The notes under the pieces: model-generated
What the model was told of the DNA's origin: nothing
What the model saw: the letters and a program-made list of their open reading frames with translations, nothing else
Database searches by the model: none
DNA from: a virus
Strand: one strand, 5' to 3'
Length of the DNA: 34,166 bases
IMG/VR virus record: IMGVR_UViG_3300045988_047610
Location: 1-34,166 of that record
Shown here: one piece after another, positions 1-34,166 of the stretch
Layout of the letters: every line of letters begins with the position of its first letter
Position numbering within the stretch: position 1 is the first letter of the stretch
Program-made: the position numbers and the translations under genes

Positions 1-119
1 ATTCACAGTTTAGTTATGGTGAATGACGAATACAATACATTCAATTACAGATTATTAAAAAAGAAGTGTGAAGCGCTAGAAACCGAAAATGCAAAACTAA
101 AAAATAGTATAAAAAAAAT
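1..119. repeat. Left copy of the 119-bp terminal overlap (identical to 34048-34166)
   Basis: Compared base by base. attcacagtt...gtataaaaaaaat occurs at both ends. Position 120 (c) continues the reading frame. Confidence 0.95.
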
Positions 120-165
120 CACCAGCGATGTACTGGCGATTACGGGGGAATTTGTCAATGACTAG
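1..165 (+). CDS. 3' part of the excisionase-family (HTH_17-like) DNA-binding protein gene that starts at 33913 and wraps across the junction
   Basis: The frame is continuous from ATG 33913 (34048 = position 1 is a codon start). Stop TAG at 163-165. C-terminal heptad-like KKKCEALETENAKLKNSIKK. Confidence 0.6.
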   Translation: MHSLVMVNDEYNTFNYRLLKKKCEALETENAKLKNSIKKITSDVLAITGEFVND

Positions 166-322
166 CATTATGAAAATTGCGGGTTTTGTATTGTTGTTAG
201 GTACGCCGGGATCATTAGAGATTGACGTATTAACATTCTATGAAGCAATATTGCAAGGCCTATTAGGCATTACGCTGCTATATAGTGGCATCTATATTGA
301 TAAATTAAAAAAGGCCCAATAG
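158..322 (+). CDS. Small hydrophobic (membrane) protein, 54 aa
   Basis: ATG 158 lies 9 nt after GGGGG (144-148). The track ORF start at 128 lies inside the upstream CDS. Hydrophobic segments FVLLLG and LLGITLLYSGIYI. Confidence 0.4.
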   Translation: MTSIMKIAGFVLLLGTPGSLEIDVLTFYEAILQGLLGITLLYSGIYIDKLKKAQ

Positions 323-419
323 TAACGGCAATTACTAAAGGGCAGATTCGAAAAGTGAGTTATTAAAGCATCTTAACCGCATAATATCATATGCGCGTTA
401 AGGTGGCAAGGTGTAAAAA

Positions 420-701
420 ATGGACTTTGACTGGCAATTAAATAAAAAACAAATAGCCGAAGTTTCGGCAATGTTCACAGAACTATGTGAAAAAATAGCA
501 GATGAAGAAATTTCTATCGGTTTTAGCGTTAGAAAAATCGATGAAAAAGGTGAAGAAACGCTTTTTACTTATGATGTATACGCAATATATGAAGGCAAAA
601 TAATTTATATAACTATGGGAGAACATCGTTCTTTAATGGGTTCAACTATAACGAATAATGACATAGCGGAAATTATTGCGTTCTTGAAAGGGAATAAATA
701 A
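420..701 (+). CDS. Hypothetical early protein (93 aa)
   Basis: ORF with AAGGTGG SD at 400-406. No recognisable motif. Confidence 0.55.
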   Translation: MDFDWQLNKKQIAEVSAMFTELCEKIADEEISIGFSVRKIDEKGEETLFTYDVYAIYEGKIIYITMGEHRSLMGSTITNNDIAEIIAFLKGNK

Positions 702-703
702 AA

Positions 704-1192
704 ATGAGTAGCATTTATACATTAAACAAAGATTATGCGGAACTATCCGCAATGCTGGAAGCGGCAGAAACAGAAGAAGAAATTCAAACAATTCAAGATA
801 CGTTAGAAATGATTAACGTATCAATCGAAGAAAAACTAGAAAATACAGGTAAATTTATCAAAAATACGGAAAGCGATATTACTGGTATTAAAGCAGAAAT
901 CGAACGTTTAACCGCAATGAAGAAAACAAAAGAAAATTTTGTTGAACGGTTAAAAAATAACGTTGAATTTGCACTAAAAGAAAAAGGACTTGAAACGCTA
1001 ACCGTTGGCACGTTTAAAGCTGGTTACCGCAAAAGCGAAAGTGTTGAAATTATAAATCTTGATGTAATTCCAGCGGACTTTACAAAAGTTGAAATTAAAG
1101 CCGATAAAACGGCAATTAAAAAAGCGCTTAAAGCCGGCGAAACGGTGGAAGGTGCAGAAATTAAAGTAAACCAAAATTTCTATATTAAGTAG
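704..1192 (+). CDS. Gp157-like protein (siphovirus Gp157 family; accessory to Sak/Rad52 recombinases)
   Basis: Coiled-coil acidic N-terminus (LEAAETEEEIQTIQDTLE). Size and position immediately upstream of a Rad52-type annealase are typical of the family. Confidence 0.5.
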   Translation: MSSIYTLNKDYAELSAMLEAAETEEEIQTIQDTLEMINVSIEEKLENTGKFIKNTESDITGIKAEIERLTAMKKTKENFVERLKNNVEFALKEKGLETLTVGTFKAGYRKSESVEIINLDVIPADFTKVEIKADKTAIKKALKAGETVEGAEIKVNQNFYIK

Positions 1193-1202
1193 GCGGTGAA
1201 AC

Positions 1203-1940
1203 ATGGAATTTAGAACACTAAAAGCAAATGAAATAGATTGCCGTATTCAATCACTAACCGAAAAGAATGGAAACGTAGGCGCGGTAGTGCTGCTATATAA
1301 AGATGCACGCGTTGATATGCGACTACTTGATGAAGTTGTAGGCGCAATGAACTGGAAGCGTGAACATGCGATCATTGGCGATAGATTATATTGCACAGTT
1401 TCAATCTATAACGAAAATACCGGCGAATGGGTTGGTAAAAGCGACGTAGGAACGGAAAGCAATACGGAAAAAGAAAAGGGCCAAGCATCTGATAGTTTTA
1501 AGCGTGCATGCTTTAACTGGGGCATCGGAAGGGAATTATACTCCGCACCTTTTACTTATATCAATTTGCAAAAAAACGAATGGTATACGGGGAAAGACGG
1601 AAAGCCTAAATCATACGCAAAATTTACAGTTAAAGAAATCGACTATGACGAAAATCGAAACATTAGCAAGTTAATCATAGTTGATAGTAAAGGCGCCGTA
1701 CGCTTTACAATGGGCGGAAACGCTGCACCAGTACCAGCAGAAAAGCCAAAAGAAAAGCACGTTGCTGGTTATGAAGAATTTTGTAAACTTGCGCAAGATA
1801 ACAACGTACCGCCGGCAGAAATCACCAAATACATTGCAACGGAATTTAAAAAACCACGCCTTGCGATGTTAGATGCCTTTGAAGTGGTGGCCGCACTTGA
1901 TTGGTTAAAGAAATTCATTGAACAACAAGGCGCCAAATAA
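1203..1940 (+). CDS. Rad52/Rad22-family single-strand annealing protein (Sak-type recombinase)
   Basis: Signature KGQASDSFKRACFNWGIGRELY matches the Rad52 motif (S-D-x-x-KR-x-x-x-x-x-GIG-x-x-LY). Confidence 0.8.
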   Translation: MEFRTLKANEIDCRIQSLTEKNGNVGAVVLLYKDARVDMRLLDEVVGAMNWKREHAIIGDRLYCTVSIYNENTGEWVGKSDVGTESNTEKEKGQASDSFKRACFNWGIGRELYSAPFTYINLQKNEWYTGKDGKPKSYAKFTVKEIDYDENRNISKLIIVDSKGAVRFTMGGNAAPVPAEKPKEKHVAGYEEFCKLAQDNNVPPAEITKYIATEFKKPRLAMLDAFEVVAALDWLKKFIEQQGAK

Positions 1941-2491
1941 TGAAATGGGTAACAAAAGGCATTAACTTAATTAAATCTATAGGCTGGAACGTATTAATTC
2001 CGGCCCCTATAGATGAAATGTTGAGTAAGTTAGATCCTAACGTTGAGTATATCGTCGAAATCAAACGAAAGGTAAAGCGGCGTTCATTAAATGCCAATGC
2101 ATACGCATGGGTTCTATGTGAAAAGATAGCGCATGAACTTTCAAAGAACGCCTATATTTCAAAAAATGACGTGTATAAGCGCGTTATTCAAGAAGCTGGT
2201 ACATTTACCTACCTACCAATTAAAAACGATGCCGTAGGCCGATTTATTGAAATTTGGCACGGCCACGGGTTAGGCTGGCACGCAGAAGATGCCGGCCCAG
2301 CTAAAACGGAAGGTTATACAATCGTTCGCGCCTATCATGGCAGCAGCGTTTATACAGTCGATGAAATGCGGCGTTTGATTGATGCATTAGTTGATGAGTG
2401 CAGCCTGTTAAACATACCGATTGAAGATAACGATTACATCAATTCACTTGTAAGGGAATGGGGCAATGAACAAACGAAAGAAACAGGATAA
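1940..2491 (+). CDS. NinB/Orf-like recombination mediator (tentative)
   Basis: RRSLNANAYAWVLCEKIAHEL resembles lambda NinB RSLDQNRKLWACLGDVSRQV. A distal GSSVYTVDEMRRLIDAL block resembles STSRMRVGEFAELLELI. Recalled similarity only. Confidence 0.45.
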   Translation: MKWVTKGINLIKSIGWNVLIPAPIDEMLSKLDPNVEYIVEIKRKVKRRSLNANAYAWVLCEKIAHELSKNAYISKNDVYKRVIQEAGTFTYLPIKNDAVGRFIEIWHGHGLGWHAEDAGPAKTEGYTIVRAYHGSSVYTVDEMRRLIDALVDECSLLNIPIEDNDYINSLVREWGNEQTKETG

Positions 2492-2738
2492 TGTATTGTA
2501 TGCCCGTACCAGAAAATGGGCGTATGAAAGAGATGAGGGCCTATGCGTTCTATGTGGTGCAATGGCAACCGAAGTGCATCATATAGAGTTTAGATCGCAC
2601 GGCGGGTTATCAAATCTTAATAATCTGGCTTGCTTATGCCGTGATTGTCATACAAAAGCGCACGGCGTAGATGCCAAGCAAATTAGGGAAGCATTAAAAG
2701 AAAGGAATTCAAAAATACAATGGCAGAACGAAGAATGA
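2466..2738 (+). CDS. HNH endonuclease
   Basis: CVLCG...EVHHIEFRSHGG...NLACLCRDCHTKAH is a classic HNH/Zn-finger arrangement. Confidence 0.85.
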   Translation: MNKRKKQDNVLYARTRKWAYERDEGLCVLCGAMATEVHHIEFRSHGGLSNLNNLACLCRDCHTKAHGVDAKQIREALKERNSKIQWQNEE

Positions 2739-3586
2739 TGTCAAAATCTATTATCAAATCCGATACATTCCTAGATATGCCGGCGACAACACAAAACCTA
2801 TACTTTCATATGCTGCTTGATGCGGACGATGACGGCTTTATCAACGCTCCGAAGTCAATTATGCGAATGATTGGCGCTAAAGAAGATGATATGAAGGTAT
2901 TAGTTGCAAAACAGTTTGTTATACCGTTTGAAAGTGGCGTTGTAGTTATCAAAGATTGGAAAATTCATAACTACATTCAGAACGATAGATACAAGCCAAG
3001 CACCTTGCCAGAACGTGATTTACTCAATATCCAAAAGGATAAAACGTACACGTTAAAAAGCGATGTATCCAGAATGGATACAGAATGTATACAAACTGTA
3101 TCCATAGGTAAGGATAGGTTAGGTAAGGTTAGGATAGGTAAGGATAGGGTAGGTAAGGATAGTATAGATACACTATGTCATGTTTCACATGACGATGTGG
3201 ATAAATCTCACTTTGAAATTATCGAATATCTTAATCTAAAAACTGGCTCGCGGTTTAAGGCAACAACTAAACCGTACGTACAAGCGATTAGATCACGATT
3301 AAAAGAAGGTTATACCGTTGATGATTTTAAAACCGTGATTGATAAAAAATGCCGTGAATGGAAAGGTACAAAGCTAGAAAAGTACCTAACGCCTAAAACA
3401 TTATTCGCGCCTAGCCATTTCGATACATATCTTAATTCAAATGAAATGGCAGCAATGACGGATACAGAACGAAAAATCAATGAACTAAACGCATTGATTG
3501 ATGCGGTAGAAAGAGGAGCAGATGAGGGAACCGAACGCAAAAACGTTGACGGCTACGGGCCAATTATTGATATATCCGAATATTGA
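2720..3586 (+). CDS. Phage replisome organizer / replication initiator (Rep_org N-domain plus conserved phage C-terminal domain)
   Basis: N-terminus SKSIIKSDTFLDMPATTQNLYFHMLLDADDDGF. C-terminus IIEYLNLKTGSRFKATTKPYVQAIRSRLKEGYTVDDFKTVIDKK...W...YLTPKTLF. Internal iterons are typical of such genes. Confidence 0.7.
   Translation: MAERRMMSKSIIKSDTFLDMPATTQNLYFHMLLDADDDGFINAPKSIMRMIGAKEDDMKVLVAKQFVIPFESGVVVIKDWKIHNYIQNDRYKPSTLPERDLLNIQKDKTYTLKSDVSRMDTECIQTVSIGKDRLGKVRIGKDRVGKDSIDTLCHVSHDDVDKSHFEIIEYLNLKTGSRFKATTKPYVQAIRSRLKEGYTVDDFKTVIDKKCREWKGTKLEKYLTPKTLFAPSHFDTYLNSNEMAAMTDTERKINELNALIDAVERGADEGTERKNVDGYGPIIDISEY
3106..3165. repeat. Four tandem 15-bp iterons AGGTAAGG(A/T)TAGG (starts 3106, 3121, 3136, 3151); candidate origin of replication inside the organizer gene
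   Basis: Read directly from the sequence. Exact 15-bp (5-codon) phasing encodes GKDRL/GKVRI/GKDRV/GKDSI. Preceded by palindrome GTATCC-AGAAT-GGATAC (3065-3081). Confidence 0.6.
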
Positions 3587-3602
3587 TGTAGCAAAAACAA
3601 AA

Positions 3603-4187
3603 ATGTACGCATTTATGTTAGAGGATATTAATCCTGTAACATTGGCCGAAGCGATAAAGCAATGTGTTAATACTTGTGAGTTTCTTCCGTCCGTTGCCAC
3701 TATTCGCAAGAAAGCGGCAGAAATTTCCGGATACGTAAACGGCAAAGAAGAACGATTGATTGCGCAAGATGCATGGGAAGTGGTGAGAAAAAAGGCAAGC
3801 CAAGTAGGTTATGAAAAAGGCATTGATGAATTGGAAGGCATTACACGGTTGGCCGCTAAAACAATCTGGCGTTTCTTTGATCCACGCAATAGCCAAAGTT
3901 ATAACGAAAGCGCAGCCATGAGCCAATTCTGTAAGGCATATGAGCAACTGGCAGCACGCGAACAAAGAAATATGGAAATTGCGGAAAGTATCAAAAGTAA
4001 TGGCCTATTAATGGAAGCGCGTAAACGTGCAGAACTAAACATGCCACAGAAAACAGAAATCAAGATGCTAGATAACGGCCATTTGGTTGAAGTCGAAAAG
4101 TACGAAGCCGTAGACCTTAAAAGCCTTGTTAAAGATGCCGATATTTCGGAAGAGGGGAAGAAGTTAATTATGGGGGTGCTGGAATGA
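3603..4187 (+). CDS. Replication-module protein with a G39P-like (helicase-loader) N-terminal signature (tentative)
   Basis: Start moved to ATG 3603, which removes the 65-nt overlap of the track ORF. LEDINPVTLAEAIKQCVNTCEFLPSVATIRKK resembles the ...F-P-P-S-I-A-E-I pattern of SPP1 G39P-type loaders. Confidence 0.35.
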   Translation: MYAFMLEDINPVTLAEAIKQCVNTCEFLPSVATIRKKAAEISGYVNGKEERLIAQDAWEVVRKKASQVGYEKGIDELEGITRLAAKTIWRFFDPRNSQSYNESAAMSQFCKAYEQLAAREQRNMEIAESIKSNGLLMEARKRAELNMPQKTEIKMLDNGHLVEVEKYEAVDLKSLVKDADISEEGKKLIMGVLE

Positions 4188-4420
4188 ACGTAAAGCATAA
4201 TCTGTTTCCGAAGTTAATCGAATGTAGACGGCTATTAGGATATACACAACCGGAAATGGCAGCCATTGCCGGCGTATCACCGGAAACATATAAGAAGCAT
4301 GAACGCGGTGAATTTGAATTCAGATTATCCGAAATGCTGGCAATTCAAGAAAACATTAACAACGAATTACAAACAAATTTAACACTAGATGAATTGTTTG
4401 GAATGGGAAAAATCGTTTAA
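4184..4420 (+). CDS. XRE-family helix-turn-helix protein
   Basis: LIECRRLLGYTQPEMAAIAGVSPETYKKHERGE is an HTH_XRE pattern. ATGA start/stop overlap with the upstream gene. Confidence 0.7.
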   Translation: MNVKHNLFPKLIECRRLLGYTQPEMAAIAGVSPETYKKHERGEFEFRLSEMLAIQENINNELQTNLTLDELFGMGKIV

Positions 4421-4536
4421 ATGCGTTGTATGGAATTTTTAAAGCCTTAACGATAAATCATAAGGGCGAAATAGTAGAAGGGGCAAAATGAGCGAATTTA
4501 CCCTATAGAATTAGAAAATAGAAAGGGAATTATCTT

Positions 4537-4929
4537 ATGAATAGTGTTCAATTATTGGGAAATCTTGTGCGTGATCCAGAAGTACGTTATACACAATCTG
4601 GAAAGGCGGTTGCAACGTTCACAGTAGCGGCCAGCAATACATATATTGATAGTGCTACAAATGAAACAAAGGAACAAACTGCGTTCGTTAATTGCGTTGC
4701 ATGGGGCAAGCTGGGCGAAGCAGCTGGCAACTATAGAAAAGGAAATCGCTTATTTGTAGAGGGCCGAATTCAAACAAGAAGCTACGAAACGCAAGACGGC
4801 CAAAAACGGTACGTTACGGAAGTAATTGCAAGTTTCGTAGGTGTATCAGCGTTAAATGATGCGGAAGCTGGCAGCAATTTCGATAATTTTGCAGATGATA
4901 AGGGGAACGATGAAAATATTCCGTTCTAA
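4537..4929 (+). CDS. ssb: Single-stranded DNA-binding protein
   Basis: MNSVQLLGNLVRDPEVRYTQSGKAVATFTVA... OB-fold signature and acidic tail ending DENIPF. Confidence 0.95.
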   Translation: MNSVQLLGNLVRDPEVRYTQSGKAVATFTVAASNTYIDSATNETKEQTAFVNCVAWGKLGEAAGNYRKGNRLFVEGRIQTRSYETQDGQKRYVTEVIASFVGVSALNDAEAGSNFDNFADDKGNDENIPF

Positions 4930-5236
4930 TATTGGTGAGTTAATGAAAGCAGAATTACAAAAGAAGCTATACGAACATAAAGGGTTTGTTAAACATAAGT
5001 TATTTGATAACGGGGAACAACTTATATTTGAATTTAAAAATGGTTATGGTGCATCTGTATTAACTGGAAAAGTAGCATATGGTGGTATTAATGGGTTATT
5101 TGAAATTGCGGTAACTAGAAACGGGTATTTATGTTACGATACGCCAATTACAAATGATGTAATCGGATATTTAACGATAGATGAAGCATTAAAGACTCTT
5201 GATAATATTGAGCAACTACCAGATGCTCCGAAATAG
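4910..5236 (+). CDS. Hypothetical protein (108 aa)
   Basis: ATG 4910 follows GGGG (4902-4905). The upstream part of the track ORF lies inside ssb. Confidence 0.5.
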   Translation: MKIFRSNIGELMKAELQKKLYEHKGFVKHKLFDNGEQLIFEFKNGYGASVLTGKVAYGGINGLFEIAVTRNGYLCYDTPITNDVIGYLTIDEALKTLDNIEQLPDAPK

Positions 5237-5244
5237 GGGGCGTT

Positions 5245-5427
5245 ATGAAATCACCATGTAAGGGTTGTGAGTATAGGGTGTTAGGCTGCCATAGCACATG
5301 CGCAGCCTACATCAAATACAGTACCAACAGAAAAAAAGAAATAGAAACCCGTGATATACGGGGCGATGTGTTTGGGTATGTAAAAGATAGCAATAACCGC
5401 ATCAAGCGGCGTATAGGTAAATGTTAG
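5245..5427 (+). CDS. Small Cys-rich protein (60 aa), possible zinc-binding
   Basis: CKGC...C..TC spacing. GGGGG SD upstream. Confidence 0.5.
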   Translation: MKSPCKGCEYRVLGCHSTCAAYIKYSTNRKKEIETRDIRGDVFGYVKDSNNRIKRRIGKC

Positions 5428-5445
5428 GAAGGAGCAAAAAAGAAA

Positions 5446-6206
5446 GTGCATATATGGGGGTTGTTTGATGATGGCAATGGGTGTTATCGTCAAGGCTTAG
5501 ATGAATACAACGTGAATATGGGGGGCAACACACGATCACATCAATAGGCATCGGTGATGCGTGTATCAACCAAGACCTTGCAGTTAATACGCTACATAAA
5601 CCAAACGCATTATGGGAACAGTTGGATAAGCTAGATAGACCTGATGTTATTCTAGCTAGTCCACCATGTGAAAGTTGGAGTGTAGCAAGTGCGATGAAAG
5701 GCGGTAATGCGTGTTGGAAACAAGAAAAGGATATGACTGTAAATTTGTTCGGTGAGTACGAACAAGGAAGTAAATTCACAATCCGAAATCACATCGATTA
5801 TGAAAACTACCAATTCAAATATGATAAGTCATTCCTAACACGTATCAATGGTGAGATGTGCATATACAATACATTGAAAATCATTGAGCGGTATCAACCT
5901 AAAGTATTCGTGATTGAAAACCCAGCATATGGGCGGATATGGGAATACATCAAAAATGTAATAGGGTTTGATTTGCCTTATGAAAACCTAACCTATTACA
6001 ACAACTACGATTACCCAATTAAAAAGCCTACAAAATTTGCCAGCAATATTGATTTAAAGTTATTGAAAGATGATATAAAGAACACTATCAAATTCAATAA
6101 GCTGAATATAACTGGTGTTAATAGGTATAACGTAAGGTCAAGTATTCCGTTGGAATTAGTGAGATACATTTTGAAGAGATGCGATCAATATATTAAATGG
6201 CAGTAA
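5446..6206 (+). pseudogene. C5-cytosine DNA methyltransferase-like gene split by a frameshift at a G6 tract (5520-5525)
   Basis: Frame 1 (GTG 5446 to TAG 5545) encodes VHIWGLFDDGNGCY (motif-I-like). Frame 0 is open from 5505 and encodes ASPPCESWS (motif IV, PC-x-x-S), VFVIENP (motif VI, ENV-like) and RSSIPLELVRYI (motif X-like). A seventh G would fuse the two frames. Confidence 0.55.
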
Positions 6207-6219
6207 GAGGTGATATGTC

Positions 6220-6525
6220 TTGAGTTATATAGAAAACTGGTTCGCATTAGGTGCTTGCATATACAGTAGGAAAACCGCAGATGCAGCATTGGCCGCGCTA
6301 GGATTAAGGAAAGAAATAAAACGAAAGCCGGTATACCCAGAAATTGAAGCAAATGCATTGGTTGCCTTGCGTGAAAAAGGTTTGAGCGTGCGACAAATTG
6401 CGGGCATATACGGCGTATCCTATACATTTGTTAGAAATCGCTTGCTAGCTGCTGGGGTGAACCTTGAAAGAATAAAAACTAAAAATAAAATTATCTATGA
6501 ATATCAAAGGGGAATTAATAAATGA
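6220..6525 (+). CDS. HTH-containing protein (101 aa)
   Basis: TTG start 6 nt after AGAGGTGA. LREKGLSVRQIAGIYGVSYTFVRNRL is a resolvase/sigma-r4-like HTH. Confidence 0.5.
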   Translation: MSYIENWFALGACIYSRKTADAALAALGLRKEIKRKPVYPEIEANALVALREKGLSVRQIAGIYGVSYTFVRNRLLAAGVNLERIKTKNKIIYEYQRGINK

Positions 6526-6815
6526 GTGTAAAGGTAGACATGGGGAACGGTAGAGTTTTTACATGTGAGCAACTAGCCAGCGCATTAACGCTGGTTATTG
6601 AAAACATGATTTTGAAACCAAAAGTAACGCAAGATAGATTTTTGATTACGCTTGAATACAAATACCATAAGGACGGCAAAACGAAACGATTGCGGCAAGC
6701 GCTTTCCAAAATGGTAATGGAAGCATTTAATGGAACGGTTGAAGCGTATATTTACAACGCACGCCAACAAATCAAGGAACTTATTGTAAAAGGGGAATTA
6801 TACGATGAAGAATGA
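6522..6815 (+). CDS. Hypothetical protein (97 aa)
   Basis: ORF with AAAGGGGA SD. Confidence 0.55.
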   Translation: MSVKVDMGNGRVFTCEQLASALTLVIENMILKPKVTQDRFLITLEYKYHKDGKTKRLRQALSKMVMEAFNGTVEAYIYNARQQIKELIVKGELYDEE

Positions 6816-7230
6816 GCAAAAATGGTTGTTGCAAGAAATGTATAACGAAGGTTATCGAGATATTAAGATTGAAGGTGTTTACGCATTTTTCGTAAATCCT
6901 ACGTTTATTGAAAACGGCGGGAATTTCAAGATACGCGATCATACCCCAAGAATTCCATGCAAGGTGCTGGGGTTAAATCCTAATACCCGTAAATATTCTA
7001 TTGCATCATTGCTGGGTATCGTGGAATGGGAAAAGGTACCAGTTGATACGCCAGTTATTGTAAAAACTGCATTTGGAAAAATGAAACTTTATTTTTACAA
7101 ATACGAAAACGGGCGGGTGTATTGTTTTATGAATGGTAAAACATCATGGAGTCATACCGGCGATTTTTACTGGTGGTATCCGGAAGATGATGTATTATTG
7201 GCAGAAAGGGCATTGAATGAGTGTGATTGA
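6805..7230 (+). CDS. Hypothetical protein (141 aa)
   Basis: ORF with AAAGGGGAA SD 7 nt upstream. Confidence 0.55.
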   Translation: MKNEQKWLLQEMYNEGYRDIKIEGVYAFFVNPTFIENGGNFKIRDHTPRIPCKVLGLNPNTRKYSIASLLGIVEWEKVPVDTPVIVKTAFGKMKLYFYKYENGRVYCFMNGKTSWSHTGDFYWWYPEDDVLLAERALNECD

Positions 7231-7618
7231 TATTACATTAAAAGGGCGCCCAGCAACTAAAAAGAATAGCGGCCGAATTATATCCAGAAACGGAAAGCCT
7301 ATTATAATACCGTCGGAAGCCTACAAGAATTATGAAGATGCTTGTATGTGGCAATTAGCTGGCAAGAAACTGCATATATCTGGCATCATCGTTGTTGAAT
7401 GTAAATACTATCTACCGAATAAAAGAAGTTGGCCGGATTTAATCGGCCTTTTACAGGCAACCAGCGATATACTGACAAAAGCAAAAGTGATAGATGATGA
7501 TAAATGGATATGTTCATATGGTGAAAGCTGCATAGCTGGTATTGATAAGGAAAACCCGCGGGCAGAAATACGAATTATGGATAGAAAAAATAAACTATTG
7601 GAAGCGTTATTGAAATGA
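7217..7618 (+). CDS. RusA-like Holliday-junction resolvase
   Basis: Size about 130 aa. GRPATKKNS...PDLIGLLQATSDILTKAKVIDDDKWI matches the RusA pattern (D-x-D-N-x-x-K-x-x-x-D-x-L...V-x-x-DD). Confidence 0.6.
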   Translation: MSVIDITLKGRPATKKNSGRIISRNGKPIIIPSEAYKNYEDACMWQLAGKKLHISGIIVVECKYYLPNKRSWPDLIGLLQATSDILTKAKVIDDDKWICSYGESCIAGIDKENPRAEIRIMDRKNKLLEALLK

Positions 7619-7628
7619 GGGGCGACAA

Positions 7629-8108
7629 ATGGAATTACTAAACAGGATTAAACGCATCTTTGGTTATAAACGATATAATGCGGACGTTATCAAGGTTAAG
7701 CGATGCATACCGGGTGTATTATTGCCAAAAGTTGGCAGCGTAGATGCTGCTGGAATGGATTTTTATCAACCGGAAAGCGTAGTTATAGAACCGCATCAAA
7801 CGCAATATGTAACGCTGGGGTTAGCGTTGGAAATTCCAAAGGGGTATATGTTGATGCTGGCGCCACGATCTAGCATGAGCAAAACGCCGTTAATTATTCC
7901 GAACTCATTCGGGGTGATTGATGCGGACTATAGGGGCGAAATCAAAGCAATTCTAAATAATACCAGCGATACGCCGTATTTAATTCAAAAGGGCGATAGA
8001 TTAGTACAGGGAATTATGGTACCAGTTGGCGCATTAAAGTTGTTAGAGGTTGCACAATTAACCGAAACGGTGCGCGGTACCGGTGGTATTGGTAGCACAG
8101 GAAAATAA
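7629..8108 (+). CDS. dut: dUTP diphosphatase (dUTPase)
   Basis: AAGMDF, PRSS, GVIDADYRGEI and RGTGGIGSTG are the trimeric dUTPase motifs. Confidence 0.9.
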   Translation: MELLNRIKRIFGYKRYNADVIKVKRCIPGVLLPKVGSVDAAGMDFYQPESVVIEPHQTQYVTLGLALEIPKGYMLMLAPRSSMSKTPLIIPNSFGVIDADYRGEIKAILNNTSDTPYLIQKGDRLVQGIMVPVGALKLLEVAQLTETVRGTGGIGSTGK

Positions 8109-8110
8109 CT

Positions 8111-8194
8111 ATGATTAAATTGTTGTTTGATGCTGCATTGGTGTTTTCGCTAGTGATAGCATTAATTAAATTAGTATCAGCATTTACGATGTAG
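8111..8194 (+). CDS. Possible 27-aa hydrophobic peptide (MIKLLFDAALVFSLVIALIKLVSAFTM)
   Basis: Short ORF filling the gap after dut. Only a weak GGAA SD. Confidence 0.2.
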   Translation: MIKLLFDAALVFSLVIALIKLVSAFTM

Positions 8195-8252
8195 TGGATA
8201 AGGGGCAATACAAACGCCCCTTTGATACAAATAGGCGAAAGGGGAAATGTGT

Positions 8253-8615
8253 ATGCCTATTATTAACCCAATGTATTTGTATTTGATTGAGGTACTACAT
8301 AATATTGATGTGCTTAATCAAGGTTTGTTTATTATGCTAACCATTGTGATATGTGGCTTTTTTGCTATATGGCTTGCAGATGATGAAGTACGGGAGTTAT
8401 CTAAGCCGCATAAAGGAAAAATCATTGCGTTATTTGTGGTGTTCGTAATTAGTGGATTAATAGCGTTATTAGTACCTACCAAAGATGCAATGTATAAAAT
8501 GCTATTGGCGCATTATGTAACAACTGATAATATCCAGCTTGTAAACGATGCTATCAAAGTTAATTTACAAGACTATTTGAACATGTTAGGGGAAACGGTT
8601 AAGAATTTAAGATAA
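8253..8615 (+). CDS. Membrane protein (about 120 aa, 2-3 TM segments)
   Basis: ATG 8253 lies 8 nt after GGGG (8241-8244). ATG 8247 is only 2 nt away. Hydrophobic stretches LFIMLTIVICGFFAIWL and IIALFVVFVISGLIALLV. Confidence 0.5.
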   Translation: MPIINPMYLYLIEVLHNIDVLNQGLFIMLTIVICGFFAIWLADDEVRELSKPHKGKIIALFVVFVISGLIALLVPTKDAMYKMLLAHYVTTDNIQLVNDAIKVNLQDYLNMLGETVKNLR

Positions 8616-8635
8616 TGAACCATACGGGGGAATAC

Positions 8636-9139
8636 ATGACGGATAAAGAATACAGGGAATTAGGAAAAGAATACCTAGAACCGATTAAATTAATTTCAAT
8701 GAAAATTAAATCATTGAAAGAAGATCTAAAGCATTTGCAATCCGATATAACAACGATTGGGGCAGTTGATTATAGTAAGGAACGTTTAAGCGGTGGCGGA
8801 ACGCCGGGCGGGTTAGACCGTCAAATAGTACGCCTTGAAAGTAAACGCGATGCCGTACATAAAGAAATAGGTGCGTTAATTGATGAACGCGAAACGGCGG
8901 CGGATATCATCAACCAATGCACCATAGGGAAAACCAATATATTATTAATGCGTGAATACATCGACGGGGAAAGCGCAAAATATGCTAAAAGTTTTACTGA
9001 TTTAGGTAAAACGCAAGCCGCAGAATTGAAAACACTAGGCCTTATTAAAGTAGGGAAATTTTTACATGATACGTATTATCCAAGCATGTATACAGGGAAA
9101 TCGGTACAAGTCGAACTATACCGAACTACAACGGAATAA
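8636..9139 (+). CDS. Putative late-gene transcriptional regulator (RinA/ArpU/DUF1492-like, sigma region-4-like C-terminus); tentative
   Basis: Last gene before the packaging module. ILLMREYIDGES...TQAAELKTLGLIKVGKFL resembles r4-type HTH regulators. ATG 8636 follows GGGGGA; the alternative start at 8615 overlaps the upstream stop. Confidence 0.4.
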   Translation: MTDKEYRELGKEYLEPIKLISMKIKSLKEDLKHLQSDITTIGAVDYSKERLSGGGTPGGLDRQIVRLESKRDAVHKEIGALIDERETAADIINQCTIGKTNILLMREYIDGESAKYAKSFTDLGKTQAAELKTLGLIKVGKFLHDTYYPSMYTGKSVQVELYRTTTE

Positions 9140-9216
9140 TACGGAAAAGCTATATATAGTATAATTATATTGTCAAATGATGCTTAAAAGGTCATTGGCG
9201 TAATTCTCCTATATAG

Positions 9217-9256
9217 CACAATGCACAGGGGAACTTTGGGCCGTTCCCCTATTGTG
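9217..9256 (+). promoter_or_regulatory. Stem-loop (outer CACAAT/ATTGTG, inner AGGGGAAC/GTTCCCCT, 8-nt loop)
   Basis: Read from the sequence. Lies about 80 nt after the stop of 8636-9139. It is followed only by TATTGT, so it is a weak terminator at best. Confidence 0.35.
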
Positions 9257-9424
9257 TATTGTAAACCGATACCGATAAAATAGAATTCCTTTCAAACATA
9301 CACAGCCATAAAAGACAATCCTATCAAATATAAATATGTACTTCCAAGCACAACAACAATAAACCTAATTTCATGTGATCCATATCGGTATTGGTTTAGA
9401 GTACACATATCAAACATTGAAAAC

Positions 9425-9574
9425 TGGGGCCGTTCGGTTTCCTAGGAACTAGGCCACGGGCCTACGCCGTTGAGAGTGCGGCGGTATGGCTCCGGTTTTG
9501 AGTGTTTAATACATGACAAATGAATAAAGCTATCAGAATATGAGGTATATCCACGGCGATATATCTCATTTTTT
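9425..9574 (+). ncRNA. Candidate structured RNA: GC-rich hairpin cluster ending in an intrinsic terminator (hypothetical)
   Basis: Hairpins: CCTAG-GAA-CTAGG (9441-9453), AGGCC-ACG-GGCCT (9451-9463) and CGCCG-N9-CGGCG (9465-9483). These are followed by the terminator at 9540-9574. No coding potential. No promoter was identified. Confidence 0.3.
9540..9574 (+). terminator. Intrinsic terminator candidate (12-bp AT-rich stem with one G-U pair, loop CACGGC, T5 tail)
   Basis: ATGAGGTATATC / GATATATCTCAT followed by TTTTT. Confidence 0.5.
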
Positions 9575-9695
9575 GTATAAAAGTAACATTTGATTATTGA
9601 AAACTGAACATAATGCACATTTTTTATTTTAAGAGATATCACCTTTCATAGTTTCCAGTGATCTTTTAGTGCGGCGTGTTCGGTTTTGAGTAATT

Positions 9696-9729
9696 AAAAA
9701 AGCCGCCCTGTGTAGGCGGCCTTTATTTT
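9696..9729. terminator. Bidirectional intrinsic terminator
   Basis: AAAAAA-GCCGCC-ctgtgta-GGCGGC-CTTTATTTT. There is a U-tract on both strands. It sits directly after the stop of the minus-strand ORF 9731-9886 and at the end of the + strand early region. Confidence 0.75.
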
Positions 9730-9730
9730 G

Positions 9731-9886
9731 TTATTCGTAGTAGTGGCAAGCGATAACTTCGTTTGTGTTATTGTCGATTAATTGCCATTCAAAACCGAAA
9801 CTCATTGTACTGATGAAATCGGAAGCATCTGTTTTGTTTTCAAATTTCCATGTTTTGTTTGTGTTTACATCTTTAAGTGTTAGCAT
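9731..9886 (-). CDS. Unannotated 51-aa acidic protein (MLTLKDVNTNKTWKFENKTDASDFISTMSFGFEWQLIDNNTNEVIACHYYE)
   Basis: AAGGAGAA SD lies 7 nt upstream of ATG (9886-9884). Consensus promoter upstream and terminator immediately downstream. Below the 60-aa cut-off of the ORF track. Confidence 0.6.
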   Translation of the reverse strand: MLTLKDVNTNKTWKFENKTDASDFISTMSFGFEWQLIDNNTNEVIACHYYE

Positions 9887-9938
9887 TTTAAATTCTCCTT
9901 TTTGAATACTTGCGTTTTCTGATGTATCTTATGGCTTA

Positions 9939-9967
9939 ATTATACTTGCGTTTTCGCAAGTAGTCAA
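9939..9967 (-). promoter_or_regulatory. Near-consensus sigma-A/sigma-70 promoter: TTGACT - 17 nt - TATAAT (minus strand)
   Basis: -35 = 9967-9962 and -10 = 9944-9939 on the minus strand. The spacer is exactly 17 nt and is occupied by the operator palindrome. Confidence 0.7.
9943..9962. promoter_or_regulatory. Operator O4: 20-bp palindrome TACTTGCG-TTTT-CGCAAGTA, same family as the immunity-region operators. A half-site TACTTGCGTTTTC lies at 9907-9919.
   Basis: Perfect 8-bp arms. Same CTTGCG-N4-CGCAAG core as 33557-33574, 33594-33609 and 33663-33680. Confidence 0.65.
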
Positions 9968-10018
9968 TAGGGAAATTAAAAATTTTTCAAAAAGTTTTGT
10001 GAAGGTGGTGAAAAGCTA

Positions 10019-10207
10019 GTGAATATCATATGTACAAAATCAAAATGCCTTAACAACAAAGGCGGCAGATGTATAGCTAACGAAATATATTATGACGGCT
10101 TATGCCAAACATATTGCACTAGCCAACACGCCAGCAAGCAGCACGCGGGAATATGCCAACGATCACATGGCAGAATGAAAAGCAAAGATAACAACATACT
10201 ACGATAG
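10019..10207 (+). CDS. Small Cys-rich protein (62 aa), DUF1540-like pattern (tentative)
   Basis: GTG start 8 nt after GAAGGTGGTG. C-x4-C...C-x13-C-x3-C spacing (ICTKSKCLNNKGGRCIANEIYYDGLCQTYC). Confidence 0.4.
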   Translation: MNIICTKSKCLNNKGGRCIANEIYYDGLCQTYCTSQHASKQHAGICQRSHGRMKSKDNNILR

Positions 10208-10218
10208 GGGGTGAAACA

Positions 10219-10590
10219 ATGGCAAAAACTACATATAAGGACTGGGAAGCAGAAGAAAAGATTTTGCTTTTACAAGGCTGGGCGCGTAACGGTTTAACAA
10301 ATGAACAGATTGCCAGCAATATGGATATTGTTGTTTCTACCTTATGGGAATGGCGCAAGAAATCACCGAAAATATCAAACGCCTTAAAAATAGGAAAAGA
10401 CGAAGCGGACATACAAGTTGAAAATGCACTTTATAAAGCAGCGTTGGAAGGTAATACAACGGCTATGATTTTCTGGCTTAAAAATCGACGTTCTAAAGAA
10501 TGGCGCGATAAGATACAACAGGAAATTACAACAGAAAGCGCCGTTAAGTTGGTTATTGATAATAACGAATTGAGTGATACAGATGAGTAA
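10219..10590 (+). CDS. terS: Terminase small subunit
   Basis: HTH GLTNEQIASNMDIVVSTLWEWRKK and AMIFWLKNRRSKEWRDK are typical of TerS. Lies immediately upstream of TerL. Confidence 0.8.
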   Translation: MAKTTYKDWEAEEKILLLQGWARNGLTNEQIASNMDIVVSTLWEWRKKSPKISNALKIGKDEADIQVENALYKAALEGNTTAMIFWLKNRRSKEWRDKIQQEITTESAVKLVIDNNELSDTDE

Positions 10591-11935
10591 AACAAATCTG
10601 TTTCGCGATGTAATACGGCCAACGCCCAAGCAAAAGGAATTTTTAAGGGCAGTTAAGCAAAACATATATACACTATACGGCGGCGCTGCTGGTGGTGGTA
10701 AATCGTATATACTCCGCTGGGGTTTGGTATGGCTGCTTATTGATTGGTTCATCAAAACAGGAATTAAAGGCATACGCGTTGGGTTATTCTGTGAGGATTA
10801 TCCAAGTTTAGATGATCGTCAGATATCCAAAATCAAAATGGAGTTTCCGGAATGGTTAGGAAGCTATAAGGAAAGTAACCACGAATTCACATTGAATGAT
10901 GAATTAGGCGGCGGCGTTATATGTTTTAGAAATCTGGATAAGCCAAGCAAATACCTTTCAAGCGAATTCGCTGCTATTGCTATTGATGAATTGACTTTAA
11001 ATAGTCGCGATGTATTCGACTTCTTGCGTATGCGGCTCCGTTGGACTGGTATCACGGATACAAAGTTAATAGCTGCAACAAATCCGGGCGGTAAAGGCCA
11101 TATGTGGGTAAAAGATTTATTCATTGATAGAAATTTTACGAAAGAAATGCAGCCGTTCGCCGATAGGATTGCATATATCCAAGCAAGGGCAAGCGATAAC
11201 CCGCATCTATCACAAAGTTATATAGATGCACTTAACACATTGCCGGAAAAGCTACGTAAGGCGTATTTAGACGGCGACTGGAACATATTTGAAGGTCAAG
11301 TGTTTACAGAATTCCGCACCGATAAGCATGTAATAGAACCGTTTGAAATACCGCATCATTGGCAACGATATCGGTCAATGGACTGGGGATATACGAAACC
11401 ATATGCAGTATATTCCGCTGCCGTTGATTATGACGACGTGTTATATATTACTGGTGAGTTTTACGGTTGCAAGCCGGGTATGCCGGATACTGGTACACAG
11501 GAAACGGCAAGGGAAGTAGCACAAAAGATAGAACACTTAAAAGACTATCAAGGCGTGGCAGACCCGGCAATATGGCAGCGAACAGGCCATGACGGCCCAA
11601 CGATTGCGGAAATATTTGCAACTGAGGGCGTTTACTGGGTACGTGCTGATAATGATAGATTGGCCGGACTTATGCAAGTACATCAACGATTAAAAGAAGG
11701 CAAGTTAAAGATATTTAGTAATTGCGTTCACTTAATACGAACGCTGCCAGCTTTAACCTACGATAAAATCAAAGTCGAAGATGTAGATACAAAGCAAGAA
11801 GATCATGCATATGATGCGGTGCGTTATATGTGTATGGCTAGACCTGTAAAATCAGTTAAACCAGAAAAACCATTTAATGACGGTTATAGATATGTTGACG
11901 ATAGCGAAGGAGATATAAGCGCATGGGGCGTATGA
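10583..11935 (+). CDS. terL: Terminase large subunit (ATPase plus nuclease)
   Basis: Walker A YGGAAGGGKSY, Walker B-like AIAIDE, and C-terminal nuclease acidic residues (EDHAYDAVRY). ATG 10583 overlaps the terS stop. Confidence 0.9.
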   Translation: MSKTNLFRDVIRPTPKQKEFLRAVKQNIYTLYGGAAGGGKSYILRWGLVWLLIDWFIKTGIKGIRVGLFCEDYPSLDDRQISKIKMEFPEWLGSYKESNHEFTLNDELGGGVICFRNLDKPSKYLSSEFAAIAIDELTLNSRDVFDFLRMRLRWTGITDTKLIAATNPGGKGHMWVKDLFIDRNFTKEMQPFADRIAYIQARASDNPHLSQSYIDALNTLPEKLRKAYLDGDWNIFEGQVFTEFRTDKHVIEPFEIPHHWQRYRSMDWGYTKPYAVYSAAVDYDDVLYITGEFYGCKPGMPDTGTQETAREVAQKIEHLKDYQGVADPAIWQRTGHDGPTIAEIFATEGVYWVRADNDRLAGLMQVHQRLKEGKLKIFSNCVHLIRTLPALTYDKIKVEDVDTKQEDHAYDAVRYMCMARPVKSVKPEKPFNDGYRYVDDSEGDISAWGV

Positions 11936-12123
11936 GTGAAAGGGCGTTGCGTGATTACGCCTATAAGGTTCTTAAATCGGAATACGGCGAACGCGAGGAA
12001 AAGGGCGTTATTATTCCGGCGAAATATACAGATGCACAACTGGCGGAATTCGCCAAGGCAATGCCACAATGGCAATTAGAACAAATGTACGATATGATTT
12101 ATGGTTCTGAAATGGTGGAGTAA
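11923..12123 (+). CDS. Hypothetical protein (66 aa)
   Basis: AAGGAG lies 10 nt upstream of ATG 11923. Packed between terL and the portal gene. Confidence 0.5.
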   Translation: MGRMSERALRDYAYKVLKSEYGEREEKGVIIPAKYTDAQLAEFAKAMPQWQLEQMYDMIYGSEMVE

Positions 12124-14102
12124 TGGATATAGAACAAACAACCTTTGATATATACGAAGCAAAACAGAATGTAAAAAATGCATTGGCCGCCACGTCAGAA
12201 TGGCGCAAGGCTGCTGCCGAAGATTTTGCATTTATGCAAGGTAAGCAATGGCAAGACGGCGATTTAAAGAACATGCGCGAAGCTGGACGGCCAGCAATTA
12301 CGATTAATAGAATTAGACCGGTTATTAATCTGTTATGCGGTTATGCATCACAAAATGAAACTGAACCGGACTTTTTACCACGTTCCGAAGAAGATGATAG
12401 AATAAGCCGTGTTGCTAAAGGTATTACAAAATACTGTTTAGACCGTGCGAATTATCAACGCAATAAGGGTAAATGTTTCCGCGATAAGATTATTTGCGGT
12501 TTAGCCAATTACTGGGTATCGTATGAATTCGACTATACGAAGTTAGACGGCACTATTCAAATTGAACGTGTATCTCCGTTTGATGCGTTCATAGATCCGG
12601 AATGTAAAAAGGACGATTTAAGCGATGCGCAATATGTTGGCCGTTATAGTTGGGAAAGTGCTGCCAAGTTAAAGCAGATTTATCCGGAAAAGGTTGACGA
12701 AATCAACGCATTAAAAAGCAGATATGACGAAACCGAACAGGAAGCCGGCGTGATTGAAACGGTAGACGGCGAAGCGTTATGGTATAACACGAATTACAAT
12801 AAAATCCGTGTAGTGCAGTACTGGTATAAAGAATACGGCAAAAAGAACGTATACATGACAAAAGATGGTTTAATTGATGAAGCTAACCCGTTATTCGTTG
12901 TATTAATGGCTACTGGTAAGAAACCTACAAGTATTCCAGATACTAAAATCAGATACGCAACGTTCGCCGATAGTGTTCTATTGGAAGAAGGCGAAAGCCC
13001 TTATAAGCATGGAAAATTCCCGTTAGTGCGTGAATATTGTTACTATACCGGCGAATTGGTAGACGATGAACTGGAACCGGCTGGCGTAGTGCGTGATATT
13101 AAAGATGCACAAAGGGAATTAAATAAGAACCGAAGCCAACGCATGCACGTTGTAAATCAACAGTCTTTAGGTGTTAAATTCTGGCAAGGTCAACTAACAG
13201 AACAGACTAAGCGCGATATTAAAAATAATAGCACTAAACCGGGCGCGAATATTTGGTTACCGCCGGGCGTATCATTCGTAGACGGCACGCCGGCAATGGA
13301 TAGCAATATTAATATGGCCCTTGAACAACAATCAAGCAATGATTTTTATTCTATCAGCGGTATTACTCCGGAAAGCCTATCCGGTAGCGTTGGGGCAATG
13401 AGTGGCAAGGCAATTGACTTGCGGCAATCTGTTACAACTGTTCAAACGGCTGGTATCTTTGAGCAGTCGAAAGAAGCAGAACGCCAAATTGTAAAACTAT
13501 TATGGGGTGAGAAAAACGCACCGGGTTTAATTCCACAATTCTACAACGAAGCCAAAGCGATGCGTATTATGGGCGACGACGGGCAAAAAGAATTTGTACA
13601 GATTGCACCGGGTTTAAATCAACCTATGCAAGAACAAGTTTTAACCGATGCACTAGGTCAACCGCAACGCGATGCGGAAGGTAATCCTATTAAGCAAGTT
13701 TTGTATGATCTATCCGCCTTTGATTTCGATATTGTAATTAGTACAAGCCAAGCAAGCGCAACGGCAAGACGTGCTAACCTTTACCAATTATTGGAAGCTA
13801 AGAAATCCGGCGTTGATATTCCTATGGATATTATCCTTGATTTTATGGACTTCCCGGAAAAGGAAACGGTTAAGAAACGCATGCAAGAAGCGGCAGAAAA
13901 ACCAGCGTTACCAGAATTGCGTGTTAGCGGTTCCCTTGATGATATGCCAGCGGAAGCATTAAGTATGTACCTACAAACATTAGGCGTACAGATTTCACCG
14001 CAGCAAATCATGGCAGAACGGTTAGCCTTAAAAGGTAAACAACCAAACATTCAAAATACACCACAAATTATGCCGCCTATGAACGATTTAGGCACTATGT
14101 AA
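12123..14102 (+). CDS. Portal protein
   Basis: 659 aa, directly after terminase, with GGTGGAG SD. Size and position argument; no motif was verified. Confidence 0.75.
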   Translation: MDIEQTTFDIYEAKQNVKNALAATSEWRKAAAEDFAFMQGKQWQDGDLKNMREAGRPAITINRIRPVINLLCGYASQNETEPDFLPRSEEDDRISRVAKGITKYCLDRANYQRNKGKCFRDKIICGLANYWVSYEFDYTKLDGTIQIERVSPFDAFIDPECKKDDLSDAQYVGRYSWESAAKLKQIYPEKVDEINALKSRYDETEQEAGVIETVDGEALWYNTNYNKIRVVQYWYKEYGKKNVYMTKDGLIDEANPLFVVLMATGKKPTSIPDTKIRYATFADSVLLEEGESPYKHGKFPLVREYCYYTGELVDDELEPAGVVRDIKDAQRELNKNRSQRMHVVNQQSLGVKFWQGQLTEQTKRDIKNNSTKPGANIWLPPGVSFVDGTPAMDSNINMALEQQSSNDFYSISGITPESLSGSVGAMSGKAIDLRQSVTTVQTAGIFEQSKEAERQIVKLLWGEKNAPGLIPQFYNEAKAMRIMGDDGQKEFVQIAPGLNQPMQEQVLTDALGQPQRDAEGNPIKQVLYDLSAFDFDIVISTSQASATARRANLYQLLEAKKSGVDIPMDIILDFMDFPEKETVKKRMQEAAEKPALPELRVSGSLDDMPAEALSMYLQTLGVQISPQQIMAERLALKGKQPNIQNTPQIMPPMNDLGTM

Positions 14103-14125
14103 TATAAACTATCAACACAATAATA

Positions 14126-14150
14126 AACGCTCCGTAATGGGGCGTTTTTA
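14126..14150 (+). terminator. Intrinsic terminator after the portal gene
   Basis: AACGCTCC-gtaat-GGGGCGTT (8 bp, one G-U) followed by TTTAT. Confidence 0.6.
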
Positions 14151-14260
14151 TACATTTCGCCCTAAGTAATGGCGTTAAAAGGCTTGCTTATACATTATCG
14201 CCCGGCAACGGCGTTAAACTGCCATATTTCTTTATTCGTCCGGCAATGACGTTAAAAGGC
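14149..14260. repeat. Three imperfect direct repeats of about 35 bp (period 38-40 bp) between portal and scaffold genes
   Basis: ttatacatttCGCCctaagtaatGGCGttaaaaggc / ttatacattatCGCCcggcaacGGCGttaaactgcc / tttctttattCGTCcggcaatGACGttaaaaggc. Confidence 0.6.
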
Positions 14261-14275
14261 TAAGGAGTATTAGAT

Positions 14276-15187
14276 ATGGAAAAAGATTTAGTTAATATCG
14301 AAGATGCTGGTTTCACTCCGGAAGATTTAGAAAACGCGGGCGTGAACGTTGATGAACATACCGAAGAAACGGATACACAGGAAACTGCAACAGATGAACC
14401 CTCTACAGATGATGCGGCGGAAAGTGATGCGAATGATGCGGAAGTAGATGCAGCGGCGCCGAACACTAACGAAGAACCGGAACACGAAGAAAACCATACA
14501 AACGATAACAATCTAAAAGCGGCACTTGCACAGGAACGCGCAAGACGTAAAGCGGCCGAGGAACGCGCAAGACAATTTGAAGCGCAACAAAGACCAATTA
14601 CATTGCCAGATAGTGAAGTATCTGATATTCGGGACTTTGTACGCCGTGAAGCATTAAAACGCTTTAATTTGACGGCGGAAGATTTAGAAAGTCTTATGTT
14701 TGAAGATGTACAAAAATATAACGATTTCATTCGTTTTGAAGCTAACGCAGAATACACGATCACAAATCAACAGTTAGCAGTACACCAACAAAGACAAACA
14801 AATCTAAATTTCGTAAATGAAATTAAATCGTTACCGAATTTTGGGGAACTGTATCAACGTGGATTAGAAAAGCTAAACGGCATGACAATGCGCGATGCAC
14901 AACCAATTAATGATGCGTTCTACCGCGTAGATATTGGAGAAGGTACAGATGCCGATTTTGAAACAATCAGAAAATTTGTTAATGAACTGCAAAATGAACG
15001 GGCAACGAATACCGACGTTACAAATAACCCGTTACAGGTGGCCGCAACGCTCCCAAAAGCTGGCGCGTTAAACGGTGGCGTTCCTACACCTAACAAGGTA
15101 ACAGAAGAAGATATTTTGAAAGCGTATCAAACGGGCAACCTTGATGCATTGCCGGACGATGTACGCAAGTATTTTGACGAATTATAA
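14276..15187 (+). CDS. Scaffolding protein (putative)
   Basis: Lies between portal and capsid genes. Very acidic N-terminus and coiled-coil AALAQERARRKAAEERARQFEAQQ. TAAGGAG SD. Confidence 0.6.
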   Translation: MEKDLVNIEDAGFTPEDLENAGVNVDEHTEETDTQETATDEPSTDDAAESDANDAEVDAAAPNTNEEPEHEENHTNDNNLKAALAQERARRKAAEERARQFEAQQRPITLPDSEVSDIRDFVRREALKRFNLTAEDLESLMFEDVQKYNDFIRFEANAEYTITNQQLAVHQQRQTNLNFVNEIKSLPNFGELYQRGLEKLNGMTMRDAQPINDAFYRVDIGEGTDADFETIRKFVNELQNERATNTDVTNNPLQVAATLPKAGALNGGVPTPNKVTEEDILKAYQTGNLDALPDDVRKYFDEL

Positions 15188-15197
15188 GAGGTAAAAT

Positions 15198-16184
15198 ATG
15201 GCAGACCAAAGAAACCAAGTTAATATCCCAGCAAATTTAGTACCTAAAGTATGGGCTAAAAAAGTATGGCATGAAGGCGTTAAAGACTCTTATTTTGATA
15301 AATTCACTGCAATGGACGGTTCCAACGTAGTACACCAAAATAAAGACTTAACAAATGTTAAAGGCGATAGCGTAGTATTCGGCTTGATGATGAATTTAAC
15401 AGGCTCCGGCGTTGAAGGTAATAGACAAAAATTATCTGGCGCAGAAGATACTTTGAACATTTACGATTTTACTGTACAAACTCAATTAGTACGTAATGCG
15501 GTATCTCGTTTTGAAGCGGACGACCAAAAAAGTCAATATGATATGTTGAAAGAAATTAAAGGCGCATTGAAACAATGGCTATCTGACTGGCTTGATAATA
15601 AATTAATTTCTAAACTTTCCGCAACTCCTACATCAAATGATGAAGCAGTATATGCAAGTGCAGCTAGTACACAAGCTAGCATTACGGCAAATGATAAACT
15701 AACAACAACTATCATTTCCCGTGCTAAACGTAAAGCAATGATGCATGCACCAAAAGTGCAACCGATTAGGGTTGACGGCATGGATAAATATATTATGCTT
15801 GTATCTCCGTGGGCGGCACGTGATTTAAAAGATGATCCTAAATGGTTGGCAGCACAGCAAAACGCAAATGTACGCGGTTCTAAAAACCCTATCTTTACAG
15901 GCGCGTTAGGCGAATATGACGGCGTTATTCTATATGAATATGAACGCGTAGCAAATATGGCCGTTGGCGCATCTAGCGCTAACGTATGCCATAACTTATT
16001 GTTAGGTAAACAGGCGGCATGCTTCGCAGTAGCTAGACCAGCGAAACACATCGAACAAATGGACGATTACGGCAATATTGCTGGTAATGGCATTGCGTTC
16101 TATGGCGCAGTTGAAAACACACGGTTTAATAGTAAAGACTACGGCTTTATTCATGTATTAACTGGTGGCGCGGTTGAACACTAA
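15198..16184 (+). CDS. Major capsid protein
   Basis: 328 aa following the scaffold gene, with a strong SD (AAGAGG) and a terminator directly downstream. Family not verified; possibly N4 gp56/P22-like by recollection. Confidence 0.75.
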   Translation: MADQRNQVNIPANLVPKVWAKKVWHEGVKDSYFDKFTAMDGSNVVHQNKDLTNVKGDSVVFGLMMNLTGSGVEGNRQKLSGAEDTLNIYDFTVQTQLVRNAVSRFEADDQKSQYDMLKEIKGALKQWLSDWLDNKLISKLSATPTSNDEAVYASAASTQASITANDKLTTTIISRAKRKAMMHAPKVQPIRVDGMDKYIMLVSPWAARDLKDDPKWLAAQQNANVRGSKNPIFTGALGEYDGVILYEYERVANMAVGASSANVCHNLLLGKQAACFAVARPAKHIEQMDDYGNIAGNGIAFYGAVENTRFNSKDYGFIHVLTGGAVEH

Positions 16185-16197
16185 TTTTTGAATTATG

Positions 16198-16224
16198 GGC
16201 GGGGTAATACCCGCCTTTATTCTT
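16198..16224 (+). terminator. Intrinsic terminator after the capsid gene
   Basis: GGCGGG-gtaata-CCCGCC followed by TTTATTCTT. Confidence 0.7.
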
Positions 16225-16237
16225 ATATGGGGTGAAT

Positions 16238-16789
16238 ATGAACGTAAAACAAGTAATCAATAGGGCGTTCATGCAAATAGGCGATACACCACAGGAACAA
16301 TATACTCCGTACCATTTACTGGAGTATTACAACGAAGGCAATCACCTATTAAATGCCCTTATCGGTCAGTACTGCCCTAGTTTGGCACAGGCAACACATG
16401 AAGATAACGGCACCGGACGGATTACGCTGCCCGGTCAATGTATCAGCGTGTTAAATGTCAAAGCAGATGATGCGGACGTACAGGCCTATCATGTATTGAA
16501 TTTACAAACGATAGTATTTGATGCTGATCATGAGCAGAAAATAACCGTTGATTATATAATGACTGCCGGATATAAGAAGCTGGAAGATGAAAGCGGACTA
16601 CCGGCAGAATTAGAGACGTTATTAGTTGATTACATCGTATATAGGGTTATGAACCTTGATATATCCGGTGTAACGGCGAATATGGTTAATGCGTTGCAAT
16701 CCATTAATGACGGACTAGGCAATAATGAAAGCGTAATAGCGGAAGGGTACTGGAATTATGGTAGTAAGCGAATTGATTACGCTGGTTAA
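16238..16789 (+). CDS. Virion structural protein (head-completion/connector candidate)
   Basis: Position after the capsid gene. Start uncertain (GTG 16232 or ATG 16238). Confidence 0.45.
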   Translation: MNVKQVINRAFMQIGDTPQEQYTPYHLLEYYNEGNHLLNALIGQYCPSLAQATHEDNGTGRITLPGQCISVLNVKADDADVQAYHVLNLQTIVFDADHEQKITVDYIMTAGYKKLEDESGLPAELETLLVDYIVYRVMNLDISGVTANMVNALQSINDGLGNNESVIAEGYWNYGSKRIDYAG

Positions 16790-17231
16790 TGTAGAGTCTA
16801 ACGAAATATTAGATGAACAGTTGGAATATATCCAATACATTAACGCAGCCATTGACTGGCTAACTACTATTCTAGTTAGCATTAAAGACCGCGAAGTAGT
16901 TAAGAATACAGATATACCGAATTTGAAAGCGGTTCCGTCCGATTTCATGGGGTTCGTTCCTAAAAGCGGTTATCCTATCCGCATCATTAATGGAACATTT
17001 GAAACCTATGACGGGGAAACAGTTAACCAAGTATTTTATAGCGTACGGAAAAATCACGTTGACGAATTAGACGATACTATTCCGTTTTCTGAATTCTTTC
17101 ATCAGTATTTAGTGCAGCTTATATCTTTCATGGTTAAAAAGAAATCACTTATGACGGATTATGCTGCATATGATAAACAATTCATTGACTACATAACGGA
17201 ACAGATTAAGGCGGCAAGGGGTATAGCATAA
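16758..17231 (+). CDS. Virion structural protein (connector/adaptor candidate)
   Basis: Position. Overlaps its neighbours, which suggests translational coupling. Confidence 0.45.
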   Translation: MVVSELITLVNVESNEILDEQLEYIQYINAAIDWLTTILVSIKDREVVKNTDIPNLKAVPSDFMGFVPKSGYPIRIINGTFETYDGETVNQVFYSVRKNHVDELDDTIPFSEFFHQYLVQLISFMVKKKSLMTDYAAYDKQFIDYITEQIKAARGIA

Positions 17232-18649
17232 TGGGCGTTAAACAGGTGGCAACTACAAACGGGTTCCGGCTGGGCCTTGATTGGAGCAACCCGCCGGAAA
17301 ATATCGACGTGCAAGCGCTAACACAGGCGCAACAATGCGAATTCGATAGAACGGATAACGCACTCCGTACCGTTCCGGGTATTCGTGTATTGTATGATTT
17401 CGGACTACCAGTAGAAACGCTATATTATGATGTGTATCGTAACAAATGGTACTTTTCTAGTAGCAGAAATTTGTATGAAACCGATTTCAATACAAACAAA
17501 TTACTAGGTACGTTAAGTGGTACAAGTAAGCCTAAATATCATGCGTTCGGTGGTGATATTCTCATAGCCAGCGGTGATAAGTTACAAGCCATTTCGGGTG
17601 CTGGTAAGTTATATACTACTGAAAGTCCTATGTGCGATATGGTATCCAGTCATGCCGGCCGCGTACTGATTGCATCGACTAATTCGCATAGGTTGAATTG
17701 GTCGGCAGTTGGCGACTACAATGCATGGAACCATATCAGCAACGATGCATCAAGCGCACAATATGTGGACGTTGGCTATAAAGACCAAGGCAGCATCATT
17801 GCAGTTGATTTCTTATCTAGGGCAGTCATTGTATATAAGGAATACGGGCGCGTGTATCAAGTAATTGGCACGCCAGATGCACAGAATTTAACTGTATATC
17901 CGTTATCCTCTACCGGTTATTGTAGCGGCGCGACGGTAAGCGTTGATGATCGTAGCTATTATTTAGGTGAACAAGGCTTTATGTCTTTTATGCCTACTAA
18001 TACCTATGCAGAAATACAACCGTTTGAAACTGGTTTAAATATCAACTCTTATCTATTGAAGTACATAACCAAAGATTGCGAAGTATGGCACGTAGCCAGC
18101 CGAAAACAAATATGGATTAAGCCATATAACGGCGATATGGTATTCATGTATCACTACTTGCCGCGGTATGAGGACGGGCGCGGGGTTTTCACATCAAGAA
18201 AATTCACGCATAGCATTAATGCGGTTGTTGATGTAAACAAAGAAACCTATATTGCGTATGGTAATAAAATCGGTATCCTTGATGAAACTATAGATACAGA
18301 TGATGCGGCGCAAATCCAAACGTCAATAGTAAGCGGTAATAGATTGGCAACAAGACAATTCATATTAATTATGAACTACAATTTTGTAACGCATAATCTT
18401 ATTCCCGGTCATGGGACTATTGGTATCTCAAATAAGAAACCTAAGCCGATTGAATTCGCTAGTAAGTCGGTTAAAACCTACTATGCGAATTTTAAGACCT
18501 ACGATTATAAAGCATTGATGAATGTCAACGAATACACGAAGGCTTATAAAATTGGCGGCGGTGCAAATCGTAATGTACAATTCAAAATCAATGTTCAAAA
18601 GGGCGCTATTTCATTACGCCAGTTAGATTACACATATGAGGAAGTTTAA
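17231..18649 (+). CDS. Tail structural protein (472 aa)
   Basis: Position between connector genes and the fibre gene. TAATG overlap with the upstream gene. Confidence 0.45.
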   Translation: MGVKQVATTNGFRLGLDWSNPPENIDVQALTQAQQCEFDRTDNALRTVPGIRVLYDFGLPVETLYYDVYRNKWYFSSSRNLYETDFNTNKLLGTLSGTSKPKYHAFGGDILIASGDKLQAISGAGKLYTTESPMCDMVSSHAGRVLIASTNSHRLNWSAVGDYNAWNHISNDASSAQYVDVGYKDQGSIIAVDFLSRAVIVYKEYGRVYQVIGTPDAQNLTVYPLSSTGYCSGATVSVDDRSYYLGEQGFMSFMPTNTYAEIQPFETGLNINSYLLKYITKDCEVWHVASRKQIWIKPYNGDMVFMYHYLPRYEDGRGVFTSRKFTHSINAVVDVNKETYIAYGNKIGILDETIDTDDAAQIQTSIVSGNRLATRQFILIMNYNFVTHNLIPGHGTIGISNKKPKPIEFASKSVKTYYANFKTYDYKALMNVNEYTKAYKIGGGANRNVQFKINVQKGAISLRQLDYTYEEV

Positions 18650-18652
18650 TAT

Positions 18653-19906
18653 ATGGCATACAAAGAAAAATACCCTTTGGATATAACACCACAGGGCGAC
18701 ACAGTCCCGGAAAGTATTAAGAAAAACCGCGACGAAATATTAAACGTTGCGCAGCAAATGGAATTAAAATCCAGCGGCGGTGGTGGTACGGGTGGCGGCG
18801 GTGCTGGCGGTGGCCTACGTAATAGAGTGTTGAGCGGTAAAGTAAGCAATGGTGAATTTTCATTCTTAACCGGTGATAACCTAAGCGTAATGATTGACGG
18901 TAGCCAAACGCCTGTATTGTTATCATTCGCCGACGGTTTCAACGATTACGGCGCGGTGGATTATATTCAAACGATTAACCGTAAACAAAGCGCATGGAGT
19001 CTACCGGCCAATAATACATCGTATTTATACGTTGAACGTTCAGCATCTGGCGGCCTAACTTATGGCAGTACAACGCTTGAACCGATGCGACAACCAAATG
19101 CACCAGCAGCGGCAACGGATAAAATGTACTACAATACTACAAACGAAAAAATGTATGTGTATACTGGTACATACTGGAAAGAAATATTGCGCGTGGTGGT
19201 AGCGATTGCCGTTACAGATGCAACGCGTGTTAAGTCAATCAAGTATTATGATCCAAACGTAAACACCGCGACAGATGCCGTAATTGGTACGCGTACAGTT
19301 GACGGTAAAGCGTATGTATTAACGGATATTCTTAATCAAATGGCGGAAGCTATTAAAAAGATTGCTGGTGATGCTAACTTTACCAATAACCCAAGCCGTA
19401 CACTAAAAACAATCACGGATACGGTAAACGGATTAAGTAGTGCATATTATCGCAAAACTGATACAGTAGCCAACGCGACGCATGCAGTTAGCGCAGATAC
19501 CGCAACGCGGGCCAATTCAGCCGCAACGGCGGATAACGTCGCATTGTGCGTTAAGAAGGCCGGCGATACTATGACGGGTACGTTAAAGGTTCCGGGCCTT
19601 ACCAATGACTCAATCGATTTAGATTATCTTGCCAATAACAAGGCGGGTTATAGCGGTTTTACGTTCGGCGAATTAAATAACTACCGTATATGGGGTACTG
19701 CTTATTGGGGTATTGGTGCTATGTTTCCGTGGAATACAAGCCAAGATCGCATATTAGGTACTCAGCTTTATTTTGCTAACAGTAACGCGGCCTTTATTCG
19801 TTTTGATACAAATACCAAGGGCATGACTGAATGGCAACGCATCGCAACGTTTGAAAATAATAACACGTTGTTATTCCCAAATGGCGCAAGGTTGAAGGTG
19901 GAATAA
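18653..19906 (+). CDS. Tail fibre / receptor-binding protein
   Basis: KKAGDTMTGTLKV motif is common in phage tail fibres. Gly-rich hinge SGGGGTGGGGAGGG. Repeated Ala/Thr-rich ATxA segments. Confidence 0.6.
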   Translation: MAYKEKYPLDITPQGDTVPESIKKNRDEILNVAQQMELKSSGGGGTGGGGAGGGLRNRVLSGKVSNGEFSFLTGDNLSVMIDGSQTPVLLSFADGFNDYGAVDYIQTINRKQSAWSLPANNTSYLYVERSASGGLTYGSTTLEPMRQPNAPAAATDKMYYNTTNEKMYVYTGTYWKEILRVVVAIAVTDATRVKSIKYYDPNVNTATDAVIGTRTVDGKAYVLTDILNQMAEAIKKIAGDANFTNNPSRTLKTITDTVNGLSSAYYRKTDTVANATHAVSADTATRANSAATADNVALCVKKAGDTMTGTLKVPGLTNDSIDLDYLANNKAGYSGFTFGELNNYRIWGTAYWGIGAMFPWNTSQDRILGTQLYFANSNAAFIRFDTNTKGMTEWQRIATFENNNTLLFPNGARLKVE

Positions 19907-19907
19907 T

Positions 19908-20387
19908 ATGCCTAATCTAGTACTAGAATATAACGGCCAAATTTACCGGTTCGGATTAACTGCAAATGCAGCAGTAACAAACGGCCAAAATATTAAGGTT
20001 CCATTTAATGGAACGGAACTATACGCACGCATCGGAAATGACAATACACCGTTAAAGGTTATTAAAAACGGAAGCACGTATTCGGTACAGTATAATCCGG
20101 TTGCTTTTAATAATATTTATGTAGATAGACCGGCAAGTGATCGTTCAGAATGGCGTAACACAGTATTTTTCCCAAGTGGGAATTATCGTATCACAATAGA
20201 CGGAAGCACGCGCGATAGTCGAGAAATACGCATTAATGATAACAGAAACCTTGAAATAGTAATGAGTATTATCGGCCAAGGGTATGGCAATCAGCGTTTA
20301 AAACTGACTATTAGCGGATATTATGACAGGCAATTACAAGCCGGAAGCAATCGCAATAAATTCAGTATAGAACGAATAGGGGATTAA
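19908..20387 (+). CDS. Hypothetical tail-associated protein (159 aa)
   Basis: ORF with GAAGGTGGA SD, located downstream of the fibre gene. Confidence 0.45.
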   Translation: MPNLVLEYNGQIYRFGLTANAAVTNGQNIKVPFNGTELYARIGNDNTPLKVIKNGSTYSVQYNPVAFNNIYVDRPASDRSEWRNTVFFPSGNYRITIDGSTRDSREIRINDNRNLEIVMSIIGQGYGNQRLKLTISGYYDRQLQAGSNRNKFSIERIGD

Positions 20388-20806
20388 TGATGCAACTTGA
20401 AAGCCTTGAAAGCATGATTAAAGACTATGAACGGCGCACGGGTGAACGTGTTAGTCTTGAAGGGTTTTATTTCGATGAAAATAATAACTACAAAGACAAA
20501 TATAATTACTATTTCAAGTGGTTCCCTAATGCTGGGTTCTTGTTCTGGACTATCAACGAACATGACGGCCAACGGTATTTTACTATCTGGCAGACATACG
20601 GCGATATGAAAGTTATAGGCAAGTACATCGTGGAAGTAATGAAGATGAATGATCTTGATGTAATTGTAACGGCAACACATCGAAGCGTGCGCGGTTTCAT
20701 TAAAAAGTGGAACATGGAACGCGTTCCAACTATGGACTATACCTATAATGGGTTTAATTACAAAGTGCTAAAGACGGTGCGAAAACACCTTGAAGCTACT
20801 TTGTAG
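20387..20806 (+). CDS. Hypothetical protein (139 aa)
   Basis: ORF with a TAATG overlap with the upstream gene. No secure motif. Confidence 0.45.
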   Translation: MMQLESLESMIKDYERRTGERVSLEGFYFDENNNYKDKYNYYFKWFPNAGFLFWTINEHDGQRYFTIWQTYGDMKVIGKYIVEVMKMNDLDVIVTATHRSVRGFIKKWNMERVPTMDYTYNGFNYKVLKTVRKHLEATL

Positions 20807-20817
20807 AAAGGAAAAGC

Positions 20818-22392
20818 ATGTTTAAATTTGACTTGCAATTATTTGGCGGCGGCGGTAAAAAGTCGAAGGTAAGCAGCATTGATGCCAAACTACCTACGGC
20901 AACGGCCGACGAAAAGCAACTATTACAAGGCCAAATGAATTGGATTAATAATACCAATCAAAGCGCCAACACCTTGCAAGGTATGGGCGATGCGGCCTTG
21001 AATAACGTGATAACGCCAGAATACGGCAATATGTATAATTCGTATTTAGGCGCTAACCGCGGCAATCAAAATGCAATCGGGGCGTTACAAAATCAAGTTT
21101 CTACGGCCGGCGCCAAGAATTTAACTGATAACACGCGGTATGCAAATCAGTTAGCGGCAAGCGTTGATACTATGAACAACGGCGCAAGCCAGTTAGCCAA
21201 CGAATACAACGGCGCATTATTACAAAATCAAAATGCTATGGATAGCATCACAAACGGCCAACTACCTACAGGCTATGCAGATGCCAGACGGCAAGCGTTA
21301 AACAATGATTTACAGGCAACTGTAGGCAATGCAGTTTCTGGCCTAGCAAGTCGCGGTATTGTGAATTCATCTATTACAGATAATGCATTAAATGATATTA
21401 GCAAGAACGCATCAAATACACTTGCGGCACAATATTCAAATGATTTAGGCCAAGCGGCGGCACTCAATACGCAAGCGCTTAACAATAATTTAAGCGGTAT
21501 CGGTGCGAAAATGGGCCTTTGGGGTAATACCTACAACAACAATCAAAACGGTATTATTAATCAAGCAAATCTAATGAACCAAGGTTATGCAAATCAAATG
21601 AATAATGCGGGCACTGCTGCCGGCCTAGTAGGTCAGCGCGAAGGGTTAGCGCAAAACCCTATTAATACAGGCGCAACAACACAAAGCGCGGCAATTCAAC
21701 CGGCCAAAGATTACTACTCTATGAGCCAGTTAAATAACGCGGATCAAGAAGATTTACTTAACAGATTTATGTCATTACGCTATGGACTAGCACAACCAGC
21801 ACAAACAATGGTTAAGCAAGGTTCCGGCGGTTTCTTTGGAGGACTTATGAAAGGTTTTTGTTTTGTAGCGGGTACTGAAATTGCAACACCAGAAGGTGGC
21901 AAGGTTATTGAAATGTTTGTAAATGGTGATACTGTTATCACGTTGGGTGCGGTTAATGATGTAATTGCATTGCATGATATGGGCGAAAAAGAAACACATC
22001 GCCTTGAAACTGTATCCTTTGGCGTAACAACCACAGGCACGGAAAAGGTATTGACTCCGGAAGGTTTGAAATTAGTTAGTGAATTGGTAGTTGGTGAAGT
22101 TATTATGACGGTTAATGCTTATGAACCGGTTACATTAAGCGAAGCAACTGGCAATACTGAACATGTATATGAATTGCAATGTACTGGCGATAATCTTTTT
22201 TATGCTAACGGCATTATGGCGGAAGGCATCAACGAAGATGAATTGAAAGCTATTGCAGATGCATCGGAAGAAAAGCCAGCTAAGAAAACTACAAAAAAAT
22301 CCAGTAAGAAAGATGAAACTGTAGAGGAAGCAACCGAAGAAGCAGCAACTGAAGAAGCAGCAACCGAAGATAATAAGAAAGTAGAGGAATAA
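20818..22392 (+). CDS. Internal/ejection-type virion protein: Prp-like N-terminal cleavage motif, N/Q-rich body, C-terminal Hint (intein-like) domain, K/E-rich tail
   Basis: MFKFDLQLFGGGGKKSKVSS resembles the Firmicutes L27 pro-sequence. Cys348 sits in GF-CFVAGTEIATPEGG...GD.V, a Hint block A. The domain ends ...HVYELQCTGDNLFYANGIMAEG. Confidence 0.7.
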   Translation: MFKFDLQLFGGGGKKSKVSSIDAKLPTATADEKQLLQGQMNWINNTNQSANTLQGMGDAALNNVITPEYGNMYNSYLGANRGNQNAIGALQNQVSTAGAKNLTDNTRYANQLAASVDTMNNGASQLANEYNGALLQNQNAMDSITNGQLPTGYADARRQALNNDLQATVGNAVSGLASRGIVNSSITDNALNDISKNASNTLAAQYSNDLGQAAALNTQALNNNLSGIGAKMGLWGNTYNNNQNGIINQANLMNQGYANQMNNAGTAAGLVGQREGLAQNPINTGATTQSAAIQPAKDYYSMSQLNNADQEDLLNRFMSLRYGLAQPAQTMVKQGSGGFFGGLMKGFCFVAGTEIATPEGGKVIEMFVNGDTVITLGAVNDVIALHDMGEKETHRLETVSFGVTTTGTEKVLTPEGLKLVSELVVGEVIMTVNAYEPVTLSEATGNTEHVYELQCTGDNLFYANGIMAEGINEDELKAIADASEEKPAKKTTKKSSKKDETVEEATEEAATEEAATEDNKKVEE

Positions 22393-22396
22393 CACA

Positions 22397-24049
22397 ATGG
22401 GCGTTATCTACGTAAAAGACTTTGAACCGTGGGCGGCGTTAGGCGAATTAGCCGGTCAATATTTCTCTCACCGTTTAGGGGCATTACAAAATAATAAAAT
22501 GGCTAAAGGCTATCAAGCAATGCTAGGCGGTGGCGGTGGTGCTGGCGGGGAACAAGACCCGAACACGCCGCAAATTGTGGATAATAATAACCGCATGGCT
22601 GGAATGGGTATGCAACAACCTAATAGCGCCGGTCAAATCAACCAGTTATTATCTAATTCCAATAACACATTTGCCAATAACTTGATGCAAAAGAATAATA
22701 TCGGATTATGGGGCGGTCAAAATCCAGCAGCACCAGCACAACCGATGCAAGCTAACACAGATGCACCGGCTAACCCTGTTACTGATCAACGCTTTAACGC
22801 TTATATGAATGAGCCAAGTCCTACGTTACAAAAGCAGTTGCAAGCACAGGCAGCACAGGCACCAGCGGCGCCAGTACAACCGCAACAAAACACCGGATTA
22901 TGGAATTTCCAAAATCTAAATAATACTGGTATTAATAATGGCATGCCGCAAACATATCAAGAAATGATGCAGCAACGGGCAAACGCACCTTTTCATGGGG
23001 CGCCCAATTCGGCCGTAAATGGTAACGCCGATGCGGATAAAGCGCCGGGTCAATACTCTATACCAGATAAAGCAAGCGTAACAAGTGAAGCACGTAAACA
23101 ACTAGGGGCCAATACGTTGGCCCTAGTTAAAGCCGGTTTTGATTTTAAGACGGCGCAAGGTTTAGCAAGCGAACAATATCAAACTGACGTTAATAATATG
23201 TATATGCAGCAAGTCAACGAATATCAAGAAAAAGTGCTTGAACCAATGCGCCAGCAAATCATGAACAATCTTGTATTTACACAGGATAAAGACGGCAACC
23301 CGGTTGTAGATACCTATAACACAAAACGGGTTAAAGGATTGGCGCCAGCCGTAGCAAGATATAACTATCTAGCCGGTAAAGTTGGCGCTGGTACTATTGA
23401 TATGAATAACTTGAATTCTATTGCGGCACTTGATAAACCGGATTATAAATTTAGTAGTGCGCAAAACGGCCACATTGTACGATACAACATGGGCGACGGT
23501 ACTATTCAAGATATGGGCGGTTATGGCAAGGTTGAAACAAAACAATTTGCGAACGGTCAAGTTATTGTTATGACGCCAGACGGCCAAATGAAAAACATCG
23601 GAAACTTTGGTGCGAAAAACATTAAAGTTATGCCGGACGGTAAAACGTATATTGTTGGTACAGACGGCAGCATGAAATATGTAGGTACGCACGTTAAACC
23701 GGCAACGGCTACACAATCCGGTACTAGCGGATATAACGCGCAAGTATTACGTACGTTATCCGCACAACATACCGCATGGGTTAAAGCTAACCCAGACAAG
23801 GCAGAAACTGAAAGCCCTTATTATGGGCAATTACAAAGTGCATTAAGTGGTGCGCCTACTGCTGGCGGTGCTGGTGCGGCTGGAACGCCAACAGTTAAAC
23901 GGCAACCGACTTATTCAAGCGAAGAACAAGCAGCGGTTTCCAAGCGAATGAATGAACTTTCAGCGCAAGGCTGGAGCGATGATCAGATTGCAGCGGAACT
24001 TGATGCGGCCGGATACGGTCAATATAAATCGTGGTTAAAGTCTTATTAA
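22397..24049 (+). CDS. Internal virion protein, Q/N/P/A-rich (550 aa)
   Basis: Low-complexity N-terminal half (GGGGGAGG, QPQQN, AQAAQAPAAP). Position between two other large virion proteins. Confidence 0.5.
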   Translation: MGVIYVKDFEPWAALGELAGQYFSHRLGALQNNKMAKGYQAMLGGGGGAGGEQDPNTPQIVDNNNRMAGMGMQQPNSAGQINQLLSNSNNTFANNLMQKNNIGLWGGQNPAAPAQPMQANTDAPANPVTDQRFNAYMNEPSPTLQKQLQAQAAQAPAAPVQPQQNTGLWNFQNLNNTGINNGMPQTYQEMMQQRANAPFHGAPNSAVNGNADADKAPGQYSIPDKASVTSEARKQLGANTLALVKAGFDFKTAQGLASEQYQTDVNNMYMQQVNEYQEKVLEPMRQQIMNNLVFTQDKDGNPVVDTYNTKRVKGLAPAVARYNYLAGKVGAGTIDMNNLNSIAALDKPDYKFSSAQNGHIVRYNMGDGTIQDMGGYGKVETKQFANGQVIVMTPDGQMKNIGNFGAKNIKVMPDGKTYIVGTDGSMKYVGTHVKPATATQSGTSGYNAQVLRTLSAQHTAWVKANPDKAETESPYYGQLQSALSGAPTAGGAGAAGTPTVKRQPTYSSEEQAAVSKRMNELSAQGWSDDQIAAELDAAGYGQYKSWLKSY

Positions 24050-24066
24050 ATATAAAGGGGTAGACT

Positions 24067-27000
24067 ATGGGTGCGTTTGATGATATTACAAGCCAATACG
24101 GCAAGGCAGCTGGAAACGGTAACGCCTTTGAAGATATAACAACCGAATACGGTTATGACGTAGGCAACGCGCCCAAGCCTACGTTTTGGGATAGCGTTAA
24201 AAATAATGCCGAATATGTTGCTAATGGCGTTAAAAACAATATTGAATGGATTGATAAAACCGGCAAAGAAATTAACGACAATGTAGGCAATACCTTAACC
24301 AACTGGAAAGATGATGTAGTAAACAAAGCTAACAATCTAGGTAATGAGTATTCTAAAAGTGCTGCTAATGCGATTGATGCTAATGGCGATAACTTTTCTA
24401 AATTTGATGATAATGGGGAGTTTATCGACGAATACGCTACACCGGGGTTAGGTAAAGCGCACGTAGAAACATATAATGCCGCAGTTGGTAAGCCGGCCGG
24501 ATATCTGGCAATTACGCCATACGTTCCACCACCGGTGCGAATAGCTGCTGGCGTTCTTGCCGCGCCTACGATTGCAAGTGATACGGTTGATATGTATAAC
24601 GCCAATGCAACCGCAGAAAACGAAGGAACGGCACCAGACGGATTTTTAGGGAATAAACATGTTGCTACGGCGAAAAATCTTTTAGTAGACCCTGTGGCCG
24701 AGCCAGTAGAACGCTTAATTGACGACCCGGGGGAATTCGCTAAAAATATAGCCATGAACCCTACTAATTTATGGGGCGACGTATTTTTACCGGCTGCCAT
24801 GATACACGGGGCAACACCTAAGAAAGTAAGCGGTGCAATCGGTGAACGTGTAGGACGTGCAGCGGAACACATCAAAGAAAAGGCATCTAACGCCTTTGAA
24901 GATATTGGCGAACGTTTCACAAAAGATGCGCCAAAACTTGAAGAGGGCGTTATGTATAATGCCTTTGATGATGTACCAGTACCAGAAGAACCAAGTAACA
25001 CAGTAGAACCGCGCGAATACTCTGAAGGCGGTTTAAGCGGTCAACCTATGGAAGGTGAAACCGGTAATATCCAAGCGGATATATATAACCGATATCGTCA
25101 GAATGGTTTAAGCGACGTTGAAGCGGCTGCCATGACTGGTAATATTGGCGCCGAAAGTAGTTTTAGTACGACTGTTACAAGTGGCGACGGCTACGGTTCC
25201 CGTGGTTTGGTTCAATTTACTGGTGATAGATTGAACGGCGAAAAAGGTTTGTTAAAATTTGCAGAAAATCGTGGGTTAGATCCGTGGGATTGGAGAACGC
25301 AAGTTGATTTCAGCGTATGGGAATTGCATAATACCGAAAGCGCTGCACTTGAAGCGATGCGCGCAAGACCAGATGCAACACCGGAAGAAATGGCCGTTAT
25401 CATACGAAAAAATTATGAAAGACCAGACCCAGCAGTTGCACATGATGATGTGCGGGCGCAAATCGCTAAAGAAACATTCGACGGCAACTATGGTAAATAT
25501 GAAAATAGGCCACGCGATAATACATCGTTTAAAGATAGTACGCTAGACCCTAATTATCGAAGCTATGAGCAACCGTTCAAAGATGAGTTTATAGAAAACG
25601 AAAAACCAGTAAGCGGCGAAGAACCACATACCGATTTAAACAGTTTTGTAGAAAATACCGATAAAAAACAGGCTAAAAACGAAAATTTAGGTATAAACTA
25701 TCAAGGCGAAGGTGAAACGACCCGTACAGGCGAAATAAATGAATTTCAACCGAAAGACCGCATAAATACTGACTTTGTAGAGGGTGAAAAACCTAAAATT
25801 GAAGAAAAAGCACTTGAAAACGATGCAAATACTCAATTTAGGTATGAAGAAGATGCACCAAACGAAAGTTTACGAAATGCACTTGACGATTTACCGCAAA
25901 AAGCAAAAGAAACTATCATAAATGAATTGAAAAATGATGCATCTGAACCACGATATACCGAATTAGAAAATAAAGTACAATCTAATACGGAAATATTGAA
26001 AGATTTAAACAAAGCCACAAAGCCAGATATTCCAAAAACGGAACTTGATGCGGTTAAGGTTCGATTATCTGAAAGCCTAGATGTACCTGTTGAACGATTG
26101 AACAACGAATACATGGAAACGGTTCGCCGTGATCGTGCTGCCGAATTAATCACAGATACGCAAGAATTGAAATTAATGCAAGCGGAACCGGCAGAAGGTG
26201 GCGTGAGCAAATACGCGCAGCAACCTAGCCAGCTATTAGACAATGCAACGCACGAGCAAGTACGCGATGCCGTTGTAAAAGCCTTTGACGGCAACGAAGC
26301 AATGGCGAATAGATACATGGAAAGTAAAGGCGTTAGACCTACGGAACCGCTACAATATAGCGCAAGGGGTAACGAAACGCCACATACTGGCATTGATGAA
26401 GTAGGGCGGTTAGGCCGAAGCGTAACACGTAAGGAAATTCTTGATGCGGTTAATAACCTATTCAATCAACGCGTGAAAAGTGGCCGTTTGGGCCGTCCTA
26501 ACGTGCGCGGCTGGTACAATACTAAAACCGATGTAATCCGTAGCGGTAATTATGGCGAAATTCCAACAATCATGCATGAGTTAGGCCATTATGTGGATAA
26601 CTATTTTAATTTTAGTAAAGATGCACGATTTAATAACGAATTTAACGGCGTAATTCAAGACCGGTTCGGTAAAGCCTACAACAAATTAGGTATGGACGGC
26701 ATACGCGGCGAAGGTTACGCAGAATTTTTCAAAGACTATGTAAGTGATCGAGCAAAAGCAAAACGGGAATTCCCAGAATTCTATAAGCACTTTACGGAAG
26801 CGATTGCAAAAGAACCGGAATTAAACGGTATTACAAATAAATTATCTCAACTGGTTCATGAATGGCACCGTCAAGGCGGGGCGGAACGTATCAAAGGTAG
26901 TATTTCGTTTGAAAGTAAAGGTAAAGTAAGCCAAGCCATTGATGCGGTTAAGCGTGGCGAAGCTAAAGACGTAATTAAAAAAGCGTTAAATGATGTATAC

Positions 27001-29328
27001 ACTAAAGCCGTTGATGAATTGAACCCGTTGAAGGATTTAGTTGAGGAAGTCGAACGCCAAACAGGCGAAAAAATTGCCTTTGATGATAATCCGTATATGC
27101 AAGCGTGGTTAGCGCGTGGCTGGGTTGGTAAAGCTGAAACGCTTATTGAACACGGCGCACCGGAACATGGTATTAAATCGTTAAAAGACATTTTGAAAGG
27201 TATAGGCGAAAAGGAACATAAGGAATTCTCCGCATATCTTGTAGCCTTGCACGATTTAGACCTACACAAAAACAAACAAAAAGCAACGTTTGATTATACC
27301 GAAGATGCTGCCGTATTAGGTAAGCACGCCGGAAATGAACGCTTTCAAAAGGCAGCAGTTGCAATATATAAGTATCAAGATTATATGTTACAGATGTTAG
27401 TTAAAGAGGGCATGCTAACGGCCAAGGCATATCATGCAATGCGCAAAATGTACCCGCATTACATTCCATTTTTCCGCGACATGTCAGATGCTGGCATGCA
27501 ATCGTTTTTATCTGGCGGCAAGGGTTTTGTTGATGTATCTAGTCCGGTAAAACGTTTTAAAGGTAGTACGCGCGATATTATTGATCCGTTGGAAAGCATC
27601 GTAAAGAATACGTTCCAATTCTATAACGCGGTAGAACGAAATCACGTTGGGCGTACATTTGCAAAACTTGCCGATAAAAACGGCGTAGGGCAAATAGTGG
27701 AACGTGTAAACGGTAACAAAGCGGCAACAGATAATACATTTAATGTTTGGGAAAACGGCGAAAAAGTAACGTATGAAACAACGCCGGAACTTATTCAAAC
27801 GATGCGCATGTTAGATAAAGACCAATCCAATATGGTTGCTAAAATCTTGTCATATCCGGCTAACTGGTTACGCGCTGGTGCTACATTATCACCGGAATTT
27901 ATCTTGCGAAACCCTGTACACGATATGATAGGCGCATCTATTTATTCCAAACATGGGTTTATTCCTGTAGTCGATACTTTTAAAGGGTTATCGCTATTCC
28001 TTAAAAAAGGCGATTTATACTGGGAATATATGAAATCTGGCGCGGCACATGCGGCAATGGTTTCCTTAGACCGCGACTATTTAGGCGGCCAATTACGCGA
28101 TATTATGAGCCGTGAAAGTAAGGCTACTAAGTTGATTAAAAACCCTATTGAAGTATTGCGCGCCATGAGTGAAGCAACAGAAATGGCAACACGATTGGCG
28201 GAATTTGATAATGCACGAAAGGGTTATACTGGGGTTGGTAATCGCCTATTTGGGAAAGATAGAAAGCCTTTAACTGCAAGGGAAGCGGCGCTTGAAAGCC
28301 GTGATATAACGCTAGATTTTAGCCGTAGAGGTTCGCATACTAAAAAAGCAAATCAAGTAATAGCATTCTTTAACGCAACAATTCAAGGCGCCGACAAAAT
28401 GGCGCGTGCTTTTAAAGAAGACCCGCGCGGTATGACTGTTAAAACTATGCTATATATCACATTACCAAGTGTTTTGCTATGGTACATGAATAAAGATGAT
28501 GAACGATACCAAGAGTTACCACAATGGGAAAAAGATACATTCTGGATTATTCCGGGTAAAGAAAATATGTATCGTGTTCCTAAGCCATTTGAAGTTGGCG
28601 TGTTATTCGGTACATCGTTTGAACGTATGTTACAGTATTTTGACGATGCAAAAAACAACCGTAAAAGCGTAGGTTTTAAAGGTTTCGGCGATAGGGTAAT
28701 AGATAGCCTTGCACCTAGCTTTATGCCTACGGCTATGATACCGGTTGTTGAAGCTATGACGAATTACTCTTTATTCAGACAACGGAATATTATTCCGCAA
28801 TCTCAAGAAAATTTACCGGCACATTTACAGTATGGCGCTAATACAAGCGAAGTTGCAAAATTCGTAGGCGATAAAATCAACGTTTCGCCGTATATTGTAG
28901 ATAATACAATAAGAGGGTACGGCGGCGGCCTTGCTGATTTAGGTTTAAGCGGCATTGATGCGGCTACTGGTGCAAAAGAAAATAACGCATCTAAAAAATG
29001 GTACGAAGCGCCGGGGTTAAGAGGGTTTACCGCGGCACCTTATCAATCATCGAATAGCGTACAACGTGTATATGATGATTATAAGGAACAAGAAAAGTTG
29101 CATAACGCGTTCAAGTTAACAGGGCAACGGCCAGACGGATACGATGCCAAAGAATTCGCAAAACTCAAAAATGCAAGTGATAGCCTAAAAGGTTTGAACA
29201 AAGCATCTAAAGCGATCATTAATAATGAACGCATGAGCGGCGAACAAAAGAGGGAACAATTAGACAAAATCAATATGAGAAAAGCCAATATAGCGCGCAG
29301 CGTTTATGGTTTAGGTAAGGTTAAATAA
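24067..29328 (+). CDS. 1,753-aa polyvalent virion protein with phage-tail-lysozyme-type muramidase domain and zincin HEXXH motif
   Basis: AAMTGNIGAESSFS...GSRGLVQFTGDR...WEL (about 25060-25500) matches the phage tail lysozyme family pattern. IMHELGHYVDNYF has HELGH at 26575-26589. Confidence 0.75.
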   Translation: MGAFDDITSQYGKAAGNGNAFEDITTEYGYDVGNAPKPTFWDSVKNNAEYVANGVKNNIEWIDKTGKEINDNVGNTLTNWKDDVVNKANNLGNEYSKSAANAIDANGDNFSKFDDNGEFIDEYATPGLGKAHVETYNAAVGKPAGYLAITPYVPPPVRIAAGVLAAPTIASDTVDMYNANATAENEGTAPDGFLGNKHVATAKNLLVDPVAEPVERLIDDPGEFAKNIAMNPTNLWGDVFLPAAMIHGATPKKVSGAIGERVGRAAEHIKEKASNAFEDIGERFTKDAPKLEEGVMYNAFDDVPVPEEPSNTVEPREYSEGGLSGQPMEGETGNIQADIYNRYRQNGLSDVEAAAMTGNIGAESSFSTTVTSGDGYGSRGLVQFTGDRLNGEKGLLKFAENRGLDPWDWRTQVDFSVWELHNTESAALEAMRARPDATPEEMAVIIRKNYERPDPAVAHDDVRAQIAKETFDGNYGKYENRPRDNTSFKDSTLDPNYRSYEQPFKDEFIENEKPVSGEEPHTDLNSFVENTDKKQAKNENLGINYQGEGETTRTGEINEFQPKDRINTDFVEGEKPKIEEKALENDANTQFRYEEDAPNESLRNALDDLPQKAKETIINELKNDASEPRYTELENKVQSNTEILKDLNKATKPDIPKTELDAVKVRLSESLDVPVERLNNEYMETVRRDRAAELITDTQELKLMQAEPAEGGVSKYAQQPSQLLDNATHEQVRDAVVKAFDGNEAMANRYMESKGVRPTEPLQYSARGNETPHTGIDEVGRLGRSVTRKEILDAVNNLFNQRVKSGRLGRPNVRGWYNTKTDVIRSGNYGEIPTIMHELGHYVDNYFNFSKDARFNNEFNGVIQDRFGKAYNKLGMDGIRGEGYAEFFKDYVSDRAKAKREFPEFYKHFTEAIAKEPELNGITNKLSQLVHEWHRQGGAERIKGSISFESKGKVSQAIDAVKRGEAKDVIKKALNDVYTKAVDELNPLKDLVEEVERQTGEKIAFDDNPYMQAWLARGWVGKAETLIEHGAPEHGIKSLKDILKGIGEKEHKEFSAYLVALHDLDLHKNKQKATFDYTEDAAVLGKHAGNERFQKAAVAIYKYQDYMLQMLVKEGMLTAKAYHAMRKMYPHYIPFFRDMSDAGMQSFLSGGKGFVDVSSPVKRFKGSTRDIIDPLESIVKNTFQFYNAVERNHVGRTFAKLADKNGVGQIVERVNGNKAATDNTFNVWENGEKVTYETTPELIQTMRMLDKDQSNMVAKILSYPANWLRAGATLSPEFILRNPVHDMIGASIYSKHGFIPVVDTFKGLSLFLKKGDLYWEYMKSGAAHAAMVSLDRDYLGGQLRDIMSRESKATKLIKNPIEVLRAMSEATEMATRLAEFDNARKGYTGVGNRLFGKDRKPLTAREAALESRDITLDFSRRGSHTKKANQVIAFFNATIQGADKMARAFKEDPRGMTVKTMLYITLPSVLLWYMNKDDERYQELPQWEKDTFWIIPGKENMYRVPKPFEVGVLFGTSFERMLQYFDDAKNNRKSVGFKGFGDRVIDSLAPSFMPTAMIPVVEAMTNYSLFRQRNIIPQSQENLPAHLQYGANTSEVAKFVGDKINVSPYIVDNTIRGYGGGLADLGLSGIDAATGAKENNASKKWYEAPGLRGFTAAPYQSSNSVQRVYDDYKEQEKLHNAFKLTGQRPDGYDAKEFAKLKNASDSLKGLNKASKAIINNERMSGEQKREQLDKINMRKANIARSVYGLGKVK

Positions 29329-29338
29329 GGGGCGCATA

Positions 29339-29872
29339 ATGGAGTTTATTTTGAAGTTTTTTGTTGAGGGTTGGAACTCTTTAACAGATAGTTTTGTATT
29401 GAAAGCAATATTAAGCGGTGCGGCAGCCGTTGCTATATGGGTAATTGGAATTAAACACGTCCAGATTTTGGGCGTGTTTATTTTATTGGTATTCATCGAC
29501 CTTTTCACTAAATGGGCGGCTATTGCCTATCAAATGTTAATTGATGAATACGGATACGATAAAGACCAAATGGCCGTATGGGAAAAGTACCGTGCAATAC
29601 CGTTGGCGTTTGAAAAGGGCCTAATTTCCAGCCGATACATGCGAAAAGGGTTTGTATTTAAAATCCTAACATATGTAGCGGCTACAATGGCGGCCGTATT
29701 ATTCGATGAAATGAGCGGGCAAAAACAATTTGCAGTATCGTTGGTTTGGTTATATTTGGGTTCCTGTGAATTCCTATCTATTATGGAAAACCTACGCGAC
29801 GGCGGAAATGCTATGCTAGGTAAATTCCTTGATTTAATCCGAACAAAAATTGAAAACAAGGTGAAATTATAA
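29339..29872 (+). CDS. Holin (Phage_holin_4 / toxin-secretion-lysis holin family)
   Basis: Multiple TM segments. FIDLFTKWAAIA and CEFLSIMENLRDGGNAM match the family pattern (iD..TG...A ... E..SI.EN). Lies upstream of the endolysin. Confidence 0.75.
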   Translation: MEFILKFFVEGWNSLTDSFVLKAILSGAAAVAIWVIGIKHVQILGVFILLVFIDLFTKWAAIAYQMLIDEYGYDKDQMAVWEKYRAIPLAFEKGLISSRYMRKGFVFKILTYVAATMAAVLFDEMSGQKQFAVSLVWLYLGSCEFLSIMENLRDGGNAMLGKFLDLIRTKIENKVKL

Positions 29873-29881
29873 GGGGGTACC

Positions 29882-30478
29882 ATGAGAGGTATTGACGTAA
29901 GCGAAAATAACGGCGTAGTTGACTGGGGCGCGGTCAAGGCTAATGGGTTTGATTTCGCGATCATTCGCATCGGTTATGGCCGTGGTAATTTAGATAGTGA
30001 ATTCTATAACAATATTAACGGTGCTATTAATGCCGGTTTAGCAGTTGGCGTATACCATTATTCCTATGCCATGAACGAAGAACATGCAGCAGATGAAGCC
30101 GAATTTATACTAAATACATTAAGTGATGCCGGCTTAACTGCTGATAAATTGCCAATGGGCGTATGGTTCGATATGGAAGATGCTGACGACTACAAAGCAG
30201 AACATGGTATGCCAACAGACCAGCAACTAACTAATATATGCAGCGTGTTCATTAATAAGTTATGGCAAGCTGGTTACGTAAATACCGGCTTATATGCTAG
30301 TTACGACTGGCTTGTAAATGTATTAGATATTAGCCAGTTGGGCGGGTGCGCTATTTGGTGCGCACAATTAAATAGTCAATGCGATTATGAAGGTGCTAAT
30401 TTGTGGCAATATACATTTACTGAAAACATTGAAGGTAAGGAATTTGATGCGGATTTAGTATTGAATTGGCCTATCTAA
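29882..30478 (+). CDS. Endolysin, glycoside hydrolase family 25 muramidase (single catalytic domain)
   Basis: MRGIDVSENNGVVDWGAVKANGFDFAIIRIGYG...GVYHYSYA is a GH25 signature. No recognisable cell-wall-binding domain in the 198 aa. Confidence 0.9.
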   Translation: MRGIDVSENNGVVDWGAVKANGFDFAIIRIGYGRGNLDSEFYNNINGAINAGLAVGVYHYSYAMNEEHAADEAEFILNTLSDAGLTADKLPMGVWFDMEDADDYKAEHGMPTDQQLTNICSVFINKLWQAGYVNTGLYASYDWLVNVLDISQLGGCAIWCAQLNSQCDYEGANLWQYTFTENIEGKEFDADLVLNWPI

Positions 30479-30490
30479 CGGGGGTATTGT

Positions 30491-31063
30491 ATGGATACTA
30501 TCAAGAAATTCATAAAAGCGTATTTGCCAGTTATCACAGTAGCATTGCTTATGCTGCTGGTGGTAGTCGCTGGCCTGTTCGTCTATAATATGATGCATAC
30601 CAAAAAGCTACAAGAACCGGTTATTATCAGTCAGACCATAGCGAAAAACCCGCACAAAATGGCGGATACATTAAAAATCACGCCGAAGGAAGCAACGGAA
30701 GTTATTTCCTATAAGGAAAGTACTGAACCTGTGGCAACGTATTATACACAGGCGCCAACGTTACATGATGCGGCAGTCATAACAAAAAACGCTATCAAGG
30801 ATAAATCGCCTAATATTCCAAAGGAAGCCATAGAAAAAAGCGATAGAACCGCAGTTGTTGAAAATACCGATGAACAAAAGGTTGATGTATATAAGATTAA
30901 CCTTAACAAAGCGCATCGCATAATGGGCGGCGTTACTGTACTGGATACAGGCAAGGTATATGAAACGGTAGGTTATCAAGCTGGCGACTTTCAAGGCCTA
31001 GCGCATTTTGACGGTAAGCATTTCAAAGGGGCCAGCGCGCTTTATACATTTGCGAAATGGTAG
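30491..31063 (+). CDS. N-terminally membrane-anchored protein of the lysis cassette (function unknown)
   Basis: Single TM LPVITVALLMLLVVVAGLFVY near the N-terminus. Gene directly follows the endolysin. Confidence 0.5.
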   Translation: MDTIKKFIKAYLPVITVALLMLLVVVAGLFVYNMMHTKKLQEPVIISQTIAKNPHKMADTLKITPKEATEVISYKESTEPVATYYTQAPTLHDAAVITKNAIKDKSPNIPKEAIEKSDRTAVVENTDEQKVDVYKINLNKAHRIMGGVTVLDTGKVYETVGYQAGDFQGLAHFDGKHFKGASALYTFAKW

Positions 31064-31135
31064 GTGATCCGATTATCTCCGAGTTGCACGGATTGCAACA
31101 GTAAACTATTAGTTGACAGTTGGAAAGGAAATATT

Positions 31136-31297
31136 ATGAAAACATTTACATTTGAAGGCAAAACTCATATGTTCGCGGAAGAAGTAAACCCAAAGAAAGA
31201 CGGTTTATATACCGCAACACTAACAGACCATAACAACGTACGTTGTGAAATGTGGTTCGTAAACGGCGAATTGAAACGCCTTGTTGAATTAGACTAA
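31136..31297 (+). CDS. Small protein (53 aa), moron-like position between lysis cassette and attP
   Basis: ATG 31136 follows GGAAAGGAAA. The GTG 31064 extension in the track has no SD. Strong terminator downstream. Confidence 0.45.
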   Translation: MKTFTFEGKTHMFAEEVNPKKDGLYTATLTDHNNVRCEMWFVNGELKRLVELD

Positions 31298-31303
31298 TAA
31301 TAA

Positions 31304-31339
31304 AGGGGTACCATAGCGGTACCCCTCTTTTTTGTTTTT
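31304..31339 (+). terminator. Strong intrinsic terminator ending the late/lysis operon
   Basis: AGGGGTACC-atagc-GGTACCCCT followed by CTTTTTTGTTTTT. Confidence 0.85.
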
Positions 31340-31340
31340 G

Positions 31341-31557
31341 ACGGCAAAAATACGGCAAAAATTTCATAATAAACTATATAATTTTGTGGATATAAATTCT
31401 TAAAAATTGTTTTGGCCAATTAGTTAAAAACTACAATATGCCATTTCGTGGATAAAAATTATCATATACGATATAATAAATGAGATATAACAAAAAGCAT
31501 ATAAAATACCTTAATTAAAGCACTTTTATATATCAACGGCAAAAATTCGGCAAAAAT
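31341..31557. other. Candidate attP region with repeated putative integrase arm sites
   Basis: ACGGCAAAAATACGGCAAAAAT (31341-31362) and ACGGCAAAAATTCGGCAAAAAT (31536-31557) are direct repeats. TT(T/C)GTGGATA(T/A)AAATT occurs at 31383-31398 and 31445-31460. Very AT-rich. Abuts the integrase stop codon. Confidence 0.45.
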
Positions 31558-31559
31558 AA

Positions 31560-32612
31560 TTAACCAAAAATATTGGCAACTTTATCGGCTGCCTTTAGTC
31601 GCATATCATCTGAAAAATGAACGTATGTTTTTAATACCGTCGGTAGACTATCACCTAATAGGGCGGATACTGTTTTTATATCTACGCCGTTTGATAATAA
31701 TTTAGTTGCGTATGTATGGCGTAGATCATGAATGGAGTTATTAGGTAAGAAACTTTTCATTATTTGCGATGCGCCCCAACTGCTGCTAATTCTATTATTA
31801 AAAAGGCGGCCAGTTGAATATGTTCCTTTGTAATCTTTCAATATTCTTGCTAATACTGGCGGTATAGGTAGTTGCCGATAGCTATTTTTTGATTTAAGCG
31901 GTTTTAATGCGTATTTATTGTAATCAATCGCCCCAAATTGCTGCACTACGTTTATGATGTTGTTATCCAAATCAACATTTTCCCAAGTAAGGCCGATAAT
32001 TTCTCCGTATCTCATGCCGGTATAGGCAGCAATAGAAAATATAACATAGTATTTATAGTTTCTATCCTTTACGGCGTTTAAAAATGTTTCTATTTCTATA
32101 TCTGATAACGCCTTTATTTTAATAGGCTTATTATTTTTAAAACGTGGTATAACTTTTAATTCGTTTATAGGAATTATTTTATATTGGTATACCGCATAAC
32201 TAAATAAACGCTGAATTATGCCCAAGGCAAGGTTTTTGGAAGCCGTTGCATATGTTGTATCGTTTAATATGCGTTTCACTTGATACGGCGTAATATTCGC
32301 AATTTTTTCGCTAAATATAGGTTTGAATATATCGAACGTACGCACATAAGCGCGGTATGTATTAAATGCGCGTGGCTTGTTTTCTCTAATGTAAATGTTA
32401 AAAAAATCAATAAGAGTTATATTTCTAAGACTATCATCGGTTGCGGTGATAGTCTTTTTTAATTTATCAATGATCGTTTGAGCGTGGATTTTTGCCGCCT
32501 TTTGTGTTTCAAAACCCTGTTTAGATTTCTGGCGCCAGCGGTTGCCGTCCTTGTATGAAACGATACATTGATACCCTTTATCCTTTTTTCTTATGGTTAT
32601 ATTGCATTGCAT
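31560..32612 (-). CDS. int: Tyrosine-type site-specific integrase
   Basis: N-terminal arm-binding-like ITIRKKDKGYQCIVSYKDGNRWRQKSKQGF. Catalytic GMRYGEI, HDLRHTYAT and LKTYVH (R...H-x-x-R...Y). Confidence 0.9.
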   Translation of the reverse strand: MQCNITIRKKDKGYQCIVSYKDGNRWRQKSKQGFETQKAAKIHAQTIIDKLKKTITATDDSLRNITLIDFFNIYIRENKPRAFNTYRAYVRTFDIFKPIFSEKIANITPYQVKRILNDTTYATASKNLALGIIQRLFSYAVYQYKIIPINELKVIPRFKNNKPIKIKALSDIEIETFLNAVKDRNYKYYVIFSIAAYTGMRYGEIIGLTWENVDLDNNIINVVQQFGAIDYNKYALKPLKSKNSYRQLPIPPVLARILKDYKGTYSTGRLFNNRISSSWGASQIMKSFLPNNSIHDLRHTYATKLLSNGVDIKTVSALLGDSLPTVLKTYVHFSDDMRLKAADKVANIFG

Positions 32613-32790
32613 CGTCTAATTCCTTTAATGAATAACTTGCTATAAATTGTGCGCCGATAGTTAGGGCAACAACTATAAGCATCAAAATATATCTGTGCTC
32701 TTTCCAATCCATAAAGCCTAATATCATACCGATAATAAGATATAGAATACTTTGATAAAACGCCACGTTGATTGCATCTTTTTTACTCAT
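32578..32790 (-). CDS. Small two-TM membrane protein in the lysogeny module (superinfection-exclusion candidate)
   Basis: Hydrophobic ILYLIIGMILGF and ILMLIVVALTIGAQFI. Co-oriented with repressor and integrase. The function is only inferred from position. Confidence 0.45.
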   Translation of the reverse strand: MSKKDAINVAFYQSILYLIIGMILGFMDWKEHRYILMLIVVALTIGAQFIASYSLKELDDAMQYNHKKKG

Positions 32791-33127
32791 GGTATACCCC
32801 TTTATTTAACAATATATGCGCGAATGTATCCGCATCATGTTCTAGTTTTTTGCGTAAATCGGCATCTATTTCCTTAAATAAATCATAATCCTTATGAAGA
32901 AATATATGCCCTAATTGATGTGCAAGCGCTATACGTTGCTGGCGCCTACTTAACCGGCTATTAATAACAATAGCCTTTTTAATCTCCGGTTTAATCATTA
33001 TGCCGCTAACGCAAGCCGGCAATGGTTTATATATTACTTTAATATCTAATTTACTTGCTATATAGCGCGGTTCGTTTGAGCCGTGCGAATTAATCAAATC
33101 TAAGACAAAAGAACACATATTGAACAT
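32783..33127 (-). CDS. ImmA/IrrE-family (COG2856) metallopeptidase homologue with HQLGH instead of HEXXH
   Basis: RIALAHQLGHIFLH...EHDADTFA compared with the family pattern f.laHElgH..lh...E.eAn.FA. Located directly downstream of the XRE repressor. AAGGGGAA SD. Confidence 0.7.
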   Translation of the reverse strand: MFNMCSFVLDLINSHGSNEPRYIASKLDIKVIYKPLPACVSGIMIKPEIKKAIVINSRLSRRQQRIALAHQLGHIFLHKDYDLFKEIDADLRKKLEHDADTFAHILLNKGVYHE

Positions 33128-33151
33128 GCTAACAATTCCCCTTGAATATTA

Positions 33152-33496
33152 TTAATCGTCTAATACCGCTTTTAATACTTTGGATATTTTAGCTTTTTGC
33201 GATGCCGTCAATTCACGATCACCATAATAACAAATTAAAGCATTATCCGTAATTTTCTTTAAATCAATACAATTATCTTGCTTTTTGACTTTAGGCGTTC
33301 CCTCTACGCCCTCAGTAAAATAAGAGGTTGGCACGTTGAAATAGTCAGCCAAAATCTTAACTGTTTTTAAACTGGGTATAGAGTTTTGGTTTTTCCAACG
33401 TGAAATAGTACTTTGAGCAATGCCAGTTTCCTTTGAAATTTGATACATGGAAACGCCAGTTTTACGCATTGCATCGCAGAATTTTTGGTAAAACAT
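33152..33496 (-). CDS. CI-like XRE-family repressor
   Basis: ATG 33496 lies 6 nt after GGAGG; the TTG start at 33511 in the track lies upstream of that SD. HTH GVSMYQISKETGIAQSTISRWKNQNSIPS. Divergent from the cro-like gene. Confidence 0.8.
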   Translation of the reverse strand: MFYQKFCDAMRKTGVSMYQISKETGIAQSTISRWKNQNSIPSLKTVKILADYFNVPTSYFTEGVEGTPKVKKQDNCIDLKKITDNALICYYGDRELTASQKAKISKVLKAVLDD

Positions 33497-33545
33497 ATTT
33501 AACCTCCGCAAACTATAAATAAAAATTTATAAAATTTACGAAATG

Positions 33546-33685
33546 TTTATTGGACTACTTGCGTTAACGCACGTATAATAAAGCCATAAGGTAGTTGCGA
33601 AAACGCAAGCAATCTTATAAACAATCGTGTTATAGCAAGTGGTGAAAGGTGAGATATTTATTACTTGCTATAACGCAAGTATAAC
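33546..33685. promoter_or_regulatory. Immunity switch: three operators inside or next to two tandem rightward promoters
   Basis: O1 = ACTTGCGTTAACGCACGT (33557-33574), O2 = GTTGCGAAAACGCAAG (33594-33609), O3 = ACTTGCTATAACGCAAGT (33663-33680). O1 fills the spacer of P1, which is TTGGAC(T) at 33550-33556 plus TATAAT at 33574-33579. O3 fills the spacer of P2, which is TTTATT at 33657-33662 plus TATAAC at 33680-33685. No leftward promoter for the repressor was identified. Confidence 0.65.
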
Positions 33686-33709
33686 ATTTTAAATAAGGGG
33701 GTGTAAACC

Positions 33710-33916
33710 ATAAAAACAACAGTAAAAAACATTTTCCAGCTAATGGATAAACAAGGCGTTACCGCCTATAAGTTATCTAAAGAAACTGGAATTAGTGAAA
33801 GCGTTATATCACGCTGGAAAAGTGGCGAACAATCGCCAAGCATTAGCAGCCTTGTAAAGGTCGCACATTTCTTTAATTGTGGTTTGTCTGAATTGATGAA
33901 AGGAAGCGAATTATGA
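33710..33916 (+). CDS. Cro-like XRE-family HTH protein; probable non-AUG start (ATA 33710), first ATG at 33743
   Basis: AAGGGGGTG SD (33694-33702) lies 7 nt before ATA 33710. No SD precedes ATG 33743. Starting at 33743 would delete helix 1 (VKNIFQLMDKQG) of the XRE fold. The HTH YKLSKETGISESVISRWKS is paralogous to the repressor HTH. Confidence 0.6.
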   Translation: MKTTVKNIFQLMDKQGVTAYKLSKETGISESVISRWKSGEQSPSISSLVKVAHFFNCGLSELMKGSEL

Positions 33917-34166
33917 AACTAACGTATACCGTGGAAGAAGTGGCCGAAGTTTTGGGCGTTTCTAAATCGTCGGTATACAACTTAAAAAATAATGGCACTA
34001 TACATGCTATTGAAAAACTACCCGGTTTGTTGTTTAGCGTTGAAGAAATTCACAGTTTAGTTATGGTGAATGACGAATACAATACATTCAATTACAGATT
34101 ATTAAAAAAGAAGTGTGAAGCGCTAGAAACCGAAAATGCAAAACTAAAAAATAGTATAAAAAAAAT
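33913..34166 (+). CDS. 5' part of the excisionase-family (HTH_17-like) DNA-binding protein gene; continues at 1-165
   Basis: MKLTYTVEEVAEVLGVSKSSVYNLKNNGTIHAIEK fits the excisionase/MerR-like HTH pattern. ATGA overlap with the cro-like stop. Confidence 0.6.
   Translation, partial: MKLTYTVEEVAEVLGVSKSSVYNLKNNGTIHAIEKLPGLLFSVEEIHSLVMVNDEYNTFNYRLLKKKCEALETENAKLKNSIKK
34048..34166. repeat. Right copy of the 119-bp terminal overlap
   Basis: Identical to 1-119. Confidence 0.95.

Follow-up and report, generated by a model that had tools for sequence, protein, structure and literature searches.

Introduction

In the window analysed here, a 34,166-nt stretch of viral DNA comprising the entire genome of a 34-kb temperate Veillonella phage, a regulator gene is separated from the packaging genes by a 590-bp gap, and the question raised by this locus is what such a long and structured interval does between them. 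To our knowledge, late control in temperate phages of the Firmicutes lineage is understood only as an Ltr protein activating a promoter located upstream of terS. In phi11 and 80alpha, the distance between the RinA binding site and the 5′ end of the late mRNA could not be explained by simple activation by the authors who reported it (PMC3152322).

Organization of the locus

The original prediction saw a regulator gene followed by structured RNA, terminators and packaging genes, and listed six elements (a to f) within the gap. This order is right: the 167-aa regulator gene (8636-9139) is followed by the leader, orf62, terS, terL and the portal gene, and all six elements are present at or near the positions proposed, most of them far beyond chance expectation (Table 1). 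That the gap holds no credible ORF is also confirmed: the ORF list contains just minus-strand ORFs of 35-66 aa, two of three of which overlap an indel at 9408-9508. Among relatives, the leader measures 0.4-0.9 kb and also collects inserted gene cassettes.

The search for a known RNA family that the original prediction proposed returned nothing at the gathering score when the Rfam 15 covariance models, including those of ribozymes, riboswitches, leaders and sRNAs, were run over the window. With E-values of up to 10, most matches, the best one included, rest on the hairpin of terminator f, and the remainder are weak miRNA-, snoRNA- or sRNA-type matches, far below gathering and at chance level. 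No tRNA or tmRNA was found by a scan of the window, and the sole match of a DNA search of GenBank phages was a weak one to terS of Lactococcus phages. The diverged repeats of the leader escaped Tandem Repeats Finder in the window itself and were detected by it in relatives.

Table 1. Features of the late leader and its surroundings (window coordinates)
Feature	Position	Strand	Basis or remark
Late transcriptional regulator gene (Ltr, probably remote DUF1492/LtrB type)	8636-9139	+	PHROG 36, profile search
Five 10-bp-phased direct repeats (nCGRAm), predicted Ltr boxes	9101-9146	+	CG at 9102, 9112, 9122, 9132, 9142
-10 hexamer TATAAT of predicted late promoter	9160-9165	+	Within ATATAGTATAAT; no -35 element
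Hairpin a, GC stem GGGGAAC/GTTCCCC and U/G-rich tail	9217-9256	+	Fold
Hairpin module 0	9253-9407	+	Core AUUGUAAAC / GUUUAGAGU
Hairpin module 1, GC-rich interior	9408-9511	+	Core AUUGAAAAC / GUUUUGAGU
Conserved block: TGAATAAAGCTATCA, terminator hairpin e, TGTATAAAAGTAACA	9521-9588	+	Conservation
Hairpin module 2	9589-9698	+	Core AUUGAAAAC / GUUUUGAGU
Terminator f, bidirectional, end of inserted orf51 cassette	9702-9729	.	Fold
orf51 (51 aa, 9886-9731) with own promoter/operator (9967-9939), antisense insert	9731-9967	-	ORF list
orf62, Cys-rich small protein, first late-operon gene	10019-10207	+	terS follows at 10219

The regulator and the predicted late promoter

The regulator matches PHROG 36, annotated as "transcriptional regulator", with an E-value of 2.7e-11, and its translation likely starts with MTDKEY at 8636. 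A profile search started from it reaches proteins of 140-150 aa that carry PF07374 (DUF1492) and Sigma70_r4: among ten sampled matches, four contain DUF1492 (three above the curated cut-off) and three show sub-threshold Sigma70_r4 or Sigma70_r4_2. Direct sequence searches of Pfam, NCBIfam and the PDB gave no match, and a protein search of GenBank phages found nothing. As judged from these profiles, the regulator is probably a remote member of the DUF1492/LtrB family of late activators. It had been likened to lambda Q; the Q family is absent from the Pfam, PHROG, NCBIfam and PDB sequence searches, and the likeness has to be given up.

In staphylococcal Ltr systems, experiments have shown that ltr carries repeats at its 3′ end, that a TATA box is present, and that a terminator separates ltr from terS (PMC13123087, PMC3753634, PMC3152322). 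The same layout of phased repeats and TATAAT is found in this phage, whose packaging module is directly preceded by a small regulator gene. The phased repeats overlap the 3′ end of the ltr gene, and their pattern has no other match in the whole genome. The TCGGAC/TCGGAA repeats are conserved across 81 loci, and ATATAGTATAAT is invariant in all 81 of these aligned loci. Two distant relatives carry other 10-bp repeats at the same place, CCGACCTAA in L083 and 3.6 copies of TGTCCGCAAA in L121, the latter with TAGAAT at the position of TATAAT; the repeat sequence changes along with the regulator, and the layout does not. By analogy with the staphylococcal systems, the repeats are predicted to be Ltr binding boxes (PMC3753634, PMC13123087), and the position of the hexamer would put the late start site near 9172.

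The original prediction had described the region as lying upstream of the late operon and had missed this promoter. Given a predicted promoter at its left edge, the whole stretch would instead be a transcribed leader. The arrangement in relatives without the orf51 cassette bears on the same point, because module 2 there abuts the ribosome-binding site of orf62 and the late promoter must then lie upstream of module 2.

Terminator-like hairpins in the leader

On the way from the predicted late promoter to orf62/terS there are three terminator-like hairpins, a, e and f, and the proposal that late transcripts must pass terminators holds. Hairpins e and f have every feature of an intrinsic terminator, and a has a U/G-rich tail. 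Hairpin a, as predicted, folds well (-20.2 kcal/mol, z -3.5), and its GC stem is either kept in relatives or swapped for a different GC hairpin at the same place; it is probably the terminator of the early (ltr) transcript and the first barrier in the late leader. Two further intergenic terminator-like hairpins are found on the + strand inside the late operon, in which such sites show no excess over shuffles.

Hairpin e is the best conserved of these structures. Its stem (9540-9551/9558-9569, 12 bp) is followed by a U tract at 9570-9575, and over 89 distinct copies 99.5% of the stem is paired, which bears out the intrinsic terminator predicted here. An A-U to G-C exchange is seen in 31 of these 89 copies, and a G-U wobble in the stem is conserved on the + strand only. 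The sequence is nearly invariant and conserved in two phage groups, in which it occurs in several contexts: before module 2, directly before orf62, or between terS2 and terL2. Some genomes have it twice, and the terS that follows it is of two unrelated types; in the 40-kb group, about 26-29 nt separate the end of its stem from the orf62 start codon. Direct repeats of 15-16 bp, TGnATAAA..TAWCA, flank the hairpin. The downstream repeat lies 14-17 nt before orf62 in the 40-kb group and, before terL2, 9 nt from an ATG that has no Shine-Dalgarno sequence. An invariant TATAAA directly follows hairpin e and could be a second promoter; e would then act as an insulator, with less need for read-through.

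Two further readings of this block were rejected. A leader peptide (ATGAATAAA...) ending at the hairpin has no Shine-Dalgarno sequence, and TTG/TGT replaces ATG in its second copy. As for a classical attenuator, inspection by eye showed no conserved pairing in which the 5′ arm of e would instead join the module 3′ arm or linker. Separately, TATCCAC spans the upper part of the e stem and the loop, but agrees with only seven of the nine positions of the DnaA box consensus.

Terminator f belongs to an inserted cassette. The bidirectional terminator is present as predicted and lies in the path to orf62, but it is part of the inserted orf51 cassette (9702-10001) and not of the regulatory core. This cassette is missing in four relatives (L015, L018, L075 and L080), where 9701 joins 10002, and in these cargo-less relatives f and orf51 are absent together. 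The orf51 promoter region aligns with the immunity-region promoter at 33540-33615 (84% mean column identity). An anti-terminator-like pairing between GCGGC (9671-9675) and the GCCGC of f had also been suggested; it was not confirmed and is not conserved, as the module 2 segment varies between interior types and f is absent from the cargo-less relatives. Beyond the cassette, orf62 has five invariant Cys residues and is weakly DUF1540-like, below threshold.

A family of paralogous RNA hairpin modules

What had been described separately as an inverted repeat, a GC island and two tandem modules is a set of paralogous RNA hairpins, three modules each 100-155 nt long. A stem of about 23 bp closes each module and has a conserved AUUG/GAGU core containing a G·G mismatch, and the motif GGTTTWGAG occurs three times in the 34-kb genome, always in the leader and on the + strand. 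The inverted repeat is present, but its length was understated: its arms are 25 nt long (9253-9277/9383-9407, 88% complementary) and form module 0. The GC island at 9425-9495, with its three small stem-loops, is the interior of the middle hairpin, module 1. The repeats ATTGAAAACTG (9416, 9596) and CGGTTTTGAGT (9493, 9681) are real, yet, being complementary to each other, they form the 5′ and 3′ arms of two hairpins and do not mark the ends of a tandem duplication, and the two tandem modules become three paralogous hairpins.

The modules fold at -28.7 (module 0, z -5.0), -49.2 (module 1, z -5.6) and -33.8 kcal/mol (module 2, z -5.5), and folding is much stronger on the + strand than on the minus strand, which reaches only -15.2 kcal/mol for module 2. 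The 3′ core of module 0 is found in this form in about 30 of 79 fetched relatives, with other variants elsewhere. Module 1 is present or absent as an indel, and its 3′ core motif was found in 13 of the 79; its consensus fold has 38 pairs, four of them with compensatory double changes. Module 2, whose 3′ core was found in 75 of 80 scanned loci, combines a conserved outer stem with a variable interior of at least five types.

A scan for modules returned 332 on the strand of hairpin e and three on the opposite strand; 313 of the 332 lie in the leader, and shuffled sequence gave none. With the strict scan, at least one module was detected in 88 of 90 distinct complete leaders, with one to three per leader, and the remaining two leaders contain variant or hybrid modules, so that every complete leader examined, across two phage groups, has at least one. 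The order of the modules is not fixed: module 2 follows hairpin e in this lineage and precedes it in L083, and all modules precede e in the 40-kb group. Hybrid and deleted modules arose by recombination between cores.

Conservation with compensatory changes in relatives, which the original prediction had named as a check on its stems, is strong in those of the modules. Their inner stems comprise 1397 Watson-Crick pairs, 305 G-U and only 19 A-C, and both positions vary in 18 of the 23 stem pairs. The covariation score of 0.652, compared to 0.240 for shuffles and reached by none of 500, comes from an alignment set chosen by a filter that itself demanded pairing. The excess of G-U over A-C points to pairing within a single strand, the + strand. 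Altogether, the hairpin modules are a previously undescribed family without an Rfam match.

Possible functions of the leader

The reading that we tentatively prefer, with slightly less than an even chance of being correct as a whole, is that the gap would be the transcribed 5′ leader of the single late (packaging/virion) operon, with an Ltr promoter and module-aided read-through of a, e and f into the late genes. In this model, Ltr would bind the phased repeats and start late transcription near 9172, and the resulting transcript would have to read through the three hairpins. The modules would be cis-acting RNA elements permitting this read-through, either by put-type processive antitermination or as the place at which a factor joins the polymerase. 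As a result, only Ltr-initiated transcripts would reach the packaging and virion genes. A stronger version, in which the modules form a new cis-acting RNA family that makes RNA polymerase terminator-resistant, like HK022 put and in tandem in the leaders of Ltr phages, appears doubtful. Freely varying interiors and a variable number of modules are unusual for an RNA that binds the polymerase precisely, and argue against the read-through reading. Also counting against it are the variable position of the modules relative to e, the possible promoter at TATAAA after e, and the number of terminator-like sites in the late operon, which does not exceed that in shuffles.

In a rival reading, the modules would be RNA processing or stability elements, their nearly perfect stems serving as RNase III-type cleavage sites. 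Cleavage would remove the leader from the late mRNA and so determine where that mRNA begins and its half-life, with hairpin e as nothing more than a leaky terminator or as a structure protecting an end. The stems span about two helical turns, contain a single conserved internal mismatch and vary at the apex, with conservation limited to the base of the stem, and in cargo-less relatives module 2 ends a few nucleotides before the orf62 ribosome-binding site. The late 5′ end of phi11 and 80alpha lies next to terS, more than 155 bp from the RinA site, but that of 80alpha was reported as primary (PMC3152322). Processing leaves unexplained both the typical two to three tandem copies and the strong sequence conservation of the terminator, and we regard it as unlikely.

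Alternatively, the leader would encode a late trans-acting non-coding RNA of 0.4-0.65 kb, an Ltr-dependent array of tandem hairpins ending at e and acting as a decoy or scaffold towards a protein of the host or the phage, with the TATAAA after e driving the late genes. Promoter, module array and strong terminator do make up a complete transcription unit, several modules would suit a titration role, and the downstream copy of the repeats flanking e lies close to the start of orf62 or terL2. The candidate second promoter is where this proposal suffers: TATAAA has neither a -35 element nor a TG extension, no Ltr boxes lie near it, and a transcript starting there in this phage would still have to cross module 2 and terminator f before orf62. 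Nor was any candidate identified for the partner protein, and a trans-acting RNA is improbable.

It is at least as improbable that the modules are dispensable repeats with no function for the phage, hairpins that propagate themselves like MITEs or through recombination and accumulate in a non-coding leader tolerant of them. Modules do come and go as indels, recombination between cores has produced hybrids and deletions, interiors vary, and the leader takes up gene cassettes as well. Against this stand the retention of at least one module by every complete leader, the strictly one-sided orientation, the confinement to the leader, the strong G-U excess over A-C, and arms that covary instead of keeping a single transposase-binding sequence. 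Among species genomes, the stringent form ATTGAAAACTG..YGGTTTTGAGT has one convincing match, in a Veillonella MAG, and the looser inter-module junction pattern has at most one match per genome in 82 Veillonella genomes. A MITE or transposon-derived repeat was rejected on the covarying arms and the restriction to one strand and to the leader, and there is no clear duplication at the module 1 junction. Mimicry of a CRISPR repeat was also discarded: the 22-31-nt junction units (GTTTWGAG...TTGWAAAC, ending ATTGAAAAC) are repeat-like, but with at most one match in each of the 82 genomes they never form an array.

Finally, a DNA-level site, in which e with its flanking repeats and/or the modules would be the pac/cos region, as the original prediction had also considered, or another protein-binding DNA structure, is very improbable: it adjoins the terminase genes, and e is unusually conserved in sequence between 15-16-bp direct repeats, but pac/cos gained no positive support, the same e accompanies two unrelated terS types and is present twice in some genomes, its G-U wobble is conserved on the + strand only, and the G-U over A-C excess of the modules points to single-strand pairing on that strand.

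Significance

For phages of Veillonella, a genus abundant in the mouth and gut that includes the genetically tractable host V. parvula, the region yields a clear predicted Ltr promoter. It also provides a family of RNA hairpins that recur, covary, keep to one strand and lack an Rfam match, as well as a portable terminator that is conserved in sequence and not in shape alone. Should the hairpins control read-through, they would add a second, RNA-based layer to late control, and read-through would show how inserted cassettes with terminators are tolerated within a late leader. Were the put-like reading true, promoter activation and RNA-mediated processive antitermination would be combined in phages of the Firmicutes lineage, and the same logic might explain the distance between the staphylococcal RinA site and the late 5′ end. 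As processing sites or decoys, the hairpins would still be a well-defined new RNA motif.

Comparison with known systems

In its leader of tandem long hairpins, the locus shares features with hairpins cleaved by RNase III, such as the T7 R sites and those of SP82, which are likewise repeated, long and internally mismatched and occupy untranslated parts of operons. Here, however, the hairpins are clustered in a leader rather than placed between genes, their apical domains are large and variable, and cleavage is putative. As with HK022 put, a structured RNA follows closely on a promoter, precedes terminators and could act without being translated. HK022 put consists of two stem-loops of about 70 nt in total, whereas the units described here are hairpins of 100-155 nt in one to three or more copies, of which only the basal stem is conserved. 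No sequence or Rfam similarity between the two was found, and the likeness in function is a proposal by analogy.

The lambda Q/qut/PR′-6S RNA-tR′ system has in common with this locus a late regulator gene followed at once by the late promoter, and a short leader ending in a strong terminator ahead of all late genes. It differs in its regulator, as no Q-family protein is present here and the regulator resembles a sigma-region-4-type activator with upstream repeats. Moreover, no sigma-dependent pause element was identified in this phage, and its leader is much longer and modular.

A further parallel is with the Ltr systems of phages of Gram-positive bacteria (RinA, ArpU, LtrB/DUF1492 and LtrC; phi11, 80alpha, phi55 and Phi13). 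Both have a small regulator gene that directly precedes the packaging genes, direct repeats at its 3′ end or shortly beyond it (PMC3753634, PMC3152322, PMC13123087), a TATA-type -10 without a -35, a terminator between ltr and terS, and a single late operon. In contrast, the host here is a diderm Negativicute, and the regulator is just remotely related, with no direct Pfam match. The 0.4-0.9 kb leader of the Veillonella phages further combines tandem long hairpins with a sequence-conserved terminator, neither of which is described for the Ltr systems in PMC3753634, PMC3152322 or PMC13123087.

Gene order and regulator

With 34,166 bp and terminal repeats, the window makes up a complete viral record. 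Its host link is the regulator protein, 82% identical to one on contig L081 of a Veillonella parvula MAG, presumably a prophage; judged from this match, the window is a temperate Veillonella phage. The regulator shows no direct match in Pfam, NCBIfam or PDB but matches PHROG 36. A profile search from it through 1.8 billion proteins reached proteins of 140-150 aa; in a sample of ten of these, PF07374 (DUF1492) is present in four, while three others give sub-threshold Sigma70_r4-type matches. In the classification of late transcriptional regulators from phages of Gram-positive bacteria, DUF1492 is family III, LtrB (PMC3753634).

In all phage groups seen, the late genes begin with orf62 (homologues in relatives L031, L046, L083, L112, L162 and L163). 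Its product has five invariant Cys (C-x4-C-x7-C-x10-C ... C) and a basic tail, and 7 of 9 members match DUF1540, all weakly and below threshold (best E 0.043).

Features of the predicted late-operon leader and neighbouring genes (window coordinates)
Feature	Position	Strand	Remark
RusA, then dUTPase, then 122-aa ORF		+	upstream of regulator
Regulator gene	8615/8636-9139	+	Ltr-type
Phased nCGRAm repeats	CG at 9102, 9112, 9122, 9132, 9142	+	conserved among aligned loci
ATATAGTATAAT with predicted -10	9160-9165	+	after the repeats
Non-coding stretch	9140-9730	+	
Hairpin a	9217-9256		
Module 0	9253-9407	+	
Module 1	9408-9511	+	
Hairpin e	9540-9575		terminator hairpin
Module 2	9589-9698	+	
Terminator f	9702-9729		bidirectional
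orf51	9886-9731	-	51 aa
orf62	10019-10207	+	62 aa, Cys-rich
terS	starts 10219	+	
terL	starts 10574	+	
Portal	starts 12123	+	

Predicted late promoter

The binding sites of Ltr proteins are direct repeats situated at, or shortly past, the 3′ end of the encoding ltr gene; ltr and terS are separated by a terminator, and the Phi13 late promoter needs a TATA box together with four repeats in the 3′ end of the ltr coding sequence, from -107 to -42 (PMC3753634, PMC3152322, PMC13123087). The window has the same layout of repeats at the regulator 3′ end plus a -10 element. The phased repeat pattern matches a single site in the whole genome, this one, and is conserved in the aligned loci, where ATATAGTATAAT is invariant (81/81). 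In more distant phages, the repeat sequence changes while the layout is kept: at the repeat position, L083 has CCGACCTAA and L121 has 3.6 copies of TGTCCGCAAA. By analogy, we read the hexamer at 9160-9165 as the -10 of a putative Ltr-dependent late promoter starting near 9172, in which case everything from there to 10018 would be late-operon leader. The original prediction had correctly described structured non-coding DNA in this stretch but overlooked the predicted promoter. Among aligned relatives, the regulator C-terminal tail (9095-9139) varies in length and sequence and overlaps the phased repeats, so what seems to be constrained in this part of the gene is the DNA site and not the protein. 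Within the early leader, AATTCTCCT (9203-9211) is conserved in most relatives and recurs at 9890-9898 as the antisense of the orf51 ribosome-binding site.

Hairpin modules

The long-range inverted repeat, the repeated module ends and the GC island, originally listed as separate elements, are one hairpin type seen three times, as back-to-back hairpins. The individual observations stood: the inverted repeat has 25-nt arms (9253-9277 / 9383-9407, 88% complementary), ATTGAAAACTG and CGGTTTTGAGT occur as direct repeats, the GC island holds three small stem-loops within a long closing stem (-49.2 kcal/mol, z -5.6), hairpin a is present (-20.2 kcal/mol, z -3.5), and hairpins e and f both score as terminators. 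The suggested alternative GCGGC/GCCGC pairing with terminator f is not conserved in relatives. At gathering score, Rfam matched nothing in the window; relaxing the cut-off to E 10 gave mostly matches that rest on the terminator f hairpin, the best one among them, and otherwise weak hits at chance level. A tRNA scan of the window found none.

In the module core, 5′ ATTGWAAAC pairs with 3′ GTTTWGAGT (A-U, U·G, U-A, G×G, four A/U pairs, C-G), and pairing extends to both sides. GGTTTWGAG occurs three times in the whole genome, always in the leader and on the + strand. The + strand folds far better than the minus strand for module 1 (-49.2 vs -34.1 kcal/mol) and module 2 (-33.8 vs -15.2 kcal/mol), so the pairing is under selection on the + strand, most simply as RNA. 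A packaging site acting at the DNA level is a reading to which we give hardly any weight.

With the regulator protein as query, 79 related viral contigs were obtained (77-98% identity), and the window was mapped onto all of them; most come from one metagenome, and with so many close kin among the sequences, the counts do not represent independent events. Conservation extends over 9100-9260 in about 68-79 of the 79, over 9260-9407 in 31-56 and over 9515-9701 in 78-79, while the GC island (9408-9508) aligns in only about 13, 9407 being joined directly to 9509 in neighbours. A wider contig set collected via hairpin e adds a second phage group of about 40 kb, with a homologous regulator and the same leader plan; there, the L121 leader folds into four back-to-back long hairpin domains, three with the core, followed by hairpin e.

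When 1.39 Mb of fetched loci were scanned for the motif plus pairing, 332 modules were found on the strand of hairpin e, 313 of them in leaders, vs 3 on the opposite strand and 0 in shuffled sequence. Counted without duplicates, there are 219 modules and 110 arm pairs. The core A/U pairs take the 5′ forms AAAA, TAAA, TATA, AATA and ATAA, always with the matching 3′ partner, and inner-stem pairs comprise 1397 Watson-Crick, 305 G-U, 19 A-C and 31 other mismatches. In an arms-only alignment of 56 distinct modules, the arms joined by an artificial GAAA loop, 92% of cells are paired (34-45% in slid controls), 18 of 23 pairs show both-side changes, and the covariation score of 0.652 (0.240 in shuffles) was reached by 0/500 shuffles. 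These pairing and covariation figures are partly circular, since a module passed the filter only with complementarity in the four core pairs and in most of those next to them; this leaves the shuffle control, the strand bias and the preponderance of G-U over A-C unaffected. The module 1 consensus fold (13 distinct sequences) has 38 pairs, four with compensatory double changes, all within one lineage.

The strict scan finds at least one module in 88 of 90 distinct complete leaders, with one to three per leader and most often two; the two leaders missed hold a wobble variant and a hybrid module. L143 has a hybrid module that joins a TAAA-type 5′ arm to an AAAA-type 3′ arm, and L043 has lost module 0 between its two TTGTATA cores. 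Modules come and go by recombination between paralogous arms. Module 2 interiors fall into at least five types among close relatives, and interiors are free to vary. A search of species-representative genomes for the stringent ATTGAAAACTG..YGGTTTTGAGT form turned up a single convincing match, in a Veillonella MAG, and ten others without extended pairing.

Hairpin e and the inserted cassette

The 12-bp stem of hairpin e has 99.5% of cells paired across 89 distinct copies, with A-U exchanged for G-C at one position in 31 and one G-U pair retained in 81. Loop and flanks are also nearly invariant, a conservation that exceeds the need of a plain terminator. Direct repeats TGnATAAAnnTAWCA lie on both sides. 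Hairpin e stands ahead of module 2, as in the window, or directly ahead of orf62, its stem ending about 26-29 nt (40-kb group) or 33 nt (L083) from the start codon. In most relatives without the window's terS type, such as L033 (6286-8426), a second copy lies between an alternative Terminase_2-like terS and terL; the 16-bp direct repeat TTGTATAAATCTATCA stands on both sides of this copy as a perfect match, and the terL ATG after it has no Shine-Dalgarno sequence. This alternative packaging front end also includes a 99-aa ORF.

Terminator f, orf51 and its promoter form a cassette (9702-10001) replaced by other cargo in many relatives and absent from L015, L018, L075 and L080, in which 9701 joins 10002, the orf62 ribosome-binding site. 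Minus-strand orf51 ends at terminator f, which has a T-rich tail on the + strand too. The orf51 promoter/operator (9900-9975, minus strand) is a near copy of the immunity-region promoter (33540-33615, + strand; 84% mean column identity), both with CTTGCG-N4-CGCAAG palindromes, so orf51 is probably under repressor control and, after induction, transcribed antisense into the late leader. The position immediately following module 2 is a hot spot for insertions: fetched relatives have no insert there, orf51 alone or about 0.4-1.0 kb of cargo, the terminal terminator of each cargo adjoining the A-run. In L033 (4951-5938), the cargo genes are on the minus strand and include one for a 60-aa HTH-like protein as well as ORFs of 111 and 117 aa.

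Possible role of the modules

Because module 2 abuts the orf62 ribosome-binding site in cargo-less relatives, the late genes must be transcribed from a start upstream of this module. The path from the predicted late promoter to orf62 leads through hairpins a and e, plus f in this phage. Further good terminator-like hairpins on the + strand occupy intergenic gaps within the late operon, at 14126-14150 (after portal) and 16197-16216 (after the 15198-16184 ORF). We tentatively favour, short of an even chance, a model in which transcription would start at the Ltr-type promoter, the transcript would meet these hairpins as barriers, and the modules, as cis-acting elements of the leader RNA, would allow read-through. 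Several points speak against this model: modules differ in interior and in copy number, module 2 and hairpin e do not keep a fixed order, the TATAAA that follows hairpin e might serve as a second promoter, and terminator-like sites in the late operon are no commoner than in shuffles.

Next comes the unlikely case that the modules are RNase III-type processing or stability sites. It is more doubtful still that the leader makes a trans-acting late RNA ending at hairpin e, and slightly less probable again that the modules are functionless recombining repeats.

With its succession of Ltr, repeats, promoter, terminator and terS, the region adds a new member to a kind of layout already known. Literature searches turned up no account of antitermination in such phages, nor of a long leader built of modules, and as far as these searches and Rfam show, both the module family and the terminator with its conserved sequence are new. 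The read-through logic of the model resembles that of put or nut/Q, here combined with an Ltr-type activator.

What the first reader, a model, noticed from the sequence alone, without database searches (positions are those of the whole stretch)
9696..9972. A second copy of the immunity promoter/operator cassette drives an orphan antisense 51-aa acidic protein far from the switch
On the minus strand, 9967->9939 reads TTGACT - 17 nt - TATAAT. The spacer is filled by the perfect-armed palindrome TACTTGCG-TTTT-CGCAAGTA (9943-9962).

About 70 bp here (9903-9972, minus strand) aligns by eye at roughly 60/70 positions with 33546-33612 (+). That region is the rightward promoter P1 in front of the cro-like gene, with operators O1 and O2. 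The shared string is ...TATAAT(t/a)AAGCCATAAG...GAAAACGCAAG. The two copies are about 10.4 kb apart across the junction.

Downstream of the distal copy come an AAGGAGAA SD, an ATG at 9886, 51 codons, a stop at 9731, and then immediately a bidirectional terminator. This is the only minus-strand gene outside the lysogeny module. It is convergent with everything around it and is missing from the ORF track because it is under 60 aa. It has 8 D/E against 4 K.

Inference: it is an immediate-early product controlled by the repressor or Cro. Candidate roles are antirepressor, anti-defence protein (a small acidic protein behind a strong early promoter) or host-takeover factor. Its convergent transcription could also gate read-through from the early region into the late operon.
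Basis: partly seen in the sequence, partly recalled or inferred. Interest (0 to 1): 0.78.

Follow-up and report, generated by a model that had tools for sequence, protein, structure and literature searches.

The report
Switch-controlled accessory gene cassette in phage
A Veillonella temperate phage carries a second copy of its lysis-lysogeny promoter and operator far from the switch, driving a small conserved protein in a slot where related phages swap unknown small genes, which marks these genes as candidate early counter-defence factors but does not prove it.

Summary
On the minus strand, TTGACT-17-TATAAT (9967-9939) encloses the perfect palindrome TACTTGCG-N4-CGCAAGTA (9943-9962). It is followed by a ribosome-binding site, a 51-codon ORF (9886-9731) and a terminator. 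Its only significant match in the genome is the rightward immunity promoter with operator O1 (34/38 identical, E=1e-7).

The window is a circular 34,047-bp Veillonella parvula-type temperate phage.

The gene is not an orphan. It is intact in about 50 related phage contigs, with dN/dS about 0.16 and a confident ββαββ model, but no known family or fold.

The cassette heads a hypervariable cargo slot between the late activator and the late operon. The same promoter/operator drives at least seven unrelated small-protein families in relatives, and five relatives have an empty slot.

A second promoter type lacks the operator and always carries its own small HTH gene (14 of 14). The operator-bearing type never does (0 of about 45).

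Promoter type tracks immunity type perfectly (34:0 versus 0:10), although genes between them are reshuffled.

Best reading: an early accessory operon that resembles anti-CRISPR (acr-aca) operons and is shut off by the phage's own Cro or repressor. Protein function is unproven. An antirepressor role is unlikely.

The parts
9939..9967 (-). Distal promoter P_D: -35 TTGACT (9967-9962), 17-nt spacer, -10 TATAAT (9944-9939). An A/T-rich tract lies upstream (about 9968-10000).
   Evidence: It is the best sigma-70 consensus match in the genome (11/12 with a 17-nt spacer). Mean pairwise distance among 34 relatives is 0.036, against 0.157 at 4-fold sites of the adjacent ORF.
9943..9962 (.). Distal operator O_D: the perfect palindrome TACTTGCG-N4-CGCAAGTA, filling the -35/-10 spacer.
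   Evidence: It is the only zero-mismatch site in the window. The arms are nearly invariant in 39 unique relatives, while the central 4 nt vary. Its half-sites (ACTTGC) equal those of O3 in immunity types I and II.
9907..9926 (.). Degenerate remnant of the second operator (the O2 equivalent), at the same 36-bp spacing as O1-O2. It lies in the 5' UTR.
   Evidence: It has 3 mismatches, all in one arm. The other arm drifts among relatives, for example CGCAAGTA to CGCAATTA. It is probably not under constraint.
9893..9900 (-). Shine-Dalgarno sequence AAGGAGAA, 6 nt before the ATG.
   Evidence: It is conserved in all type A cassettes, whatever cargo gene follows.
9731..9886 (-). Gene for a 51-aa acidic protein (ββαββ fold), the first and here the only cargo gene of the slot.
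   Evidence: The ORF is intact in about 50 loci with 33 protein variants. dN/dS is about 0.16. The AlphaFold2 model has pLDDT 91. There is no Pfam, PHROG, PADLOC, PDB or annotated BFVD match.
9695..9725 (-). Intrinsic terminator of the cargo transcript (11-bp stem followed by U6). It also forms a hairpin on the + strand.
   Evidence: It is retained in L034, where the promoter and gene are deleted, and absent in four empty-slot relatives.
33551..33611 (+). Parent copy: the rightward immunity promoter (TGGACT-17-TATAAT, 33551-33579) with O1 (33556-33575) in its spacer and O2 (33592-33611) downstream.
33662..33707 (-). O3 (33662-33681), which overlaps the extended -10 of the leftward (repressor) promoter TTTACA-18-TATACT (33707-33678).
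   Evidence: O3 is conserved across immunity types I and II, whereas O1 and O2 differ between them.
33152..33511 (-). Repressor (119 aa, XRE-family helix-turn-helix). An ImmA-like M78 protease gene lies downstream at 32783-33127 and the integrase gene at 31560-32612.
33710..33916 (+). Cro-like HTH protein. Its recognition helix is invariant in every phage that carries the type A cassette.
8615..9139 (+). Left border of the slot: a predicted late transcription regulator (phrog_36).
   Evidence: It is syntenic in all relatives.
9140..9700 (+). Conserved non-coding stretch carrying structured elements. The cargo cassette is inserted between this stretch and the first late gene.
10019..10207 (+). 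Right border of the slot: the first late-operon gene (62 aa, Cys-rich, phrog_33034), followed by terS at 10219-10590.

Best explanation
The feature is the control region and first gene of an accessory 'cargo' operon. It sits in a hypervariable slot between the late-regulator gene and the late operon of a Veillonella temperate phage.

Its promoter arose by duplication of the phage's rightward immunity promoter together with operators O1 and O2. O1 was kept as a perfect consensus palindrome between -35 and -10. O2 has decayed.

The promoter is close to consensus, so it should fire strongly as soon as naked phage DNA enters a cell or the prophage is induced. It yields a monocistronic mRNA of about 235 nt for the 51-aa protein. 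It is then shut off when Cro accumulates. In lysogens it is kept off by the repressor, at least in immunity type I phages such as this one. Either protein bound at 9943-9962 would occlude RNA polymerase.

In this way the phage's own switch proteins do the job that a dedicated small HTH regulator does in the alternative (type B) version of the same slot, and that Aca proteins do in anti-CRISPR operons.

The 51-aa acidic ββαββ protein and the other cargo proteins are most likely early-acting, dispensable host-interaction factors. Counter-defence is the leading guess.

What is shown: the sequence anatomy, the paralogy, the conservation, cargo swapping, the mutually exclusive regulators, and the association with immunity type.

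What is inferred: binding by Cro or the repressor, the timing of expression, and the protein's function.

The confidence of 0.6 applies to the regulatory model. Confidence that the cargo is specifically anti-defence is about 0.3.
For: - Anatomy and paralogy.
- Promoter strength: it is the best sigma-70 match in the genome.
- Purifying selection on the promoter/operator: mean pairwise distance 0.036 against 0.157 at 4-fold sites of the ORF next to it. Operator arms are conserved while the central spacer varies.
- Real protein gene: dN/dS about 0.16 over 41 distinct DNA sequences of the gene and pLDDT 91.
- Portable cassette: the same type A cassette drives orf51, or 62-aa, 54-aa, 105-aa, 100/112-aa and 65/79-aa proteins in relatives. 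Five relatives have an empty slot.
- Mutually exclusive regulators: type B promoters lack the operator and 14 of 14 carry a 58-65-aa XRE HTH gene in the operon. Of about 45 type A operons, none does.
- Association with immunity type: immunity types I, II and the L049 type give 34 A and 0 B. Types III and IV give 0 A and 10 B (Fisher p = 4e-10). Alleles of a gene lying between the two regions are shuffled (p = 0.72), and the adjacent terS type is also shuffled.
- Cro: its recognition helix is invariant across all carriers of type A, whereas the repressor helices of types I and II differ. O3, whose half-sites equal the distal operator's, overlaps the repressor promoter.
- Independent contexts: a distant homologue heads a small-gene operon that ends in a 64-aa RHH regulator, beside the lysin of another prophage.
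- Published logic for Aca: strong immediate induction followed by repression, and RHH-type Aca proteins (PMC13551039).
Against: - There is no experimental evidence for transcription or for binding.
- Neighbouring non-coding DNA in the cassette is also highly conserved, so the operator arms do not stand out as a separate footprint.
- In 17 type II phages the distal operator stays type-I-like, although their own O1 and O2 differ. Matching to the resident repressor is therefore imperfect, and control there may be by Cro only, or leaky.
- The loci are related, so the Fisher p-value overstates independence.
- No cargo protein resembles any known anti-defence or defence protein.
Confidence: 0.6

Rival explanations
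1. Prophage-expressed moron. The cassette would be an autonomous promoter-gene-terminator unit expressed from the lysogen, giving the host a benefit such as superinfection exclusion or defence. The palindrome would be only a relic of the duplication.
For: - The architecture is classic for a moron: own promoter and terminator, opposite strand, present or absent among relatives.
- In type II phages the operator does not match the resident O1 and O2, so the promoter could be open in those lysogens.
Against: - A perfect operator fills the core promoter and is conserved 4-5 times better than synonymous sites.
- Cassette type and immunity type are strictly associated.
- The operator-less version always brings its own HTH.
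- No cargo protein matches PADLOC at a significant level; the only hits are weak (best E about 5e-4 to 5e-3) and none is to the 51-aa protein.
Confidence: 0.15
2. Antirepressor. The 51-aa protein would bind and inactivate the phage repressor. Its repressor-controlled promoter would create a positive feedback loop that commits the phage to lytic growth.
For: It is a small acidic protein behind a promoter that carries the immunity operator. Small antirepressors encoded away from the switch are known in other phages (own knowledge: 186 Tum, Gifsy antirepressors).
Against: - The gene is dispensable and is replaced by unrelated cargo in relatives with the same repressor.
- The same conserved core (MSFGFEWQL) occurs with repressors that are only 36-40% identical to this one.
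- A homologue sits in an unrelated prophage next to the lysin, with an RHH regulator.
- The switch already has an ImmA-type protease gene next to the repressor gene.
Confidence: 0.07
3. Auxiliary looping operator. The distal palindrome would mainly be a long-range partner that stabilises repressor oligomers at the switch, like lambda OL-OR or the flanking sites of phage 186. The ORF would be incidental.
For: It is the best consensus operator in the genome, better than O1, O2 or O3, and lies 10.5 kb from the switch.
Against: - Phages with the same immunity types (L034, L082, L088, L097) lack it entirely.
- It always travels with a complete promoter, ribosome-binding site and cargo.
- The repressor is a short 119-aa protein, and nothing shows that it forms higher oligomers.
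Confidence: 0.05
4. Transcriptional-interference or antisense device. What matters would be convergent transcription from P_D into the late-operon leader, which gates early-to-late read-through. The peptide would be irrelevant.
For: The cassette is inserted between a conserved, structured + strand leader and the first late gene. It faces that leader and ends in a hairpin that can form on both strands.
Against: - The protein is under strong purifying selection and has a confident fold.
- Empty-slot relatives do without the device.
- Cargo length and number vary freely.
Confidence: 0.08

Closest known systems
Anti-CRISPR (acr-aca) operons regulated by Aca repressors (Aca1, Aca2, the AcrIIA1 N-terminal domain, RHH-type Aca)
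   Same: - Small, fast-evolving, interchangeable accessory genes without known domains.
- A strong promoter whose core is overlapped by an inverted repeat.
- The whole unit is inserted between conserved phage genes.
- The type B version of this slot and the L176 homologue operon carry a small HTH or RHH regulator gene, as acr-aca operons do (PMC13551039, PMC8633003).
   Different: - In the window (type A) there is no regulator gene in the operon. The inverted repeat is a copy of the phage's own immunity operator.
- No cargo protein is related to a known Acr, and no CRISPR inhibition has been shown.
- The HTH is only a generic XRE hit (HTH_3, E=6e-6). It has not been assigned to any Aca family.
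Dispersed operators of phage immunity repressors (P1 C1 operators, N15 CB at repA, phiC31 conserved inverted repeats, mycobacteriophage L5 gp71 sites). This comparison rests on own knowledge.
   Same: The immunity repressor's recognition sequence recurs far from the immunity region, within or next to a promoter. A distant gene thereby joins the immunity regulon.
   Different: - Here there is only one extra functional-looking site.
- It is a wholesale duplicate of the promoter plus operator.
- It is attached to a portable, dispensable cargo slot, not to core early functions.
Morons of lambdoid phages, as defined for HK97 and HK022 (own knowledge)
   Same: An autonomous promoter-gene-terminator unit lies between two conserved genes. 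It is often on the opposite strand and varies between relatives.
   Different: Morons are typically expressed from the repressed prophage. Here the core promoter carries the immunity operator, which predicts silence in the lysogen and an early burst on infection.
ImmR/ImmA-type immunity modules (ICEBs1, phage phi105)
   Same: The parent switch has an XRE repressor gene followed by an M78 (IrrE/ImmA-like) protease gene, a divergent cro-like gene, and three palindromic operators.
   Different: To my knowledge, no second distal promoter/operator copy has been described for those systems.

Membership tests
Paralogue of the immunity promoter under Cro or repressor control | The operator matches the consensus of the resident immunity operators | tested here: met
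   Zero mismatches to TACTTGCG-N4-CGCAAGTA. O1, O2 and O3 have 1, 2 and 1 mismatches.
Paralogue of the immunity promoter under Cro or repressor control | The operator overlaps the core promoter, so a bound protein would block RNA polymerase | tested here: met
   The operator fills the 17-nt spacer and overlaps both hexamers. The geometry is the same as O1 in the rightward immunity promoter.
Paralogue of the immunity promoter under Cro or repressor control | It co-occurs with the cognate immunity type across relatives | tested here: met
   34 type A and 0 type B with immunity types I, II and L049. 0 type A and 10 type B with types III and IV. Markers lying between are shuffled. Caveat: it does not track the O1/O2 differences between types I and II.
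Paralogue of the immunity promoter under Cro or repressor control | Physical binding of Cro or repressor, and regulated transcription | not testable with these tools
   This needs EMSA or footprinting, 5'-RACE or RNA-seq.
acr-aca (anti-CRISPR) operon | A product inhibits a CRISPR-Cas system | not testable with these tools
   There is no functional assay. Host CRISPR arrays could not be reached to look for self-targeting spacers.
acr-aca (anti-CRISPR) operon | A small HTH or RHH regulator gene (aca) lies in the operon | tested here: not met
   The window operon is monocistronic. The feature is met in type B relatives (14 of 14 have an XRE HTH) and in L176 (RHH).
acr-aca (anti-CRISPR) operon | An inverted repeat overlaps a strong promoter | tested here: met
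acr-aca (anti-CRISPR) operon | Sequence or structural similarity to a known Acr | tested here: not met
   Foldseek against the PDB gives a best E of 0.6. The profile against PDB sequences gives a best E of 0.05. BFVD returns only uncharacterised proteins.
Moron | Own promoter and own terminator flank the gene | tested here: met
Moron | Presence or absence polymorphism between otherwise syntenic phages | tested here: met
   Five relatives have an empty slot. Seven type A loci carry other cargo instead.
Moron | Expression from the repressed prophage | not testable with these tools
   The operator position predicts the opposite. Lysogen RNA-seq is needed.
Antirepressor | Specific pairing with, or co-variation with, the cognate repressor | tested here: not met
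   The same protein core is found with repressor types I to IV (36-100% identity to the window's repressor), and in an unrelated prophage.
WG_beta_rep (PF14903) repeat proteins | A significant match to the Pfam model | tested here: not met
   The 51-aa protein has no Pfam hit. Only the reverse search links residues 26-50 weakly to multi-repeat WG proteins. This is a resemblance to one β-hairpin, not membership.

The most novel reading that the evidence does not exclude
The slot would be a counter-defence island of Negativicutes phages in which the shut-off regulator is interchangeable. One version brings its own Aca-like HTH. The other has copied the phage's rightward promoter and operator, so that Cro or the repressor acts as the Aca. 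The 51-aa ββαββ protein and the seven or so other cargo families would then be new anti-CRISPR or other anti-defence proteins. 'A copy of the immunity operator in front of small orphan genes' would become a new search key for such genes in loci that lack an aca gene.
Probability: 0.3. Interest if true: 0.72.

Novelty: new variant of a known kind. Interest (0 to 1): 0.55.

Why it matters
Many anti-defence loci cannot be found by the usual guilt-by-association with an aca gene, because they have none.

If a duplicated immunity operator can replace the dedicated regulator, operator paralogues become a cheap computational marker for early accessory and counter-defence genes in temperate phages.

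The locus also yields at least eight families of small proteins of unknown function, under selection, from phages of Veillonella. This is an abundant human oral and gut commensal whose phage biology is almost unstudied.

The two alternative regulatory designs in one slot form a natural experiment on how phages time the expression of costly early genes.

Tried and rejected
- GenBank phages: blastn of 9140-10218 found nothing. tblastn of the 51-aa protein found only chance hits with E >= 0.4.
- RNA searches: Rfam found nothing at gathering thresholds over the whole window. In E-value mode on 9100-10050 it returned only sub-threshold terminator-like hits. No tRNA or tmRNA was found.
- Protein family searches for the 51-aa protein and the cargo proteins (Pfam, PHROGs, PADLOC, PDB sequences, Foldseek against PDB and BFVD) gave no informative match. 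The weak profile link to WG_beta_rep repeats and the E=0.05 hit to the Csx29 N-terminus are treated as not significant.
- Immunity type of the variant cassette in L002-L004 (TGCTTGCGAAAACGGAAGTACAAT, whose right half-sites look like type II): an exact-pattern scan of IMG/VR found none. A second anchor-gene scan brought mostly unrelated 41-kb phages. The immunity type of these phages remains unknown.
- Operator footprint: I expected the operator arms to be more conserved than the flanking non-coding DNA, but the whole stretch of about 100 nt is conserved. Only the contrast with synonymous sites is informative.
- Readings rejected: the antirepressor, looping-operator and pure antisense readings, for the reasons given under the rivals.

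Full report
**1. What is in the sequence**

Read on the minus strand, 9990-9690 contains these elements in order:
- an A/T-rich tract;
- a -35 hexamer TTGACT (9967-9962), a 17-nt spacer and a -10 hexamer TATAAT (9944-9939);
- a 5' UTR of about 45 nt with the ribosome-binding site AAGGAGAA (9900-9893);
- an ATG at 9886, 51 codons and TAA at 9733-9731;
- an 11-bp G+C-rich hairpin followed by six U.

The spacer is filled by the perfect palindrome TACTTGCG-AAAA-CGCAAGTA (9943-9962).

Allowing three mismatches, this 8-4-8 pattern occurs five times in 34 kb against 0.2 expected. Two sites are here (9943 perfect, 9907 degenerate). Three lie in the intergenic region between the divergent repressor and cro-like genes (33556, 33592, 33662).

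The distal 70 nt finds its only significant non-self match at 33553-33590 (34/38 identical, E=1e-7), with a collinear second block. MAFFT gives about 80% identity over about 66 nt.

Across the whole genome, this promoter is the best match to the sigma-70 consensus (11/12 with optimal spacing). The rightward immunity promoter scores 10/12.

**2. Context**

Window bases 1-119 equal 34048-34166, so this is a circular assembly of 34,047 bp. The gene order is:
- integrase (31560-32612, minus strand);
- ImmA-like M78 protease (32783-33127, minus strand);
- XRE repressor (33152-33511, minus strand);
- three operators;
- cro-like HTH gene (33710-33916, plus strand);
- early genes on the plus strand, including dUTPase;
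- a phrog_36 transcription regulator (8615-9139);
- 560 nt of non-coding DNA;
- the cassette studied here;
- a 62-aa Cys-rich protein (10019-10207), terS, terL, a P22-type portal, and the remaining late genes.

O1 sits in the spacer of the rightward promoter and O2 lies just downstream. O3 overlaps the extended -10 of a leftward promoter that reads into the repressor gene.

The closest cellular relatives are prophages of Veillonella parvula. No GenBank phage is close.

**3. The ORF is a real gene, but of unknown family**

Eighteen homologues were found in metagenome proteins. The gene was then located in about 50 related contigs. It is intact in all of them, in 33 protein variants with an invariant core MSFGFEWQL.

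Pairwise dN/dS is about 0.16, and variable sites concentrate at third codon positions (23/21/40 for positions 1/2/3).

AlphaFold2 gives a confident model (pLDDT 91) with a β-β-α-β-β fold.

Nothing informative matches it:
- Pfam, PHROGs and PADLOC give no hit.
- Foldseek against the PDB gives a best E of 0.6.
- BFVD returns only uncharacterised phage proteins.
- A profile search of 1.8 billion representative proteins finds only its own small family, plus weak matches of residues 26-50 to WG-repeat β-hairpins.

**4. The decisive comparative result**

Eighty IMG/VR contigs of this phage group were recovered, anchored on an early gene halfway between the switch and the cassette. The region between the late regulator and terS turns out to be a cargo slot.

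(a) The promoter/operator cassette of the window (type A) is almost invariant in about 45 loci. It drives different genes in different loci:
- orf51 alone;
- orf51 plus a 105-aa, a 100/112-aa or a 65/79-aa protein;
- or, with no orf51 at all, a 62-aa, 54-aa or 105-aa protein.

None of these has a Pfam or PHROG family.

(b) Five loci have an empty slot. In four of them promoter, gene and terminator are all missing. In L034 only the terminator remains.

(c) Fourteen loci have a different promoter (type B: TTGACG-17-TATACT, with an upstream TTACAC-N5-GTGTAA repeat and no immunity operator). Every one of these operons contains a 58-65-aa XRE helix-turn-helix gene among the cargo. No type A operon does.

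(d) Cassette type tracks immunity type.
- Phages whose repressor is 64-100% identical to the window's (types I and II), and the L049 type, all have operators built from TACTT(G/A)C half-sites and a Cro 59-100% identical to the window's. They carry type A in 34 of 34 cases.
- Phages with unrelated operators (types III and IV, repressor 36-42% identical) carry type B in 10 of 10 cases. Fisher's exact test gives p = 4e-10.
- The loci are not independent samples. However, the two allele classes of the anchor gene that lies between switch and slot are distributed at random with respect to cassette type (p = 0.72). The terS type next to the slot is also reshuffled. So recombination has repeatedly separated the two regions without breaking the association. 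This argues for functional coupling.

(e) Among type A loci, the 29-nt core promoter/operator differs at 3.6% of sites on average. The 4-fold degenerate sites of the ORF 50 nt away differ at 15.7%. The changes that do occur in the operator fall mostly in its central four bases.

**5. Which protein acts at the operator**

Type I and type II repressors differ in the recognition helix (AQSTISRW against PQSAFSRW). Their O1 and O2 differ accordingly (TACTTGCG against TACTTACT and TACTTATG). Even so, type II phages keep the type-I-like distal operator.

What all type A carriers share is Cro, whose recognition helix ISESVISRW is invariant, and O3, whose half-sites (ACTTGC) are those of the distal operator.

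O3 overlaps the repressor's promoter. It is therefore the site where a Cro-type protein would be expected to act.

From this I infer that Cro is the universal shut-off factor of the type A cassette. In type I phages such as this window, the repressor should also hold it silent in the lysogen, because the distal site is a better O1 than O1 itself.

One variant cassette (L002-L004) carries type-II-like right half-sites in both operators. I could not recover the immunity region of those phages.

**6. What it most likely does**

The design has four features:
- a near-consensus promoter;
- an operator in the core of that promoter;
- tiny, fast-swapping cargo genes of unknown function;
- either a dedicated small DNA-binding regulator or a borrowed one.

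This is the design of anti-CRISPR (acr-aca) operons. There a strong burst on DNA entry is followed by repression, and Aca regulators (HTH or RHH) bind inverted repeats in the promoter (PMC13551039, PMC8633003).

The orf51 family supports the analogy independently. A distant homologue (P0023) heads an operon of three small unknown proteins followed by a 64-aa RHH protein, at the lysin-proximal end of an unrelated prophage. Another (P0038) is the first gene of a small-gene operon next to an integrase.

This is association, not proof. No cargo protein resembles any known anti-defence or defence protein.

The antirepressor reading is disfavoured. The gene is dispensable, it occurs with four or five repressor types, and the switch already has an ImmA-type protease.

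A looping-operator role is disfavoured because phages with the same immunity type lack the site.

A pure interference role is disfavoured by the strong selection on the protein.

**7. Position relative to late transcription**

In empty-slot relatives, the conserved non-coding stretch that follows the late regulator is joined directly to the ribosome-binding site of the first late gene. The cargo cassette is therefore inserted, in antisense, inside what looks like the late-operon leader.

That leader contains strongly structured, strand-specific elements. Late transcription would have to cross the cassette, and it could silence the cassette by interference.

**8. Verdict**

The regulatory interpretation is supported by comparative genomics, though not by experiment. 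The functional guesses narrow to an early accessory factor, probably counter-defence.

This is a new variant of known kinds: dispersed immunity operators, morons and acr-aca-like operons. It is not a new category.

Noticed in passing
window 9412-9508 (+): A structured element of about 100 nt. It has a 14-bp closing stem enclosing three hairpins, like a cloverleaf, and folds with z = -5.65. In 14 sequence variants, 10 of 38 pairs show compensatory double changes; one variant, from another Veillonella prophage (L010), has an expanded middle arm. The element is present in only 15 loci, so it is an insertion/deletion difference between close relatives. It has no Rfam family and is not called as a tRNA.
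   Followed up: partly
window 9588-9700 (+): A second structured element, which shares the closing-stem sequence (UUGAAAACUG.../...CGGUUUUGAG) with the first. It folds strongly only on the + strand (z = -6.3 against -1.3). It is conserved in all relatives and lies directly next to the cargo insertion point. It might be part of a late-operon leader or an antitermination device.
   Followed up: partly
window 9218-9262 and 9540-9569 (+): Two further conserved hairpins lie in the same non-coding stretch. The second has a 12-bp stem followed by UUUUUU (z = -5.9) and looks like an intrinsic terminator between the late-regulator gene and the late genes. It is conserved even in distant Veillonella prophages (L009, L010).
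   Followed up: partly
window 9157-9165 (+): A perfect -10 hexamer (TATAAT at 9160-9165) lies just after the late-regulator stop codon, with no recognisable -35. It is a candidate activator-dependent late promoter, placed upstream of the structured leader.
   Followed up: no
window 33701-33745 (+): The cro-like gene has no ATG, GTG or TTG at the position where relatives start (ATG ATT AAA). The window and many relatives read ACC ATA AAA there, 8 nt after a GGGGGTG ribosome-binding site. The first ATG (33743) would remove helix 1 of the HTH domain. This suggests an AUA start codon or deliberately weak Cro translation.
   Followed up: partly
window 1-119 and 34048-34166: An exact 119-bp terminal overlap shows that the window is a circularly closed assembly of a 34,047-bp genome.
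   Followed up: yes
L176 5870-6980 (prophage in GCA_034175545.1): A distant homologue of the 51-aa protein heads an operon: orf51-like, then a 64-aa protein, a 99-aa protein and a 64-aa RHH protein. The operon lies between the M15 endolysin region and the host thrC gene. The motif TGTTAATATATAA is repeated in front of the first and third genes.
   Followed up: partly
L008 18209-17690 (-) and the other type B loci: Type B cargo operons carry a 58-65-aa XRE HTH gene. Their promoter has a TTACAC-N5-GTGTAA inverted repeat upstream of -35, CGTGT repeats in the spacer, and a conserved GGGGAACGAACCCC hairpin in the 5' UTR.
   Followed up: partly
L002-L004, about 9925-9990: A variant type A cassette in which both operators have right halves like those of type II immunity (CGGAAGTACAAT and AACGTAAGT). 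This suggests gene conversion from a type II rightward promoter. The immunity region of these phages could not be retrieved.
   Followed up: partly
window 10019-10207 (+): The first gene of the late operon encodes a 62-aa Cys-rich protein (phrog_33034, unknown function) directly upstream of terS.
   Followed up: no
L008 11521-11916: Fifteen tandem copies of an 18-nt unit in the early region of the related V. parvula prophage.
   Followed up: no
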